Assembly: GCA_035403825.1 (NCBI GenBank)
Contig: DAONFX010000001.1
Location: 22,043 to 86,042, forward strand
Origin: Anaerolineaceae bacterium
Lineage (GTDB): Bacteria; Chloroflexota; Anaerolineae; Anaerolineales; Anaerolineaceae
DNA length: 64,000 nt
Reading direction: 5' to 3'
Position numbers and translations under genes: made by a program. Below are positions 1 to 64,000 of the stretch, in pieces. How positions within the stretch are numbered: position 1 is the first letter of the stretch; each line of letters begins with the position of its first letter. The notes below the pieces were generated by a model, which saw only the letters and a list, made by a program, of their open reading frames with translations, was not told the origin of the DNA and ran no database searches.

Positions 1-153
1 TAAGGCGGTTGGATCAGCGGACAGCGGCGGGGTCTGGGTGGGGAAGGCTGTTTGGGCTGCTGCAGGGGGGGAGCTTGGGGCCGCGCAGGCGTTCAGAAGC
101 AGCGCCGCGCACAGGAAAACAAGTGCAACGGGTGTACAACAGTTTGTTTTCAT
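1..153 (-). CDS. N-terminal part of a putative lipoprotein (gene continues past the left edge)
   Basis: Own translation of the minus strand from ATG at 153: MKTNCCTPVALVFLCAALLLNACAAPSSP. This is a hydrophobic signal peptide ending in a lipobox-like LLNAC. Truncated, so absent from the ORF track. Confidence 0.35.
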   Translation of the reverse strand, partial: MKTNCCTPVALVFLCAALLLNACAAPSSPPAAAQTAFPTQTPPLSADPTAL

Positions 154-221
154 GCTGCGTTTATAACGGATAGAACAGCCTTTGTCAATTATGGCTGCCA
201 GCTTATCGCCTGAAAAAGCCA

Positions 222-380
222 GTGGGCTGTCCAAAAGTCGCACAGCCCTTTTTGATTTTCCATCCCGTGCCCGTTATATGATCGTTTGCGGATTTGCAAG
301 ATCAAAGCGAGGGAGAAACCAGGCAGTTTTTCCCACTTTGGTTTGTCCAAAAAAGAAAACCTGTTCTATTTGGACCGCGC
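222..380 (+). repeat. Family-1 intergenic repeat, copy 1
   Basis: Hairpin GGGCTGT-N11-ACAGCCC (224-248). Core blocks TTTTCCATCCC, GCCCGTT, TTTGCGGATTTGC, AACCAGGCAG, TTTTCCCACTTTG. 3' hairpin GTCCAAA..TTTGGAC (346-375). Aligns with the copies at 14572, 25727, 49868 and 63665. Confidence 0.75.
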
Positions 381-414
381 TGAGGGCTTCTTTCGTTTTA
401 TTCTGTGAATAAGC

Positions 415-1152
415 TCATTCGTATTGCTTAAGTACGGCTGGAATTGCGGCGCGGATGAGAGAAAGCGTTTTGCGGAAGGCAGCAAGCTTTTCGGCATCCG
501 TGCCTTGAACGACTGCCGGATCCTCAAAGCCTACATGGACGCGTTTTTCTTTCCCCAGCCAGAGCGGGCAGGTCTCGCGAGCGTTATCGCAGACTGTAAT
601 GACCAGGTCAAATTCCTGTCCTTTGAATCCCTCAACCGATTTGGGCTCGCCCTGATGGAAAATTCCGGCCTCTTCCAATACCTGGAGAGTGAAAGGATTG
701 ACTTCCAGCGCAGGCTTGGTCCCCGCGCTAAAGGCGACCCATTGATCCCAGCAGTCGTTGTTCACGACCGCTTCTGCCATTTGACTGCGGGCGGAATTGC
801 CGGTGCACAGGATCAGGACTCTTTTGCGCTGCTGAAGTTCATCTTCTTCAGGGACGGACTGAGGTCCGAGGGCTTTTTGGTCGGCATCCCCGCTGACGAG
901 GATTTCATTTTCGAATTCACCGGCTTCCATCTCCCGCAGGAGCTCGAGCGCGTTCTGTTCATCCTGCGCGCGGACCAACACCTCGGCTACACCGAGATCC
1001 CCGATGGTGAGTCCGTAAATTTTCCCGGCGGCTTCCTGGCTCACGCTGGCGGGGATGTCATGGGCTGCCAGGAAGCCCCTGATAATTTCACCGTCAACCA
1101 AGCCCTTGGCGCGGTACACTACGACCAAATCTGATAAACCATGTTCTGTCAT
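415..1152 (-). CDS. arsC: Arsenate reductase / LMW-PTP fold protein (thioredoxin-coupled ArsC type) with an extra N-terminal domain of about 100 aa, possibly DUF2007-like
   Basis: The C-terminal half has CTGNSARSQMAE and VCDNARETCP, the Cys10/Cys82/Cys89 pattern. Start moved from 1164 to ATG 1152, which overlaps the ndk stop as ATGA. Confidence 0.75.
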   Translation of the reverse strand: MTEHGLSDLVVVYRAKGLVDGEIIRGFLAAHDIPASVSQEAAGKIYGLTIGDLGVAEVLVRAQDEQNALELLREMEAGEFENEILVSGDADQKALGPQSVPEEDELQQRKRVLILCTGNSARSQMAEAVVNNDCWDQWVAFSAGTKPALEVNPFTLQVLEEAGIFHQGEPKSVEGFKGQEFDLVITVCDNARETCPLWLGKEKRVHVGFEDPAVVQGTDAEKLAAFRKTLSLIRAAIPAVLKQYE

Positions 1153-1598
1153 TCGTAAATCCATTTCTCAAGTTCGCGCGACCAGCGGACGAGCTCTTCC
1201 GGTCGGAACCACAGGGCAATCTCCGCCTCCGCGTTTTCGGGGGAATCTGAGGCGTGGGTAATATTATAACGGGCCTGGAGCGCGTAGTCGTGGCGGATGG
1301 AACCGGGCGCGGCTTCCGTTCCGCGCGTCTTGCCCATGGTCTGGCGAATGGCCGCAATCGCGTCCGGGCCTTCCCAGACCATCGCCATGACCGGCGAAGA
1401 GGTGATGAAGGTAATCAACGCGTCGTAAAAAGGCTTGCCCGCGTGAACGGCGTAATGCGCTTCGGCCAACTCCCGGTTCACCTGTAAAAAGCGGGCGGCC
1501 GTCAGACGCAAACCGCGGTCTTCCAGCGCGGTGATGACTTTGCCTATCAGACCGCGCTGCACGCCGTCCGGTTTAACCAATACCAGCGATCGTTCCAT
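1149..1598 (-). CDS. ndk: Nucleoside diphosphate kinase
   Basis: MERSLVLVKPDGVQRGLIG..., active-site NITHASDS, 149 aa. Confidence 0.95.
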   Translation of the reverse strand: MERSLVLVKPDGVQRGLIGKVITALEDRGLRLTAARFLQVNRELAEAHYAVHAGKPFYDALITFITSSPVMAMVWEGPDAIAAIRQTMGKTRGTEAAPGSIRHDYALQARYNITHASDSPENAEAEIALWFRPEELVRWSRELEKWIYE

Positions 1599-2526
1599 GT
1601 TCTTCTCCAGATGCGATTTTTAGTTTTTCAGCAGTTTCCAGCGCCTGCCTGGCCAGCCCGGGTTGATTAGCCGCGCTGCACAGTTCCGCGTAATACTGCC
1701 ACAACGGCAGACTCTCCGCGCGCAAGTCCAGGCGTGAGCGCAGCACCTGGAGGGCGCATGCGCGCGCGGCGGGGTCTGATTTCATATGCATGAGCATGGC
1801 CCCGGCTTCCTCAATCCTGCTCTCATCCAGCGCTTTTTCCAGCGAGAACGCCTGAGAATTTTCAAGAGCAGGATTGCCTGGCGGCGCAGATGTCTCTGCT
1901 GCAAGTCCGCCGCTGCCAGAAGGTTGTGGAACAATGTCTTCTGCCATCGCTGCCCCAACCTCTCCGGGAAGGTCTTCCTGCTCTGCAGCCGCAGTTTCCG
2001 GACGGCTTTCGATCCCTATTTCTCCCGCGTCTGGTTGCGCGGCGGTATCAAGATTGATTTCCTGCGCACCGGGTTCCGGAATGATTTCCACGGTCCAGCC
2101 ATTATCGGCTTCCGGCGCTTGCAATCCTGAAGCATGTGAGGGTATCACGGCTGCTTCTGGTTCGGGAGCTTCGTCCGGAAGCTGCAGAGGTATGGGCCGC
2201 GTATCTTCTTCCGGATTGGCCGGCGCAGCGGGTTTGGTTTCCTGCGCGGCGAAGCTTATCAACCAGGCAGGCAATTCATCGCCCGGGGTTGCGGCAGGGG
2301 GTGTTTGCGCTGGTACAATGCGGATTTGGACAGGCCTGGTGTTTTCCAACTCTGGCGCGGTCGCTGCCATTGGCTGCGCGCTGACGCCCAGGTTGGCTGG
2401 CTTGCTTTGCGCAATTCGTACCGGCCTGGTGGCTTCGCGCGGGTCGGGGGTGCTGATCTGCAGCGGTTGAGGGGAGCCGGTCGCTTTCGGTTCGGTGTGT
2501 TTGTTGGCAGGGTTTACGCTTTCCAT
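1573..2526 (-). CDS. Hypothetical Pro/Ala/Glu-rich protein with a helical (TPR-like) C-terminus
   Basis: ORF 1573-2562. Start moved to ATG 2526 because the track's TTG start lies inside the rpoD terminator hairpin. Low-complexity sequence with no recognisable motif. Confidence 0.45.
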   Translation of the reverse strand: MESVNPANKHTEPKATGSPQPLQISTPDPREATRPVRIAQSKPANLGVSAQPMAATAPELENTRPVQIRIVPAQTPPAATPGDELPAWLISFAAQETKPAAPANPEEDTRPIPLQLPDEAPEPEAAVIPSHASGLQAPEADNGWTVEIIPEPGAQEINLDTAAQPDAGEIGIESRPETAAAEQEDLPGEVGAAMAEDIVPQPSGSGGLAAETSAPPGNPALENSQAFSLEKALDESRIEEAGAMLMHMKSDPAARACALQVLRSRLDLRAESLPLWQYYAELCSAANQPGLARQALETAEKLKIASGEEHGTIAGIG

Positions 2527-2540
2527 CACAGCCGCCTGTT

Positions 2541-2573
2541 TAATAAACTGCAGCCAGAGCAAGCCGGCTGCAG
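2541..2573 (-). terminator. Hairpin plus U-rich tract after rpoD
   Basis: Minus strand reads CTGCAGCC-N10-GGCTGCAG followed by TTTATTAAA, directly after the rpoD stop at 2580-2582. Confidence 0.45.
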
Positions 2574-2579
2574 GTGTGT

Positions 2580-3782
2580 TTACTCTCCGAGGTAATCGCG
2601 CAGCTTACGGCGCACGCTGGGGTGGCGCAAACGGGTCAGCGCCTGGGCTTCGATTTGACGGACGCGCTCGCGGGTGACGCCCATCTTGCGGCCGACTTCT
2701 TCCAGTGTGTAAGCTTGCCCGTCCAGCAAACCGTAACGCAGCTGCAGGATGCGGACCTCGCGGGGAGGAAGGGTGTCAAGCACTTCGTCCAGATGCGCGC
2801 GCAGCAGGTTATAGGTGGCAGTGTCATCCGGTGGAGGAGCTTCGTCATCCTCGATGAAATCACCCAGCACCGAATCCTCTTCGTCATCGGTCGGGGTTTC
2901 CAGGGAAAGCGGCCGGCGGGCGACCTGGATCATGTTTTCAACCTTTTTCGGCGGCACTTCCAGGGCTTCTGCCAGTTCTTCCACGCTGGGGTCCCTGCCC
3001 AATTTTTGGGTTAACTGGTGCTGAACGCGCAGGAGCTTATTGATTTGATCGCCCATGTGGACCGGCACGCGGATGGTGCGTCCCTGATCGGCAATCGCGC
3101 GGGTGACCGCCTGGCGGATCCACCAGGTGGCGTACGTGCTGAATTTGTGACCGCGCTGGTATTCGAATTTCTTTGTCGCGCGGATTAGACCGATGTTGCC
3201 TTCCTGAATCAGGTCCAGGAATGGCACACCGCGTCCCATATATTTCTTCGCGACGCTGATGACCAGCCGGGAGTTGGCAGTGATGAGATGCTCGCGGGCG
3301 GCCCAACCGTCCTCAATCAGCGCGCGCAGTTCCAGACGCTTTTTGGGACCGATATTGCCCTTGGCCAGGTCTTCGCGTGCTGCGCGTCCGCGCTCGATGC
3401 GTTGGGCTAACTGCTGTTCTTCTTCGATATCATGCAGGAGAGGAACACGGCTGACTTCCTTCAGGTACAGCCCGATAGTATCGTCTGTGTCAATATTGGC
3501 GAGGTCATCCAGCGCGCTTTCCTCGCTGGCCACGTCCGAAAGTTCCGTCTCGCTGGGTTCATCCTGCGCTGAGGTTTCTTCCGTGTAGTTGATGCCCGCG
3601 CCAAGCAAGGCGGTATAAGCTTCTTCAAGTTGATCCAGGTCCTGCTCGGCATCCGGAAAAAACTGAAGGATGTCATCGTAGGTTACATAGGTCTTTTTTC
3701 TTCCGAAATCCAGGAGGCGTTCAAGCGCTGAGGATTCACGATCGTCGTCCAGAACTTGATTATCATTATTGATTCTTGCCAT
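2580..3782 (-). CDS. rpoD: Primary RNA polymerase sigma-70 factor
   Basis: [14 protein letters not shown] (region 2.4), [24 protein letters not shown] (region 4.2), acidic N-terminal region. Confidence 0.95.
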
Positions 3783-4011
3783 TCAGTTATTGGTACCTTT
3801 TCTATACAAATTATCGCACTTAACCCATAGAGTACAATATTTCGGAGACAAATTCAAGTGTTTTCACAAGTTTTTCAAACCTTTGTTTTTTGCCAGCAAG
3901 TTGCTTATTATATCCTTTTAAGCCATATTTAAGAAGGTCTTTTCTTATACAATCCCGGATATTTGACCGCAGCGCTGGCAGCGATTAAAATCCGGTATTA
4001 GTCGCGAGGTA

Positions 4012-5238
4012 ATGTTGCTTCTGAAAAAGACCGCTCAATATTGGGTTCCTCTCCTGGTTGTGGCGCTCGCCGCCGGTCTGATTCTGCTTAATTTGCAGTT
4101 ATCAGAGCAATTTTTGTACCAGGACGAGCTCCTGCCGCGTTGGTCCGCGGCGCGGGGTTGGATGCGCGACGGGACTTCCCCGTATTCTGAACAGGCCTAC
4201 CAGGAAGCCCAGGCGCTTTACGATCAACTGGGCTACACAGCGCCGGCTTTCAGCCAGGGCAGGTTTATCGACCTGGTCTGGTATGTATTCCTCTACATCC
4301 CCTTCAGCTTTTTACCTTATCCCATCGCGCGGGCAATCTGGATGACTCTGACCACAGCCGCCATCTTTTTCAGCGCCTGGTTCGGGATTGACCTGGCTGG
4401 CGCGCGCATGCGCAGCCTGGAACGTGTGCTGCTTGCACTGTTAATCACCTGTTCTTACCCGTTTTTCAAGCTGATCCTATCCGCAAGCATCCTTCCGCTG
4501 TTTATTTTTGTTCTGCTGGCAGCCTGCCGCAGCGCGCTGGCTGGCAAAGGTACATCTGCCGGCGTGCTTTTGTTTCTGTGTGTCGGCATGCTGCCTGTCA
4601 GCTTGCTTCCGGCGGTTTTCCTGATCATCTGGCTGAATGCGCGCAAACAGACAGACGCGCTGCCTGTGTTCCTGGTCGGATTGGTATTTTTGGCGCTCAC
4701 ATCGTTGATTCTGTTTCCCGGGTGGATCCCGCAGTGGTTCACCAGCCTGATTGCGGCGCAGCCGCGCTTTGACTGGCTGGATACGCCACTGATGCGTCTG
4801 GCAGCCTTCTTCCCCGGCGCGGTAGTGCCCTTGGCGGCGGCGCTGCACGTACTGCTGCTGTTCGCGATGCTGGTTGAATGGTACGGGCTGGCGGAAAACG
4901 ATGAAAGGCGCTTTCGTTGGAAGCTGCTGCTCACGCTGACGCTGCTCAGTTTGTTCAACCCGGCCGGTTCCCCCGCGTTTTTAATCCTGGCCTGGCCTGG
5001 TTTTCTGATTTTTTACGATTTTCTTCAAGAGAAATGGAAGATTTCTGGTAAAATTATTTTTTGGACAATCCTTTTGCTTTTGCTCTACAGCAACTGGCAA
5101 GTATTCCTGCGCACTCAAAATTGGTCCTCCAAAGAGGCAACCTGGGTCATCACAGCCCTGCCCATTGCGGCATTGGTTTGTCTGGGATGGACCCGTTGGT
5201 GGGCGATGAGCAGCCCGAAACCTCTGCGCGACGCCTAG
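4012..5238 (+). CDS. Polytopic integral membrane protein. A GT-C/DUF2029-like glycosyltransferase is possible, but function is uncertain.
   Basis: 408 aa with about 10 hydrophobic segments. GAGG RBS before the ATG. No catalytic motif recognised. Confidence 0.65.
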   Translation: MLLLKKTAQYWVPLLVVALAAGLILLNLQLSEQFLYQDELLPRWSAARGWMRDGTSPYSEQAYQEAQALYDQLGYTAPAFSQGRFIDLVWYVFLYIPFSFLPYPIARAIWMTLTTAAIFFSAWFGIDLAGARMRSLERVLLALLITCSYPFFKLILSASILPLFIFVLLAACRSALAGKGTSAGVLLFLCVGMLPVSLLPAVFLIIWLNARKQTDALPVFLVGLVFLALTSLILFPGWIPQWFTSLIAAQPRFDWLDTPLMRLAAFFPGAVVPLAAALHVLLLFAMLVEWYGLAENDERRFRWKLLLTLTLLSLFNPAGSPAFLILAWPGFLIFYDFLQEKWKISGKIIFWTILLLLLYSNWQVFLRTQNWSSKEATWVITALPIAALVCLGWTRWWAMSSPKPLRDA

Positions 5239-5280
5239 CAGGTTCTTTCGCTTGGATATTCTTTATTTTGGAGGTAAATT

Positions 5281-6453
5281 ATGGCAAAAAAACGCATTGG
5301 GGTGATGACCGGGGGCGGTGACGTCCCTGGTTTAAACCTGGCAATAAAATCAGTAGTTCTGAACGCGGTCGAAAAAGATTACGAGGTCATCGGGATTCGC
5401 CTGGGATGGGGCGGCTTGCTGCGCTATAACCTGGACAACCCGGAAAGTACGGCAGACCTCATCAGACCATTGGATGTAAATTCAGTCCGCAAAGTGGACC
5501 GCACCGGCGGCACCTTCCTGCATACCTCCCGCACCAACCCTTCCAACGTGCGGCCGAAGGACACCCCGGAGTTCCTGCTGAACAGCGCTTACGGCAAGGT
5601 TGTGAAACCTGACGGGACAAAAGATTTCACGGATTACATTCTGAAGGTGCTGGATTATCACGGTCTCGACTCCCTCATTACCATCGGCGGCGATGATACC
5701 CTCAGCTACTCCGCCCACCTGTACCAGGAAGGTTTCCCGGTAGTCGCCATCCCTAAGACGATGGATAATGACGTCTACGGCACGGAATACTGCATCGGGT
5801 TTTCCACCTCAATCACTCAATCGGTTTCGCTGATTACAAACTTTCGCTCATCGGTCGGCTCGCACGAACGCATCGGGATTGTGGAACTCTTCGGACGAAA
5901 TTCCGGAGAGACCAGCCTGGTGACCGGTTACCTGAGTTTTGCGGATCGAACGATTATTTGTGAAGTGCCGTTCAACTTCCACAAGCTGGCAGACTTTTTG
6001 GTTGCGGACAAGAAGAAAAACCCATCGAACTACTCAATGTGCGTGATCTCAGAAGGAGCGGTTTCGGACGGCGGCGTGATCGTGGAAAGCGGCGAAGAAG
6101 ATGCCTATGGTCACAAGAAACTGGGCGGCATCGGCGAATTGGTCGGAGATCAGATCAATGCGCTCACAGGTCAGCATATCATGTTCCAGAAGCTGGCCTA
6201 TCTGGTGCGCAGCGGCCCGGCGGACATGCTGGACCGCATGGTGGCATTGAATTACGGAACCCTGGCAATGCAGTTGACCGCCAGGAAAGAATTTGGAAAG
6301 ATGGTCGCGATTAATAATGGCGTCTACACCACCGTTCCGATAGATTCTTCCATCCAGGGCAAACGCCATGTGGATGTGGATATGTATTACGACAAAGAGA
6401 ATTACCGCCCGCATATCCAGGATATTCATAACCTGCCAATGTTCCTCGTCTGA
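5281..6453 (+). CDS. pfp: 6-phosphofructokinase, predicted pyrophosphate-dependent
   Basis: MTGGGDVPGLN, IGGDDTLS (Asp where ATP-PFKs have GGDGS) and IPKTMDND (Lys where ATP-PFKs have PGT). GGAGG RBS. Confidence 0.8.
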   Translation: MAKKRIGVMTGGGDVPGLNLAIKSVVLNAVEKDYEVIGIRLGWGGLLRYNLDNPESTADLIRPLDVNSVRKVDRTGGTFLHTSRTNPSNVRPKDTPEFLLNSAYGKVVKPDGTKDFTDYILKVLDYHGLDSLITIGGDDTLSYSAHLYQEGFPVVAIPKTMDNDVYGTEYCIGFSTSITQSVSLITNFRSSVGSHERIGIVELFGRNSGETSLVTGYLSFADRTIICEVPFNFHKLADFLVADKKKNPSNYSMCVISEGAVSDGGVIVESGEEDAYGHKKLGGIGELVGDQINALTGQHIMFQKLAYLVRSGPADMLDRMVALNYGTLAMQLTARKEFGKMVAINNGVYTTVPIDSSIQGKRHVDVDMYYDKENYRPHIQDIHNLPMFLV

Positions 6454-6468
6454 GGAAACGGCGTTCTG

Positions 6469-6508
6469 ACAGCTCATAATACTGAAAAGTTTTATGAGCT
6501 GTTTTTTT
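6469..6508 (+). terminator. Rho-independent terminator after pfp
   Basis: ACAGCTCATAA-N12-TTATGAGCTGT (11-bp stem) followed by T6. Confidence 0.75.
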
Positions 6509-6518
6509 CAGGAGGATC

Positions 6519-7025
6519 ATGGGAATAGCAGCACAAGGCCTAAGCGCGGATCGCTACAAGGTTATCCCGAGGGTGCTTGTTTTCCCCTTCAACGTTGACG
6601 GGCTGGTTCTGCTTTTGCACGGCGCGGCGCACAAACGCATCTGGGCGGGTTTGTGGAACGGCATTGGCGGGCATGTGGAAGCCGGCGAAAGCGTGCTGGA
6701 CGCTGCCCGGCGCGAACTGTTGGAAGAAAGCGGATTGACGGCACAAAGCTGGACTTTTTGCGGCCAGGTTTTGGTGGACACCCGGGAAAAGACCGGAATT
6801 GCTTTCTCAGTGTTCCGGGCGGAAATGCTGGCGGGTGAACTGCTCGAGAGCGCGGAAGGCAGCTTGCGCTGGTTCAGCCTGGAGGAGCTCAGCCAGTTCC
6901 CGCTGGTGGAAGATGTGCCGGTTTTGGTGGGCAAAGCGGCGCGGACTTCGGCGGGCGGGCAGCCATTTTGGGGCGTGTACCGCTACGACGCGCGCGAAGA
7001 GTTGGTAATGTCGTTTTCAGCCTGA
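6519..7025 (+). CDS. NUDIX hydrolase
   Basis: Nudix box GIGGHVEAGESVLDAARRELLEESGL. AGGAGG RBS. Confidence 0.85.
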   Translation: MGIAAQGLSADRYKVIPRVLVFPFNVDGLVLLLHGAAHKRIWAGLWNGIGGHVEAGESVLDAARRELLEESGLTAQSWTFCGQVLVDTREKTGIAFSVFRAEMLAGELLESAEGSLRWFSLEELSQFPLVEDVPVLVGKAARTSAGGQPFWGVYRYDAREELVMSFSA

Positions 7026-7579
7026 TTGGGTTCGAAAAAGACCAGAAGTGTATCCCCGTACTTGCGCGAATCAAACTCCGTAAAATGCAGGTAGGCGCGC
7101 TCTTCCCATTCCACCGGGTTAATCTGGACGATGATTTGCCCGCCCCGGTTCAGGAATCCCGGCTGCTGGTCCAATAAATCCATGGCTTTCTGCCACATAC
7201 CCTTGTACTGCGGGGGCGCGATGTAAACCAGGTCAAAAGCGCTTGCTGGCGCCTGCGCGAGGAAAGTGAATGCGTCCTGATGCAGCACCTGCGCTTTCTC
7301 ACCCAAGCGCGTAGTGCGCAGGTTTTCCTGGATTACCCGTACGGCTTCCCGGCTTTTTTCCAGAAAGAGGGCTGTCTCTGCGCCGCGGCTGAGCGCTTCA
7401 ATCCCGACCGCACCGGTGCCGCCGAACAAATCGAGCACCTTGCTGCCTGAAATTTCATCGCCAAGAATGTTGAAAAGCGCTTCCTTCACTAAGTCGGTGA
7501 TGGGGCGGGTGGTATCCCCCGGTACAGTCTTCAGGCGCAGTCCTTTTGCGCTCCCGCCGATAACGCGCAGAGTTCCCAT
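6983..7579 (-). CDS. rsmD: 16S rRNA (guanine966-N2)-methyltransferase RsmD family
   Basis: VLDLFGGTGAVGIEALSRGA SAM motif and YIAPPQY (DPPY-like). The 3' end overlaps the convergent NUDIX gene by 43 bp. Confidence 0.8.
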   Translation of the reverse strand: MGTLRVIGGSAKGLRLKTVPGDTTRPITDLVKEALFNILGDEISGSKVLDLFGGTGAVGIEALSRGAETALFLEKSREAVRVIQENLRTTRLGEKAQVLHQDAFTFLAQAPASAFDLVYIAPPQYKGMWQKAMDLLDQQPGFLNRGGQIIVQINPVEWEERAYLHFTEFDSRKYGDTLLVFFEPNQAENDITNSSRAS

Positions 7580-8067
7580 CAGACCTGCGCTTTCTTGTTC
7601 CCGGACTGGGCGATGACAATGTCTCCGAAAGTCCAGTAGCGGTTGGCGAGGTAGTTCAGGATCAAGGTAAGGGGCAGGATAACCGCCAGGGCGAAGTTCC
7701 TGCTCAGCGCCTGAGGTGAGAGCCCGAAGAGTTGGATTTGGTTGTTACTGATCAATTGCCTGAACCAGCTGTCCACAGGCGGAATGGTAAGCGTGCGCAG
7801 CGCCAACCCGGCCGCGTTTATCAGCGCGAACTTTGAAAACTGACCAGCGAGAGACTTCTCTTGTGTTTCCGGGTAGACCCACAGGCGGTTGAACACGTAG
7901 CTGTTGATAACTGCCAGCAGAAATGAGAGCGCCTGGGCAAGCATCAGCGGCATGCGCAGCCAGCCGGAGAACAGGTTCATCAGCCCAAAGTCAATCAGCG
8001 TGTTCAGCGCGCCGACCATCAGAAACTTTCCGAAGCGCAAAGCCTCCGGAGTGGATTTTTTGGTCAT
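7579..8067 (-). CDS. GtrA-family membrane protein
   Basis: [22 protein letters not shown], four hydrophobic helices, about 160 aa. Confidence 0.75.
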
Positions 8068-9020
8068 GCCCGGTCTTTCTTCTGGAAGTAACGGATGGTT
8101 TCACGCAGACCGGTTTTTAAATCCACCTGGGGTTCCCATCCCAGAAGGGTTTTTGCGCGGGTAATATCCGGCCGGCGGCGCTGGGGGTCATCACCCAGAC
8201 CTTCCGCGAAGCGGGTTATCAGCCCGGCCGGGTTGCCGGTCAGTTCGTTAATCAGCAGTGCGAATTCGCGGATGCTGATTTCGTTCGGGTTGCCCAGGTT
8301 CACCGGTTCATGCTCTTCCGTGAGCATCAAGCGGTAGATGCCTTCCACCAGGTCGCTGACATAACAGAAACTGCGGGTTTGGGAGCCACTGCCGTAGATT
8401 GTGAGCGGTTCTCCGCGCAGTGCCTGCTGGATCAAATTCGGAACCACGCGCCCGTCATCCAGGCGCATGCGCGGTCCGAAGGTATTGAAAATCCGGACGA
8501 TGCGGGTATTCAGATTATGAAAGCGCATGTATGCCATGGTCAGGGCTTCCGCGAAGCGTTTGGCTTCGTCGTACACCGAGCGCGGGCCAATCGGATCACA
8601 GTTGCCCCAGTAGCTTTCTGTTTGGGGGTGCACTTGCGGGTTGCCATACACCTCGCTGGTGGAGGCCAACAGGTAACGGGCTTTGTGGGCTTTGGCGAGG
8701 CCGAGCGTGTTCAGCGTGCCCAGCGCGCCGGCTTTCAGCGTCTGGATGGGCAGGTTAGGATAGCCGAACGGTGAGGCTGGGTTCGGACTGGCGGGGGAGG
8801 CAAAGTGCAGGACAAAATCCAGGCTTTCGGGAATATCGATGAAGGTGGAGACGTCCTGACGGATTAATCGGAATCTGCCGGATTTTGAAAGGTGCGCGAT
8901 ATTGGCTTCGTCGCCGGTGATGAAGTTATCCAGGCCGATGACTTCGTGCCCTTCGCCGATAAGTCTGTCCGCCAAATGAGAGCCTAAAAAACCGGCAGCG
9001 CCGGTGAGTGCCACGCGCAT
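8064..9020 (-). CDS. NAD-dependent sugar-nucleotide epimerase/dehydratase, UDP-glucuronate decarboxylase-like
   Basis: [12 protein letters not shown] Rossmann motif, YDEAKR (YxxxK). Start set at MRVALTG (ATG 9020) with a GAAGGGA RBS. Overlaps the GtrA gene start by 4 nt (8064-8067). Confidence 0.8.
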
Positions 9021-9095
9021 GAGTGCATCCCTTCGGGGCTTCTTCCCCGAGATAAGTAGAGTATAATCACGTAACTTTCGTGAGAACATTATAGC

Positions 9096-9674
9096 ATGAG
9101 CACAGAAGTGGAAATCAGCCCCGAAACCAAGACCAATCTCAGCCGCCTGGAAGCGCTGCTGTTTGCCGCGCCAGGATTAAGCCCGGTGGAAGACCTGGCA
9201 AAGGCTTTGGAGATGAGCCCGGCGGAGCTCGAGCAGCTGGCAGCGACCCTGGAGCAGCATTATGAGGAAAGCCACGGAATCCGCCTGCAGAAGATTCGGA
9301 ACCAGTACCAGTTGGTCACCGCGGCGGAACACGCGCAGCTCATCGAGCAATTCCTGGGCTTGGAGGTCAGCTCACGCCTTTCCCAGCCGGCGCTGGAAGT
9401 GCTGGCGATTATTGCTTACCAACTGGCTTCCACGCGGCCTGAAATCGAAGCCATCCGCGGCGTAAACAGCGATACGGTGGTGAAGAGCCTGCTCGCGAAG
9501 GGGCTGATTGAGGAAAAGGGAAGGTCTGAAGCTCCCGGGCGGCCGATTTTGTACGCGGTAGCGCCGGACTTCCTGCTGCATTTTGGTCTGGAATCGTTGG
9601 AACAGCTGCCTGAAATGGATATTGACGCCTTGAAAGCGGCTCAACCGCAGGAACAAAGGATATTAAAAGACTAA
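9096..9674 (+). CDS. scpB: Segregation and condensation protein B
   Basis: [21 protein letters not shown]..., EVLAIIAYQ..., typical ScpB length. Confidence 0.85.
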
Positions 9675-10417
9675 TGGCAGAAGAACGCGTTCAGAAAATT
9701 TTGGCGGCGGCTGGTTTGGGTTCCCGCAGAGCTTGCGAGACCTTTATCGAAGCCGGGCGTGTGATGGTCAACGGCAAGGTCATCCATTTGGGCGATAAAG
9801 CTGACCCCGCGCGGGACAGCATCAGCCTGGATGGCAAACTGCTGCGCCTGAAGCAAGACAAGATATATATCGCCCTGAATAAGCCCAAGGGTTATCTCTC
9901 GGACATCGACGAAGACCACCCCAAGCCGACCGTGAACGACCTGGTCGGGCTGAAGGAGCCCTTATTCGCGGTTGGCAGGCTGGACCTGGACAGCGAGGGG
10001 TTGGTTTTGATGACCAACGACGGGGATCTGGCCAACCGGCTCACGCATCCGCGCTACAAGCACGAAAAGGAATACGAGGTATTCGTCATCAAGCAGCCGG
10101 ACGAGGAGCAGCTGGCCATCTGGCAGCGCGGCGTCGTCCTGGAGGACGGCTACCGGACCTTGCCCGCCAAGGTGGAAGTGATGAATAACGCCGGAGGTGG
10201 TACCTGGCTGCGGATTACCATGCGGGAAGGCAAAAAACGCCAAATCCGGAAGACCGGCGCTCGCATTGGGCTGCCGGTGGCCCAAATTAAACGCGTACGG
10301 ATTGGCACGCTAAAGCTGGGCTCCCTGCGTTCGGGTGAGTGGCGCTACCTCAGCCCGGCGGAAGTGAAACGCCTGCGTCAATACGCAGGTTTGGATAAAG
10401 ACGAAAAAAACTCCTGA
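9674..10417 (+). CDS. rluB: Pseudouridine synthase, RsuA/RluB family
   Basis: N-terminal S4 domain (RVQKILAAAGLGSRR) and catalytic GRLDLDSEGLVLMTNDG. Confidence 0.9.
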   Translation: MAEERVQKILAAAGLGSRRACETFIEAGRVMVNGKVIHLGDKADPARDSISLDGKLLRLKQDKIYIALNKPKGYLSDIDEDHPKPTVNDLVGLKEPLFAVGRLDLDSEGLVLMTNDGDLANRLTHPRYKHEKEYEVFVIKQPDEEQLAIWQRGVVLEDGYRTLPAKVEVMNNAGGGTWLRITMREGKKRQIRKTGARIGLPVAQIKRVRIGTLKLGSLRSGEWRYLSPAEVKRLRQYAGLDKDEKNS

Positions 10418-10433
10418 TTTCTCAGGAGTTTTT
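10404..10433. terminator. Bidirectional terminator shared by rluB and the convergent membrane-protein gene
   Basis: A7-CTCCTGA-TTTC-TCAGGAG-T5. The two stem arms contain the stop codons of both convergent genes. Confidence 0.7.
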
Positions 10434-11141
10434 CTTGGAATACTCGTCCAGCGCGCTGGTTAATCGGGCGAGCTGTTCTTCCGTCAGCGGTTTCTCGCAT
10501 TCTTCCCGGTCCACGCGGCGGATGGAGCGCTTGAGGTCTTCCAGGTTGACGACCGGAATGGGGGCTTGGCTGACTTCGCCGATGATTGTGTTTTTCATCA
10601 TGACCACCATGATGTGCCTAATCTCCGGCTGCTCTTCTTCAGGAATGCCTTTGCCAGTCAGGTAATTACGAAGAGCGGCAGTGTTGGCGCTTACTTCCTG
10701 CACAGGTCGGCCGATTCCTTCCTGACCGAAGATTTTCATCATAAAGTTACCGCCCTGCTGTTTCCATTTGCCATTTTCGTAGGAAATCTTCCCGCTGGCG
10801 TTTAAGGGAATCGGCACCCAGATGACACAAGGTCCAAGCAAAAGATACGGCACCGGGCTGGAGTAGACATAGAAGCTGTACTCATGGCGAAGTTTATCGA
10901 AAGCGTCATTGAATAACTCATCAAACCGCGGACTGCGCCCGAAGCGGGTAGAGTAGTACATGCCGACCTGGGAAAGGACGAAACCGACAATCAGGGCAAT
11001 GTAGGAATAAAGGATTTTGGTCATGTCCTTGCCGAAAGCAAACACGAGCCCGATGGCCAGTACGGCCAGGCTGGCAAACGTGGTGATTTGGCCGATGGTT
11101 TTGTTTTTCTTAATGAGTTTTTCGTTGATTATGAGTTTCAT
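10422..11141 (-). CDS. Hypothetical membrane protein
   Basis: 239 aa. Two clear N-terminal hydrophobic helices and a soluble C-terminal domain. No motif recognised with confidence. Confidence 0.6.
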   Translation of the reverse strand: MKLIINEKLIKKNKTIGQITTFASLAVLAIGLVFAFGKDMTKILYSYIALIVGFVLSQVGMYYSTRFGRSPRFDELFNDAFDKLRHEYSFYVYSSPVPYLLLGPCVIWVPIPLNASGKISYENGKWKQQGGNFMMKIFGQEGIGRPVQEVSANTAALRNYLTGKGIPEEEQPEIRHIMVVMMKNTIIGEVSQAPIPVVNLEDLKRSIRRVDREECEKPLTEEQLARLTSALDEYSKKNS

Positions 11142-12151
11142 GAGTGTGATTCTCCACTGTTATCTGATGGGATGGATTGACGCAGGGAGTCCAGCAAGCC
11201 GGATTCCACAGCGATTTTTGCCTGATTTACCGCGCTCAGCACGGCTTTGGCGTCCGAGCGGCCGTGCCCGACGAATACCAGCGCATCGATGCCCAGCAAG
11301 GGCGCGGCGCCGATTTCAGAAGGGTCTATCATTTGTTTGACGGAATTGAAAGCGGGTTTGGCCAGCGCCGCGCCGAGCTTGGTGCGGGTGCTGCGCAGCA
11401 GCTCTTCCTTGAGCGTTTCAAGAATCAGACGGGAGACCGCCTCGGTGGACTTGAGCAGGATGTTGCCGGTAAAGCCGTCCGTCACAGCCACGTCTACTTC
11501 GCCGGCAAATAATTCTTTCCCTTCGATGTTCCCGACAAATCCGGGGACTTCAGCGCGCATCAGCGGTCCGGCTGCTTTGACCAGCTCGTTCCCTTTGCCT
11601 TCCTCCTCGCCGTTTGCCAGTAAGCCCACCCGGATTTGGTCGCGCCCGAGCAGCAGACGGGCGTAAACGCTGCCCATCCGGCCAAATTGTACTAAAAATT
11701 CAGGCCGGCATTCCGCGTTGGCACCAATATCCAAAACCACACATTTTCCGTTTTTTACGGGGAATGTGGTGCACAGGCTGGGGCGGATGACACCCGGAAT
11801 AAGACCGAAGGTCTTTGTGGCAAAATACATAGCCATACCGGTGTTACCGGCGGTGACAAACGCCTGTGCCGCACCGCTGCGCACCAGATCCATCCCGACT
11901 TGCATGGTGTTATTGCGTTTGGCGCGGGCTTCGGCGATGTGGTCGCTCATCTCCAAGGCTTCAGGAGCGTGCGCGATGCGCACGTGCGTTTTATCCCCGG
12001 GCCGGGCGGCAAGTAAGGGTTTCAGGACAGCTTCGTCGCCAACCAGAATGAGGTCTACGCCGAGAGTTTCGGCGCACTGCACGGAGGCTTCCACTTCTGG
12101 CTGCGGACGTTTGTCGCTGCCCATCGCGTCCAGCACGATTGTTGTTTTCAT
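11138..12151 (-). CDS. plsX: Phosphate acyltransferase PlsX
   Basis: VLDAMGSDKRP..., FVTAGNTGA..., GANAECRPE. Typical PlsX length of 337 aa. Confidence 0.95.
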   Translation of the reverse strand: MKTTIVLDAMGSDKRPQPEVEASVQCAETLGVDLILVGDEAVLKPLLAARPGDKTHVRIAHAPEALEMSDHIAEARAKRNNTMQVGMDLVRSGAAQAFVTAGNTGMAMYFATKTFGLIPGVIRPSLCTTFPVKNGKCVVLDIGANAECRPEFLVQFGRMGSVYARLLLGRDQIRVGLLANGEEEGKGNELVKAAGPLMRAEVPGFVGNIEGKELFAGEVDVAVTDGFTGNILLKSTEAVSRLILETLKEELLRSTRTKLGAALAKPAFNSVKQMIDPSEIGAAPLLGIDALVFVGHGRSDAKAVLSAVNQAKIAVESGLLDSLRQSIPSDNSGESHS

Positions 12152-12175
12152 AGCTTTCCTCTCTAACTAAATTCC

Positions 12176-12203
12176 TTGACAATAAGTTCAGGTCAGATAT
12201 AAT
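12176..12203 (+). promoter_or_regulatory. Sigma-70-type promoter for tRNA-Leu
   Basis: TTGACA (12176-12181), 16-nt spacer, TATAAT (12198-12203), about 10 nt before the tRNA 5' end. Confidence 0.6.
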
Positions 12204-12213
12204 TTCTATCCAC

Positions 12214-12295
12214 GCGCTGGTGCTGGAATTGGCAGACAGGCATGGTTGAGGGCCATGTGGCGCAAGCCGTGGGGGTTCAAGTCCCCCCCAGCGCA
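12214..12295 (+). tRNA. tRNA-Leu (anticodon GAG)
   Basis: Manual fold gives all expected arms:
- Acceptor stem GCGCTGG/CCAGCGC.
- D stem CTG/CAG.
- Anticodon stem CATGG/CCATG with loop TTGAGGG.
- Long variable arm GGC-GCAA-GCC.
- T arm GGGGG-TTCAAGT-CCCCC.
- Discriminator base A. Confidence 0.9.
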
Positions 12296-12299
12296 CCTT

Positions 12300-12324
12300 G
12301 CAGGCAGGAATGCCTGCTTTTTTT
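12300..12324 (+). terminator. Rho-independent terminator after tRNA-Leu
   Basis: GCAGGCA-GGAA-TGCCTGC followed by T7. Confidence 0.8.
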
Positions 12325-13753
12325 ATGGAAATTCGCGGTTCAACCAAATCACCGGGTTGACCGGCGTCCCATTGATGTCAATTTCAAAATGCAGGTGCGG
12401 ACCGCTCGAGCGTCCGGTGTTGCCGATATGCGCAATAAGCTGCCCGGGCTGTACCTGGTCGCCTTCCGCTACCAGAAAATCCTGCAGGTGCATATAGATC
12501 GAAAAAACGCCCAATCCATGGTCAATCACGAGAGTGTTACCGCGCACAATTTGCTCTGGGAGAACAGCCACCACGGTGCCGGCCGCTGGGGCGAACACGT
12601 CAATACCATAACACCAACCGATATCCAGACCGGTGTGGTAGTAAATCTTGTCGGTTCCGGTGTAAGAGCGCCGGCTGCCAAAGCGCGAATTGACGCAGTC
12701 GCCGCCCTTGGTGGGGTACTGGAAGACTCCGCTCCACTGCCGGATGGGCGTGAGCACTGTGACAATCTGCTTGAAGAGGGTATCCTCTGCGGTAATGTTG
12801 TCCCCGTTGACGGTTTCAGGGTCCACCTTAAGCGTCTCATCGGTCTCGAAATTGCCCGAACCAATAATCGTCCACTGGTCAAAGCGGTAAGTCGCGCCAT
12901 CGGCATTCGTCACTTCGATGGTGAGGGGGTAGGCACCGGGCTCTTGTAAAGCGTTGATGCCGCCAAAGGCTATCTGGCTGCCGTTATCCTGGGTAAAGAA
13001 AACCGGTTGAACGCCCGCCAAATCAGCCGAAAGTGAGACTGGCTGCTCGCTTGTAAGCTCGAGGACGAAGGTGCCGCCCTGAACCAAGGGGAGATTGCCA
13101 ATTACCAGGGATGTAATGCCCGGGATAGCCAGGCTGTTTGGGTTGCTTTGCGCGGAGTGCGCGTAGTAAGCATCCTGTGGGAGCGCGGCGTTTGGCGAGC
13201 CCAGCCGGTTCAAGCGGGCAAGCGCCCATGGATTCTGACCGGCGAGAATGGAGCGTTCCATCCAGGATTGTCCTGGCAGGAGGGAGGGCATTGTTTGCAG
13301 GTCCTGCGTGGTTTCCGAGGTAGTCAGCGCAATTTTCCGACCAACAAAGAGCTCCGATTGGCTTGTGAACTTGTTCAGACGCACCAGGCTGGCGGGGTCG
13401 GACTGCGTGCGGCGGCTCAGGCTGCGCAGGCTGGCGCCAAGCGGAACGTAATCCGTGCTGAGCACGCCTTGCAGCCCTTCAAGCCCGGGGATATACAACC
13501 GGTCGCCCGGGCGCAGTGTATCCCCGATGCTGCGGTTATTCACGGCCAGGAGTTCATCAATGGTCGTGTAAAACTGGTCAGCAATGCCGTAGAGCGTGTC
13601 TCCGGACTCCACGATGTAGACCGGCAGCTGCGCGGACTGCGCTTTTACGCTGGCCGGGGCCAAAGCCGCGCAAATCATTGGTAAAATCAGCAGGAACAGA
13701 AACCGAATGCGTTGTAAAGGGAAATGTAATTTTCGTCGGGTCATATTTATCAA
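12323..13753 (-). CDS. Secreted LysM-domain M23 metallopeptidase
   Basis: Signal peptide, LysM (YIVESGDTLYGIADQF), and M23 motifs HTGLDI and GNTGRSSGPHLHFE. Confidence 0.85.
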   Translation of the reverse strand: MINMTRRKLHFPLQRIRFLFLLILPMICAALAPASVKAQSAQLPVYIVESGDTLYGIADQFYTTIDELLAVNNRSIGDTLRPGDRLYIPGLEGLQGVLSTDYVPLGASLRSLSRRTQSDPASLVRLNKFTSQSELFVGRKIALTTSETTQDLQTMPSLLPGQSWMERSILAGQNPWALARLNRLGSPNAALPQDAYYAHSAQSNPNSLAIPGITSLVIGNLPLVQGGTFVLELTSEQPVSLSADLAGVQPVFFTQDNGSQIAFGGINALQEPGAYPLTIEVTNADGATYRFDQWTIIGSGNFETDETLKVDPETVNGDNITAEDTLFKQIVTVLTPIRQWSGVFQYPTKGGDCVNSRFGSRRSYTGTDKIYYHTGLDIGWCYGIDVFAPAAGTVVAVLPEQIVRGNTLVIDHGLGVFSIYMHLQDFLVAEGDQVQPGQLIAHIGNTGRSSGPHLHFEIDINGTPVNPVIWLNREFP

Positions 13754-13801
13754 ACCCTAAGTTTACCATAGCCTTGCGCGCCGGGAAAAAGGAGAAAAGG
13801 T

Positions 13802-14563
13802 ATGAAGATTACCACCTGGAATGTGAACGGATACCGTGCTGCCCTAAGCAAGCAGGGCTTCGATTGGGTCATGGAGCATCAACCGGACGTCTTGTGCCTG
13901 CAGGAAATCAAGGTCAAGCCGGAGCAGTTGAGTGGAGAACAGCGCGAATTACAGGGCTATAAAAGCTTCTGGAACCCTGCGGATAGACCGGGCTACAGCG
14001 GCACGGCGGTGTTTTACAAAGAGCCGCCCCTGGAGATTGGCACTGGACTGGGCATAGAAGCCTTTGATACTGAGGGACGCGTGACCCGGCTGAAATATCC
14101 GGATTTTTTTCTGTACAATATTTACTTCCCCAACGGCGGGGAAGAAAACCAGCGCGTTCCTTTCAAGCTGGACTTTTACGCCCGGCTGCTGGAGGTCTGC
14201 GAGGGACACCATGAGCATGGCGAAAATGTCATCATCACCGGTGATTTCAATACCGCGCATAATGAAATTGACCTTGCCCGACCAAAGGAAAACGAAAAAA
14301 ACACCGGTTTTTTGCCTGAAGAGCGCGTGTGGATTGATAAGTTCCTGGAACACGGCTTTATCGACGTTTTCCGGGAGCTTTATCCGCTCAGAGCGGCTTA
14401 TACATGGTGGTCTTACCGCATGAACGCGCGCGTCAAGAATATCGGTTGGCGCCTGGATTATTTCCTGGTCAGCGCGCCTCTGATGACCCGGGTGCGGGAT
14501 GTTATTATCCTGGATGAGATTATGGGTTCCGATCACTGCCCGGTAACGCTGGAGCTGTGTTAA
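13802..14563 (+). CDS. xth: Exodeoxyribonuclease III
   Basis: MKITTWNVNG..., LCLQEIK, GDFN, SDHCPV. Confidence 0.95.
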   Translation: MKITTWNVNGYRAALSKQGFDWVMEHQPDVLCLQEIKVKPEQLSGEQRELQGYKSFWNPADRPGYSGTAVFYKEPPLEIGTGLGIEAFDTEGRVTRLKYPDFFLYNIYFPNGGEENQRVPFKLDFYARLLEVCEGHHEHGENVIITGDFNTAHNEIDLARPKENEKNTGFLPEERVWIDKFLEHGFIDVFRELYPLRAAYTWWSYRMNARVKNIGWRLDYFLVSAPLMTRVRDVIILDEIMGSDHCPVTLELC

Positions 14564-14571
14564 ACCCAAGA

Positions 14572-14730
14572 GGCTGGCCAAAAAGTACGGGTGATTCTTT
14601 TTGGATAGCCCAAGGCGGGAGAAAGTGCCTGGTTTAGGCGTCGTATTATCCGCGCAAAGCCGCAAAACCCCGGAAAAACAAGCACGGAGTGGGAAAACCA
14701 AAGGGGCTGCCCGATTTTTTGGACAGCCCC
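14572..14730 (-). repeat. Family-1 intergenic repeat, copy 2 (inverted orientation)
   Basis: The reverse complement aligns block by block with copy 3: GGGGCTGTCCAAAAAATCGGGCAGCCCC, TTTGGTTTTCCCACTCC, TTTGCGGCTTTGCGC, CGCCTAAACCAGGCA, TTCTCCC, and the 3' hairpin. Confidence 0.8.
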
Positions 14731-14745
14731 TGATTCCTGGTGGAT

Positions 14746-16200
14746 TTAAACTTTCGGCGCTCGCAGGATTAATTGCTTGGCAGCGCGGACTTCGTCACAG
14801 CGCCCGACGGGGGAATTGTGCGGGGCTTCGTGCAGCAATTCCGGGTTTTCGCGCGCTTCCGCGGCAATCTTCAGCATGGCGTCCGCGAAGGCGTCCAGCG
14901 TTTCGAGCGACTCGGTCTCAGTGGGCTCAATCATGAGCGCTTCGTGCACAATCAGCGGGAAGTAGTTTGTGGGCGGATGGAAGTTGTAGTCGATAAGGCG
15001 CTTGGCAATATCTATCGCGCGGATGCCGGGGGCGTCCGCCCAGTGGCCTTCCACCACAAATTCGTGCATGCAGCGGCGGTCGTATGCCAGATGGTAGGCG
15101 TCTTTCACCTTCGCAAGCAAATAATTGGCGTTCAGCACCGATTTTTCGGCGATGTTCCGCAGGCCGTTCCCGCCGTGCATAGCAATGTAGGTGTAAGCGC
15201 GGACCAACATGCCGAAATGCCCGTTGAAGGACTTAACGCGCCCGATGGATTTCGCGGGGTGCGCGTAGCCATATAAAGGCGGGAGTTCCTCGCTCCCGGG
15301 TTCCACTATCGCAACTACCGGGTCGGGCAGGTATTCTACCAACCGCTGGCAGACCGCGACCGGACCCGAGCCCGGGCCGCCGCCGCCGTGCGGGGTGGAG
15401 AAGGTTTTGTGCAGGTTCAGATGCATGATGTCGAATCCCAAATCCCCCGGGCGGACAATGCCGAGCAGGGCGTTCAGGTTTGCGCCGTCACCGTAGACCA
15501 GCCCGCCGGCAGCGTGCACCATCTCGATGACCTCGGTCACATTCTCATCAAAAAGTCCGAGGGTATTCGGGTTCGTGAGCATCAAGCCGGCCAGGCGTTC
15601 ATCGCATAAGCCTTTGAGGGCTTCCAGATCCACATTTCCGCGCGCGTCTGAAGGCAGGTTCACCACCTCAAAACCGCTCATCGCGGAGGTGGCAGGGTTG
15701 GTGCCGTGGGCTGAATCCGGAATGAGGATGCGCGTGCGCTGACTGTCACCGCGGTCGGCGTGGTACTTTTGGATGATCAGCGCTCCGGTCAGTTCGCCGT
15801 GCGCGCCGGCGGCGGGCTGCAGGGAGACGCCGGCAAAACCGACGATTTCCTTCAGCCATTCCTGCAAGGTGTACATCAGGTAGAGGTTGCCCTGCACCGT
15901 GTCTTCCGGCTGCAGCGGGTGAGTGAGCGCGAAGCCGGGCAAGCGTGAGGTAACTTCGTTAATCTTGGGGTTGTACTTCATCGTGCAGGAACCCAGCGGG
16001 TAAAACCCCAGGTCAATCGCGTAATTCTTCTGGGAGATGCGCGTAAAGTGGCGTACAGTGTCGATTTCCGCCAGCTCCGGAAGAGGGAGTTCTTTGCGGC
16101 GGAAGGCAGCCGGCAGTTCCACCTCCGGCACGTCCGAAGCCGGAAAGCGCACGCCCTGGCGGCCTGCAGAGGACAATTCAAAGATGGTAGGCTCAGTCAT
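14746..16200 (-). CDS. gcvPB: Glycine dehydrogenase (decarboxylating) subunit 2
   Basis: 484 aa. PLP-lysine context NLHKTFSTPHGGGGPG. Confidence 0.95.
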   Translation of the reverse strand: MTEPTIFELSSAGRQGVRFPASDVPEVELPAAFRRKELPLPELAEIDTVRHFTRISQKNYAIDLGFYPLGSCTMKYNPKINEVTSRLPGFALTHPLQPEDTVQGNLYLMYTLQEWLKEIVGFAGVSLQPAAGAHGELTGALIIQKYHADRGDSQRTRILIPDSAHGTNPATSAMSGFEVVNLPSDARGNVDLEALKGLCDERLAGLMLTNPNTLGLFDENVTEVIEMVHAAGGLVYGDGANLNALLGIVRPGDLGFDIMHLNLHKTFSTPHGGGGPGSGPVAVCQRLVEYLPDPVVAIVEPGSEELPPLYGYAHPAKSIGRVKSFNGHFGMLVRAYTYIAMHGGNGLRNIAEKSVLNANYLLAKVKDAYHLAYDRRCMHEFVVEGHWADAPGIRAIDIAKRLIDYNFHPPTNYFPLIVHEALMIEPTETESLETLDAFADAMLKIAAEARENPELLHEAPHNSPVGRCDEVRAAKQLILRAPKV

Positions 16201-17548
16201 GAGTCACCTCGATCAGCGCGTCGTGCAGCAGGTCAATATCTTCCTTGCCTATTTTTTCCGTGACGGCTATCAGGAGGCAGCCTTCCAGCTCGGGATAATC
16301 GCTGCCGAGGTCGTAACCGCCGAGGATGTCATAGGCGCGCAAGTCTTCGAGCAGGTGCTTCACCGGCTGCGGGCTGCGGATGACAAATTCATGGAAGAAG
16401 GGTTGGCTGGAAAACTCCTGCGTATAGCCCTGGATGGAACTGATTTGTTTTGCGGCGTAATGCGCTTTTTGGAAGCACAGGTTGCTCACGGCTTCAAAGC
16501 CCTGCTTCCCGAGCAGGCTCAGGTAAATGGTGGAAGCCAGCGCCATTAATCCCTGGTTTGTGCAGATATTCGAAGAGGCTTTCTCGCGGCGAATGTGCTG
16601 CTCGCGGGCTGTGAGCGTGAGCACGTACGCCAGCCTGCCGGCGCTGTCAACAGTTTCACCGACAAGCCGGCCGGAAATCTTGCGCAGCAGGTCGTTCGTA
16701 ACCGCGAAGATACCCAGATACGGCCCGCCGTAGGAGAGCGGAATACCGAGCGGCTGACCTTCGCCAAAGACAATATCCGCGCCGATTTCACCTGGAGGGG
16801 TGAGCACACCCAACGCGGTGGGGTTGACGGCGACCGCGACCAGCGCGCCGGCGCTGTGCGCGGCTGCGATGAGCGGCTTGTAATCTATCACGCGCCCGAA
16901 GAAATCGGGGTACTGCACCATCACCAGGGCGGTGTTGGGGTCAATCCGGGAGATGAGTTTCTCCATCGAGGCGTCGATGCCGGTTTCAGGATCGTCCCCC
17001 TGGATGCTGATCTCCTGACTGCCGCGCATATAGGTGCGCACAACTTCGCGGTACTGCGGGTTAACCGCGCGCGATATCAGGAATTTGGTGCGCTTGCCTT
17101 TGAAGTGATGGTAAGCCAGGATCACTGCTTCCGCCGCGGCAGTAGCGCCGTCGTAATGCGAAGCGTTGGCGACGTCCATGCCGGTCAGCTCGCAAATCAG
17201 ACTTTGGTACTCAAAAATTGCCTGCAGTGTGCCCTGGGAGATTTCGGGTTGGTACGGCGTGTAGGCGGTGTAAAACTCCCCGCGCCGCAGGAGCATATCC
17301 ACCGCCGCAGGCACATAATGGTCGTAGGCGCCCGCGCCGATGAAGTTCAGGAAGGTTTTGGTGCTGCCGTTCGCGTCGGCGATGCCTTCCAGCTCGTCGG
17401 CAGCTTCCATTTCGGTCAGGGAGGCGGGAAGCTTGAGCTCTGGGAAACGGAACTTTTCCGGGATCTCATTAAAGAGGTCTTCAACTTTTCCGATTCCGAT
17501 AGTCTTAAGCATCACCTCCACATCTTTTTGGGTGTGGGGCGTGAACAT
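16193..17548 (-). CDS. gcvPA: Glycine dehydrogenase (decarboxylating) subunit 1
   Basis: 451 aa. TAYTPYQPEISQGTLQ motif. Overlaps the gcvPB start. Confidence 0.95.
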   Translation of the reverse strand: MFTPHTQKDVEVMLKTIGIGKVEDLFNEIPEKFRFPELKLPASLTEMEAADELEGIADANGSTKTFLNFIGAGAYDHYVPAAVDMLLRRGEFYTAYTPYQPEISQGTLQAIFEYQSLICELTGMDVANASHYDGATAAAEAVILAYHHFKGKRTKFLISRAVNPQYREVVRTYMRGSQEISIQGDDPETGIDASMEKLISRIDPNTALVMVQYPDFFGRVIDYKPLIAAAHSAGALVAVAVNPTALGVLTPPGEIGADIVFGEGQPLGIPLSYGGPYLGIFAVTNDLLRKISGRLVGETVDSAGRLAYVLTLTAREQHIRREKASSNICTNQGLMALASTIYLSLLGKQGFEAVSNLCFQKAHYAAKQISSIQGYTQEFSSQPFFHEFVIRSPQPVKHLLEDLRAYDILGGYDLGSDYPELEGCLLIAVTEKIGKEDIDLLHDALIEVTHD

Positions 17549-17553
17549 AGGCT

Positions 17554-17937
17554 TTACCCTACCCGGTAGGCCCGATAGGCTTCGGCGCTGAGCAGCTTTT
17601 CCAGCTCAGCAGGATCGTCGACCTTAATCCGGAGCAGCCAGCCTTTCCCGTATGGGTCGTCGTTGAGGATTTCCACCTCATCGAGGATGGCTTCATTGAT
17701 CTCGGTCACCACGCCGCTCACTGGCAGCATGACCTCCGAGCTGGCTTTGGCGGAATCCACCTGACCGAGCTGCCCGCCGGCCTTCACATGATCTCCAACC
17801 TCAACCGAGAACTCGAAATAGACGATATCGCCGAGCGCATCCTGGGCGTAATCCGAAATGCCGACGGTAGCAATGCCGTTTTCAAGCTTCACCCATTCAT
17901 CTGTCTGAGCATATTTTAGTTCTTGTGGGAAGTTCAT
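17554..17937 (-). CDS. gcvH: Glycine cleavage system H protein
   Basis: 127 aa. Lipoyl-lysine context VDSAKASSEV. Confidence 0.95.
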   Translation of the reverse strand: MNFPQELKYAQTDEWVKLENGIATVGISDYAQDALGDIVYFEFSVEVGDHVKAGGQLGQVDSAKASSEVMLPVSGVVTEINEAILDEVEILNDDPYGKGWLLRIKVDDPAELEKLLSAEAYRAYRVG

Positions 17938-17944
17938 CGTTTCT

Positions 17945-18110
17945 CCTTATCAAATAGTTGCAGAGGCACAGGTTTCTTGTGCCTCTGTCGTTAACTGTTG
18001 ACTGTTACCTTCAGAGGATTAATTGGCAGGGTCTGTTTACCTGAGAGTTTCGCCCGTTTTTGCGGGTTTGCCCCTTCGGTGCCTGAAGCAGGGCTCTTCC
18101 CTGCCAATGT
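17945..18110 (-). promoter_or_regulatory. Glycine riboswitch (single aptamer seen) plus expression-platform hairpin, leader of gcvH-PA-PB
   Basis: - **Aptamer (minus strand):** TTGGCAGGGAAGAGCCCTGCTTCAGGCACCGAAGGGGCAAACCCGCAAAAACGGGCGAAACTCTCAGGTAAACAGACCCTGCCAA.
- **P1 stem:** 9 bp, pairing 18023-18031 with 18099-18107. The aptamer carries the hallmark CACCGAAGGGGCAA and ACUCUCAGG.
- **Expression platform:** the downstream hairpin CAGAGGCACA-N10-TGTGCCTCTG can compete with CCTCTG just 3' of the aptamer. Confidence 0.8.
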
Positions 18111-18119
18111 TCTGATTTA

Positions 18120-18147
18120 ATTTTAGCCGGATAAAGCCTAAAGTCAA
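18120..18147 (-). promoter_or_regulatory. Candidate promoter of the glycine riboswitch / gcv operon
   Basis: Minus strand reads TTGACT, 16 nt, TAAAAT. It ends about 13 nt before the aptamer P1. Confidence 0.5.
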
Positions 18148-18187
18148 GCGAGAGCGCTGTGCGGACGAGCAGCGGTACGCAGGCAGC

Positions 18188-19993
18188 TCATCCGCCCGCA
18201 TGTTCTGCGTAGTCCAGGCTCTGATGCCGGAAGTAGGTGTTGTACAGCTCCGAGTAATGCCCGCCTTGCTTGAGCAGCTGGGAGTGGGTGCCTTCTTCGA
18301 TGATGTCGCCATCCCTCAGGACGATGATGCGGTCCGCGCTTTGGACGGTTGAGAGCCGGTGCGCGATAAGGACGCTTGTAGATTGATTGAGAATCAGATT
18401 CAGCGCGGTCTGGATTTGCTTCTCGGTGAAGGGGTCGATGCTCGCGGTGGCTTCGTCCAGGATGAAAACCGAGGGATTTTGCGCCAGTACGCGCATCAGC
18501 GCGACGAGCTGACGCTGCCCCATGGAAATCTGCGCCCCGCGCTCCCCGACCCGGGTGTCCAGGCCGTTCGCGAAAGTGTCCAGCCATTCCCCGCCGCCAA
18601 TCTGGCTTGCCAGCGCAAGAATCTCTTCGCGTGTGATCTCAGGCCGCGCGAACCGGATATTTTCTTCCACTGTGCCCTCAAAGAGGAAAGGCACCTGGGT
18701 AACCAGACCCATATGCTGGCGCAGCGCATGCAGGTCGTAACTGCGGATGTCTTTGCCGTCGATGAGCAGCTCGCCGGATTGGAATTCGTAAAAACGGGCA
18801 ATCAGACGCGCGATGGAAGTTTTTCCGGCCCCGGTATGTCCGACGATGGCGATGTTTTCCCCTTCGCGGATGTGCAGGCTGAAGTCATTCAGCACGGTAT
18901 AACCGTTGGCATAACGAAACGTGAGGTGATTGAAATCAATTCTCCCGCGGTAATTTTCAGGATTGTATCCGCCGGTCTGGATGACGGTATGTTCGGCGTC
19001 AATCAACGCGAGTATCCGTTCAGCGGCGGATAGACCGGTCTGGACCTGTGTCCAGTAGGAGGTGATGCTGAGGATTGGTTGGAGGAAACGGTCCGTGCTC
19101 AGGATAAAGAGGTACCACGCGCCAGCGGTGATAACCCCTTGCGTGACGGAAATCGCGCCGAAATAGACCAGCATGGCGGTGGCCAGCGCGCCAAGCATGC
19201 GAGTGATGGGGAAGACGGTGGAAAGGACCATGCCGCGCTTAACGTTCGTCCGGTAGGACAAAATGTTCGAGCGCTTGAATTCGTCGTAGATGCGCTCTTC
19301 CTGACGGAAATTCTTGGCAATCGCGATTCCGCTGATCGTTTCTTTGATGGTAGCGTTCACGTTCGCCATCGCGCGCATGCCCTGACGTGAAACACGCCTC
19401 GCCAGGTTGCGGTATAGCGAGACGAACAGGATAAATGCCGGCACGGTCAGGAAGAACAATAGCGCCAGGTGCCACTCAGCTGTCAGGAGGATAATGGAGG
19501 TTACCACCGACTGGACCAGATTGTTGGCAACGTCCATCGTGAGCGTGATGAGCGTGGAGAAGTCGCGCGTATCGGTTGTGATGCGGGAGACGATTTTTCC
19601 AGAGGAGAACACATCATGGAAAGCCATATCCTGGCGCATCGAAGCGGCAAAAGCGTCCGTGGACAGGCTGCGGTTGATATCCGCGATAACGCGCGCCAGG
19701 AGGCGGTGGTTAATGTAATAGAGCAGATACCCGAGCAGCTCCAGCACGATAATAACAGCGGCAAGCAGGTAAAACACCTGGTGATCCGGAATACCGGCGA
19801 CGCCTTCATCCAACACTTTGGCGACGATGACCGGCGGAAGCGCGCCCACCCCGCCGTGCAGCAGCACCGCAAAAAGGATAACGAGAATGCGCTTGCGTTC
19901 CGGTTTGGCGTACGCCCAAATGCGCCCGAGCAGCGTTTTATTGCTGTATTGGCGGTCGTACGATTCGCTGGCAAGTCCGGCGGAGAATCCCAT
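18188..19993 (-). CDS. ABC exporter, fused TMD-NBD half-transporter (MdlB/YheH-like)
   Basis: Walker A GHTGAGKTS, signature ISMGQRQ, Walker B ILDEATASID, six N-terminal TM helices. Confidence 0.9.
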   Translation of the reverse strand: MGFSAGLASESYDRQYSNKTLLGRIWAYAKPERKRILVILFAVLLHGGVGALPPVIVAKVLDEGVAGIPDHQVFYLLAAVIIVLELLGYLLYYINHRLLARVIADINRSLSTDAFAASMRQDMAFHDVFSSGKIVSRITTDTRDFSTLITLTMDVANNLVQSVVTSIILLTAEWHLALLFFLTVPAFILFVSLYRNLARRVSRQGMRAMANVNATIKETISGIAIAKNFRQEERIYDEFKRSNILSYRTNVKRGMVLSTVFPITRMLGALATAMLVYFGAISVTQGVITAGAWYLFILSTDRFLQPILSITSYWTQVQTGLSAAERILALIDAEHTVIQTGGYNPENYRGRIDFNHLTFRYANGYTVLNDFSLHIREGENIAIVGHTGAGKTSIARLIARFYEFQSGELLIDGKDIRSYDLHALRQHMGLVTQVPFLFEGTVEENIRFARPEITREEILALASQIGGGEWLDTFANGLDTRVGERGAQISMGQRQLVALMRVLAQNPSVFILDEATASIDPFTEKQIQTALNLILNQSTSVLIAHRLSTVQSADRIIVLRDGDIIEEGTHSQLLKQGGHYSELYNTYFRHQSLDYAEHAGG

Positions 19994-19998
19994 GCTGT

Positions 19999-21768
19999 CT
20001 AACTCTCCGTGAAGATATTGCGGTAAGAGGCGGAGGACTGCATCAGTTCAGTATGCGTTCCGATATCCGAAATTGTCCCGCGGCGCATCACGATGATGAG
20101 GTCCGCCCAACGGATTTGGGACAATCGATGCGTGATGATGAAGGTGGTGCGCCCCTCGGAGGCAGCCTTGATTGCACGCTGAATTTCGTCCTCGGTCTGG
20201 CTGTCGATTGCGCTGGTGGAATCGTCCAGAATGAGGATTTTGGGATCCGTCAGGAAGGCGCGCGCCAGGGCGATGCGCTGGCGCTGACCGCCCGAAAGCG
20301 TTACGCCGCGCTCGCCGATGATCGTGTCGTAAGCTTCCGGCAGGGCGGTGATGAAGGCGTGCGCCTGCGCTTTCCGGGCGGCAGCTTCCACTTCCGCGCG
20401 GGTGGCGCCGGGTTTGCTGAAAGCAATGTTATCGGCTATTGATGTGGAAAACAAAAAGATATCCTGTTCGATGATAGAAATCTGGCTGCGCAAGGTGTCC
20501 AGCCTCCAGTCCCTTAGGTCGCAGCCGTCAATTTGCACGGAACCTTCACTTGGGTCGTAAGTGCGGTTGATCAGCCGTACCAGCGTCGTTTTTCCGGAGC
20601 CAGTCTGACCGACGATGGCGACAGTCTGCCCGGGTTTCACAACGAAGTTGATATTCTGCAGGGCTGTATTGTGAGTATTGTAGGAAAAGCTCAGGTTTGT
20701 GAAACGTACCTCACCGCGAAGCGGCTCTGCGCGGCCGGCGTCATTCTTATCCAGATTATTCTCGGTGTTCATGATGGAGAGCAGCCGCCGCGCGCTGGCA
20801 ACTCCCAGAGAAATTTGTGAATAGGAGTGGATGGAGCTGTTGGTCGGGAAGTTTAGCAGCGCCAGGGCGCTAAAATACTTAATGACATCCCCCAGTGGAA
20901 TGGTGCCCTGCTGAAAAAGCACCAGCGCATGCAGCAGGCCGAAGCCCATCGCCAAGGCAAGCAGCAGCAGGGGCAGAAAGCGGGCTTCTATGTCGCCCTG
21001 TTCCACGGAAGCGTCGCGATAGGCTCTGATGTTGCGCCGGAAAAGCGCAATTTCGTTCTCCTCCTGAGCGGCAGCTTTGACCGTCTCCACGCCGTCAATT
21101 GCTTCTGCCAGGCGGCTGTTCATAAGTCCAAAACTGCTGCGAACCTTGTCGGTAATGGGTCTGAGTTTCTTCAGGTAAGCTGTAACGGCAATGAAGTAAG
21201 TGAGAATGAACAGGAGCGGGGTCAGCAGCAAGGCGGGGTGAATCTGCCAGGCGATGATTGGAGGGACGAACAAAAAGTTGATCGACCCGAAGACCATGTT
21301 AATCCCGGGACTGTAGAGAAAATTCACCTCGCGAATGTCATTCGTCGCCCGCGCCATCAGGTCTCCAACCGACTGCAGGGAGTGGAAGGTCATGCTTTTT
21401 CCAAGCAGACTGATGTAGAACTCATCGCGCACGTCGCGCTCTATTCTTTGAGCGGTGACCTCGAAGGCTAAGTTGCGCATCAGCTGGAACAGACCGCGAA
21501 GGACCTGGGAAAAGGTGATGACGAGCGCCGCCTGGATGAAGACGTTTTTATCCGGCGCGCCGCTGGTCAGGTTGGTGAAGACAATGCCGAACTGGATAGC
21601 GGGAATGGAAGCCAAGGCGGCGTTGCCGACTGCGCCCAGCAAGGCTGCCAGGAACACAGCCCAATGGTGGAGGGTATGCGACAGCAGCCAGACAACAGGA
21701 TTGGCCTTGTTCGTCTTGTAACGGAAAGGAATGGAGAATTCGCTGACACCCATTGAGAGATTAACCAA
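19999..21768 (-). CDS. ABC exporter, fused TMD-NBD half-transporter (partner of the downstream gene)
   Basis: Walker A GQTGSGKTT, signature LSGGQRQRIALARA, Walker B ILDDSTSAID. Confidence 0.9.
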   Translation of the reverse strand: MVNLSMGVSEFSIPFRYKTNKANPVVWLLSHTLHHWAVFLAALLGAVGNAALASIPAIQFGIVFTNLTSGAPDKNVFIQAALVITFSQVLRGLFQLMRNLAFEVTAQRIERDVRDEFYISLLGKSMTFHSLQSVGDLMARATNDIREVNFLYSPGINMVFGSINFLFVPPIIAWQIHPALLLTPLLFILTYFIAVTAYLKKLRPITDKVRSSFGLMNSRLAEAIDGVETVKAAAQEENEIALFRRNIRAYRDASVEQGDIEARFLPLLLLALAMGFGLLHALVLFQQGTIPLGDVIKYFSALALLNFPTNSSIHSYSQISLGVASARRLLSIMNTENNLDKNDAGRAEPLRGEVRFTNLSFSYNTHNTALQNINFVVKPGQTVAIVGQTGSGKTTLVRLINRTYDPSEGSVQIDGCDLRDWRLDTLRSQISIIEQDIFLFSTSIADNIAFSKPGATRAEVEAAARKAQAHAFITALPEAYDTIIGERGVTLSGGQRQRIALARAFLTDPKILILDDSTSAIDSQTEDEIQRAIKAASEGRTTFIITHRLSQIRWADLIIVMRRGTISDIGTHTELMQSSASYRNIFTES

Positions 21769-21953
21769 GAATGAATTCTTGAGTATTGTACCCCAGGAAA
21801 TCTGCCGTCCGGTTAAAAGTGGCAGAAATTGAGGTATTGCGGCAGACTTGCGGCGCTCGGGCTGCGCGTGAAAGGCTCAACCTTAGGCGGTTCAAAACGA
21901 ACAGACCTCTTGTTTTCAGCGCTGTAGACCCGAAAATTGGAATCCCAGGATAA

Positions 21954-22039
21954 TAATCAGATTAATAGCGCTAAACACCTTGACGAAATAGAGAAATTCC
22001 GACTATAATCAGATAAATAGGTATTATTAATCGGATTAA
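21954..22039 (+). promoter_or_regulatory. Promoter of the GntR-family gene overlapped by three palindromic operator-like sites
   Basis: TTGACG (21980-21985), 18 nt, TATAAT (22004-22009). Palindromes TAATCAGATTA (21954-21964), TAATCAGATAA (22006-22016) and TTAATCGGATTAA (22027-22039). Confidence 0.5.
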
Positions 22040-22043
22040 ATAT

Positions 22044-22730
22044 ATGCCCCGCATGAAAAGTAAGAACGAACTGCTCGATTATCTGGCTGAAGCTTCCCGC
22101 GCGCAAGCGCCTATCCCCAGCATTCCTCAACTCAGCACGCTGCTGGGGATTAGCGTTGCCAGCGTGCGCGAGCAGCTCGAAGTGGCGCGCACGCTCGGTT
22201 TTGTGGACGTGAAGACCAGGGTCGGGATCCAGAACCGCGAGTTTTCCATTAATCAATGTCTGGAACTTTGTCTGCGCTATGGCGCAAAAGTTCAGCCGGA
22301 CGTGTCTGACGCTTTGCGGGACTTGCGCAAGCATATTGAAATCAGCTACTGGCACGAGGCTGCCCCGCAGCTTACCAGCCGGCAAATTCAGACCCTGCAC
22401 CGGATTGTCGATGCCGCGTTCGCGGAGATTTCCCGCGAACCGGTGCGTTCCCCGCAGCCAGAACACCGCGATTTCCACATGCTCATATTTGAGCACCTGG
22501 AAAACCCGCTCGCCAACAGCATCCTCGAGACTTTCTGGAACCTGAACGCGGAATACGAACGCAATCTGCCAGTGGATAGGGCCTATCTGGAAAACGTGTG
22601 GAATTATCACCGCCGGATTGCGGATGCGCTCGCTTCGCGCGATTATGAGCGCGGTTACCAATGGCTCGTTGAGCACATGGATCTGGTAAAGCAGCGCAAA
22701 AAGGCTGATTTATCCCAACGCTTTGAATAA
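22044..22730 (+). CDS. GntR/FadR-family transcriptional regulator (wHTH plus FCD-type C-terminal domain)
   Basis: IPSIPQLSTLLGISVASVREQLEVARTLGFVDVKTRVG is a winged-HTH. The C-terminal domain is all-helical. Confidence 0.85.
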   Translation: MPRMKSKNELLDYLAEASRAQAPIPSIPQLSTLLGISVASVREQLEVARTLGFVDVKTRVGIQNREFSINQCLELCLRYGAKVQPDVSDALRDLRKHIEISYWHEAAPQLTSRQIQTLHRIVDAAFAEISREPVRSPQPEHRDFHMLIFEHLENPLANSILETFWNLNAEYERNLPVDRAYLENVWNYHRRIADALASRDYERGYQWLVEHMDLVKQRKKADLSQRFE

Positions 22731-22755
22731 AGATTACCAGGAGAGCAGCAAAGAG

Positions 22756-24588
22756 ATGGAGCATCCCACTACAAACACACAGGCTGAGAGCAGCGCGTCC
22801 GTAAACGATTTTTGCATGACGCTCTGTACTGTGAACGGGTCCGGCAGCGCCACGGCAAACACAATATTGTATCGGGCGCTCTTTAATATGGGAATTCCTA
22901 CATCCGGAAAGAACATATTCCCTTCCAACATTAAGGGGCTGCCGACCTGGTTCGTAATCCGCGTCTCCGAGCGCGGCTATCTTGGACGGGTACCGTATGA
23001 TGACATAATCGTAGCGATGAACGCGGATACATTTCAGAAGGATCTGAGCTACCTGCCGGAAGGCGGCGTTGTGTTTTACGCTGACCATCTGCAAAAGCCA
23101 GCGGACGCGCGGACGGACGTGGTCTATTACCCCATGCCAATCCGGCAGTTTGTCCGCCAGGCGGAAGTTCCCAGAAACCTGCGCGAATACATGGAAAACA
23201 TGGCGTATGTTGGCGTCGTCGGGCAGGTATTAGGCATACCGCTGGAGAACATCGAATATGCGCTGACGAAGCACTTTGGCAGCCGGCAAAACGCGCTTGA
23301 ATCCAACCTGAACATGATTAAGACGGGCTTTGCATGGGCAGCCGCCAATCTGACCAAACAAGACCGCTATTCGGTCCGAAAACTGGCGCCGCTGACGGAC
23401 TGCATACTCACTGACGGCAACAACGCCGCCGCCCTGGGCGCGCTTTTTGGCGGCGCGCAATTCTGTTCCTGGTATCCGATTACCCCGGCTTCAAGCCTGG
23501 TGGAATCCATGATCGCGCAAAACCCGAAACTGCGAAGGGACCCCCAGACCGGAAAAAACACTTGCATCATCCTGCAGGTTGAAGATGAACTGGCTGCAGC
23601 GGGCGCAGCGATCGGGGCGGGTTGGGCTGGCCTGCGCGCGATGACCGCGACTTCCGGCCCGGGCTTGAGCCTGATGACTGAGAATATTGGTCTGGCTTAC
23701 TTCACCGAAACGCCAGTTGTCATCTGGGACGTCCAGCGGGTGGGGCCCAGCACCGGGCTGCCCACGCGCACCGCGCAAGGCGACCTGGCGATGGTCTACC
23801 GCCTGGGGCACGGCGACATTAACCACATCCTTCTCATTCCAGGCAGCGTGAACGAATGTTTTGAGTTCGGCTGGAAAGCCTTTGATATCGCCGAGCATTA
23901 CCAGACGCCTGTGTTTGTGATGAGCGACCTCGACCTGGGGATGAACCAATGGATCACTGATAAGTTCGCCTACCCGGACAGACCGATTGACCGCGGCAGG
24001 ATTCTGTGGGAAGAAGATCTGGCCCGCTTTGAAGGCAGCTGGGGGCGCTACAAGGATATCGAAGGCGACGGCATCCCCTGGCGGACCGTTATGGGCAACC
24101 AAAACCCGGCCGCGCCGTATTTTACAAGAGGTACTGGCCACGATGAATATGGAAACTACAGCGAAGACCCCCAGAACTGGGCGGAAATGATCCAGAGAAT
24201 CAAACGGAAACTGCAGAACTCCTGCGAATACCTTCCCGAACCAATCCTGCGGGAAAAACCCGGCGCCCGCCTTGGCATCATCGCGATGGGTTCGACGGAC
24301 CCCGCGGTGGTGGAGGGTCAGGACCAGCTCGAGCAAGCAGGGCTTCCGGCGGATTATCTGCGCATCCGCGCGCTGCCGGTTTGCGCGGCGGTGCGGGAAT
24401 TCCTGGAGAACCACGACCGCGTGTACGTCCTGGAACTGAACCGCGACGGGCAGTTGTACGGGATCCTCATCCAGGAATTGCAGGCTTTTTCCCAAAAACT
24501 CTTTTCTTTGGCTGAAGTGGACGGATTGCCTATGACCGCTGCCTGGGTTAAGCAGCAAATTATTGTCAAGGAGCAGCAAAATGGATAA
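22756..24588 (+). CDS. 2-oxoacid:ferredoxin oxidoreductase, alpha (fused gamma-alpha) subunit
   Basis: ORF 22723-24588. I prefer the ATG at 22756, which follows an AGGAGAG RBS. CTVNGSGSATAN and ITPASSL... are typical of KorA/OFOR alpha subunits. Confidence 0.85.
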   Translation: MEHPTTNTQAESSASVNDFCMTLCTVNGSGSATANTILYRALFNMGIPTSGKNIFPSNIKGLPTWFVIRVSERGYLGRVPYDDIIVAMNADTFQKDLSYLPEGGVVFYADHLQKPADARTDVVYYPMPIRQFVRQAEVPRNLREYMENMAYVGVVGQVLGIPLENIEYALTKHFGSRQNALESNLNMIKTGFAWAAANLTKQDRYSVRKLAPLTDCILTDGNNAAALGALFGGAQFCSWYPITPASSLVESMIAQNPKLRRDPQTGKNTCIILQVEDELAAAGAAIGAGWAGLRAMTATSGPGLSLMTENIGLAYFTETPVVIWDVQRVGPSTGLPTRTAQGDLAMVYRLGHGDINHILLIPGSVNECFEFGWKAFDIAEHYQTPVFVMSDLDLGMNQWITDKFAYPDRPIDRGRILWEEDLARFEGSWGRYKDIEGDGIPWRTVMGNQNPAAPYFTRGTGHDEYGNYSEDPQNWAEMIQRIKRKLQNSCEYLPEPILREKPGARLGIIAMGSTDPAVVEGQDQLEQAGLPADYLRIRALPVCAAVREFLENHDRVYVLELNRDGQLYGILIQELQAFSQKLFSLAEVDGLPMTAAWVKQQIIVKEQQNG

Positions 24589-25624
24589 CACGCAAACTGC
24601 CAGGACCGAACGCAACTTTGTCGGGCTTTCCCCGGTGGATTACCGCGGCAAACCCTCCACTCTTTGCCCGGGCTGTGGGCACAACACGATCTCCAATCAA
24701 ATTCAACAGGCGATTTACGAGCTGGGTTTGATGCCCGAAATGGTGGCGAAATTCAGCGGGATCGGCTGCTCCAGCAAAAGCCTGAATTACTTCCTGCAGC
24801 GCTCCTTCGGGTTCAACGGCCTGCATGGGCGCATGCCCACCTTGGTAACCGGCGCGTGCTTCGCCGACCGGCGCATCAAAGCGCTCGGGACTTCCGGCGA
24901 CGGGGATACCGCCAGCATCGGGCTGGGGCATTTCAAGCATATCATCCGCCGCAACGTCCCGATGGTATACATCATCGAGAACAACGGCGTGTACGGACTG
25001 ACCAAGGGGCAGTTCTCCGCTACTTCAGACCTGGGTTTGGAGCTGAAGCACCAGGGCAAGAACTTCCTGCCGCCGCTCGACCTGTGCATGGAAGCGCTCA
25101 TCAGCGGCGCGAAGTTCGTGGCGCGCGCCTTCTCCGGCGATATTAAGCAGATGAAAGAGCTATTGAAAGCGGCAGTGATGCACAACGGCATCGCTGTGAT
25201 TGATGTCATCAGCCCCTGCGTGACCTTTAACAACCGCGATGAAGCATTACAATCCTATACCTGGGGCAGGGAGAATGAAGCCCCCATCCAGGATATTACC
25301 TATGTCCCGCGCGCGCGTACCATTGAAATCAAAGACTTTCAGGAAGGGGAAACGCGCGAAGTGCGGCTGCATGACGGGTCAAGCATTCTCCTGAAGAAAA
25401 TCGACCGGGATTACGACCCGACCGATAAGAACGCCGCGCTGGACTTGCTGACCGAATCTTATAAGAACCACTATTTCGCGACCGGCCTGATTTACATCGA
25501 AAACGCGCCGACCAATATTTACGATGAATTCGATTTCGTCGAAGAACCGCTCAACCGGCTGACGCCGGACAGACTGCGCCCGGAGCCTGCTGCGCTGGAG
25601 CGCATCAACCAGTTGTACCAGTAA
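24581..25624 (+). CDS. 2-oxoacid:ferredoxin oxidoreductase, beta (TPP-binding) subunit
   Basis: CPGCGH, GTSGDGDTASIG (TPP GDG motif). The ATG after an AAGGAG RBS overlaps the alpha-subunit stop. Confidence 0.9.
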   Translation: MDNTQTARTERNFVGLSPVDYRGKPSTLCPGCGHNTISNQIQQAIYELGLMPEMVAKFSGIGCSSKSLNYFLQRSFGFNGLHGRMPTLVTGACFADRRIKALGTSGDGDTASIGLGHFKHIIRRNVPMVYIIENNGVYGLTKGQFSATSDLGLELKHQGKNFLPPLDLCMEALISGAKFVARAFSGDIKQMKELLKAAVMHNGIAVIDVISPCVTFNNRDEALQSYTWGRENEAPIQDITYVPRARTIEIKDFQEGETREVRLHDGSSILLKKIDRDYDPTDKNAALDLLTESYKNHYFATGLIYIENAPTNIYDEFDFVEEPLNRLTPDRLRPEPAALERINQLYQ

Positions 25625-25726
25625 GTCTGCCAGCGGAGCCGGCAGGGGAGCGCGCAGGGATTGCGTTTATCGGGGGGAGGTACCCCTGGCCGCTCGTTCG
25701 ATTTCCATCTGAATATTCAAACTAAA

Positions 25727-25884
25727 GGGGCTGTCCGACTTTTGGGACAGCTCCTTTGGTTTTCCCACTCCTTGCCCGTTTTACGGATGTTCGCGGATTT
25801 GCGCCAGCAAAACGGCGCCTGAACCAGGCAGGTTCTCCCACTTTGAGCTGTCCTAAAAGAAAACCCCGTTCTTTTTGGACAGCT
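25727..25884 (+). repeat. Family-1 intergenic repeat, copy 3 (best-preserved)
   Basis: GGGGCTGTCCGACTTTTGGGACAGCTCC, TTTGGTTTTCCCACTCC, GCCCGTTTT, TCGCGGATTTGCGC, AAAACGGCGCCTGAACCAGGCAG, TTCTCCCACTTTG, GAGCTGTCCTAAAAGAAAACCCCGTTCTTTTTGGACAGCT. Confidence 0.85.
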
Positions 25885-25934
25885 TTATTTCACATCAGCC
25901 AGCCTGACCTTAACCCTGCGGCCTGGAGGGAGAC

Positions 25935-26930
25935 TCAGTAGTCCAGCCGCCGATAGTATCTGCGGATTTCCATAGGGTGGCAGTTTAGCTTTTCGATGTG
26001 CGCGTCGATGCGCTCGGTCACGGCGTGACACACAAGATACGAAATCAAGCCGCGGAATTCAGGGCTGATGCCTTCCAGGGGGTAATCTTTGGTGTCGATA
26101 ATGGTATGTCGCGCGCAGATTCGGGGAAGGAAGCGGGCGACGCGTTCCGCCAGCGGCCGTTCTTCATCTTCGCCCACAAAAACTGTGATGTTTGTGTCGC
26201 GGTCTATGACTTCCAGCGTGCCGTGGAAAAATTCCGCGGCGTGGATAGATTTCGAGCGAATCCAATGCTGTTCTTCCACGTAGCACATGGCGTACGAGTA
26301 AGCCGCGCCGTAATGATTGCCGGCTGAGACGTAATAATGCAGCGGGTCGTCCTTATGCATTTCCGCGAACGCCAGAGCGAAGGCATCCGCACGTTTGGAC
26401 GTGTCTACGTAGGCATCGGCCAGATGGGCTTCCAATTCGCGATAGAAGCGTTCGTAGTCCTCAAATTCGCCGTTCCGGTTCATCAGACGATGCGCGAACA
26501 TGAAGAGCTTGAGCTGCTCGTTATGCGGATAGGAGATAAGGCGGTCGCTCAATCTGGCAAGCGGGGAGTCGCCAAACTCCACGAATCCAACAATCAACGC
26601 GCCGGCTTGCTTCGCTTTCTTCACCGCTTCTATCATCTCGGAGGTTGTGCCGCTGTCGGATGCGATCACAATCACGGATTGTCCCGTGATATGCGCGTTG
26701 CCGTGCGCGGCATAACGTGCGGCATGCAATAAATAAATAGGCAGGCGGCTTTTCCCTTCCACGGAATCCACCACCTGAATGCCGCTGGCATAAGTACCGC
26801 CGATGCCCAAATAGAATACAGCATCAAAACCGCGGTCATACAACTCATCAGCGATTGCTTCAATTTTTGGACGCAATGCCAGCGCCCCGTTGATACTCTT
26901 AATGATCTTGTCCTCATCAAATTTCAACAT
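25935..26930 (-). CDS. SIS-domain sugar-phosphate isomerase/deglycase-like protein
   Basis: YLGIGGTYASG and VIVIASDSGTTSEMIEAVKKAKQAGALIVG (SIS motifs). AGAGGAGAA RBS. Confidence 0.8.
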   Translation of the reverse strand: MLKFDEDKIIKSINGALALRPKIEAIADELYDRGFDAVFYLGIGGTYASGIQVVDSVEGKSRLPIYLLHAARYAAHGNAHITGQSVIVIASDSGTTSEMIEAVKKAKQAGALIVGFVEFGDSPLARLSDRLISYPHNEQLKLFMFAHRLMNRNGEFEDYERFYRELEAHLADAYVDTSKRADAFALAFAEMHKDDPLHYYVSAGNHYGAAYSYAMCYVEEQHWIRSKSIHAAEFFHGTLEVIDRDTNITVFVGEDEERPLAERVARFLPRICARHTIIDTKDYPLEGISPEFRGLISYLVCHAVTERIDAHIEKLNCHPMEIRRYYRRLDY

Positions 26931-27063
26931 TGCAGGTTCTCCTCTTATTCCTTGCTTTCAAAACACACCGCGTATACTGGCGTGGGCAAACTGCTGTGGA
27001 CCCCCGACGACAGGGGTTGCCGCCCTCATTAAGACCATGTTGCGTTATTTTCATCCGCTTATA

Positions 27064-27078
27064 TAGATAAGTTATCTA
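27064..27078. promoter_or_regulatory. Perfect palindrome upstream of the SIS gene (candidate operator)
   Basis: TAGATAA-G-TTATCTA in an AT-rich stretch about 135 bp upstream of the SIS start codon. Confidence 0.3.
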
Positions 27079-27228
27079 CTATTATATACCAAGCACAGCA
27101 ATCCTATCACAGGAGGGCAAACCTGGCAATAGAAAATCCTTAGGAAATTAAACTCTCCCGCCAGAATATTCAAGCGGTACTCGTTTTGGAACTCCTTCGA
27201 TGGGGAAAGGGCGGCCAGCAGCGGCAAA

Positions 27229-27262
27229 CAAAAAACACAGCCGGCTGCGTTGCTGTGTTTTT
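27229..27262 (-). terminator. Rho-independent (bidirectional-looking) terminator after pyk
   Basis: A7-ACACAGC-N10-GCTGTGT-T5. On the minus strand the stem is followed by TTTTTTGTTTG. Confidence 0.7.
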
Positions 27263-27305
27263 CCTCGATTTGCGCAAAGGTCGCGAATAAGTCGTGCTCG
27301 CCTGA

Positions 27306-28748
27306 TCATCCTCTCAGGGTGTAGAGCAGGGTCAGGTTGGGCTTGCCAAACTCGCCCACCGGGAAGCCGCTAATGACGACCACCTGGTCGCCCGCGCGAA
27401 GCGGCGTGGACGAGGTGATGGCTGTTTCGACATGCCGGATCATTGTTTCGAGCGTGTCGGCGTGCGGGACAAGCAGCGGGGTAACACCCCAGGCGATGCC
27501 CAGCCACTGGTACGTGCGTATCTCCGGGGTAAAAGCGTAGATTGGCACTGAGGGTTTGGTCTTGGACATCGACAGCGCGCTGGCGCCCGAGATGGTAAAC
27601 ACCACAATTGCTGAGACTTTTGCATTAACGGTCAGGTCTTTGGCGGCGCGTACGATGGAAATCGCGTTATCCAGCTGGTTTGTGCTGACCAGGCTGTCCA
27701 GGTGGCCCCATTCCTTGAGGTGTTTTTCAGATTCGCGGATGATGGACTCCATCATCCGGACGCTTTGCACCGGATATTTGCCGGCCGCAGATTCCGCGGA
27801 GAGCATGACCGCGTCGGTGCCGTCAAAAATCGCGTTGGCTACATCCGCAGCTTCCGCGCGGGTCGGGCGCGGGTTGTTAATCATGGATTCAAGCATCTGC
27901 GTGGCGGTGATGACGAATTTGCCCTTGTGGTTGGCAGCCCGGATAATTTCCTTTTGGGCGGAGGGCACTACCGCCGGGGACATTTCCACACCCAGGTCTC
28001 CGCGGGCGACCATCACGCCGTCGGTCGCGTCGATGATGGATTCCAGGTTGGCAATCGCTTCCGGGCGCTCCAGTTTGGCGACAATCGGCGGCAGCCGCAG
28101 CAGGCTGGACATACGCCGCATAGTTTCGCGCACGGTCAGGATATCTGAAGCCTGCTTGACGAAGGATATTGCGACCAGGTCGACCCCGATATCGAGCCCG
28201 AACTGCAGGTCCTCAAGGTCTTTGGGAGTCAGGCAGGGAATGTCCAGTTTGGAGCCAGGCAGGTTTACGCCCTTATGCGATTTCAGGTTTCCGCCCAAGA
28301 TGACCCGGGCGTAGATATTCTCGCCGTCCAGCTCGAGGACTTCGAATTCCAATTGACCGTCGTCCATCAGGATGTGGTTCCCGGGGGCCAGCGCTTCGTG
28401 CAGCCTGGGGACGTCAAACGGGATGAAGATTGTCCCCTCACGCACATGATCCGGGTTTTCGGAGGAGCTGAGGGCGACGACCTGGTTGGACTGCAGCGTC
28501 ACGACATCCTTCTCCAGTTTGCCAATGCGCAATTTGGGGCCTTGCAAGTCCATTAAAATCGAGACAGGTTTGCCAAGCTCTTCAGAGAGTTTGCGCAGCA
28601 GCTTCACTTTCTCCGCGTGCTCTTCGTGCGTGCCGTGAGAGAAATTCAGACGGGCGACATCCATCCCGGCTTCAATTAACTCGCGCAGCGTGCTTTCATC
28701 CGAACTGCTTGGACCGAGCGTGGCAACTATCTTGGCAAACCTGTTCAT
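27306..28748 (-). CDS. pyk: Pyruvate kinase
   Basis: MNRFAKIVATLGPSS, NFSHG, MVARGDLGVE. Start set at ATG 28748, which avoids a 26-nt overlap with rocD. Confidence 0.95.
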   Translation of the reverse strand: MNRFAKIVATLGPSSSDESTLRELIEAGMDVARLNFSHGTHEEHAEKVKLLRKLSEELGKPVSILMDLQGPKLRIGKLEKDVVTLQSNQVVALSSSENPDHVREGTIFIPFDVPRLHEALAPGNHILMDDGQLEFEVLELDGENIYARVILGGNLKSHKGVNLPGSKLDIPCLTPKDLEDLQFGLDIGVDLVAISFVKQASDILTVRETMRRMSSLLRLPPIVAKLERPEAIANLESIIDATDGVMVARGDLGVEMSPAVVPSAQKEIIRAANHKGKFVITATQMLESMINNPRPTRAEAADVANAIFDGTDAVMLSAESAAGKYPVQSVRMMESIIRESEKHLKEWGHLDSLVSTNQLDNAISIVRAAKDLTVNAKVSAIVVFTISGASALSMSKTKPSVPIYAFTPEIRTYQWLGIAWGVTPLLVPHADTLETMIRHVETAITSSTPLRAGDQVVVISGFPVGEFGKPNLTLLYTLRG

Positions 28749-28761
28749 GCTACCCTGCTTT

Positions 28762-29964
28762 CTAAGCTTGTCGCAATACCCTGGCAATCCTGGGAAGCGC
28801 CCAGTCGAGCGTTTCCTGCTCGATTACCAGCGGAGGCGCGAAGCGGATGACATGCGTATGCGTTTCTTTCGCCAGAATGCCTTCGCTTTGGAGCGACTCG
28901 CAGAAACGGCGCGCGCCGCCGGCTTCGGGTTTCAATTCGACGCCGATGAGCAAGCCTTTTCCGCGGATTTCCTTGATGTTCGGGGAGTTAATTTCACTCA
29001 GGTGGTCCATAAAGTACTTGCCCAGGGTGAAGGCGCGCTCTGGAAGTTTTTCTTCCTCGATGACTTCCAATGCGGCAATGCCAACCGCGGCGGCTAATGG
29101 GCTGCCGCCGAAGGTGGAGCCGTGTTCGGAGGGAAGAATCAGGTCGAGTATTGCTTTATCTGCCAACACGGCAGAAATCGGGTACAGGCCGCCCGAAAGC
29201 GCTTTGCCGATGATGGTCATGTCCGGGCGAACGCCTTCGTAATCGGAGGCGAAAAGTTTGCCTGTGCGCCCCAGGCCGGTTTGGATTTCATCGGCGATGA
29301 AAAGCACATTGTTTTGTTTGCACAGATCCGCCGCGCCGCGCAGGTAGCCTTCCGGCGGGATGATAACGCCGTTTTCACCCTGGATGGGTTCCAGCATTAC
29401 CGCGGCGGTATTCGGGCCGATAGCGGCTTCGAGGGCTGCCAGGTCCCCGAATGGGATGACCTTGAAGCCGGGTGTGAACGGACCGAAGGCGTCCTTATAC
29501 AGGGGTTCGGTTGAAAAGGACACGATGGTTACGGTGCGGCCGTGGAAGTTCCCGGCGGCCACGATGATTTCAGCCTCATATTTGGGGATGCCTTTGACAG
29601 CGTAGCCCCACTTCCGGGCGACTTTGATGGCGGTTTCGACTGCTTCCGCGCCGCTGTTCATGGGCAGGCTCATTTCGTAACCGCTTATGTCCGAGAGCTT
29701 CTTATAGAAGAGTCCCAATTTATCATTACGAAAAGCGCGTGAGGTCAGGCTGACTCGTTGGAGCTGGTCTGTCATTGCCTGAACAATTTTGGGATGGCAG
29801 TGACCCTGATTCAAAGCGGAATACGCGCTCAGACAGTCCAGATAACGGTTGCCTTCGACGTCTTCCACCCAAACGCCTTTTCCTTTGGTCAGCACCACGT
29901 CCAATGGTTGGTAGTTGTGCGCCCCGTATTGGTCTTCGAGATTGATAAAATCCTGGGAATTCAA
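28762..29964 (-). CDS. rocD: Ornithine aminotransferase (class III PLP)
   Basis: [49 protein letters not shown] start 7 nt after a GAGGAG RBS. Confidence 0.85.
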
Positions 29965-29965
29965 G

Positions 29966-30892
29966 TTACTCTCCTCTCAATAATGTATATAGAATCGCTT
30001 TTTGGGCGTGCAGGCGGTTGTGGGCCTGAGGGAAAATCCGGGAATGCGGTCCATCCGCGATGCTGTCCGTAAGTTCATGGTTGCGGTGGGCGGGCAGGCA
30101 GTGCATCACGATGACCTCCGGATTGGCTTCAGACACCAGTTGGTCATTGACCTGGTAGGGCGGGAAGACGCGTTCTCGTTCGGCAGCTTCTTCTTCCTGA
30201 CCCATACTGGTCCAGGTATCGGTGTAGATGACATCAGCAAAGCGCACCGCTTCGTGGGGGTCCCGCACGAAACTGAGGCGGGAGCCGCTGCTGCGGGCAA
30301 TTTCCAGTGCGGTTTGGACTGCCGCGCCGGGCATGTCATAACCCTCGGGGTTGGCAATGCTGAAGTTCGCACCCATCTTGGCGCTGATTTGCATGAGCGA
30401 TACGGCTACATTGTTGCCGTCACCCACGTAGGTCACGTTGACGCCTTTGAGCCTGCCGAAATTCTCGTAGATAGTCAGTGCGTCGGCCAGCGCCTGGCAG
30501 GGATGGCTGAAGTCGCTCAGCCCATTGATGACGGGAACGTTTGCCCAGTGCGCAAGTTCGAGCACGTGCTGGTGTTCGAAAACCCGCGCCATGATGCCGT
30601 GAACGTAACCAGCCAGAACGCGCGCGATATCCGCCACGGACTCGCGTTTTCCGAGACCAATTTCATTGGGTGAGAGGTATAAAGCATCCCCTCCCAGGTG
30701 GCGCATAGCCATATCAAAACTAACCCTGGTGCGCAATGAAGGCTTTTGAAAAATCATCGCCAGTACTTTCCCCTTGAGAACGGGTTCATTACCGCCTTCC
30801 CGGTATTCCCGTTTGAGCCGTACGGCAAGGTCCAACAGTCCTTGCAGCTCCTCCTGACTGTAATCGATGATGTCCAAAAAATCTTTGTGCAT
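29966..30892 (-). CDS. argF: Ornithine carbamoyltransferase
   Basis: [30 protein letters not shown]. Confidence 0.9.
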
Positions 30893-30956
30893 ACACTCTC
30901 CTTAATTCTTTATTGTTATTTGCAGACCAGGCTCCGGCTGGGCTGCCTCATCAATC

Positions 30957-31778
30957 TCATCGGATTTTACCAGACTTAAGCATATCCAAGCCGTCCAACA
31001 AGCGCATAATCTGGCTGAGGAATGCCCACAACGCAAAAGCGGCCAGCGCGAAGCAGGCGATATTCAGGTATGATGGCAGGCTGGTGAAGAGCGAGTCTGT
31101 ATCCACTTGCAGGTCCGAGAGGATTTTCAGATAACTCTCCAGAATGGGACCGGCCTCCGCCAGGCTGGATTTGATTTCCGTGGTTTGAGTGGAAAGTGCG
31201 CCGATATCCTGACCTAGCTGTTCAATATCGTCGGCGGATTGCTGCAAATCGACGCTGATTTGCTCCAGCAGCGGTGGGAGGCTGTCCACATCGCCGGACA
31301 GCTTCTCCAATGTGACATGCAGGGGGACTTCCGGGACGTAATCCAGGCGCAGCAGTGGAATTTTTGCCAGAAATTGCAGGGTGGAATCGATAAGTTTCGA
31401 GCTTTCCGAGGCGGATTTCAGCGTGGTAGCCCCTTCCGAGGCAATCGCGGACACATCCGTCCCAATCAGCTCGCTGACGTCCGTCAGCATGGGGGATAGA
31501 TTCGCCACAGAGCTTTCCAGCGTTTTCATGGAATTCTGCAGTTCGTCAAAGCTGGCTTCCACATCATCCAGGGACTGGCTGATGAGTTTCAGGCCGCTGT
31601 TTGTGGCGGTCAGCGTTTCTTGAATCGACAGGCCGAGTTTGGCAGAAAAATCGATGAGGGTTAACCGCGAAGCCAGGGCGCCGACCGCCAGCAAAAGCGC
31701 CAGGAGCATGCCGATGACGCTTAGTAAGACCACTATCAGGCCGCGGGAATGCTTCGGTTTCAGAGTGGTCTCATTCAT
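30957..31778 (-). CDS. Hypothetical membrane-anchored coiled-coil protein
   Basis: TM helices at both the N- and C-termini with a long Ser/Leu/Glu-rich helical middle. Start chosen at MNETTL. Confidence 0.55.
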   Translation of the reverse strand: MNETTLKPKHSRGLIVVLLSVIGMLLALLLAVGALASRLTLIDFSAKLGLSIQETLTATNSGLKLISQSLDDVEASFDELQNSMKTLESSVANLSPMLTDVSELIGTDVSAIASEGATTLKSASESSKLIDSTLQFLAKIPLLRLDYVPEVPLHVTLEKLSGDVDSLPPLLEQISVDLQQSADDIEQLGQDIGALSTQTTEIKSSLAEAGPILESYLKILSDLQVDTDSLFTSLPSYLNIACFALAAFALWAFLSQIMRLLDGLDMLKSGKIR

Positions 31779-32232
31779 GGCTGATACTCCCGCGGATTGG
31801 GTTGCCAATTTCCTGCAGGATTTCGTCCTGCCGGCTGTTCATTTCTTCCAGTTCCGCTTCCTCCAGGTGGTCATATCCATTCAGATGCAGAACGGCGTGC
31901 ACGAAAAGCATTTCCAGCTCTTCCTGCAGGCTGAAGCCTCTTTCTTCTGCCTGAGCCAGGGCCTTCTCGATGGAGATGGCGATATCACCAAGGAAACGCC
32001 TGCCCGTTTCCAGGTCGACAAATTCGTTTTCGAAGGAAAGGACGTCGGTGGCTTCGTCCAGGCCGCGGTAAGCTTTATTAAGCTTGCGGATGCCGGCGTT
32101 ATCCGTGATTTTCAGGGTGACTGCGCCCTCAGCACGCCTGCCAAGCTTTTCCACCGTCCGTTGGTAAGCGAGCAGGAGCCGGTCAGCAGAGATTACAGCG
32201 CGATATTTGCGGGGGATCATAAATTCGATCAT
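31771..32232 (-). CDS. ybeY: rRNA maturation endoribonuclease YbeY
   Basis: HAVLHLNGYDH zinc-binding motif, 153 aa. Confidence 0.9.
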   Translation of the reverse strand: MIEFMIPRKYRAVISADRLLLAYQRTVEKLGRRAEGAVTLKITDNAGIRKLNKAYRGLDEATDVLSFENEFVDLETGRRFLGDIAISIEKALAQAEERGFSLQEELEMLFVHAVLHLNGYDHLEEAELEEMNSRQDEILQEIGNPIRGSISHE

Positions 32233-32256
32233 TGGGCGCTCCTTCCAGGGTGGGGT

Positions 32257-34383
32257 TTAGCCGGCGGAATCGCTGCCCTTGGACACGGCGCTTCCGTTGG
32301 GTTTCAGAGTGGGGTATTGAATGCGCGGATGGTAAGACCGCTGCAGGGTCCGGAAAAAAGAATCTTCGATGGTGCTGAGGTCTTTTAGCGTCAGGTCGGT
32401 CGCGTCCAGCTGGCCTTCGTTTTTGTACATGTCAATGGTCTTGCGGATGAGGGCGCGGATTTCATCATCGCTGCGCGGCGTTTCCGCGCGGGAACGGGCT
32501 TCAGTGCCGTCCGAGAGCATCACGATGGCGGTCTCACGGGACTGAGGTTTAGGTCCGGGGTAGGTAAAGAGGGCTTTATCGACGCTCTCCGGGTCGTCCG
32601 CCGCGGCTGCCGCCTGGGAGTATTGGTAAAGGGTAAGCATTGTGCCGTGGTGTTCGCGGATGAAATCAATCACGCGCGAGGGCAGGTGATATTTTTTTGC
32701 CAGCTCCACGCCGTCGTGCACATGCTGGATGACGGTCGCGGCGGCTGTAGCCGGGTCCAGGTTATCGTGGGAATCCAGTTTGTCCTTCACCTGATTTTCG
32801 ATGAAGAAAGCTGGATTGTTGGCTTTGCCGGCGTCGTGAAAAAGCGCGCCAACGCGCACCAGCATGCGGTCTGCGCCGACGGCTTCGGCGGCCTGTTCCG
32901 CAAGATTGGAGACCAGCAGGCTGTGTTGGTAAGAACCGGGAGCGTTGCGCAGGATGTACTGCAGCAGAGGATGGTCCGGGCGGGAAACTTCCAGCAGCTG
33001 CAGCGCGGTGGGGATATCCAGGATTTGCGACACCACATATTGGAGCAGGAGCGCCAGACTGCCCGAAGCGAGCCCGTAAATCAGCGCAGATGCAATCAGG
33101 GAGGTGAGGCCTAGCAAATCGGTATAGGTATCGCCCAGGCGGAAAGCCACCACCACAGCCATCCCCGCGATGCCGGTGAGCAGCCCGGCTACCAGAAATG
33201 CGCTGATTCGGCGCGCGCGGCCTATTGTCAGCATCCCGACGACAGCCGGAAGAATATAGAAAACACCTAATTCCGCTTCGCGGGTGTTGTCAAACACCAT
33301 CAGAATGGCGAGGAACATGCTCATCACGATGCCAAGCTCAAGGTTGAAAATAATCGAGAGCGTCAGACCGAAAGCTGCCACCGGATAGAGATACGGCACA
33401 ATCGTACGGTCGACCACCAGGAAGCGCCCCAGCGCGAGGAAAATGAGAAACAAACCAGCGATGACCAACAGCGCTTTGACGGAGAAGAACGGTTGGTCCT
33501 GCCGGCGCTGGAAGTAGAGCGCTGCCAACACCGCGATAACGCCTGTCAGGACCGCGCTGGTGATAACCTGGTCTGTCTGATTGACGGGTTTGGCGAGGCC
33601 AAAGACGTTCAGGGCTTCGTAATCTTCCTCGCGGATAATTTGACCGCGCCGGACGATAACTTCCCCGGCGATAATCTGGCGGGAAATCGGTTCGATGCCT
33701 GCCCGGGCTTGCTCGCGGGCTGCGTTAGTCTGTTCCTCGCTGAACAGGCTGGTGGGTGTGATCAGAGGGGAGACCAGCGCGATTACGAGCTGGGCATCTT
33801 CCGGACGGAACGAAAAGTCGATTACAGCGGGCAGATTACTGCGAATTTGCGAGAGGTTATCACTGCGGATTGTGTCGCGCATGACTTGCTCGAGCACACG
33901 GCGGGCTTCCACCTCAATTTCCTGCCAGTCCTGCTCATCCAATTCGAGCAGTTGGGCTGCCACCGCGCTGCTCAATTTCACGGAAGAAATCGCCGCGAGG
34001 TCCTGCAGTTTTTGCTCCGGGGTGGAAAAGTTGTCTTTGCGAACCGTGGAAATATAATACAGTACGCTGTCGAGCGTTTCCAATTGATGGCGGGAAATGC
34101 TGGGGTCAGCAGGCAAAAATACCGGCGGAACAGCCGCCGCAGCTTGCGTGCGGGCGCGTTCTGTCAGTACCTTACTCTCATACGTGATGGAATACGGCGC
34201 GAGGATTTCCTGCGATGCTGCTTCGCCCACGCCCGCCGGGATGTTGGAGCGGGTAATCAGTTCGGGCAAAACCAGCGAAGCAAATATAAGCAGACTGCTG
34301 ACAAGCAGAATGAGAAGGCGCAGCGCGCCCTGGGTAAACCCTGCCGGTTTTGTGCCGTTTTCCCGATTTTTTGCCATGGTCAA
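32257..34383 (-). CDS. pgpH: 7TM-receptor HD-domain phosphohydrolase (PgpH/YqfF-like)
   Basis: N-terminal extracellular domain, 7 TM helices, and an HD domain (HSLLVSNLAEQAA ... LFHDAGK). Confidence 0.8.
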   Translation of the reverse strand: MTMAKNRENGTKPAGFTQGALRLLILLVSSLLIFASLVLPELITRSNIPAGVGEAASQEILAPYSITYESKVLTERARTQAAAAVPPVFLPADPSISRHQLETLDSVLYYISTVRKDNFSTPEQKLQDLAAISSVKLSSAVAAQLLELDEQDWQEIEVEARRVLEQVMRDTIRSDNLSQIRSNLPAVIDFSFRPEDAQLVIALVSPLITPTSLFSEEQTNAAREQARAGIEPISRQIIAGEVIVRRGQIIREEDYEALNVFGLAKPVNQTDQVITSAVLTGVIAVLAALYFQRRQDQPFFSVKALLVIAGLFLIFLALGRFLVVDRTIVPYLYPVAAFGLTLSIIFNLELGIVMSMFLAILMVFDNTREAELGVFYILPAVVGMLTIGRARRISAFLVAGLLTGIAGMAVVVAFRLGDTYTDLLGLTSLIASALIYGLASGSLALLLQYVVSQILDIPTALQLLEVSRPDHPLLQYILRNAPGSYQHSLLVSNLAEQAAEAVGADRMLVRVGALFHDAGKANNPAFFIENQVKDKLDSHDNLDPATAAATVIQHVHDGVELAKKYHLPSRVIDFIREHHGTMLTLYQYSQAAAAADDPESVDKALFTYPGPKPQSRETAIVMLSDGTEARSRAETPRSDDEIRALIRKTIDMYKNEGQLDATDLTLKDLSTIEDSFFRTLQRSYHPRIQYPTLKPNGSAVSKGSDSAG

Positions 34384-34832
34384 GCAGGTTTGCTGAGGCA
34401 GTCTTTAACCACCCGACTGGCATCCTGATTGGAGGCGCGCCCGGCCAGCCTGGGGATGAGGACTTTCAGCACCAGACCCATATCCTTTGGGGAGGCAGCG
34501 CCAGTTTCCCGGATGATTTCCTCTGCCAGAGCAACCAATTCCGCTTCCGTGAGCTGCCTGGGGAGGTAGGCTTCCAGCTCCTTGATTTCCAGCCGGGATT
34601 CGGAAACCATATCCGCGCGCCCTGCTTTTTCCGCGTCCGCAATCGTATCCAGTTTGGTTTTGATTTCCTTTTGGACTACCGCGACAAATTCCGAATCGCT
34701 GAGCGCGGAACCTTTGGCGACTTCTGCCAATTGGATGGTGGAAATCAGCAGGCGTAAAACGCGCTTGCGCAGCGGATTCTGATCCTTGATGGCTTTCTGT
34801 AAATCGGCTTTTAGTTTTTGATTGTTGTCCAT
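34380..34832 (-). CDS. GatB/YqeY-domain protein
   Basis: 150 aa. LKADLQKAIKDQN... and EEIIRETGAASPKDMG are typical of YqeY. Confidence 0.8.
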   Translation of the reverse strand: MDNNQKLKADLQKAIKDQNPLRKRVLRLLISTIQLAEVAKGSALSDSEFVAVVQKEIKTKLDTIADAEKAGRADMVSESRLEIKELEAYLPRQLTEAELVALAEEIIRETGAASPKDMGLVLKVLIPRLAGRASNQDASRVVKDCLSKPA

Positions 34833-34884
34833 GCGGAGTATTATACCTGCCTTGACCTCCGCTAAGGGCGCTTGTTGAGGATAC

Positions 34885-35475
34885 TCAGGGTCCGAGCATA
34901 ATTAAGGGACGGATTTCCTCCAGAAGCGCCTGCCCGATGCCGGGAACGTTTAGCAGTTCCTCCAGGCTCGTGAAGGGACCGTGCTCGCTGCGGTAGCTCA
35001 GGATTGCGGCCGCCTTGGTTTCGCCGATGCCCGGCAGGGACATTAGCGTTTCCAGGTCGGCGCCGTTGATATTTACCAGGTTTGATGCCGCTTCCAGGCC
35101 AGTCTGCCCACGCGTCGTGTCGTCGGCTGGCACAGTTTCGCCGACGCGCGGCATATACACCCGCTGCCCGTCCTGCAGGAAGGCAGAAAGGTTGATGCGC
35201 TCAAAATCCGCATCCTGGGCAGCGCCGCCCGCCGTGGAAAGCGCATCGTGCACGCGCGAACCTGCCGGGAGCGTGTATACGCCTGGGTTTGCCACCGCGC
35301 CGGCAACGTATACCTCAATTTCGGCGGCGGTCGGCGTACTCCGGGCGCGCTGGTCAGGCGCCGCGGTGGCAAGCTGAATCGGTTCGCCCCGCTGCGGGAG
35401 AATGAGCAGGAGAATCAGGCCGGAAAGCAGCAGCCCGCCAATGAACCCGAGGAAGACAGACTGCCAGGTTTTCAT
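34885..35475 (-). CDS. comEA: ComEA-family DNA-binding protein (SLBB plus helix-hairpin-helix)
   Basis: N-terminal TM helix. VNINGADLETLMSLPGIGETKAAAILSYR is an HhH motif. Confidence 0.85.
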   Translation of the reverse strand: MKTWQSVFLGFIGGLLLSGLILLLILPQRGEPIQLATAAPDQRARSTPTAAEIEVYVAGAVANPGVYTLPAGSRVHDALSTAGGAAQDADFERINLSAFLQDGQRVYMPRVGETVPADDTTRGQTGLEAASNLVNINGADLETLMSLPGIGETKAAAILSYRSEHGPFTSLEELLNVPGIGQALLEEIRPLIMLGP

Positions 35476-36392
35476 GAAGTCAGCGGCTGCGCCTCTTCGG
35501 TGTCCTGCTCCAGCGCGTACATGCGCTTGAAAGCCGCGATGGCAACTTCCAGCATGTCTTCGGTCGGCTCTTTGGTCGTTAATTTCTGCAGAAGCAGGTT
35601 GGGCTTAATCAACGCGCGCACGAAGGCGCTCTTGTCCATCGCGTGGGCAGCCCAGCGGATATATTCGTAGGCAAGCCCGGCTACCACCGGCAGCAGCAGT
35701 ACCCGGGAGATGAGCCGCCAATGGAGGGGCAGCGGACCCAGAATGGAAAAAATCAGCACGGAAAAGACGACCAGGGTGAGGATGAAGGACGTGCCGCAGC
35801 GCGGGTGCACTTTGGTCTGCAGTGCGACGTTCTGCGGGGTGAGTTCCACGCCGGCTTCGAAGGCGTTGATGGTTTTATGTTCAGCGCCGTGATACATAAA
35901 GGTGCGCTTTATATCCGGCATTCTACCCACCAGCGCCATGTAAAGGACCAGGATTGCCAGGCGCAAAATGCCCTCAAAGAGGTTGCTCCACCAGGAACCA
36001 AGGTTCAGGAATTTATCGACCCAACCGGCAGCCAGGGCGGGCAGGAGGAAAAACAGCCCAATGCCTACCAAAACCGCTGCAAGCACAGTGAAAAAGAGCG
36101 CTGCGCCCTCAATTTTCTCGTCTTCCCCGGTCTGCACGTTAGCAGCCTTGGTCAGGTAGCGCATGCCCAGTTCCAGAGAGTCCCACAGACTGAGAACTCC
36201 GCGCACGAAGGGAGTTTTGAACCAAATCGAGCGGTAAAGCGCGGGGAGCTGCTCGTCGAACATCACAATTCCGCCTTGCGGGGAGCGCACCGCCATGGCG
36301 ACAGCTTTCTTGCCGCGCATCATCACGCCTTCGATGACGGCCTGTCCGCCGTAGGAGGGCATTTTCAGTTCAGGAGCGGCTTCAGTTGGCAT
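35472..36392 (-). CDS. DUF1385-family membrane protein
   Basis: YGGQAVIEGVMMRG, YHGAEHK, TM helices. Confidence 0.8.
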   Translation of the reverse strand: MPTEAAPELKMPSYGGQAVIEGVMMRGKKAVAMAVRSPQGGIVMFDEQLPALYRSIWFKTPFVRGVLSLWDSLELGMRYLTKAANVQTGEDEKIEGAALFFTVLAAVLVGIGLFFLLPALAAGWVDKFLNLGSWWSNLFEGILRLAILVLYMALVGRMPDIKRTFMYHGAEHKTINAFEAGVELTPQNVALQTKVHPRCGTSFILTLVVFSVLIFSILGPLPLHWRLISRVLLLPVVAGLAYEYIRWAAHAMDKSAFVRALIKPNLLLQKLTTKEPTEDMLEVAIAAFKRMYALEQDTEEAQPLTS

Positions 36393-37758
36393 GTTCGAAA
36401 CTCAGCAAAAAACGAATGAGCGCTTGAACGCCTAATTTCCAGGTTGGCAGGTGCTGGTGTTCGTTGGGGGAGTGTATCTGGTCGTCGGGCAGCCCGAAGC
36501 CGGTCAGGAGGGACTTGACCCCCAGGTGGGTCTGCATCGTGGTGGCGACCGGGATGCTGCCGCCTTCGCGTTTGAAGCTGAGCGGTTTCTTCCAGGTTTC
36601 CGCGAGCGCTTTGGAGAGCTGCTCAAGCCCGGGCGCATCGTCCACCAGATAGGCAGGCGCGCCAGAATGTTTGAAGATGGTCAGCCGTACCGCCTCAGGC
36701 GTCAGGCTAGTGATGTAGGCTTGAATGAGTGCGTAGATTTCATCGGGGTTCTGGTCCGGCACAAGCCGGCAGGAAATCTTGGCTTTGGCGTAGGCAGGGA
36801 TAATCGTTTTACTGCCTTCGCCGATAAAGCCGGAATAAATGCCGTTGACGTCCAGGGTCGGTCGGGCGCCGGTGCGTTCCAGCGGGGAATAGCCGGCCTC
36901 GCCAAAGAGCTGCGGGACGCCGGTAATTTGCAGCAGGGCTTGGGGGTCAAAGGGTACTGAAGCGATGCGCTGTTTTTCTTCCGGGCTGAGCGGCAAAACT
37001 TTATCGTAAAAGCCGGGCACTGCCACGGAACCGTCGGGGTTGTGCAGCCTGGCGATGATGGCAGCCAATACGTTCGCGGGGTTGGCCACATTCCCGCCAA
37101 AAAGACCGGAATGCAGGTCCGCCTTAGGTCCGTCCACACGAATCTCGAAGTAGAGCAGTCCGCGCAGTCCGTAAACAATGGTCGGGGAATCCCTGGAAAC
37201 CATGCCGGAATCAGGATTCAGGACGATATCACAGGCCAGCAAATCGGCGTGCGAGGCTATAAAGCCGTCCAGTGAGGGGGAACCGATTTCCTCTTCGCCT
37301 TCCAGCAGGAATTTCAGATTCACCGGCAGCGGACCGGCGGCAAGCACGCTTTCAACCGCCGCCAAGGCGGCCATCACCTGGCCTTTCATATCCGACGCGC
37401 CGCGGGCGGTCAGATATTCGCCCGAAATGGTCGGCTCAAATGGCGGTGTCTGCCATTCCTCGATGGGCGCGGCTGGCTGTACGTCGTAATGCCCATAAAT
37501 CAGGATGGTGGGGGCGTCTTCGGCATCCGCGCGCATTTCCGCGAAGAGGATTGGGTGCACTTTGGTCGGGAAGACCTCTACATGCCCGGCGCCCAGTCCG
37601 CGCAGTTTGTCCGCCAGGAACTTACAGGCTGCCTGCATGTCCGCTTTGTGCTCCGGATCCGTGGAAACCGATGGAATCCGGACCAGGTCCTGGTATTGTT
37701 GGAGAAAGTTGTCGGTATGTTCTGTAAAAAACTTTAGGGAATTTTCTATGTGTGTCAT
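36382..37758 (-). CDS. M20-family metallopeptidase (dipeptidase-like)
   Basis: ILIYGHYDVQP, ARGASDMKG, LLEGEEEIGS. Start set at MTHIENS (ATG 37758) after an AAGGA RBS. Confidence 0.85.
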   Translation of the reverse strand: MTHIENSLKFFTEHTDNFLQQYQDLVRIPSVSTDPEHKADMQAACKFLADKLRGLGAGHVEVFPTKVHPILFAEMRADAEDAPTILIYGHYDVQPAAPIEEWQTPPFEPTISGEYLTARGASDMKGQVMAALAAVESVLAAGPLPVNLKFLLEGEEEIGSPSLDGFIASHADLLACDIVLNPDSGMVSRDSPTIVYGLRGLLYFEIRVDGPKADLHSGLFGGNVANPANVLAAIIARLHNPDGSVAVPGFYDKVLPLSPEEKQRIASVPFDPQALLQITGVPQLFGEAGYSPLERTGARPTLDVNGIYSGFIGEGSKTIIPAYAKAKISCRLVPDQNPDEIYALIQAYITSLTPEAVRLTIFKHSGAPAYLVDDAPGLEQLSKALAETWKKPLSFKREGGSIPVATTMQTHLGVKSLLTGFGLPDDQIHSPNEHQHLPTWKLGVQALIRFLLSFEHAN

Positions 37759-37855
37759 TCGTTTTCCTTTTAAACTTCCGTTGATTATATGCGATTTGAC
37801 GCTGAATTGTGTTAGCATTGACTGCACAACGGCTTGTTTTGGAGTGAATGCAAAG

Positions 37856-39205
37856 ATGAAAAGTGACGAAATTCTTTCCAAATCCATCCGACATAACTTA
37901 TGGACCTGGACAGCGCAGCGTAAGGCGGAAATTCTGCCCGTAGAAAGGGCGGAGGGCGTCTACTTTTGGGACACGGGCGGCAAACGCTACCTGGACCTGA
38001 ATTCCATGGTGATGTGCGTCAATATCGGGCACGGCAACAGGCATGTGCAGGAAGCGATGATCAGGCAGATACGCGAGCTCACTTTCGCCGGGCCGCATAT
38101 GGCCACCAAAGCGCGGGCGCTGCTGGGTGAAAAGCTGGCTTCCCTCACACCGCCTGGCCTGACCCGCTTTCTCTACACCTTGGGCGGCTCGGATGCCAAT
38201 GAGAACGCGGTAAAAATAGCGCGGGATTACACCGGCAAGTTCAAAATCTTGACCCGCTACCGCTCGTACCACGGAGCCACCATGGGCGCGATGGCTTTGA
38301 CTGGAGACTACCGCCGCCTGCATTGGGAACCGGAAACGATGCCCGGCGTGGTGCACTTCCTGGATCCTTACGCGTACCGCTCGCCTTTCTTCCCGGATGG
38401 AGGCGTTGACGAGGAGAGCTTCAGCCGCGCTTATGTCGACCACCTTGAAGAAATTATCTGCTTTGAAGGTCCCGATACCATTGCCGCGGTGCTGATTGAG
38501 ACCGTAACGGGTACCAATGGCATTCTCGTTCCGCCCAGCGGCTACCTGCAGGGCGTGCGGGCTTTGTGCGACAAATACCGGATTTTGCTCATCACCGACG
38601 AGGTGATGTGCGGCTTTGGCCGCACCGGCAAGTGGTTTGCCAGCCAGCATTGGGACGTGGTACCCGACATCATCACGATGGCGAAAGGCCTGACCTCGGG
38701 TTACGCGCCGTTGGGCGCAGTGGCAATCAAAGAGGAAATCGCCGCGACCTATGACGACAGGCAGTTTGTGGGCGGAATGACCTACAACGGACATCCGGTT
38801 TCGCTGGCAGCAGCCCTTGCCAACATTGAGGTAATCGAACAGGAAGGGCTGCTGGAAAATGCCCTGCGGCGAGGAGAAACCTTAAAAGCGCTGCTCGCAG
38901 ATTTGAAACAAAAACATCCTTGCGTCGGCGACGTACGCTCTATCGGCTTGTTTGGCGCGGCGGAGCTGGTTCGGGACCGCGCCAGCAAGGAGCCGCTTAG
39001 CCCCACCGCCAAACCCCTCAGCCCGGTGATGAAGCACGTAAAGAGTTATATCCTCGAGCACGGCGTGTTCATGTACAATACCTTTCAAACGCTTTTGTTC
39101 ATACCGCCCTTGATTATCAGCGACGTACAGCTGCGCGAGGGCTTTGACATTGTAGACGCCGCGCTAAGCATCGCGGATCATGAAATTCAGGCAGGAATGG
39201 AGTAA
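37856..39205 (+). CDS. Class III (omega-type) aminotransferase
   Basis: ITDEVMCGFGRTGKWFA and TMAKGLTSGYAPLG (PLP lysine). Start at ATG 37856 (MKSDEIL). The upstream part of track ORF 37505 overlaps the divergent peptidase gene. Confidence 0.85.
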   Translation: MKSDEILSKSIRHNLWTWTAQRKAEILPVERAEGVYFWDTGGKRYLDLNSMVMCVNIGHGNRHVQEAMIRQIRELTFAGPHMATKARALLGEKLASLTPPGLTRFLYTLGGSDANENAVKIARDYTGKFKILTRYRSYHGATMGAMALTGDYRRLHWEPETMPGVVHFLDPYAYRSPFFPDGGVDEESFSRAYVDHLEEIICFEGPDTIAAVLIETVTGTNGILVPPSGYLQGVRALCDKYRILLITDEVMCGFGRTGKWFASQHWDVVPDIITMAKGLTSGYAPLGAVAIKEEIAATYDDRQFVGGMTYNGHPVSLAAALANIEVIEQEGLLENALRRGETLKALLADLKQKHPCVGDVRSIGLFGAAELVRDRASKEPLSPTAKPLSPVMKHVKSYILEHGVFMYNTFQTLLFIPPLIISDVQLREGFDIVDAALSIADHEIQAGME

Positions 39206-39216
39206 ACCTGATAAGA

Positions 39217-40152
39217 ATGGAAGCAAATACGCATCACCAACTCATAATCATCGGTGGAGGTCCGGCGGGTTTTACTGCCGCGCTGTATGGCGCCCGAGCG
39301 GATTTTCATCCACTTATTTTTACCGGAATGATGCTGTATGGGCAGGCTTCTCAGACCGACATTATTGAGAATTACCCCGGTTTTCCAGAGGGAATTCAAG
39401 GCGTGGAATTAGGCAAGTTCTTCGAACAGCAAGCCTTAAACTTTGGGGCAAAAGTCGAGTATGATCAGGTCCTCTCGCTCAATCTTCAGAGCCGTCCGTT
39501 CCAGATTCAGACCTACAGCAGCAGCTACACTGCGGATTCTGTGATTCTGGCCATGGGTGCCGAGCCGAAGAAACTGCTCGTCCCCGGTGAGGCTGAATTT
39601 ACCGGCAGAGGCGTATCTTACTGCGGCACCTGCGACGGCTTCTTTACCCGCAATAAGGAGATTCACGTGATTGGCGGCGGGGATACCGCGCTGGAGGAAG
39701 CGCTCTTTCTGACGCGCTTTGCCCGCAGCGTTACCGTGATTCACCGCAGGGACGCGCTCCGGGCTGGAGCCATCCTGGAAAATCGCGCGCGTTCCAACCC
39801 AAAAATTCACTTTCTGTGGAATACTATTGTGGACGAAATCCGCGGTGATGAAAAAGTGCACAGCCTGTTGGTGCGCGACGTGATAACCGGCCAAAAACGT
39901 GAAATCCCATCGGAAGCTGTCTTTATTTTTATCGGGAACAAGCCGAACACAGACCTGATTGATGGGCAAGTCAACCTGGATGAACATGGCTATGTGAAAA
40001 TCGACGACAAAATGACGACTAACATCCCAGGCGTTTTCGCTGCTGGTGAAATCGCGGATCCCCATTACCGGCAGGTGATTACTTCTGCCGGTATGGGCGC
40101 TGCTGCTGCCATTTCGGCAACGCGTTATTTGGAAAATCTCGAATGTCAGTGA
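39217..40152 (+). CDS. trxB: Thioredoxin-disulfide reductase
   Basis: IIGGGPAG, redox CGTCDG, GGGDTALEEA. Confidence 0.9.
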   Translation: MEANTHHQLIIIGGGPAGFTAALYGARADFHPLIFTGMMLYGQASQTDIIENYPGFPEGIQGVELGKFFEQQALNFGAKVEYDQVLSLNLQSRPFQIQTYSSSYTADSVILAMGAEPKKLLVPGEAEFTGRGVSYCGTCDGFFTRNKEIHVIGGGDTALEEALFLTRFARSVTVIHRRDALRAGAILENRARSNPKIHFLWNTIVDEIRGDEKVHSLLVRDVITGQKREIPSEAVFIFIGNKPNTDLIDGQVNLDEHGYVKIDDKMTTNIPGVFAAGEIADPHYRQVITSAGMGAAAAISATRYLENLECQ

Positions 40153-40156
40153 TCCG

Positions 40157-41308
40157 TCAAGGGGTGGGCGTAACACTCACTCCGGTACCAATCCAGGAGA
40201 ATACGCGCTTCTCGCTGAGGAAGCCCGCTTCCTCGTAAATCGGATTGGTCGTACCGCTGTTAATCTGCCGCGCGACGGCCACGGACCACTGAATGATGTG
40301 GGGGGTGCTATCCAATGGCCTGAAGCTGGTGGGCAGAATGAAACGCGTATCCCGCACGTACTCCACGAGGATGCGTCCGTTGCCAGCCGTCAGGTCTTCC
40401 ACCGTTACGCGATACAGCTCGTTTTCACGCAGGTCGGCCACGGCAGCCCACTGCAAAGTGATAGCGTCCTGCGATGCGCTGAAGGCGGCGCCTGAGCTGG
40501 GGAGCAGCAGGTTTGGCGCAGGATATGGGGGAGCAGGCGTTGGGGTGGGGGTGGGTCCGGCGGTGGGTTTGCGCTCGCACAGCGGGATTATCAGATCCAA
40601 GCCTTCATAGACCACGTCGTTGGTCATACGGTTGTATTCGCGGATGGAAGCCATCGTTACGTTGTAATTCAAGGCGATGCTGCTCAACGTCCAACCGGAT
40701 TCCACCTTGATGGTGATCGTCTGGCAGTCGGATTCGGTAGATTCGATACCGGATGAGGTGGCGGTCGGTTGGGGTGAGGGCGTGAGCGTCGGCTGCGGGA
40801 TACGGAGCACATCACCCTCTTTGATAGTGCAGTTCGCGTCCAGGTTGTTCTCGCGGATGATGCTTTGGATGGATACGCCAAAAACTGCCGCAATGGAGGA
40901 GCAGTAATCCGTGCTGCGGACAGTGTATTCCATGGGCGGCAGCGGTGTCCACGTCGGGAGCGGGGTGGGCGTCAGCGTCTGAGTGGGGGTAATCGTCTGG
41001 GTGGGCGTCAGGGTCGGGGTTGCTTCGACGACTTCCCCCGGAGTAAGCGGCGCGGCCGGGCTGCCTTTGACGATGAAGAAGACCAGCAGACCTGCCAACG
41101 CCAGGAAGACGAACCCGAGCGCAATGGCGACGGGCAGGTTCAGGCGGACCTCAGGCAGCTTTCGGGATGGAATTCCCGAGCCTTTTTTCACTGCAGCAGT
41201 GGTGGAAAGCTGGGTTCCGCAAACCAGGCAGCGGGAGGCGGTCTCACTCAAGCGGGTTCCACAAACCGGGCAAATTTTCGTGTTTTGGGTAGTTTTTTCT
41301 TGACTCAT
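40157..41308 (-). CDS. Zinc-ribbon, single-pass membrane protein with Pro/Thr linkers and two LysM domains
   Basis: CPVCGTRLSETASRCLVCG, one TM helix, PTLTPTQT repeats, and LysM-like YTVRSTDYCSSIAAVF and IKVESGWTLSSIALNY. Confidence 0.75.
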   Translation of the reverse strand: MSQEKTTQNTKICPVCGTRLSETASRCLVCGTQLSTTAAVKKGSGIPSRKLPEVRLNLPVAIALGFVFLALAGLLVFFIVKGSPAAPLTPGEVVEATPTLTPTQTITPTQTLTPTPLPTWTPLPPMEYTVRSTDYCSSIAAVFGVSIQSIIRENNLDANCTIKEGDVLRIPQPTLTPSPQPTATSSGIESTESDCQTITIKVESGWTLSSIALNYNVTMASIREYNRMTNDVVYEGLDLIIPLCERKPTAGPTPTPTPAPPYPAPNLLLPSSGAAFSASQDAITLQWAAVADLRENELYRVTVEDLTAGNGRILVEYVRDTRFILPTSFRPLDSTPHIIQWSVAVARQINSGTTNPIYEEAGFLSEKRVFSWIGTGVSVTPTP

Positions 41309-41611
41309 AGTTGTTTCCAGAAAGGTTAGTATACACAGCCCTCAAAAAACCCGCAAGTCAGGCGTGGAAGGGCTCTCGGGAATCATTCAGTGATGTTGGC
41401 AGCGCTTGCATTGGCAGCGGCATCGCTTTTGTTCTTGAAAGTCTCCCTGTGCGCTGGAAGGGCAATGGCTTCCCAGGCTCGCACCGGGGAGTTTTTTCGC
41501 GATAAGGAAGTAAGGGAGCTTTGTGTGCGAGCAATCCAACTCATAGTCATTGAACTATACAGCCCTCGAAAAAACCGCAATTCACGAGGGTTGGGCTGAT
41601 AAAATAGTTGC

Positions 41612-42790
41612 ATGTTTAGTCTCTATATCCACGTGCCGTTTTGCGTACGCAGATGTCTATACTGTGATTTTATCACGTACGCCGGGCAGCTCGAATTCCT
41701 GCCCGCTTATGCCAACGCGGCTGCCAACGAAATCCAGCAGCTCGGTTTGGCTGCCGGCAGCGAGCGGCAGGCAGCGGATACTGTGTACTTTGGCGGCGGC
41801 ACGCCTTCCCTGCTGGAATCCCGGCTGGCAGGCGGGCTGCTGGAGGAAACCGCGCGCGCGTTTGGCCTCGCCCCTTCCGCTGAAATCAGTCTGGAAGCCA
41901 ACCCCGGCACTTTAGACCCCAAAAAATTGAGAGAACTGCGCGCCGCGGGCATTAACCGCCTGAGCCTCGGCGTCCAGTCTTTTTCGGATTCCGAGCTGGC
42001 GCTGCTGGGCAGAATCCATTCGCGCGAGCAAGCGGAAGAAAGCATCCGCTGGGCGCGCGAAGCCGGTTTCGAGCAGCTCAATCTGGATCTCATCTCAGGT
42101 CTCCCGCGGCAGACGCTGGAGGAGTGGCAGGAAAACCTGAAAACCGCAGTTACATATAAGCCGGAACATCTCTCCGTTTACAGCCTGATCGTAGAGGAGG
42201 GCACCCCGCTGGAAAAACAAATCGCGAGCGGAAGGCTGCCCGAACCTGACGAGGACCTTGCCGCCGATATGTACGAATTGACGCAGGAGTTTCTTGCGCA
42301 AGCAGGGTACACTCAATACGAGATTTCGAACTGGGCTTTGGCAGAGGGTTGTGAATCGCGCCACAACAAAGCCTACTGGAAGACGACGCCGTATCTGGGA
42401 ATTGGCGCCGCCGCTCACAGCTTTGCCGGCGGCTTCCGCACAGAAAATGTGCCCGGTATTCAGGATTACATCACGCGCATACAGCAGGGGGAGGCAAACC
42501 TGGAGTTTCCCTTCTCACCAGCCAACCTAAACCGTTCGAAAATACAGCCGTACACGCAGATGCAGGAAAGCATGCTGCTCGGCTTGCGTCTGACGCGCGA
42601 AGGGGTTGCGCTGTCGGCATTTCAGCGCAGGTTTGGACAGGATGCACGCGAGCTTTTTTCCGCAGAAATTATGCGCTTGCAGGAAAAGCGCTTGGTGGAA
42701 TTTGTCCAATTCCCGGACGGCCCGCACTTGCGCCTGACGCGCCGCGGGGTGCTGGTCGGGAACCAGGCTTTTATGGAGTTCGTCGACTAA
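41612..42790 (+). CDS. hemW: Radical SAM heme chaperone HemW (oxygen-independent coproporphyrinogen oxidase-like)
   Basis: YIHVPFCVRRCLYCDF (CX3CX2C), GGGTPS, HemN C-terminal domain. Confidence 0.9.
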   Translation: MFSLYIHVPFCVRRCLYCDFITYAGQLEFLPAYANAAANEIQQLGLAAGSERQAADTVYFGGGTPSLLESRLAGGLLEETARAFGLAPSAEISLEANPGTLDPKKLRELRAAGINRLSLGVQSFSDSELALLGRIHSREQAEESIRWAREAGFEQLNLDLISGLPRQTLEEWQENLKTAVTYKPEHLSVYSLIVEEGTPLEKQIASGRLPEPDEDLAADMYELTQEFLAQAGYTQYEISNWALAEGCESRHNKAYWKTTPYLGIGAAAHSFAGGFRTENVPGIQDYITRIQQGEANLEFPFSPANLNRSKIQPYTQMQESMLLGLRLTREGVALSAFQRRFGQDARELFSAEIMRLQEKRLVEFVQFPDGPHLRLTRRGVLVGNQAFMEFVD

Positions 42791-43800
42791 TCTTTGGTAA
42801 GCGTGATGGGCGTACCGAAGCCGTGCTTTTGCCAGTCTTCCGGGGCGGCTACGGGCGTGGTCCACAAGTAAATCCATTTCGCGTCTGCCATGGACATGTT
42901 GATGCAGCCGGCGCTCATCGGCGTGCCAAAATTCGTGTGCCAGTAAGTCCCGTGCGTGGCAATGCCTTCTGTCATTTCAAAGAAGCAGTTCCACGGCACC
43001 CCTACCAGTTCGTACGCGCGGATATCGCTGGTGACATATCCATTCCCCATGTGTTTGGACGGCATCTTGGTTTGGATATTGTAGGTGCCGATGGGGGTCA
43101 GGCCACCGGAAGAAATTTTGGTCTCGAACACCAGGTTGTCGTATTCGTACGCCTTCAGCCGCTGGAACATAATCGAAATCTCGATGCGCTTTTTCCCGAG
43201 CGGCACCTCCGGAGAGATGGGCTGCAGCTCTTCATCCGGCACAAAACGCAGGTGCTCGGACGGCACCGCCAGCATGACGCTGTTCTTTTCGTCCTTGATT
43301 TTATACCAGGGTTTTTCGTCCGGTCCCGTGACAATGTCCATGACCCAATGCGTGGTGCCGTAGTACAGGCGGTATTCCGGAATCCAACCCTCAAGCCGGC
43401 TGTAGAACATCGCGCGCGTATAAGGCACTGTGATTTCAGCAAGCTGCCCGGTCGGACGGATATCCGTGTTCAGGCTGTTGAGTTTATAGTGCACCTCGTA
43501 TACATCCCCGCTAAAGATGTAACCGCCCCAAACCCGGTACCAGATCGGGTTCCAGAAGGGTCCGGCCGGGCTTTCAACCTCGTCGTAGACGTTCACAATC
43601 TCGTTGTAGCCGATCTGGTAAATAATCAGGCTGTCTTCATCCGGCAGTTTGTGCACACTGACGCCGTTTTGGTTGCCAACCAGCACCTGGCGCGGGGCTT
43701 TCTCGGCGGCAAAGACTTTGCGGGCAGGCAGAGCCGCCGCCGCGCCGAGCCCAATCAGGCCAAGTTTCAGGAATTCTCTGCGGGTAAGCTTAGGTTCCAT
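42787..43800 (-). CDS. L,D-transpeptidase (YkuD domain) with Tat signal
   Basis: TRREFLKLG twin-arginine signal. HGTYWHTNFGTPMSAGCINM catalytic motif. Confidence 0.85.
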   Translation of the reverse strand: MEPKLTRREFLKLGLIGLGAAAALPARKVFAAEKAPRQVLVGNQNGVSVHKLPDEDSLIIYQIGYNEIVNVYDEVESPAGPFWNPIWYRVWGGYIFSGDVYEVHYKLNSLNTDIRPTGQLAEITVPYTRAMFYSRLEGWIPEYRLYYGTTHWVMDIVTGPDEKPWYKIKDEKNSVMLAVPSEHLRFVPDEELQPISPEVPLGKKRIEISIMFQRLKAYEYDNLVFETKISSGGLTPIGTYNIQTKMPSKHMGNGYVTSDIRAYELVGVPWNCFFEMTEGIATHGTYWHTNFGTPMSAGCINMSMADAKWIYLWTTPVAAPEDWQKHGFGTPITLTKD

Positions 43801-43815
43801 CTCACAGGGTGCAGC

Positions 43816-44592
43816 TTAGTCAAGGTCCTTCGGATTAATATCCGCGACCGAATTGAATACCCATTTTGGTCGGTAGGAGAATTTCTCCATACTGGCGCGG
43901 TCGGTGGTTCCGCTGAGCACGAGCACGGTATCCATCCCGCTCGATATGCCGCTCAGGACGTCTGTGTCCATCCGGTCGCCGACCATAATCGAGTTTTCGG
44001 AGTGCACGTCCAGGTAGTTCAGTGCGGAGCGCATCATCAGCGGGTTGGGTTTGCCGACGTAAAAGGGCGCGATGCCCGTGGCGCGCTCAATCAGCGCGGC
44101 CATGGCGCCGCAGGCAGGTACCAGACCTTGCTCGGAGTTCCCGACCGGGTCGGGGTTGGTAGCGATGAAACGGGCGCCGGCGGTAATCAGGCGCACGGCA
44201 ATCGTGATTTGTTCGATGCTGTATGCGAAGGTTTCGCCCAGGACGACATAATCGGGATTAACGGTGGTTTGGGTATAGCCAATCGCATGGACAGCTTCGC
44301 TAAGACCAAGCTCACCAATCACATACGCAGTGCCCTTGGGGCGTTGGTTGTTTAGAAACGCCGCCGTGGCGAGGGCGGAGGTATACAGGCGCTCCTCCGG
44401 GATATTTAATCCGGTAACTTGCAGCCTGTGCGCCAGGTCGCGGGTGGTGTAAAGCGGATTGTTCGTCAGGATGAGAAACTTACGTTTTTCTTCGATAAGT
44501 CTGTTGATGAAGCCGTCTGCGCCGGGGATCATGTTCGCGCCGTGCACAAGCACGCCGTCCATGTCAATCAAGTAATTCTTTTTTTCTTTCAT
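43816..44592 (-). CDS. HAD-IIA hydrolase (NagD-like sugar phosphatase)
   Basis: [23 protein letters not shown]. Confidence 0.85.
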
Positions 44593-44616
44593 TTAACACC
44601 TCAAAAAATGCCGGCT

Positions 44617-44657
44617 TGAAAAGAACAAGCCGCTGTTGATTGTACCAGCAGCGGCTT
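44617..44657 (-). terminator. Terminator-like hairpin after the acetyl-CoA synthetase gene
   Basis: Minus strand reads AAGCCGCTG-N13-CAGCGGCTT followed by GTTCTTTTC. Confidence 0.5.
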
Positions 44658-44682
44658 GCTTATGCTAAAGCTGTAGAACAAA

Positions 44683-46791
44683 CTATTTCGTGGTCAGGAT
44701 GATGCGCGCATCCACAACCTTTACGCCCTGCCCGTTTTCGTAGACGATGACGGGGTTGGCATCCGATTCTTTGATTTCATCCTTCAGGTCATAGACCATA
44801 TAGGCGTAGGCTGCCAGAACCCTGGCAAGAGCATCCTTGTCACGGGCGCTTTCACCGCGGGTTCCGTTCAGGATTGCGGCGCTGCGGATTTCATCTTCCA
44901 TGCCCAAAGCTTCTTCCAGGGAAATAGGGGCCACGCGGAAGGTTACGTCCTTGAGCACTTCGACGAAGATGCCGCCCAGACCGAACATGACTGTCGGACC
45001 AAAGGTGTTGTCATTGACCGAGCCGATAATGACCTCGGTTGCCCAGGGAGCCATTTCCTGCACGGCGATGCCGTCGATAAACGCGTCGGCTTTGTAGTTA
45101 TGGGCGTTCTCGAGAATGGTCCGGTAAGCTTCTTTTGCCTGCTCGGCGTTCTTGATGTTTACTTTTACACCGCCCGCATCGGACTTGTGCAGAATGTCTG
45201 GGGAGACAATTTTCATCACAACCGGATACCCGACTTTTTCCGCCAATTTGACCGCTTCTTCTTCGGAGCTGGCGAGTTCGGTAGTGGTAACGGGCAGTCC
45301 ATAGAGCCTGAAAACTTGTTTAGCTTCCACTTCGGTCAGCGCGTCGCGGCCTTTGGCGCGGGCGCCGGCGATAATTTCGCGCGCGAAAGCGGAGTTGATG
45401 TCCCCGGGTTCGTAGCCGCCGTTGTGGTTCATTTCCTGCATGCGCTGGTCGTCGCGCAGGGTGGCGATAGCTTTGACTGCCACATCCGGTGCGTTGTAGG
45501 CGGGGATGCCGCGTTCCACCAGCCATTCCATGGCTTTGTCGCTGCGTTCGCCGCCAACAAAGGAAACCGTGACGGGTTTGTCCGTGACGCCGGAGTCTTT
45601 GATGCCGCGGTAGATTGCATCCGCGATTTCTTCCGGGAGTGTGATGGCGGTTTCGCAATACAGGACCACCAGGCCGTCCACCCAGGGATGGGAGTAGGCG
45701 CTGCGGGTGGTCTCGTAGAACCAGTCATTGCCAGCCATACCGGTCATGTCCACCGGGTTTTTGGCGGAGCCATAATCGGGCATGTGCTTCTTCATTTCTT
45801 CCTGCACGTCCGCAGGGGCGAAATGCAGCGGGAGGCCGTACTTTTCAGCGGAATCCGTGGCGAGCACGCCTACGCCGCCGCCGTTGGTCAGGATGAGCAG
45901 GTTATCGCCCTTCATGCGCGGCTGCAGGGAGAGTACCAGGGTGCGGTCGAAGAGGTCGTTCAGGTCTGTAGCCTGGGTCACGCCAGCCTGCTTGAAGGCG
46001 GTACCGTAAATCTTCGCCGCGCCGGCCAGGGAGCCGGTGTGGGAGGCGGCAGCTGCCGCGCCGTGCGCGGAAACGCCGGACTTGAGCACGACAATTGGCT
46101 TCTTGCAATTGCGGGCGGCTTCGATGAACTTGGGGCCGTCGCGCAATCCTTCAACGTAGAGCGCGATACAGTTGGTATCGGGGTCTTCGCTGAGGTAGCT
46201 GACCATCTCGGAGAAATTGACATCCGACATGTTGCCGATGGACACCATCTTGTCAAAGCCGACACGGCGGGTGTAGGTACCTGCGTCCATGGCAATGAGC
46301 AAAGCGCCGCTTTGGGAAACAAGCGAAGCTTTGCCTGGCAAGGGCAGGAAGGGCGCGAAGGAGGCGTTCATCTTATCGCTGTTGGAAAGCGTGCCGACGA
46401 TGTTCGGACCGAGGATGCGCATGCCGTAAGATTTGGCGACCCGCACCAGTTCATGTTCCAGTTCAATCTCGCCAACTTCAGCAAAACCGGAAGTAATAAT
46501 GATTAAGCCCTTGACGCCTTTTTCGCCGCATAGTTTGGTAGCGTCCAAAACGGATTTAGCAGGCACGGTGATAACCGCGGCATCCACGACATAGGGGATG
46601 TCCGTCACAGAAGGGTAGCATTTGAAACCGAGGATTTCAACTGCCGACGGGTTGACAGGATAAATGCCGCCCTTGTATTCACTTTCAATCAGGTTGCGGA
46701 TGACGGTATTGCCAATTTTGCCTGGCGTGGCTGACGCTCCGATAACGGCGATGCTTTTAGGCTTAAGAAGTCCGGTTAAGATGGGGTCCAC
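44683..46791 (-). CDS. Acetyl-CoA synthetase (ADP-forming), fused alpha/beta subunits (NDP-forming acyl-CoA synthetase family)
   Basis: KSIAVIGAS CoA-binding N-terminus, succinyl-CoA-synthetase-like flavodoxin domain, C-terminal ATP-grasp. Start set at GTG 46791, 5 nt after GGAGG. Confidence 0.8.
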   Translation of the reverse strand: MDPILTGLLKPKSIAVIGASATPGKIGNTVIRNLIESEYKGGIYPVNPSAVEILGFKCYPSVTDIPYVVDAAVITVPAKSVLDATKLCGEKGVKGLIIITSGFAEVGEIELEHELVRVAKSYGMRILGPNIVGTLSNSDKMNASFAPFLPLPGKASLVSQSGALLIAMDAGTYTRRVGFDKMVSIGNMSDVNFSEMVSYLSEDPDTNCIALYVEGLRDGPKFIEAARNCKKPIVVLKSGVSAHGAAAAASHTGSLAGAAKIYGTAFKQAGVTQATDLNDLFDRTLVLSLQPRMKGDNLLILTNGGGVGVLATDSAEKYGLPLHFAPADVQEEMKKHMPDYGSAKNPVDMTGMAGNDWFYETTRSAYSHPWVDGLVVLYCETAITLPEEIADAIYRGIKDSGVTDKPVTVSFVGGERSDKAMEWLVERGIPAYNAPDVAVKAIATLRDDQRMQEMNHNGGYEPGDINSAFAREIIAGARAKGRDALTEVEAKQVFRLYGLPVTTTELASSEEEAVKLAEKVGYPVVMKIVSPDILHKSDAGGVKVNIKNAEQAKEAYRTILENAHNYKADAFIDGIAVQEMAPWATEVIIGSVNDNTFGPTVMFGLGGIFVEVLKDVTFRVAPISLEEALGMEDEIRSAAILNGTRGESARDKDALARVLAAYAYMVYDLKDEIKESDANPVIVYENGQGVKVVDARIILTTK

Positions 46792-47197
46792 AATTTCCTC
46801 CGATGAATAAATTTTTATCAACCGGAAAGTATACCGCAATAATGCAAAAAAACCGTGGTGAATCCTGAAAGAGAAAAGTCACTGCCTTTCGGAATATTGG
46901 CCAGGAAATTACGGCGGACTGCGCGTAGCATATAAAAGGCCTGCATAATGCGCGCGCGAAACATCCCGCCGCGAACAGAGCAGGTTGGTTTGGTTAGCTG
47001 CTTAATCGGGGAATATTTCGGGCTGTCAGGCGCTGCCGCGTTGCAAAAAGCCCCTCCAAAGGGCTGGAAAATCTCATGATTTATTCCGGAATAGAAAAGA
47101 TAATCCCCTTTAATTTATCTAAAGTGCGTATAGATATAAGTAAAATGGATGCATAGAATTCCGCCGACAGGATATAATGAGCGCGAAGGAGAAAGCA

Positions 47198-48094
47198 ATG
47201 GGCAATTTACAGCTAGGGTATATTGGATTGGGTCTGATGGGAAAGCCGATGGCGCAAAACCTGCTGAAAGCCGGCTTTCCGCTGGTCGTGCACAACCGCT
47301 CCCGTCAGAAGGTGGAAGACCTGGTGCGCCTGGGCGCCAGCGCGGCGGAAAGTCCGCGGGAAGTAGCTGAGCGCTCCGACGTGGTGTTTACCAATTTACC
47401 CGATACTCCCGACGTCCTTAAGGTGGTCCTGGGTGAAAACGGCGTCCTTGCTGGTTCACATCCCGGCATGATCTACGTGGACAACTCAACCATCAAGCCG
47501 GCAGCCAGCCGTGAAATTTACGCGCGCCTGGCGGAAGTGGACGTTCAGAGCCTGGACGCGCCGGTTAGCGGCGGCGATATCGGCGCGCAGCAGGGTACGC
47601 TGTCCATTATGGTCGGCGGAGACGCGGACGCGCTTGCGAAGGTGATGCCTGCTTTCCAGGCGATTGGGAAAACCATCACCCATATCGGCGGCCCGGGAGC
47701 CGGGCAGGTAGCCAAAGCCTGCAACCAGATTATGGTGGCGGCACAGATGCTGGCGATGGGCGAGCTGATGATTTTCGCGCAGAAAGCCGGCGCGGATCCT
47801 GAAAAGGTGATTGGCGCTGTGCGAGGCGGCGCAGCCCAGTGCTGGACGCTGGACGTCAAGCCGCAGCGCTTGCTGGCGGGCAACCGCGCGCCCGGGTTTC
47901 GGTCCAGCCTGCAAAGTAAAGACCTGAACATTGTCATCGAAACCGCGCGGGAATACGGTATCTCGCTGCCTGGCACAGGGCTTACGGCTCAGCTCTACGC
48001 CGCGCTGTGCGCCAACGGCGGCGGAGACCTGGATAACTCCGGGATTATTGCTGTAATCGAAGCGTTGAACAACACCGAGCTTCAGCACAACTGA
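47198..48094 (+). CDS. NAD(P)-dependent 3-hydroxyisobutyrate / 2-hydroxy-3-oxopropionate dehydrogenase family oxidoreductase
   Basis: LGYIGLGLMGKPMAQNL Rossmann motif. Start at ATG 47198 after AAGGAG. Confidence 0.85.
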   Translation: MGNLQLGYIGLGLMGKPMAQNLLKAGFPLVVHNRSRQKVEDLVRLGASAAESPREVAERSDVVFTNLPDTPDVLKVVLGENGVLAGSHPGMIYVDNSTIKPAASREIYARLAEVDVQSLDAPVSGGDIGAQQGTLSIMVGGDADALAKVMPAFQAIGKTITHIGGPGAGQVAKACNQIMVAAQMLAMGELMIFAQKAGADPEKVIGAVRGGAAQCWTLDVKPQRLLAGNRAPGFRSSLQSKDLNIVIETAREYGISLPGTGLTAQLYAALCANGGGDLDNSGIIAVIEALNNTELQHN

Positions 48095-48229
48095 CCGCCC
48101 GCTACTGCTGCTGGGGAAGACCATTGGAACGCGTTCAGCCGTGCGTACTTTGTGGAGACAATCACACGGTTCAGACTGGTATTCTTCAGGCAGTCAGCAG
48201 CGTAAACCATCATTCAACTGTCAAGACTA

Positions 48230-48533
48230 AATAGAACTGTCCTGGCTTGTGGAGGAAGTCGTCAGGACGGGGTTTTCCTCATAACTATGCCCCTGATCTC
48301 TACTGTTCGATAAGGTTTCACACTTGCCCGAACCCAGACCCTTTTCCAGCGGCAAGCGGATTCTATTTAGCCGCAGTCCAGCCGCTGGGTCTAAGTGGTA
48401 GAGGAAAAAGACTGCTATTCCCTTGTATGTGAGGGTATGAATCATCCCATGTAAACAAAGCTTGGAGGAATCGAATGAGGAGTTCATTGCTCCTAACTTA
48501 AATCAGGACACTTCGATTTTGCAATTTCAGGAC
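48230..48533 (+). other. Family-2 conserved non-coding element, copy A (candidate structured RNA or regulatory module) upstream of apgM
   Basis: Aligns along about 300 nt with 57970-58263.
- **Shared blocks:** GTCCTG..GTGGAnGAAGnCGTCAGGA, GCGGCAAGCGG, CCGCTGGG, CTGCTATTnCCTTGTnTGT, GGTAT, GCTCCT, ATTTCAG.
- **Shared hairpins:** 48239-48268, and TTGCC/GGCAA.
- **Not coding:** conservation does not preserve a reading frame. Confidence 0.6.
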
Positions 48534-48567
48534 ATTATTCCTTTACTCTTACAGTATCATCATTCAG

Positions 48568-48596
48568 TTGTTATCGACGTTATTTGCGCCTATAAT
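48568..48596 (+). promoter_or_regulatory. Candidate apgM promoter
   Basis: TTGTTA, 17 nt, TATAAT. The -10 hexamer ends 36 nt upstream of the start codon. AAAGGAG RBS. Confidence 0.45.
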
Positions 48597-48632
48597 TAGA
48601 CCTCAGTCACAAGAATTCAAAGGAGACTTAAG

Positions 48633-49844
48633 ATGGACTTCGATGTCATCAAACCACTGCTGAAAGAAGACCAAAAATCCAAGATTGTTCTGCTTGTCAT
48701 GGACGGACTTGGCGGGCTGCCCATGACCGAAGGCGGCAAAACTGAACTGGAAAGCGCTGTCAAGCCAAATATGGACGCGCTGGCTGCCAAATCTGTGCTC
48801 GGCGCGCACCATCCCCTGCCCTTTGGACTGACCCCTGGGAGCGGCGCTGCGCATCTCGGTTTGTTCGGCTTTGACCCGATTAAGTACGAAATCGGACGCG
48901 GCGTGCTTTCAGCGCTGGGCGTTGATTTCGATCTGCAAAAGGGCGACGTGGCCGCGCGCGGGAACTTCTGCACCGTCGATTCCGAAGGCGTCATCACTGA
49001 CCGGCGCGCCGGCCGCATCCCTACCGAAGTGGGCGAAGAACTTTGCCGGAAACTGGTGGAGAAAGTGCGCATCCCCGGCGTGGAAGTCATTCTGCAGGTC
49101 GAGAAAGAATACCGCTTTGTATTTATCTTGCGCGGCGAAGGCCTGAGCGGCGAAGTAAGCGACACGGACCCGCAGGCAGTCGGGAAGAAAGCCCACATTG
49201 CCAAAGCAGCAGTCCCCCAGGCAGAAAAAACAGCTGAATTCATTCGTGAATTTGTGCGCCAGGGGAATGAAATCCTGGCTGCTGAACACCCCGCCAACAG
49301 CTTCGTGCTGCGCGGCTTCGCCCAGCTGCCCAAGTGGCCGACGTTCGGCGAAATCTGGGGCGTAAACCCGGTTGCCATCGCGATGTACCCCATGTACCGC
49401 GGTGTCGCCAAGGTGGTCGGGATGACCGTGCTGGAAGCCGCGGCCTCGATGGACGAAGAAATCACGATGCTTGAACAGAATTGGGAAAAGCACGATTTCT
49501 TCTTCGTGCACATCAAGAAGACCGACAGCTACGGCGAAGACGGAAATTTTGACGCGAAAGTTCATATCATCGAGGAAGTGGACGCGCTCCTGCCGCGCAT
49601 CCTCGCTCTGGACCCGGACGTGCTGATTATCACCGGAGACCACTCCACGCCGGCTAAATTGCGCGCGCACTCCTGGCATCCCGTCCCGACGATGATTTAC
49701 AGCAAGAACTGCCTGCCGGATGGACTGACGACCTACGGTGAGCGCACTTGCGCCAAGGGCAGCCTTGGTTCGCGCTTTGAAGCGACTGACCTGATGCCCT
49801 ATGCGCTGGCGCATGCCTTAAGGCTGGAAAAGTTCGGCGCCTAA
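48633..49844 (+). CDS. apgM: Cofactor-independent phosphoglycerate mutase, archaeal ApgM type. Some members of this family have been proposed to be homoserine kinases.
   Basis: KIVLLVMDGLGG, ITGDHSTP, 403 aa. Confidence 0.8.
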   Translation: MDFDVIKPLLKEDQKSKIVLLVMDGLGGLPMTEGGKTELESAVKPNMDALAAKSVLGAHHPLPFGLTPGSGAAHLGLFGFDPIKYEIGRGVLSALGVDFDLQKGDVAARGNFCTVDSEGVITDRRAGRIPTEVGEELCRKLVEKVRIPGVEVILQVEKEYRFVFILRGEGLSGEVSDTDPQAVGKKAHIAKAAVPQAEKTAEFIREFVRQGNEILAAEHPANSFVLRGFAQLPKWPTFGEIWGVNPVAIAMYPMYRGVAKVVGMTVLEAAASMDEEITMLEQNWEKHDFFFVHIKKTDSYGEDGNFDAKVHIIEEVDALLPRILALDPDVLIITGDHSTPAKLRAHSWHPVPTMIYSKNCLPDGLTTYGERTCAKGSLGSRFEATDLMPYALAHALRLEKFGA

Positions 49845-49867
49845 GCCCAATTTACCGCAAACCAAAA

Positions 49868-50015
49868 GGCTGTCCAAAAAGAACGCGTTTTTCTTTTTGG
49901 ACAGCCAAAAGTAGGAGCATGTGCCTGTTTCAGGCGTCGTTTTGCTAGCGCAAATCTGCAAACGCGCATGAAAACGGGCGCAACCAAGGAGGCTGTCCGA
50001 CTTATGGGATAGGCC
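49868..50015 (-). repeat. Family-1 intergenic repeat, copy 4 (inverted; lacks the first CCCACTCC block)
   Basis: GGCTGTCCAAAAAGAACGCGTTTTTCTTTTTGGACAGCC (16-bp stem). The reverse complement carries CGCCTGAAACAGGCA, TTTGCAGATTTGCGC, GCCCGTTTT and the hairpin GGCCTATCCCATAAGTCGGACAGCC. Confidence 0.8.
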
Positions 50016-50082
50016 TTCTTTGTTTTAGACCAAAAATGAATCAGGAATAAGCCGGTGCGATTGGATGAGCATGAGGAAAAAC

Positions 50083-50874
50083 CTACAGCTCATACTGAGC
50101 CGGCCGGCGGTCCGCAAAGAGGTTGTTGCCGGGGCCGAAATTCTTATTTGAGGCCTGCTGCAGGTCGACATCGACAATTCGCACAGCTTGGTCGTCCTCT
50201 CCCGCCTGCCCCAAAAGTTCTACTTTGGGGGAGAGTATTTGCGATCTGCCCGTAAAACGCAAGGACTGCCCCTGTCCGCTTTCCGCGCCGGTGCGGTTGG
50301 CGGTGATACTGAAAACGGCATTTTCCAGGCTGCGGGTGCGCATGGCGCTCTGGCACCAGGGTAGCACCAGGTTGGCGGGGTGGCAGATTAATTGCGCGCC
50401 TTTCAGTGCCAGGCTGCGGGCTGCTTCCGGGAAAACCCAGTCAAAACAAATCATCATCCCCAGGTGGACATTGCGGTAATTCACCACCGGGAAGCCGCAA
50501 TTACCAGGGAGGAACAGCGCTTTTTCAGTGTTGAACAAATGCACTTTCCGGTATACGCACAGCACACCCCTCCCGTCAACCGCGGCGGCCGAATTGTACA
50601 AGCCCTCCGGAGCGCGTTCGCTGAAGCCGCTGACGATGCAGGCGCGATGCCGCGCGGCAAGTTCTCTCAAGCCGCTCAGGGTTACGCCGCTCCCATCCCC
50701 GGGCTCGCTAAGCTCGTACAGTTCCGCCGGGTCATCAAAGAGATAGCCGGTAGAGGCAAGTTCCGGCAGGACAATCAGGTCAAATTCACAGTCCTCCAGC
50801 GCCGCGCTGATGGTGCTGAGGTTTGCGTTCACGTCCCCGCGGCGGGGGCTGAATTGGAAAAAGCCGATTTTCAT
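50083..50874 (-). CDS. Carbon-nitrogen hydrolase (nitrilase superfamily)
   Basis: MKIGFFQF..., VLPELASTGY (Glu), MMICFDWVFPE (Cys). Start at ATG 50874 after GGAGG. Confidence 0.85.
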   Translation of the reverse strand: MKIGFFQFSPRRGDVNANLSTISAALEDCEFDLIVLPELASTGYLFDDPAELYELSEPGDGSGVTLSGLRELAARHRACIVSGFSERAPEGLYNSAAAVDGRGVLCVYRKVHLFNTEKALFLPGNCGFPVVNYRNVHLGMMICFDWVFPEAARSLALKGAQLICHPANLVLPWCQSAMRTRSLENAVFSITANRTGAESGQGQSLRFTGRSQILSPKVELLGQAGEDDQAVRIVDVDLQQASNKNFGPGNNLFADRRPAQYEL

Positions 50875-50933
50875 GCTCGCCTCCAGTGTACAATACAAAT
50901 ATCTGTACCAAGTGTACAGGGAAGGATAAGCTC

Positions 50934-51977
50934 ATGTCAAAGGAATTTGAAGCGCTGTTATATGAAAAGCTGCCGGAAAACAAGGTGCGCTGCCAACTTT
51001 GCGCGCATAATTGTCTGATTGCTGAAGGCAAGCGCGGCATCTGCAAGGTGCGCGAAAACAGGGCAGGGGTGCTTTATTCGCTTACTTACGGAAGATTAAT
51101 TGCCGCGCACGTGGACCCGATCGAGAAGAAACCGCTGTTTCACTTTTACCCGGGCAGCCGCAGCTTTTCGGTCGCGTCGCCCGGATGCAACTTTGACTGC
51201 CAGTGGTGCCAAAACTGGGAAATCTCGCAGGGCGACAGCGCGGCTGCTGCTGCGCGCTGCCCCTATACACCCGCGAAGGACGTGGTCAGTTCCGCGCTTC
51301 ACGGCGGCTGCCGCAGTATCTCCTATACCTATACCGAACCGACCGTCTTCTTCGAGTACAGCCAGGATGTCGGCCGGCTGGCCCGTGAGGCAGGCTTGAA
51401 AAACGTGTATGTTAGCAACGGCTATATGAGCCCGGAGACGATTTCCTTGCTCAGGGATTGGCTGGACGCCGCGAATGTGGATGTTAAGGCATTCTCGGAT
51501 GAAGTTTATCGGAAGCATATTGGCGCGCGCTTGCAGCCGGTGCTGGAAGCCTGTGTGCGCCTAAAAGAAGCGGGGGTCTGGCTGGAAATCACGACGCTTT
51601 TAATCCCGGGTTTGAATGATGATGAAGCACAACTGCGCGGCCTGACCCGGTTCATTGCGCGTGAGCTCGGCCAGGACATCCCCTGGCACGTCAGCCGCTA
51701 CTTCCCACAGTACAAATACCAGGACGCTGAGGTTACCAGCCTGGCGAGCATAGAAAACGCTCTGGAAATCGGCAAAGAGGAAGGCCTGAAATATACCTAC
51801 GCCGGAAACGTGGCCGGTTCGGCGGATACGCTCTGCCCGCAGTGCGGGGCAACCCTAATAGAACGCAGCGGCATGAGCGTCTTCAGTAATCGCATCAAAG
51901 CGCCGGGCTTGTGCCCGGAATGCGGCGCCGTGATAGCCGGCGTGGGTTTGGCTGCTTCGGAAGCAAGCTTAGGCTAA
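50934..51977 (+). CDS. AmmeMemoRadiSam-type radical SAM enzyme (PFL-activase-like)
   Basis: RCQLCAHNCLIAEGKRGICKVREN, DPIEKKPLFHFYPGS, CNFDCQWCQNWEIS (CX3CX2C), C-terminal CPQCG..CPECG. Start at ATG 50934. Confidence 0.75.
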   Translation: MSKEFEALLYEKLPENKVRCQLCAHNCLIAEGKRGICKVRENRAGVLYSLTYGRLIAAHVDPIEKKPLFHFYPGSRSFSVASPGCNFDCQWCQNWEISQGDSAAAAARCPYTPAKDVVSSALHGGCRSISYTYTEPTVFFEYSQDVGRLAREAGLKNVYVSNGYMSPETISLLRDWLDAANVDVKAFSDEVYRKHIGARLQPVLEACVRLKEAGVWLEITTLLIPGLNDDEAQLRGLTRFIARELGQDIPWHVSRYFPQYKYQDAEVTSLASIENALEIGKEEGLKYTYAGNVAGSADTLCPQCGATLIERSGMSVFSNRIKAPGLCPECGAVIAGVGLAASEASLG

Positions 51978-53513
51978 ATCCGGCGTCAGCGCGGCAAATT
52001 TCCCCGCCTGCACGAGCGCGAGCATCTTTTCCAGATGCGGATGCAGCATGCTGTCCTGCGGGATAAAGGGGACCTCAGTGCGGATTAACGCGTAAGCCTG
52101 GCGGGTGACCGCTCCCATCTGTGCTTCCGGCTGCTTTTGGAGGCGGAAATCCAGCGCCTGGGCGGCGCAAAAGAGCTCAATCGCCACGATGGTTGCAAGG
52201 TTCTTTACAATTTCGCGGCAGTGCAGCGCGGCATTGGGACCCATGGAGACATGGTCCTCAACATTGCCGGAGGACGGGATGCTGTCGGTGCTGGCGGGGT
52301 GGGAAAGCGTCTTATTCTCCGAGCTGAGCGCCGCGGCAGTGTATTGCAGCAGCATGAAGCCGGAATTCACACCGCCGTGCTCGGTCAGGAAGGGCGGGTA
52401 GGTGAGTGAGTCGCAGCGGCTGTCCACCAGTTTGGCAATGCGCCGTTCGGAAATGTTGCCCAGGTCTGTCAGGGCGATGTTCAAGAAGTCCAGACAAAAC
52501 GCCAGCGGTTCGCCGTGGAAGTTCCCGCCGGAAATGATAAGCGGGCTGCCGTCCTCGGACTGGAAAACCAGGGGATTATCCGTTACGGAGTTCAGCTCGA
52601 TGCTGATCGTCTCGCGGGCCTGGTCGAGCACGTGCTGGACCGCCCCGTGCACCTGCGGAATGCAGCGCAGGGTATACGCATCCTGAATGTTTTTGGGGTC
52701 GTGTGGACGGACGAACTGGCTGCCCTGAAGAAGCAAACGAAAGAGTGCCGCGGTTTCCTGCTGGCCCGGCTGCGGGCGCAAGCGATGGACGTCCTCGTGA
52801 AAGGCCCACAAAGTGCCGTTTTGGGCTTCGAGCGTCAGAGCTGCGGCGAGGTTGGATGTGCGTAAAAGGACTTCGGTTTGCGCGCAGAGCAGGGCGCCCA
52901 TGGCGGTCATCAGGGTGGTGCCGTTGGTAAGCGCCAGGCCTTCTTTGGCGGCCAGACGCACAGGCGCAAGCCCTGACGCGGCCAGTGCATCCGCTGCAGG
53001 CATTTCCCGGCCTTGCCAGCGTACGCGGCCTTTGCCAATCAGGGGCAGTGCCATGTGTGCCAGGGGAGCCAGGTCGCCGCTGGCGCCCAACGAACCTTTT
53101 TCCGGGATGAGCGGGATGATGTTGGCGTTCAATAATGCCAGCAGAAGCTGGAGGGTTTCCAGACGGATGCCGGAATAGCCGCGGGCGAGCGTGTTGGCGC
53201 GGATGAGCATCATGGCGCGCGCTGTCTCGTCGTTCAGGAAATCGCCGACTCCGACCGCATGGCTGAGGAGGATGTTTTCCTGCAGGGTTTCCACCTGGTC
53301 TGGCGGGATAACGCGGTCCTTGAAGGCGCCGAAGCCGGTCGTGATACCGTAAGCGATTTCACCTTTGGCTGCCAGTTCAGCCACAGCGTTTGCAGATTTT
53401 TGGATGCCCGGGATGCAAGCCTCGGAAAGCTGCACCCGGGTTTCTGGATGGCTCGCAACATGCTGGACCTGCTCAATTGTCAGGGACTGACCGTCCAGGA
53501 AAATTTGCGTCAT
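51969..53513 (-). CDS. hutH: Histidine ammonia-lyase
   Basis: GSLGASGDLAPLAH (the ASG triad that forms MIO), 514 aa. The 3' end overlaps the convergent radical SAM gene by 9 bp. Confidence 0.95.
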   Translation of the reverse strand: MTQIFLDGQSLTIEQVQHVASHPETRVQLSEACIPGIQKSANAVAELAAKGEIAYGITTGFGAFKDRVIPPDQVETLQENILLSHAVGVGDFLNDETARAMMLIRANTLARGYSGIRLETLQLLLALLNANIIPLIPEKGSLGASGDLAPLAHMALPLIGKGRVRWQGREMPAADALAASGLAPVRLAAKEGLALTNGTTLMTAMGALLCAQTEVLLRTSNLAAALTLEAQNGTLWAFHEDVHRLRPQPGQQETAALFRLLLQGSQFVRPHDPKNIQDAYTLRCIPQVHGAVQHVLDQARETISIELNSVTDNPLVFQSEDGSPLIISGGNFHGEPLAFCLDFLNIALTDLGNISERRIAKLVDSRCDSLTYPPFLTEHGGVNSGFMLLQYTAAALSSENKTLSHPASTDSIPSSGNVEDHVSMGPNAALHCREIVKNLATIVAIELFCAAQALDFRLQKQPEAQMGAVTRQAYALIRTEVPFIPQDSMLHPHLEKMLALVQAGKFAALTPDLA

Positions 53514-53538
53514 TGGCTGCTCTCCGCGCGAAATTCGT

Positions 53539-54051
53539 TCAGGATTCGGTAATGATGACTGTGTTTAGTGTAACCGCCGGCGAATCAATCAGGCTCGGGT
53601 CGCGCGGGGAAATAGCAAAGAGCACATCCAGCCCCTTAACAACCTGACCGAAGACAGCATGCTTACCGTCCAGCCAGGGTGTGGGGACGTGGGTAATGAA
53701 GAACTGCGAGCCGTTGGTGTTCGGGCCGGCATTGGCCATGGAGAGCACGCCGGGCTTGTCGTGGCGCAGTTTCGGGTCAAATTCGTCGCGGAATTTGTAG
53801 CCGGGGCCGCCGCGGCCGGTGCCGGTCGGATCCCCGCCTTGGGCCATGAAGTCCGCGATAACGCGGTGGAAGATGGTGCCGTCATAAAAGCCCTGCCGGG
53901 CGAGAAAAACGAAGTTATTGACGGTGCGGGGCACGTTCTTCGCGTACAGGTCAATGACAATATCGCCTTTGCTGGTGCGCAGGGTAGCCTGGTAATTTTT
54001 GGTGGGGTCCAACTGCATTGTGGGCTCTGACTGCCATTGTAAGGAACTCAT
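53539..54051 (-). CDS. ppiB: Cyclophilin-type peptidyl-prolyl cis-trans isomerase
   Basis: [33 protein letters not shown]. Confidence 0.9.
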
Positions 54052-54239
54052 ACTGCCTCCGAGGTGTTTTCGTCTATTGTAGCATCAAACCCGGAGGGAA
54101 CCCGCACTGCATGCGTCGTCCTGCGCGCGTTTACAGAGGACAGCACCCGAAACTAAGCAGCACTGCGATTATTTCTACGCGCTGCTGGTTAGCGAATGGA
54201 GGTCTTGGAGTAGAAATCGGCGGCCGACTGGGAGGAAGG

Positions 54240-54716
54240 TCAAGCGCTTTCGTTGTTCAGGATATCCAGCAGAGAAAGGATTTCTTCGTTGGCGGGAATA
54301 TCGGTCATGTCATGCCCATAGTGGATGTAGCGCACCAGTCCGGATTTATCCACGATAATCTGCCCGGGCATACGCCCCAGCTTGAAGATGTTGACCTGCT
54401 GTCCCATGAGTTTGAGAACGGTGTGGGTAGGGTCGGGCAAACCGATAAAGGGCAGCTTTTCTTTGGTGAAGTACGCAGTGAAGGCTTCGGGGCTTTCAGG
54501 GCCAATCACCATAATTTGCGCGCCGGCAGCAAGGAAATTTTCGTAGTCACGGCGCAACTGCGCCATATGCCGTTGGCAGAATGGTCAGGTGAATCCGCGG
54601 TTTAGAATGAGGATGACATGATGGACGCCTTTGAAATCCGACAGCCTGACCGGATTGCCGTGGACATCCACAAGACTGAAATCCGGAGAAGGGAGATTAA
54701 GGGTTACGAGAGTCAT
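54240..54716 (-). CDS. Peroxiredoxin-like (AhpC/TSA, PRX_like2-type) thiol-disulfide oxidoreductase with in-frame TGA at the first redox position. This is a candidate selenoprotein (UxxC); the alternative is a nonsense-disrupted pseudogene.
   Basis: - **Upstream translation (own, from ATG 54716):** MTLVTLNLPSPDFSLVDVHGNPVRLSDFKGVHHVILILNRGFT-TGA-PFCQRH.
- **Continuity:** this continues in frame into track ORF 54240-54566 (MAQLRRDYENF...).
- **TGA position:** 54585-54587 in plus-strand coordinates.
- **Family fit:** both halves match one thioredoxin-fold family. Confidence 0.6.
54549..54566 (-). promoter_or_regulatory. Candidate bacterial SECIS-like hairpin downstream of the in-frame UGA
   Basis: The mRNA reads AUGGCGC-AGUU-GCGCCGU, a 7-bp stem including one G-U pair. 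The apical loop contains GU and lies 29-32 nt from the U of UGA. Confidence 0.35.
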
Positions 54717-54740
54717 CGATGACCTTTCAGAAACCGTGCT

Positions 54741-55568
54741 CTACCCTTTGACGGCGCCGCCGAGCATGCCGCGAATGAAGAAGCGCTGGAAGAGAATATA
54801 CACAATCACGGTCGGCAGCGCGACAATCAGGGCGCCGGCTGCCAACAGGGGAATATTAGCGGTATATTTCCCCTGGAAGAAGGCCAGCCCGACCGGCAGC
54901 GTACGCAGAGTTTCATCCTGGATCAGCACGAGCGCGAGCAGGAATTCATTCCAGGTCCACATGAAGATTAGCACGACCAGGGTGGTTACAGATGGTTTGG
55001 CCAGCGGCCAGAGCACCCGCCAGAGCGTTTGCCAGCGGCTGCAGCCGTCCATGGCGGCCGCGTCCACCAAATCACGCGGGGCGTTTTCGAAAAAGGAAGT
55101 CATCCAGAGCGTGCCGAAAGAGACGCTGAGCCCGATTTGGGGGAGTATCAGCGCCCAATAGGAGTCGCGCAGACCTAAAAGATCCAGGAAATGATAAAGG
55201 GGAATGATGACTGCCTCGAAAGGTACCATGTATCCGAGCAGGATCAGCGGAAAAAGCCAGCGTTTCCCGGGCAGCGGCAGCAAACCAAACGCGTAACCCG
55301 TCAGCACCGACAGAAAAACACTGGCGGCGACCACAGCAATGGAAACGATGACACTGTTCTTGAAGAAGATGTTGAAACGCCCTGTGAACCAGGCTTGTCT
55401 GAAGTTATCCAAATTCCAGGTCTGCGGCAGGCTGAAGGGACCCTGAATAAGCTGGGTGTCGGTCTTGAACGCGCCGAGGAACAGCCCGGAAATCGGCAGC
55501 AGCACCATGAACGAGAAGAAGACCAGCAGCAGGTAGCGGGGAACCAGATTTTTCACGCGGCCGTTCAT
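54741..55568 (-). CDS. Carbohydrate ABC transporter permease (MalG-like)
   Basis: 275 aa, 6 TM helices, binding-protein-dependent transport inner-membrane component pattern (DAAAMDGCSRWQTLWRVLWPL). Confidence 0.9.
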   Translation of the reverse strand: MNGRVKNLVPRYLLLVFFSFMVLLPISGLFLGAFKTDTQLIQGPFSLPQTWNLDNFRQAWFTGRFNIFFKNSVIVSIAVVAASVFLSVLTGYAFGLLPLPGKRWLFPLILLGYMVPFEAVIIPLYHFLDLLGLRDSYWALILPQIGLSVSFGTLWMTSFFENAPRDLVDAAAMDGCSRWQTLWRVLWPLAKPSVTTLVVLIFMWTWNEFLLALVLIQDETLRTLPVGLAFFQGKYTANIPLLAAGALIVALPTVIVYILFQRFFIRGMLGGAVKG

Positions 55569-56467
55569 GCGCTTTCCTCTTCATTTCCGGTTTGCAGGCG
55601 GCGGATGAGCAGGGAAACCGCCAGAATCATCAGCATCAGGAGCGTCGCGATAGCGGAGGCGTACCCAATCCGGTTTTGCTGGAAGGCGGAGCGGTAAATC
55701 AGGAAGCCGACCACCAGCGTGGCGTTGCCTGGTCCGCCGCGCGTTGTGACGTAAACCAAATCAAAGACGCGCAGCGCGGCGATGATGGTGGTGACCAGCG
55801 CGACGCCGATTTCCGCGCGCAGACCGGGAATGGTGATGTGCACGAACTGCTGGAAAGCGTTCGCGCCGTCCAGGCTGGAAGCTTCGTAATACTCTTCCGA
55901 TATGTGCTGCATCCCCGCGAGAAAGAGGATCATGCAAAAGCCGTACTGTACCCAGGTGCCGATGGAACCGACCGCCGGCAGAGCCAAGGCAAAGTCGCCC
56001 AGCCAGGCGCGTGTTAGGCCGCTCAAGCCCAGCGCGTTCAGCAGGATGTTGAGCGGCCCAAATTGCGGGTTGAAAATCCAGCGCCAGATCACGCCCACGA
56101 CGACCATGCTGATGACTTGGGGGAGGAAGAGCACCGTGCGAAAAAAGGTCATTCCGGGCAGCGCTCTGCGGCTGAGGACGGATGCCAGCAGCAGACCGAT
56201 GAAGACCGGCAAAACGCAGTAAAACAGGATGAATACCAGGTTGTGCAGAAACGCGCTGGTAAATTGGGCGTCGGAAAACACCATCTGGTAGTTTTGCAGC
56301 CCGACCCAGGTTCGCTGCGCGCTGAAGCCGTTCCACTCGTAAAAACTGGTACGGACGGTTTCAAGGATTGGATAAAAAGTGAAAGCGAGATAGATCAAGA
56401 GTCCGGGCAGCAGATAGAGCCACCCTTTCCATTTGTTTTCGCCTGGGTAAGCCTGGTTTGCACGCAT
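55565..56467 (-). CDS. Carbohydrate ABC transporter permease (MalF-like)
   Basis: 300 aa, 6 TM helices, EASSLDGANAFQQFVHITIPGL EAA-type loop. Confidence 0.9.
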   Translation of the reverse strand: MRANQAYPGENKWKGWLYLLPGLLIYLAFTFYPILETVRTSFYEWNGFSAQRTWVGLQNYQMVFSDAQFTSAFLHNLVFILFYCVLPVFIGLLLASVLSRRALPGMTFFRTVLFLPQVISMVVVGVIWRWIFNPQFGPLNILLNALGLSGLTRAWLGDFALALPAVGSIGTWVQYGFCMILFLAGMQHISEEYYEASSLDGANAFQQFVHITIPGLRAEIGVALVTTIIAALRVFDLVYVTTRGGPGNATLVVGFLIYRSAFQQNRIGYASAIATLLMLMILAVSLLIRRLQTGNEEESA

Positions 56468-56472
56468 GGGGT

Positions 56473-56509
56473 ATAAAAGGCAGCCGGCGCTTGTTTTGAG
56501 CGCCGGCTG
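56473..56509 (-). terminator. Intercistronic hairpin between the SBP and permease genes (partial terminator or mRNA stabiliser)
   Basis: Minus strand reads CAGCCGGCGCT-N7-AGCGCCGGCTG (11-bp stem) followed by CCTTTTATAC. Confidence 0.55.
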
Positions 56510-56521
56510 TGATAAGCGTCC

Positions 56522-57841
56522 TTATTTGTTCAGGTAAGCTTCATAGTCCTTTTGGACTGCTGAAACAAAGTCTTCGGGGGTGCTGATGCTGCCGAGAAGC
56601 TTTTGCAGCTCCGCCACGAGCGTGTCGTAGAAGGTAGGGGTGGCCCAGTCAATGTAATGACCGACCGCGTTGCCTTTATTGATGGTGTCCCAGGCTTTGA
56701 GCGTATCGCCAAAGAGGTTGTCGGTCTCGATTTCCGCGCCTTCCGGTAAGGCCATCGCGGGGAGCATTCCGGCCTTTGCCCAGAGTTCCGCGGCGCGCGG
56801 GCTGATCATCCAGTTCAGGTATTCCGCGGCCAGGTCTGCCTTGGTGGTGGTACTGCGGATAGCAAACGGAATGCCAACACCACCGATGGCGAGGGCTGTT
56901 TTTCCTTCGAACGGAGGCATCAGGAAGAAGCCGAACTCCTGGTCCGTATCATTGATCAGTTCCCCAGCCAGCCAGGAACCTGTGATGGTCATGGCGCCTT
57001 GACCAGCTTTGAAGAGGGCGTTGCTGTCGTCGTAACCAATACCAGCGTAGCCTTCGGAGAAGTAGCCGGATTTAGCCCATTCCTGCAAGATTCGCGCAGC
57101 CTTAATGTTCTCGTCAGTTTTGAAGCTGACATTATTCACGCCGTAAGTCAGGTTGTTGATGTAATCCAGGCTGACCAGCAGATGCTGGATGGCGCTGAAT
57201 TCATGAATGGCATTCCAGCCATCCAGGCTGCCGAAGGAAATTGGAGTTTCGCCGCTTTCCTTGATTTTTGCGAGCAGGGCATCAAATTCCTCAAAGGTCT
57301 GGGGAACTTCCCAGCCGTATTTCTTGAACATTGTTTTGTTGTAGTACACACCCACCACTTCAGCGGTCGGGCTCACACCGTAGAGATTGCCCTGCCCGAA
57401 AGTTTTGCCGTCGGGCGTGAAGCTATTGCGGCTGGCAACCGAGGTGGAAAAGACCGAGCTCCAGTTGTATTTGGTCAGGTAGGAATCCAGCGGAAGGAGT
57501 AAGCCGGCTTCGACCATGGCGCCCATATCGCTGCGTCCCTGATTCACCTGGGCGACGTCCGGGCCGTTGGCTTCTGTCAGCGCGAGCTTGAGGGTCACCT
57601 TGAGGTCGTCGAGCGTCTTGACGACGCGTTCAATCTTCACGCCGGGGTGCGCCGCTTCAAATTCCGCGTTGAGCGTGTCCATCACCTGGCTCTCCACATC
57701 GCGGTAGAACTGATCCCATACGACCAGGGTGGTTTCTTCTGCTGGCGCCTGGGTCTCGGTTGGTTTGCTGCCGCCCTGGCAAGCACCCAGGATGAAGGCG
57801 AAGACCAGAAGAATCGCAACGGAAAAACGTATCCTTTTCAT
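56522..57841 (-). CDS. Extracellular solute-binding protein (sugar ABC transporter), lipoprotein
   Basis: Signal peptide with lipobox ILGAC, 439 aa, family-1 SBP-like. AAAGGAG RBS. Confidence 0.9.
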   Translation of the reverse strand: MKRIRFSVAILLVFAFILGACQGGSKPTETQAPAEETTLVVWDQFYRDVESQVMDTLNAEFEAAHPGVKIERVVKTLDDLKVTLKLALTEANGPDVAQVNQGRSDMGAMVEAGLLLPLDSYLTKYNWSSVFSTSVASRNSFTPDGKTFGQGNLYGVSPTAEVVGVYYNKTMFKKYGWEVPQTFEEFDALLAKIKESGETPISFGSLDGWNAIHEFSAIQHLLVSLDYINNLTYGVNNVSFKTDENIKAARILQEWAKSGYFSEGYAGIGYDDSNALFKAGQGAMTITGSWLAGELINDTDQEFGFFLMPPFEGKTALAIGGVGIPFAIRSTTTKADLAAEYLNWMISPRAAELWAKAGMLPAMALPEGAEIETDNLFGDTLKAWDTINKGNAVGHYIDWATPTFYDTLVAELQKLLGSISTPEDFVSAVQKDYEAYLNK

Positions 57842-57969
57842 TTTGCTCCTTTTCCAAAAGCGAAAGTTTAAAAAATTATACCTTATAGAACCGCGGCTTT
57901 ACCGGAATATGCATCGGGTTGGAGAAGTCCTGAACAAGGTACAGCGACCAGATTCCGGTGTGTCCAGGA

Positions 57970-58263
57970 GATAGAAAGGTCCTGATGCGTGGATGAAGCC
58001 GTCAGGATGGATTTTTCCCCGGCCATCAACTTTCTTCATTTCGCTAATGTTTCCTGATTACCGAAACCTGACTGTTGCCCGGCGGCAAGCGGCGCTATTT
58101 TGCCCCGGTCAAACCGCTGGGAAGGGGGGAAGAGGGGAAAGGCTGCTATTGCCTTGTGTGTCAAGGTATTCGCATTCCATTGTCATAGAACATTATGGAA
58201 TAGAAGGATGATTTCGTAGCTCCTGAACGACATTGGGATATGTCTATTTTTCTATTTCAGCCC
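57970..58263 (+). other. Family-2 conserved non-coding element, copy B, between the divergent sugar-ABC operon and glpX
   Basis: Homologous to 48230-48533. Hairpins: GTCCTG..CAGGAT (57979-58008), TTGCC-CGGC-GGCAA (58095-58108), and ATTCCAT-N14-ATGGAAT (58174-58201). Confidence 0.6.
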
Positions 58264-58445
58264 AGATTTTTGGTAATGGCGGGCTGCTACTTGTTGATAT
58301 AATGAGTTTGTGGATTGGATTTTTTCAGAAAGTTTTCGGATACAGAACATTAAGCACACGGACGGCATGAAAATCAACAGGCGCTTTTCACACAACGGGC
58401 TTGCCGGTAATAGCGGAATGTGCTTCACATCAGGTTAATCCCAGG

Positions 58446-58467
58446 CTGGGCTTCGGTCCAGTTTTTT
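58446..58467 (+). terminator. Weak terminator/attenuator-like hairpin in the glpX leader
   Basis: CTGGGC-TTCG-GTCCAG (one G-U pair, UUCG loop) followed by T6, about 35 nt before the glpX start. Confidence 0.3.
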
Positions 58468-58501
58468 GTTTACCAACCAACCAACAGGAAAGGACATACA
58501 G

Positions 58502-59527
58502 GTGGAACAGAAGCAAGAAGTCTCTATGAACGAAGCATTTTCACACCTCTCGTGGCAGCTGTTGAAGGTCACTGAGAATGCCGCCATTGCCGCGGCGCGC
58601 TCGGCGGGCAAAGGCGATAAGCACCTGGCAGATGAGGCGGCGGTGGACGCGATGCGTTCCGCGTTGGACGAAATGCGCGGGTTTTCGTCGCATATCAAAA
58701 TCGGGGAAGGGGAACGTGATGACGCACCGATGTTGTTCATCGGTGAGCGGCTGGGCAGAGGAAACATCGCCATTGATATTGCCGTTGATCCGCTCGAAAA
58801 TACCAATGCCACCGCTGACCTGAAGCCCGGCGCGGTTTGCGTTCTGGCAGCTTCTTCCTCCGGCGGGCTCATTCAGGCTTCGGATACCTACCTTGATAAG
58901 CTGTGTGTGGGGCGCGAAGCTGCGCCTTTGGTTGATATCCGAGTGGAACCCGAAGAAAATATCCGCCGGATCGCCGCGGCGCTGCACCGCGAAAACCTGG
59001 CTGAAATCACCGTGACCATCCTGGACCGCCCGAGGAACGAGGAACTCATCCGGCGCGTCCGCTCCACCGGCGCGCGCGTGAATCTCATCATGGATGGCGA
59101 CCTGATGCCCTGCATTTTTACCTGTTTTAAAGGCGCGGGCGTGCATGCGGTGATGGGCATTGGCGCTGCGCCGGAAGGCGTCATATCCGCGGCGGCAATC
59201 AAGCTGTTGGGCGGGGGCATGCAGGCCGTCTTTAAGCCCAAGGACGACGCTGACCGGGCAAGGCTGACGCGCATGGGCATCCGATTGGACGAAGTGTATA
59301 CAGCCGAAACTCTGGCGCCCGGGGAAAACCTGATCTTTTGTGCCACCGCGGTAACGCCAATACTGACCACGACCAAAGCTGTGTTGGAAGGGGTCAGCTT
59401 CTTCCCGGGCGGCGCCAAGACCCACAGCCTGGTGGTATCGAACACGTTCATGAATTATGTCCCCACCACACATGTGCTGGACAGCGGGAAGTTCTCGCAG
59501 GAAAAAAGCGAATTCCGCCTGTGGTAG
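58502..59527 (+). CDS. glpX: Fructose-1,6-bisphosphatase class II (GlpX)
   Basis: LLKVTENAAIAAARSAGKGDKHLADEAAVDAMR, DPLENT. Start placed at GTG 58502, 7 nt after GGAAAGGA. The ATG at 58526 is an alternative. Confidence 0.9.
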   Translation: MEQKQEVSMNEAFSHLSWQLLKVTENAAIAAARSAGKGDKHLADEAAVDAMRSALDEMRGFSSHIKIGEGERDDAPMLFIGERLGRGNIAIDIAVDPLENTNATADLKPGAVCVLAASSSGGLIQASDTYLDKLCVGREAAPLVDIRVEPEENIRRIAAALHRENLAEITVTILDRPRNEELIRRVRSTGARVNLIMDGDLMPCIFTCFKGAGVHAVMGIGAAPEGVISAAAIKLLGGGMQAVFKPKDDADRARLTRMGIRLDEVYTAETLAPGENLIFCATAVTPILTTTKAVLEGVSFFPGGAKTHSLVVSNTFMNYVPTTHVLDSGKFSQEKSEFRLW

Positions 59528-59561
59528 TTTGGCGCAGCTGCCCGGGCGCCTCTCCGCCTGG

Positions 59562-59589
59562 TTGACAGTCTAAGCCCGGATGGTAAAAT
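59562..59589 (+). promoter_or_regulatory. Candidate gmd promoter
   Basis: TTGACA, 16 nt, TAAAAT. The -10 hexamer ends 28 nt upstream of the gmd ATG. Confidence 0.5.
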
Positions 59590-59617
59590 TGCGGTCTATT
59601 ACGCGAATGAGGTTTTC

Positions 59618-60688
59618 ATGAAGACAGCTTTAATTACTGGCATCACTGGTCAGGATGGTTCTTACCTGGCTGAATTGTTACTGAGCGAAGGTTATGAAGT
59701 GCACGGCGTTATCCGGCGCTCCAGCACTTTCAATACCCGCCGAATCGACCATCTGTACCACGATCCGCACGGAAACGGTGAAAAACCACGCCTGTTCCTG
59801 CATTACGGCGACATGGGCGCGACGGATACGCTCCTGGATGTGATTTACACTACCAGACCGGACGAAATCTACCACCTGGCAGCCCAAAGCCATGTGCGCG
59901 TCAGCTTTGACATGCCAGAATACACCGGCGATATCACCGGGCTTGGCACTACCCGCATCCTGGAAGCTATCCGGAAAAGCAAGATAAACAGCCGCTTCTA
60001 TCAGGCCTCCTCCAGCGAACTTTTCGGCAGCGCCAGGCCCCCGCAGAACGAAAGCACCCCTTTCCAGCCGCGCAGCCCCTACGCCGCCGCCAAGCTGTAT
60101 GCTTATTGGATGACGGTCAACTACCGCGAAGGGTACGGCATGTACTCGGTGAACGGCATCCTCTTCAACCACGAATCCCCGCGCCGCGGTGAGACTTTTG
60201 TGACCCGCAAGATCACCCGCGCGGTGGCATCCATCCGCGCAGGTTTGCAAAACAAGCTCTTTTTGGGCAACCTGGACGCCAAGCGCGACTGGGGTTACGC
60301 GCCGGAATACCTGGAAATGATGCATTTGCTCCTGCAGCAGGAGCAACCCGACGATTATGCCATTGGCACCGGCGAAGCGCATTCCGTGCGCGACTTTTTG
60401 GATGAGGCTTTTGGATACGCGGGTATGGATTGGCACAAGTATGTGGAAATTGATCCGCGCTACTTCCGCCCGACGGAAGTGGATTACCTGCTGTGCGACC
60501 CGACCAAAGCGAAAACCAAGCTGGGCTGGGAACCGAAAATCAAGTTCCATGAGCTGGTACGGATTATGGTGGACGCGGACCTGGAACTGCTTAATCAACC
60601 CAAACCCGGCGAGGGCAAGCGTATTATCGACGAAAAATTCAACGGCTGGCACCGCTGGGAACACCAGGTCGTCAGCATGGACAAGTAG
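59618..60688 (+). CDS. gmd: GDP-mannose 4,6-dehydratase
   Basis: [38 protein letters not shown]. Confidence 0.95.
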
Positions 60689-60719
60689 TGGTTCTGACAA
60701 AACTGCGTTATAATGGAGT

Positions 60720-60945
60720 TTACGGAGTAGTAATCCGCAGCCGCTGACAGAGAAGGGTTGGGAAGGCTGAAACAACCCGCAGCACAGGCACAGGACGAAG
60801 TCGCCGGATTGATGACCGCAGAAATCCGAAAAGGAGAATAGACCGGTCCGGGTACGCCCGTTAGCGCGTTTGAGTGCATTGACGTATGTCAATGAAATGA
60901 GGTGGTACCACGGAGACTTTCGCCCTCAACCGGCGAAAGTTTTTA
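60720..60945 (+). promoter_or_regulatory. T-box leader (valine specifier) with terminator, upstream of valS
   Basis: T-box sequence AAATGAGGTGGTACCACGG (60895-60913). Terminator ACTTTCGCC-N7-GGCGAAAGT followed by TTTTTATTTT. Candidate specifier GAA-GTC-G at 60800-60802. AGAGA box in stem I. Confidence 0.8.
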
Positions 60946-60967
60946 TTTTAATGTTGAGGAAAAGAAG

Positions 60968-63658
60968 ATGACCGAGCTGCCAAAGACCTATGACTTTAAG
61001 GAATACGAAGAAAAGATTTATACCGAGTGGGAGAGCAAGGGGTATTTTCGCCCGACGAATGACCCGAACAAGCCCGGACACGACCCTTCTATCAAGCCCT
61101 TTGTCATCGTTATTCCTCCGCCGAACGTCACCGGCGGGCTGCATCTGGGGCATCCGCTTTTTGTCGCGACGGAAGACCTGATGATCCGCTACCACCGCAT
61201 GAAGGGCGAACCAACTTTGTGGGTGCCGGGCACCGACCACGCCGGAATTGCCACGCAGCTGCAGGTCGAAAAGCAGCTGGCTAAAGAAGGGTTGACCAGA
61301 ACGCAGCTCGGACGGGAAGCTTTCGAGAAACGCATTTGGCAGTGGAAAGAACAGTACGGCGGGCAAATCACGCATCAGATTCGCCGGATTGGCGCCAGCT
61401 GCGACTGGGAACGGGAACGCTTTACGTTGGACGATGGGCTATCGCGCGCGGTGCGCGAAGCATTCGTGCGCCTGTACGAGAAAGGCTTGATTTATCGCGG
61501 TCCTCGCATGATTAACTGGGCGCCAGGCCTCAAGACCGCTGTTTCGGACCTGGAAGTGGAGTACTCCGAGGAAATGGGCACCCTGTACTACTTCCGCTAT
61601 CCTCTGGCGGATAGTTCCGGCGATTTCATCCCGGTGGCGACCACGCGACCGGAAACCATCCTGGGCGATACCGCGGTGGCAGTACACCCCGAAGATCCGC
61701 GTTACCAGCACTTCATCGGCAGGACGGTGCGGGTGCCGGTGCTTGGACGGGAAATCCCGGTGGTCGCGGACGAATACGTGGAACGCGAGTTCGGCACCGG
61801 CGCGCTCAAAATCACGCCCGGGCACGACCCGCATGACTACGAAATTGGGGAGCGGCACCACCTGGCGCTGATTAACATCATGAATCCCGACGCGACGCTG
61901 AATGAAAACGCCGGGCCTTATCAGGGCATGGACCGCTATACTGCCCGCAAAGCGCTGTGGGAAGAAATGCGCGCGCTTGGGCTGGTCATCAAGGAAGAGC
62001 CTTACATGATGAGCGTGCCCAGGTCCCAACGCGGTGGTGAAATTGTGGAGCCGCTGGTCTCGACCCAGTGGTTCGTGCGCATGGGGACGCTTGCGCAAAA
62101 CGCCAAAGCGGCAGTGGAAGCAGGAGGGGTTACTTTCGTGCCGGAACGCTTCACCAAGGTCTTCCATAACTGGATGGATAACATCCAGGACTGGTGCATC
62201 AGCCGCCAGCTGTGGTGGGGGCACCGCATTCCTGTGTGGTACTGTCAGAACTGTGGGGAAGTCATTGTCGCGCGCGAAACGCCGGAACGCTGCCCGAAAT
62301 GCGGCAGCGAGCACCTGGAACAGGACCCGGATGTTTTGGACACCTGGTTCTCTTCCGGTTTGTGGCCCTTCTCAACGCTGGGATGGCCGGAAAAGACGCC
62401 GGATTACGAGTATTTCTATCCAACCTCAGTGCTTGAAACGGGTTATGACATCCTTTTCTTCTGGGTCGCGCGCATGATTATGGACGGCGTGGAATTCACC
62501 GGCAAGGCGCCTTTCCATACGGTCTATCTGCACGGCATCATCCGCGACGAAAAGGGTCAAAAGATGAGCAAGACCAAGAACAATGCCATCGACCCGCTGG
62601 AGGTCATGGACTCGTTGGGGACGGATGCCTTGCGCTTTACTCTTCTGGTCGGCAGCACACCGGGGAACGACATGAACATCTCCGTGAAAAAAGTGGAATC
62701 CAACCGCAACTTTGCCAATAAGGTCTGGAACATCGGCAGGTTTGTCATCTCCGCGGTGGACCGCGCCGGGCAGAGACCGGCGGAGGAACCGGTCTGGACC
62801 CTGCCCGACCTATGGATTTGGGCGCGGCTCAAGCAGGTGGTCAACAGCGTGAATGGATTGTTCGAGAATTACCAGTTTGGGGAAGCAGGCAAACAGGTCT
62901 ATGAGTTCTTTTGGAGTGAGTTCGCGGACTGGTATCTGGAAGCTTCCAAGCGGCAGCTTGCGGAAGGCGGCAGCCGGGCGTACTTTACCGCCTTCGGGCT
63001 CGCGCGGGTATTGGACGTGATGCTGCGCTTGCTGCATCCCTTTACCCCGTTCGTGACCGAAGCGCTGTGGGGCTACCTGAAACAGGCTTGCCTGGACGCC
63101 GGCCTGCCCATCCACAGCCGGTCTGGCTGGGAAGAGGCGCTCATCCTGGCGCGCTGGCCGGAGCGCATGGAAATGGAAAGCTGGGAAGACGAAATGATTA
63201 AAGATTTCAACACCACCCAGGAGCTTATCCGCGCCATTCGCAACCTGCGCTCGGATTACAAAATAGAGCCGGCGCGTAAACTGCACGCGGTATTTGTTTC
63301 GGATAAGCAGCAGATTCTGCTTGAGTCTCAGAAGCTGGTACTGTGCGATTTGGCCGGCTTGGACCCGGAATTGACGGAAATCCGCACGGAAAAGCCGGAA
63401 AGCCAAAGCGGGATGGCCGGGCTGGTGGTGAATGAGATCGAAGTGCTTGTGCAGCTGGCGGATGCCAGGGATGACGCGGCGGAGGAGGAACGCTTGCGGA
63501 AAGAGTTGGCAGAAGTGGAGAGCCAAATCGCGCGCCTGGAAGCTTTGCTGGCAAGTCCGTTTGCCCAAAAGGCGCCTGAAAAGATCGTGCAAGCCGAACG
63601 CGAGAAGTTGGAGACTTATCGGGTCAGCGCGGAAAAGCTGCGCATGCGGCTTGGTTAG
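60968..63658 (+). CDS. valS: Valine--tRNA ligase
   Basis: PPPNVTGGLHLGH (HIGH), KMSKT, C-terminal coiled coil. Start at ATG 60968 (MTELPKTYDF); the ORF-track extension covers the T-box terminator. Confidence 0.95.
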   Translation: MTELPKTYDFKEYEEKIYTEWESKGYFRPTNDPNKPGHDPSIKPFVIVIPPPNVTGGLHLGHPLFVATEDLMIRYHRMKGEPTLWVPGTDHAGIATQLQVEKQLAKEGLTRTQLGREAFEKRIWQWKEQYGGQITHQIRRIGASCDWERERFTLDDGLSRAVREAFVRLYEKGLIYRGPRMINWAPGLKTAVSDLEVEYSEEMGTLYYFRYPLADSSGDFIPVATTRPETILGDTAVAVHPEDPRYQHFIGRTVRVPVLGREIPVVADEYVEREFGTGALKITPGHDPHDYEIGERHHLALINIMNPDATLNENAGPYQGMDRYTARKALWEEMRALGLVIKEEPYMMSVPRSQRGGEIVEPLVSTQWFVRMGTLAQNAKAAVEAGGVTFVPERFTKVFHNWMDNIQDWCISRQLWWGHRIPVWYCQNCGEVIVARETPERCPKCGSEHLEQDPDVLDTWFSSGLWPFSTLGWPEKTPDYEYFYPTSVLETGYDILFFWVARMIMDGVEFTGKAPFHTVYLHGIIRDEKGQKMSKTKNNAIDPLEVMDSLGTDALRFTLLVGSTPGNDMNISVKKVESNRNFANKVWNIGRFVISAVDRAGQRPAEEPVWTLPDLWIWARLKQVVNSVNGLFENYQFGEAGKQVYEFFWSEFADWYLEASKRQLAEGGSRAYFTAFGLARVLDVMLRLLHPFTPFVTEALWGYLKQACLDAGLPIHSRSGWEEALILARWPERMEMESWEDEMIKDFNTTQELIRAIRNLRSDYKIEPARKLHAVFVSDKQQILLESQKLVLCDLAGLDPELTEIRTEKPESQSGMAGLVVNEIEVLVQLADARDDAAEEERLRKELAEVESQIARLEALLASPFAQKAPEKIVQAEREKLETYRVSAEKLRMRLG

Positions 63659-63664
63659 GAGAGA

Positions 63665-63822
63665 GGGCTGTCCCAAAAATCGGACAGCCCTTATTGATTT
63701 CCCACTCCGCGCCCGTTTTTATCGGTTTTTGCGGATTTGCGCTATCCAAACGAGGTCTACACCAGGCGTATTCTCCCACTCAGGTCTGCCAAAAAAGGAA
63801 GACCTGTTCTTTTTAGACAGCC
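63665..63822 (+). repeat. Family-1 intergenic repeat, copy 5
   Basis: GGGCTGTCCCAAAAATCGGACAGCCC, TTGATTTCCCACTCC, GCGCCCGTTTTT, TTTGCGGATTTGCGC, ACCAGGCG, TTCTCCCACTC, and a degenerate 3' hairpin ending in TTCTTTTTAGACAGCC. Confidence 0.8.
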
Positions 63823-63842
63823 TCTGAAGCACGAGGTTTAGT

Positions 63843-64000
63843 TTAGCGGGCTGAGACGCGCTCCGACTCGCGCTGCATAATGCGGCGCAGGATGGCCAGC
63901 GAGCTCGCGTAGGTGGAATCCATGCCCAGGTATGAAAGCGCGCCGGCGCCGAGGTTTTGACCTTTGGTCAGGGGCGTATCCGAAACATAATGCAGGATGC
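63843..64000 (-). CDS. C-terminal end of an unidentified protein (gene continues past the right edge)
   Basis: Own minus-strand translation ...ILHYVSDTPLTKGQNLGAGALSYLGMDSTYASSLAILRRIMQRESERVSAR-stop (TAA at 63843-63845). Codon usage looks gene-like. No family recognised. Confidence 0.4.
   Translation of the reverse strand, partial: ILHYVSDTPLTKGQNLGAGALSYLGMDSTYASSLAILRRIMQRESERVSAR

What the first reader, a model, noticed from the sequence alone, without database searches (positions are those of the whole stretch)
54240..54716. Peroxiredoxin-like gene with TGA in place of the first Cys of a CxxC motif: candidate selenoprotein missed by ORF calling
- **What the track shows.** It has only a 108-aa ORF (54240-54566) starting at MAQLRRDY, which would be a thioredoxin-fold protein lacking its active site.
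- **Upstream reading.** Translating upstream in the same frame gives 43 more codons from an ATG at 54716: MTLVTLNLPSPDFSLVDVHGNPVRLSDFKGVHHVILILNRGFT. This is the typical N-terminus of AhpC/TSA or PRX_like2 proteins.
- **Recoding site.** Next comes TGA (54585-54587), then PFCQRH. The motif therefore reads T-U-P-F-C, with the stop exactly where homologues have the peroxidatic or redox Cys.
- **Known precedent.** Sec/Cys pairs at this position are known for Prx-like and thioredoxin-like bacterial selenoproteins.
- **SECIS candidate.** The hairpin AUGGCGC-AGUU-GCGCCGU starts 19 nt after the UGA codon. Its GU-containing apical loop lies about 29-32 nt from the U of UGA, within the range reported for bacterial SECIS elements.
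- **Missing machinery.** No selA, selB, selC or selD gene is in this window, so the trait cannot be confirmed here.
- **Alternative.** A recent nonsense mutation cannot be excluded.
Basis: partly seen in the sequence, partly recalled or inferred. Interest (0 to 1): 0.7.

Follow-up and report, generated by a model that had tools for sequence, protein, structure and literature searches.

The report
Mis-annotated Prx-like selenoprotein gene (UxxC)
This is very probably a real 158-residue redox enzyme gene in an Anaerolineaceae bacterium in which an in-frame UGA encodes selenocysteine, helped by a highly conserved RNA hairpin just downstream; public annotation cuts the protein in half, but the type of selenoprotein is already known.

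Summary
On the minus strand an ATG at 54716 opens a 158-codon frame interrupted only by TGA at 54585-54587, giving RGFT-U-PFC in an AhpC/TSA-fold protein.

It is not a nonsense mutation. The TGA sits at the identical codon in all 80 species-representative genomes recovered, almost all Anaerolineae, with proteins only 56-86% identical. The 36 upstream codons have no stops in 84 sequences and show normal coding periodicity. Rare homologues carry TGC/TGT (Cys) there.

Eighteen nucleotides after the UGA lies the hairpin UGGCGC-AGUU-GCGYC. Its codons are frozen at synonymous sites (Ala GCG 83/83, Gln CAG 85/85, Leu TTG 85/85), whereas other conserved codons are saturated. Two compensated variants exist, and the freeze relaxes in Cys-forms (Fisher p = 3e-6). 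This behaves as a bacterial SECIS.

In register, U44 corresponds to the N-terminal Cys of a thioredoxin-like CxxC, which is the Thr of the Prx TxxC motif. It is not the peroxidatic Cys. This matches the published "Prx-like thiol:disulfide oxidoreductase" selenoproteins, of which this is a distant, shorter relative.

selA, selB, selD and tRNA-Sec were not found in about 84 kb. The trait is supported only by literature on cultured Anaerolineae. Verdict: a new member of a known kind, of moderate interest.

The parts
54240..54716 (-). Complete selenoprotein gene: 158 codons plus stop. It encodes an AhpC/TSA-fold 'Prx-like' UxxC protein.
   Evidence: Orthologues with the same architecture occur in 80 genomes. 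NCBI annotates only the 108-aa C-terminal part, as HPS31935.1 / HNW94859.1.
54714..54716 (-). ATG start codon.
   Evidence: A Met at the equivalent position precedes the conserved block ..V.LN.PAPDF in the orthologues. The AG-rich stretch GAAAGG at 54723-54728 is a possible Shine-Dalgarno site; this is read from the sequence and is inference only.
54585..54587 (-). In-frame UGA, read as selenocysteine (U44), the first residue of the UxxC redox motif.
   Evidence: TGA is at this codon in 89 of 91 loci and TGC in the other two. Further TGY Cys-forms were found.
54576..54578 (-). Cys47 codon (TGC), the partner of U44. It aligns with the peroxidatic Cys of BCP/PrxQ and with the second Cys of the ResA CxxC. 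Its third base also pairs in the mini-stem.
   Evidence: alignments. TGC in 84 of 85 sequences; the one TGT is compensated.
54568..54578 (-). Conserved 3-bp mini-stem UGC-N5-GCA between the UGA and the main hairpin.
   Evidence: RNAalifold. Pair counts: UA 85/85, GC 85/85, CG 81/85 plus one compensated UA. Its role is unknown.
54549..54566 (-). SECIS-like hairpin AUGGCGC-AGUU-GCGCCGU. The consensus is a 6-bp stem UGGCGC/GCGYCR with a tetraloop AGUU that contains a G.
   Evidence: Synonymous sites are frozen; there are G:C to G:U changes in 20 sequences and one U:A compensation (L068). The core is kept in 82 of 84 Sec-forms against 1 of 6 Cys-forms.
54372..54374 (-). Arg115 codon within the invariant G-R-M-P block. 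It aligns with the conserved active-site Arg of peroxiredoxins.
   Evidence: Invariant columns G114, R115 and P117. It aligns to the Arg of 3drn.

Best explanation
The locus is one gene, 54716 to 54240 on the minus strand. It encodes a 158-residue cytoplasmic thioredoxin-fold oxidoreductase built on a peroxiredoxin (BCP-like) scaffold. The UGA at codon 44 is decoded as selenocysteine. By analogy with other bacteria, a SelB-GTP-Sec-tRNA(Sec) complex would be recruited by the mRNA hairpin UGGCGC-AGUU-GCGYC, which begins 18 nt after the UGA and lies inside the coding sequence for H-M-A-Q-L-R. The product carries a U44-P-F-C47 redox centre at the N-terminal cap of a helix. Sec most likely acts as the attacking nucleophile and forms a selenenylsulfide with C47, reducing a disulfide, sulfenic acid or peroxide substrate, and the centre is presumably re-reduced by a thioredoxin-type system. 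What is shown: the gene structure, conservation of the UGA, translation of the upstream part, RNA-level selection on the hairpin, the Sec/Cys pairing, and the fold and motif register. What is inferred: actual Sec insertion, SelB binding, the substrate and the reductant.
For: (1) TGA is at the identical codon in 80 of 80 species-representative genomes and 89 of 91 loci, with proteins 56-86% identical. (2) There are no stops in the 36 upstream codons of 84 distinct sequences. Substitution rates at codon positions 1/2/3 are 0.34/0.22/0.62 upstream and 0.27/0.18/0.60 downstream, so both halves are translated under purifying selection. (3) Cys codons sit at the same site in natural homologues: P0017/L009, P0044/L093, L184, L185, L174 and L202. 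(4) Synonymous sites are frozen in the hairpin: Ala GCG 83/83, Gln CAG 85/85, Leu TTG 85/85 (other Leu columns have TTG in 8-22 of 85), Arg CGC 64 / CGT 20 / CGA 1, Cys TGC 84/85. Other conserved 4-6-fold codons have 1.6-2.4 bits of codon entropy, and third-position variability drops to 0.25 in this zone. (5) 98.7% of cells pair. G:C becomes G:U in 20 sequences, and there are two fully compensated pairs; no shuffle out of 500 reached the observed values. (6) The core GCGCAGTTGCG is kept in 82 of 84 Sec-forms but only 1 of 6 Cys-forms, Fisher p = 2.8e-6, and two Cys-forms lose the hairpin altogether. (7) TGA ends about half of the ordinary ORFs in the window, including the next gene, so TGA is a normal stop in this genome. 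(8) Pfam AhpC-TSA matches at 1.2e-20. The AlphaFold model of the Cys-form has pLDDT 86.9 and puts residue 44 immediately before helix 45-56. The best folds are Bcp1 3drn (TM 0.84-0.86), then ResA. (9) The published family 'Prx-like thiol:disulfide oxidoreductase' (PF00578, UxxC) has the motif FYRGAWUPYC, compared with LNRGFTUPFC here, and the two align in register at E = 2e-12. (10) Cultured Anaerolineae (A. thermophila UNI-1, Caldilinea aerophila) are listed as SelD+ SelA+ SelB+ with 4 and 3 selenoproteins (PMC5029168 Tables S1 and S2).
Against: No selA, selB, selD or tRNA-Sec was found in the window, in 10 kb beyond each end of it, or in about 1.3 Mb of flanks from the 80 related genomes. 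That is expected by chance, but it leaves the machinery of this genome untested. No Rfam SECIS family matches. Taken alone, the hairpin is not unusually stable (z = -1.4). Covariation is thin because the element hardly varies: only 2 double changes. Part of the conservation could reflect the invariant M-A-Q-L-R peptide. Two Cys-forms (L185, L093) still form a hairpin of different sequence at the same place, so a hairpin there is not strictly tied to UGA. There is no conserved operon partner to indicate the substrate. No experimental evidence of selenium incorporation exists.
Confidence: 0.9

Rival explanations
1. This is a pseudogene: a recent nonsense mutation (TGY or TGG to TGA) inactivated a Cys-containing redoxin gene.
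For: Public annotation shows only a 108-aa fragment lacking the active site. No Sec machinery is visible nearby.
Against: The same TGA occurs in 80 of 80 genomes at 56-86% protein identity. There are no further disruptions, and the upstream half shows coding periodicity. An RNA element is conserved downstream.
Confidence: 0.01
2. UGA is read through or reassigned without selenium, either by a genome-wide code change (code 4 or 25, UGA = Trp or Gly) or by near-cognate suppression that inserts Trp or Cys at this leaky UGA-C context.
For: 31 of the 120 best database clusters show W at this site. The base after the UGA is always C; UGA-C is known as a weak stop context (own knowledge).
Against: The W is a gene-calling artefact: the DNA reads TGA in both sequences checked. 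TGA terminates about half of the ordinary ORFs in the window. The only natural substitute seen repeatedly is Cys, the chemical analogue of Sec, at a redox motif. The frozen hairpin has no role under simple suppression and relaxes in Cys-forms.
Confidence: 0.04
3. These are two separate products: a 43-aa peptide ending at the UGA, and a 108-aa protein re-initiated at the conserved ATG (Met51) six codons later. The conserved sequence would then serve translational coupling or initiation, not Sec insertion.
For: ATG is present at codon 51 in 83 of 85 sequences, and gene callers pick it as a start.
Against: The two parts are always in the same frame with exactly six codons between them. No Shine-Dalgarno-like sequence precedes the ATG. 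Two Sec-forms have CTG there and still keep the U and G that pair in the stem. The 108-aa part would lack both redox residues and the first three strands of the fold. Cys-forms are single continuous ORFs.
Confidence: 0.03

Closest known systems
Prx-like thiol:disulfide oxidoreductase selenoproteins (Kryukov and Gladyshev 2004; exemplar WP_010940744.1 of Geobacter sulfurreducens; 'Prx-like 1' in the GOS survey)
   Same: Both match PF00578. Both have a thioredoxin-like UxxC motif in place of the Prx TxxU, with an almost identical local motif (R-G-x-x-U-P-[FY]-C) that aligns in register. In both, the SECIS lies inside the coding sequence directly after the UGA.
   Different: Identity is only 21% (pairwise E = 2e-12). 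The window protein is 158 aa against 235 aa, lacks the ~50-residue N-terminal helical extension and an internal ~20-residue insertion, and has an invariant HYGH..DIP C-terminal block of its own. The clade is essentially confined to Anaerolineae, and Sec is nearly fixed in it (at least 111 of the 120 best clusters), whereas Cys forms dominate in the published family counts.
BCP/PrxQ peroxiredoxins (e.g. Sulfolobus Bcp1, PDB 3drn)
   Same: They are the closest solved fold (TM 0.84-0.86) and the closest PDB sequence (1.9e-8). C47 aligns with the peroxidatic Cys and R115 with the catalytic Arg.
   Different: The defining P-x-x-x-T-x-x-C motif is absent: the Pro is replaced and the Thr position is occupied by Sec. 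NCBIfam peroxidase models score far below their cutoffs (36.5 against 140; 32.4 against 260).
ResA/TlpA-type CxxC thiol-disulfide oxidoreductases (PDB 1st9, 3c71)
   Same: The CxxC register is identical to UxxC (G-x-x-C-P-x-C). They are the second-best fold group (TM 0.73-0.84).
   Different: ResA is membrane-anchored and extracytoplasmic. This protein starts directly with the first beta strand and has no hydrophobic leader (read from the sequence). NCBIfam ResA scores 37.8 against a cutoff of 170.
SelL / NCBIfam NF040769 'SelL-related redox protein'
   Same: It is the best NCBIfam hit (6.2e-23), over the N-terminal two thirds including the redox motif. It is also a Prx-like family with Sec in a CxxC-type motif.
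   Different: The score of 81.3 is below the curated cutoff of 120, and only profile positions 3-97 of 173 align. SelL has UxxU (PMC2398784); this protein has UxxC.
Sec-containing peroxiredoxin PrxU (Eubacterium acidaminophilum; TxxU)
   Same: It is an AhpC/TSA-fold bacterial selenoprotein.
   Different: In PrxU the Sec is the peroxidatic residue (TxxU). Here Sec sits three residues earlier, and the peroxidatic position holds Cys.

Membership tests
Bacterial selenoprotein gene (UGA = Sec) | An in-frame UGA inside an ORF that is conserved and translated on both sides | tested here: met
   TGA at the same codon in 89 of 91 loci; no other stops; coding periodicity on both sides.
Bacterial selenoprotein gene (UGA = Sec) | Homologues carry Cys at the aligned position | tested here: met
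   TGC or TGT in L009/L010, L093/L094, L184, L185, L174 and L202; 4 of the 120 best clusters have C.
Bacterial selenoprotein gene (UGA = Sec) | [quoted passage not shown] | tested here: met
   A 6-7 bp stem plus an AGUU loop begins 18 nt after the UGA. It is conserved beyond the protein constraint, shows compensatory changes and relaxes in Cys-forms. No Rfam SECIS model matched.
Bacterial selenoprotein gene (UGA = Sec) | The genome encodes selA, selB, selD and tRNA-Sec | not testable with these tools
   None was found in the 64-kb window, in 10 kb beyond each end, or in the flanks of 80 relatives. The rest of the 388-kb contig and the MAG could not be read. Literature lists A. thermophila UNI-1 and Caldilinea aerophila as SelD+ SelA+ SelB+.
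Bacterial selenoprotein gene (UGA = Sec) | Selenium is actually incorporated at the UGA | not testable with these tools
   This requires 75Se labelling or mass spectrometry.
Prx-like thiol:disulfide oxidoreductase selenoprotein family | AhpC/TSA (PF00578) domain | tested here: met
   74.1 bits against a cutoff of 26.
Prx-like thiol:disulfide oxidoreductase selenoprotein family | [quoted passage not shown] | tested here: met
   U44-P-F-C47. U falls at the Thr position of TxxC and C at the peroxidatic position. The definition is taken from PMC1088965.
Prx-like thiol:disulfide oxidoreductase selenoprotein family | Orthology with the exemplar WP_010940744.1 (same subfamily and architecture) | tested here: inconclusive
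   homologous over the whole domain (E = 2e-12) with the motif in register, but only 21% identical, 77 residues shorter and without the N-terminal extension. It is probably a separate subfamily.
Peroxiredoxin proper (BCP/PrxQ, PrxU) | The P-x-x-x-T-x-x-C/U active-site motif, with the peroxidatic residue preceded by Thr at position -3 | tested here: not met
   alignments: the Pro and Thr are not conserved, and Sec occupies the Thr position. NCBIfam peroxidase equivalogs score far below their cutoffs.
NCBIfam NF040769 SelL-related redox protein | Score at or above the curated cutoff of 120 bits | tested here: not met
   81.3 bits. The Cys-forms score 72.8 and 76.0 bits.

The most novel reading that the evidence does not exclude
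The Anaerolineae proteins form a separate, not yet catalogued subfamily of Prx-like selenoproteins (158 aa, motif N-R-G-F-x-U-P-F-C, invariant HYGH..DIP). In it selenocysteine is essentially fixed across a whole bacterial class, and its compact SECIS core (GGCGC-AGUU-GCGYC) is invariant at the nucleotide level. That would make it a ready-made definition of the SelB recognition element of Chloroflexota and a marker gene for the Sec trait in that lineage.
Probability: 0.35. Interest if true: 0.45.

Novelty: new member of a known kind. Interest (0 to 1): 0.33.

Why it matters
The practical consequence is for annotation. At least 111 of the 120 best database clusters of this family are wrong, either truncated to about 108 aa without the active site or carrying a false Trp from code-4 gene calling. 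NCBI records for this very locus (HPS31935.1, HNW94859.1) hold only the inactive-looking fragment, and no NCBIfam model reaches its cutoff to rescue it.

Biologically, the gene indicates that Anaerolineae, which are abundant in anaerobic digesters, sediments and activated sludge, depend on selenium for at least one widely conserved redox enzyme. It also offers an unusually clean, invariant SECIS for studying SelB recognition outside Proteobacteria and Firmicutes. It does not reveal a new mechanism.

Tried and rejected
- **Rfam.** The scan of the whole window at gathering thresholds, and of 54200-54800 at E up to 10, gave no SECIS hit, only chance lncRNA matches.
- **tRNA-Sec.** ARAGORN on the window and 83 loci found none.
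- **sel gene probes.** The best E-value was 0.05, and the positive control worked.
- **Extending the contig.** Reading 10 kb past each window end showed housekeeping genes only.
- **A second selenoprotein in the window.** 153 TGA-joined ORF pairs were examined. After removing those covered by longer ORFs, only ordinary genes with nonsense tails remained.
- **Conserved gene neighbourhood.** No neighbour is shared by more than 17 of 81 loci, and the ABC-transporter/PPIase/HAL synteny holds only for close relatives. Context therefore gives no clue to function.
- **Remaining protein searches.** I considered using them to find Anaerolineae SelA or SelB. I rejected this because only the 120 best hits are listed, and these would be relatives of the proteobacterial probe.
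- **Literature.** A per-organism list of selenoprotein families for A. thermophila was not available. BSepDB supplements are not held.
- **Pseudogene, code reassignment and split-gene readings.** All rejected, for the reasons given under the rival explanations.

Full report
**1. The observation**

On the minus strand an ATG at 54716 opens a frame that runs to the TGA stop at 54242-54240 and is interrupted only by TGA at 54587-54585. The mechanical ORF list contains just the two halves, 43 aa and 108 aa. It also contains a longer spurious antisense ORF, 54018-54605 on the plus strand. With the TGA read as Cys, the 158-aa product matches Pfam AhpC-TSA (1.2e-20, residues 10-131) and Redoxin (4.5e-15), so the domain spans the TGA. 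Taken alone it is unremarkable: -14.3 kcal/mol in context, z = -1.4.

**2. It is not a nonsense mutation**

A homologue search returned 4161 proteins in two odd classes. One class is about 155 aa long and mostly has Trp at the critical position. The other is about 105-118 aa long and starts at MAQLR, just after the TGA.

Reading the DNA showed that the Trp is TGA in both sequences checked (L007, L008). Gene callers evidently chose genetic code 4 on these short contigs. Among the 120 best clusters, 80 are truncated, 31 carry this false W, 4 have Cys, and one each has R or L.

A scan of one genome per species returned 542 confirmed relatives, and the best 80 loci were kept. Almost all are Anaerolineae and other Chloroflexota, including the complete genome of Leptolinea sp. 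HRD-7. All 80 have TGA at exactly this codon, and across all loci held the count is 89 of 91, with TGC in the other two.

The 36 codons upstream contain no stop in 84 distinct sequences. Their substitution pattern by codon position (0.34/0.22/0.62) is the same as downstream (0.27/0.18/0.60), so both halves are translated and under purifying selection. TGA ends about half of the ordinary ORFs in the window, so the code is not reassigned.

**3. The RNA element**

Downstream of the UGA, the segment ATGGCGCAGTTGCG(C/T)C is almost invariant at the nucleotide level, although the proteins are only 56-86% identical.

| Codon (relative to UGA) | Residue | Codons seen |
|---|---|---|
| +3 | Cys | TGC 84/85 |
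| +8 | Ala | GCG 83/83 |
| +9 | Gln | CAG 85/85 |
| +10 | Leu | TTG 85/85 (8-22 of 85 at other Leu columns) |
| +11 | Arg | CGC 64, CGT 20, CGA 1 |

Other conserved 4-6-fold degenerate codons show 1.6-2.4 bits of codon entropy. Third-position variability in this zone is 0.25, against about 0.6 elsewhere.

RNAalifold predicts a 6-bp stem UGGCGC/GCGYCR with an AGUU loop, plus a 3-bp mini-stem UGC-N5-GCA upstream of it. Of all pair cells, 98.7% form standard pairs. One stem pair alternates between G:C (63 sequences) and G:U (20) and is U:A in L068, where both sides changed. The single TGT variant in the mini-stem is also compensated. None of 500 shuffles reached the observed values, and structures slid by one to three columns pair at only 18-63%.

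As a control I collected true Cys-forms with a DNA pattern scan of metagenome contigs. Six distinct Cys-form orthologues at 42-58% identity are now held. Only one of the six keeps the GCGCAGTTGCG core, against 82 of 84 Sec-forms (Fisher p = 2.8e-6). Two have lost the hairpin entirely (-1.4 and -2.1 kcal/mol), while two keep a hairpin of different sequence, possibly a fossil of the original.

[quoted passage not shown] The loop starts 25 nt after the UGA. From memory this lies within the range used by bSECISearch; I did not verify that number. No Rfam SECIS model matched.

**4. What the protein is**

In PDB alignments to BCP/PrxQ (3drn, 2ywn), C47 falls on the peroxidatic Cys, U44 on the Thr of the Prx T-x-x-C motif, and R115 on the catalytic Arg. 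In alignments to ResA, U44 and C47 fall on the two cysteines of the CxxC.

An AlphaFold model of the natural Cys-form P0017 (pLDDT 86.9) puts residue 44 immediately before helix 45-56, the usual thioredoxin-fold CxxC geometry. The closest solved folds are Bcp1 (TM 0.84-0.86), followed by ResA.

[quoted passage not shown] That family appears as Prx-like 1 (pfam00578, UxxC) in the GOS survey and as 'Prx-like thiol:disulfide oxidoreductase', predicted with high confidence, in a 2026 review.

The exemplar WP_010940744.1 has the motif FYRGAWUPYC, against LNRGFTUPFC here. The two proteins align in register at E = 2e-12 but are only 21% identical, and the window protein lacks the exemplar's N-terminal extension and an internal insertion. 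No NCBIfam model reaches its cutoff; the best is SelL-related at 81 against 120. That probably explains why the annotation pipeline truncates the gene.

**5. Source and context**

Exact look-ups place the window on a 387,773-bp contig of an Anaerolineaceae MAG (JGI 3300040744), with a near-identical NCBI MAG, GCA_047291895.1. NCBI proteins HPS31933 to HPS31936 are histidine ammonia-lyase, a PPIase, the 108-aa 'redoxin domain-containing protein' and an ABC permease.

The sugar ABC transporter upstream and the PPIase, HAL and radical-SAM genes downstream are syntenic only in close relatives. Across 81 loci no neighbour recurs in more than 17, so the gene looks like a stand-alone unit and its context does not suggest a substrate.

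**6. What remains open**

The Sec machinery of this genome is unverified. No tRNA-Sec, selA, selB or selD was found in the window, in 10 kb beyond each end, or in the flanks of the 80 relatives. With about 84 kb of a multi-megabase genome read, this absence carries no weight either way.

The only positive evidence is from the literature. Peng et al. 2016 (PMC5029168, Tables S1 and S2) list Anaerolinea thermophila UNI-1 and Caldilinea aerophila as SelD+ SelA+ SelB+ with 4 and 3 selenoproteins. A MAG labelled A. thermophila carries the TGA form of this gene (L066). No second selenoprotein gene is evident in the window.

**7. Verdict**

The gene is very probably a selenoprotein (confidence about 0.9 for UGA = Sec with the hairpin acting as SECIS). 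Its biochemical role as a selenenylsulfide-forming thiol:disulfide oxidoreductase or peroxidase is inferred from the motif and fold only.

The kind is known. What may be new is a distant, compact Anaerolineae-wide subfamily in which Sec is nearly fixed and the SECIS is invariant, together with systematic errors in public databases. I rate the interest as moderate to low.

Noticed in passing
window 18019-18111 (-): A glycine riboswitch aptamer (RF00504, 58 bits, E = 2e-9) lies upstream of a run of minus-strand ORFs (17554-17937, 16193-17548, 14746-16200). These look like a glycine-cleavage operon by position only. A single aptamer was reported, not the common tandem pair.
   Followed up: no
database proteins P0001-P0120; loci L007 455-457, L008 471-473: Public protein collections hold this family mostly in two wrong forms: truncations of about 108 aa, and full-length proteins with Trp at the Sec site. 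In both sequences checked the DNA has TGA at the Trp position, so gene callers applied genetic code 4 to short metagenomic contigs.
   Followed up: partly
window 54018-54605 (+): A 195-aa antisense ORF overlaps the real gene and is longer than either of its halves. Length-based ORF picking would choose it over the true gene.
   Followed up: yes
L058, L068, L078 (match regions): Bins labelled Actinomycetota, Myxococcales and Desulfobacteraceae carry Anaerolineae-type copies with the same TGA and hairpin. This could be binning contamination or horizontal transfer. L068 is also the sequence with the compensated U:A stem pair.
   Followed up: no
L185 and L093/L094, about 20-40 nt after the Cys codon: Two Cys-form orthologues keep a stable hairpin of different sequence (GGCGC-GCUU-GCGCC; UCGCGC-GCCU-GCGCGA) at the SECIS position. 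It could be a fossil SECIS left after Sec-to-Cys conversion, or a sign that the hairpin has a second role.
   Followed up: partly
P0034 and P0036 (database proteins): Two homologues show Arg and Leu at the Sec position. Both residues have codons one base away from TGA (CGA, TTA), so these could be sequencing errors or real inactivating or variant alleles. Their DNA was not inspected.
   Followed up: no
L097-L200 (e.g. L155, L162, L194): A separate CxxC family, about 30% identical, with the motif VVVWFSRGFTCPFCRVYTDG is abundant in soil metagenomes. It shares the RGF-x-CPFC motif but no Sec forms were seen among these hits. The DNA pattern searched required a Cys codon at that site, so Sec forms could not have appeared.
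   Followed up: no
L082 and 16 other loci, immediately next to the gene: A small membrane protein of about 115 aa is the most frequent neighbour (17 of 81 loci, usually directly adjacent on the same strand). It is absent from the window, and its family was not identified.
   Followed up: no
window 415-1164 (-): A protein combines a DUF2007 hit (weak) with a low-molecular-weight phosphatase / ArsC-type LMWPc domain. It sits next to nucleoside diphosphate kinase and a sigma-70 factor gene.
   Followed up: no
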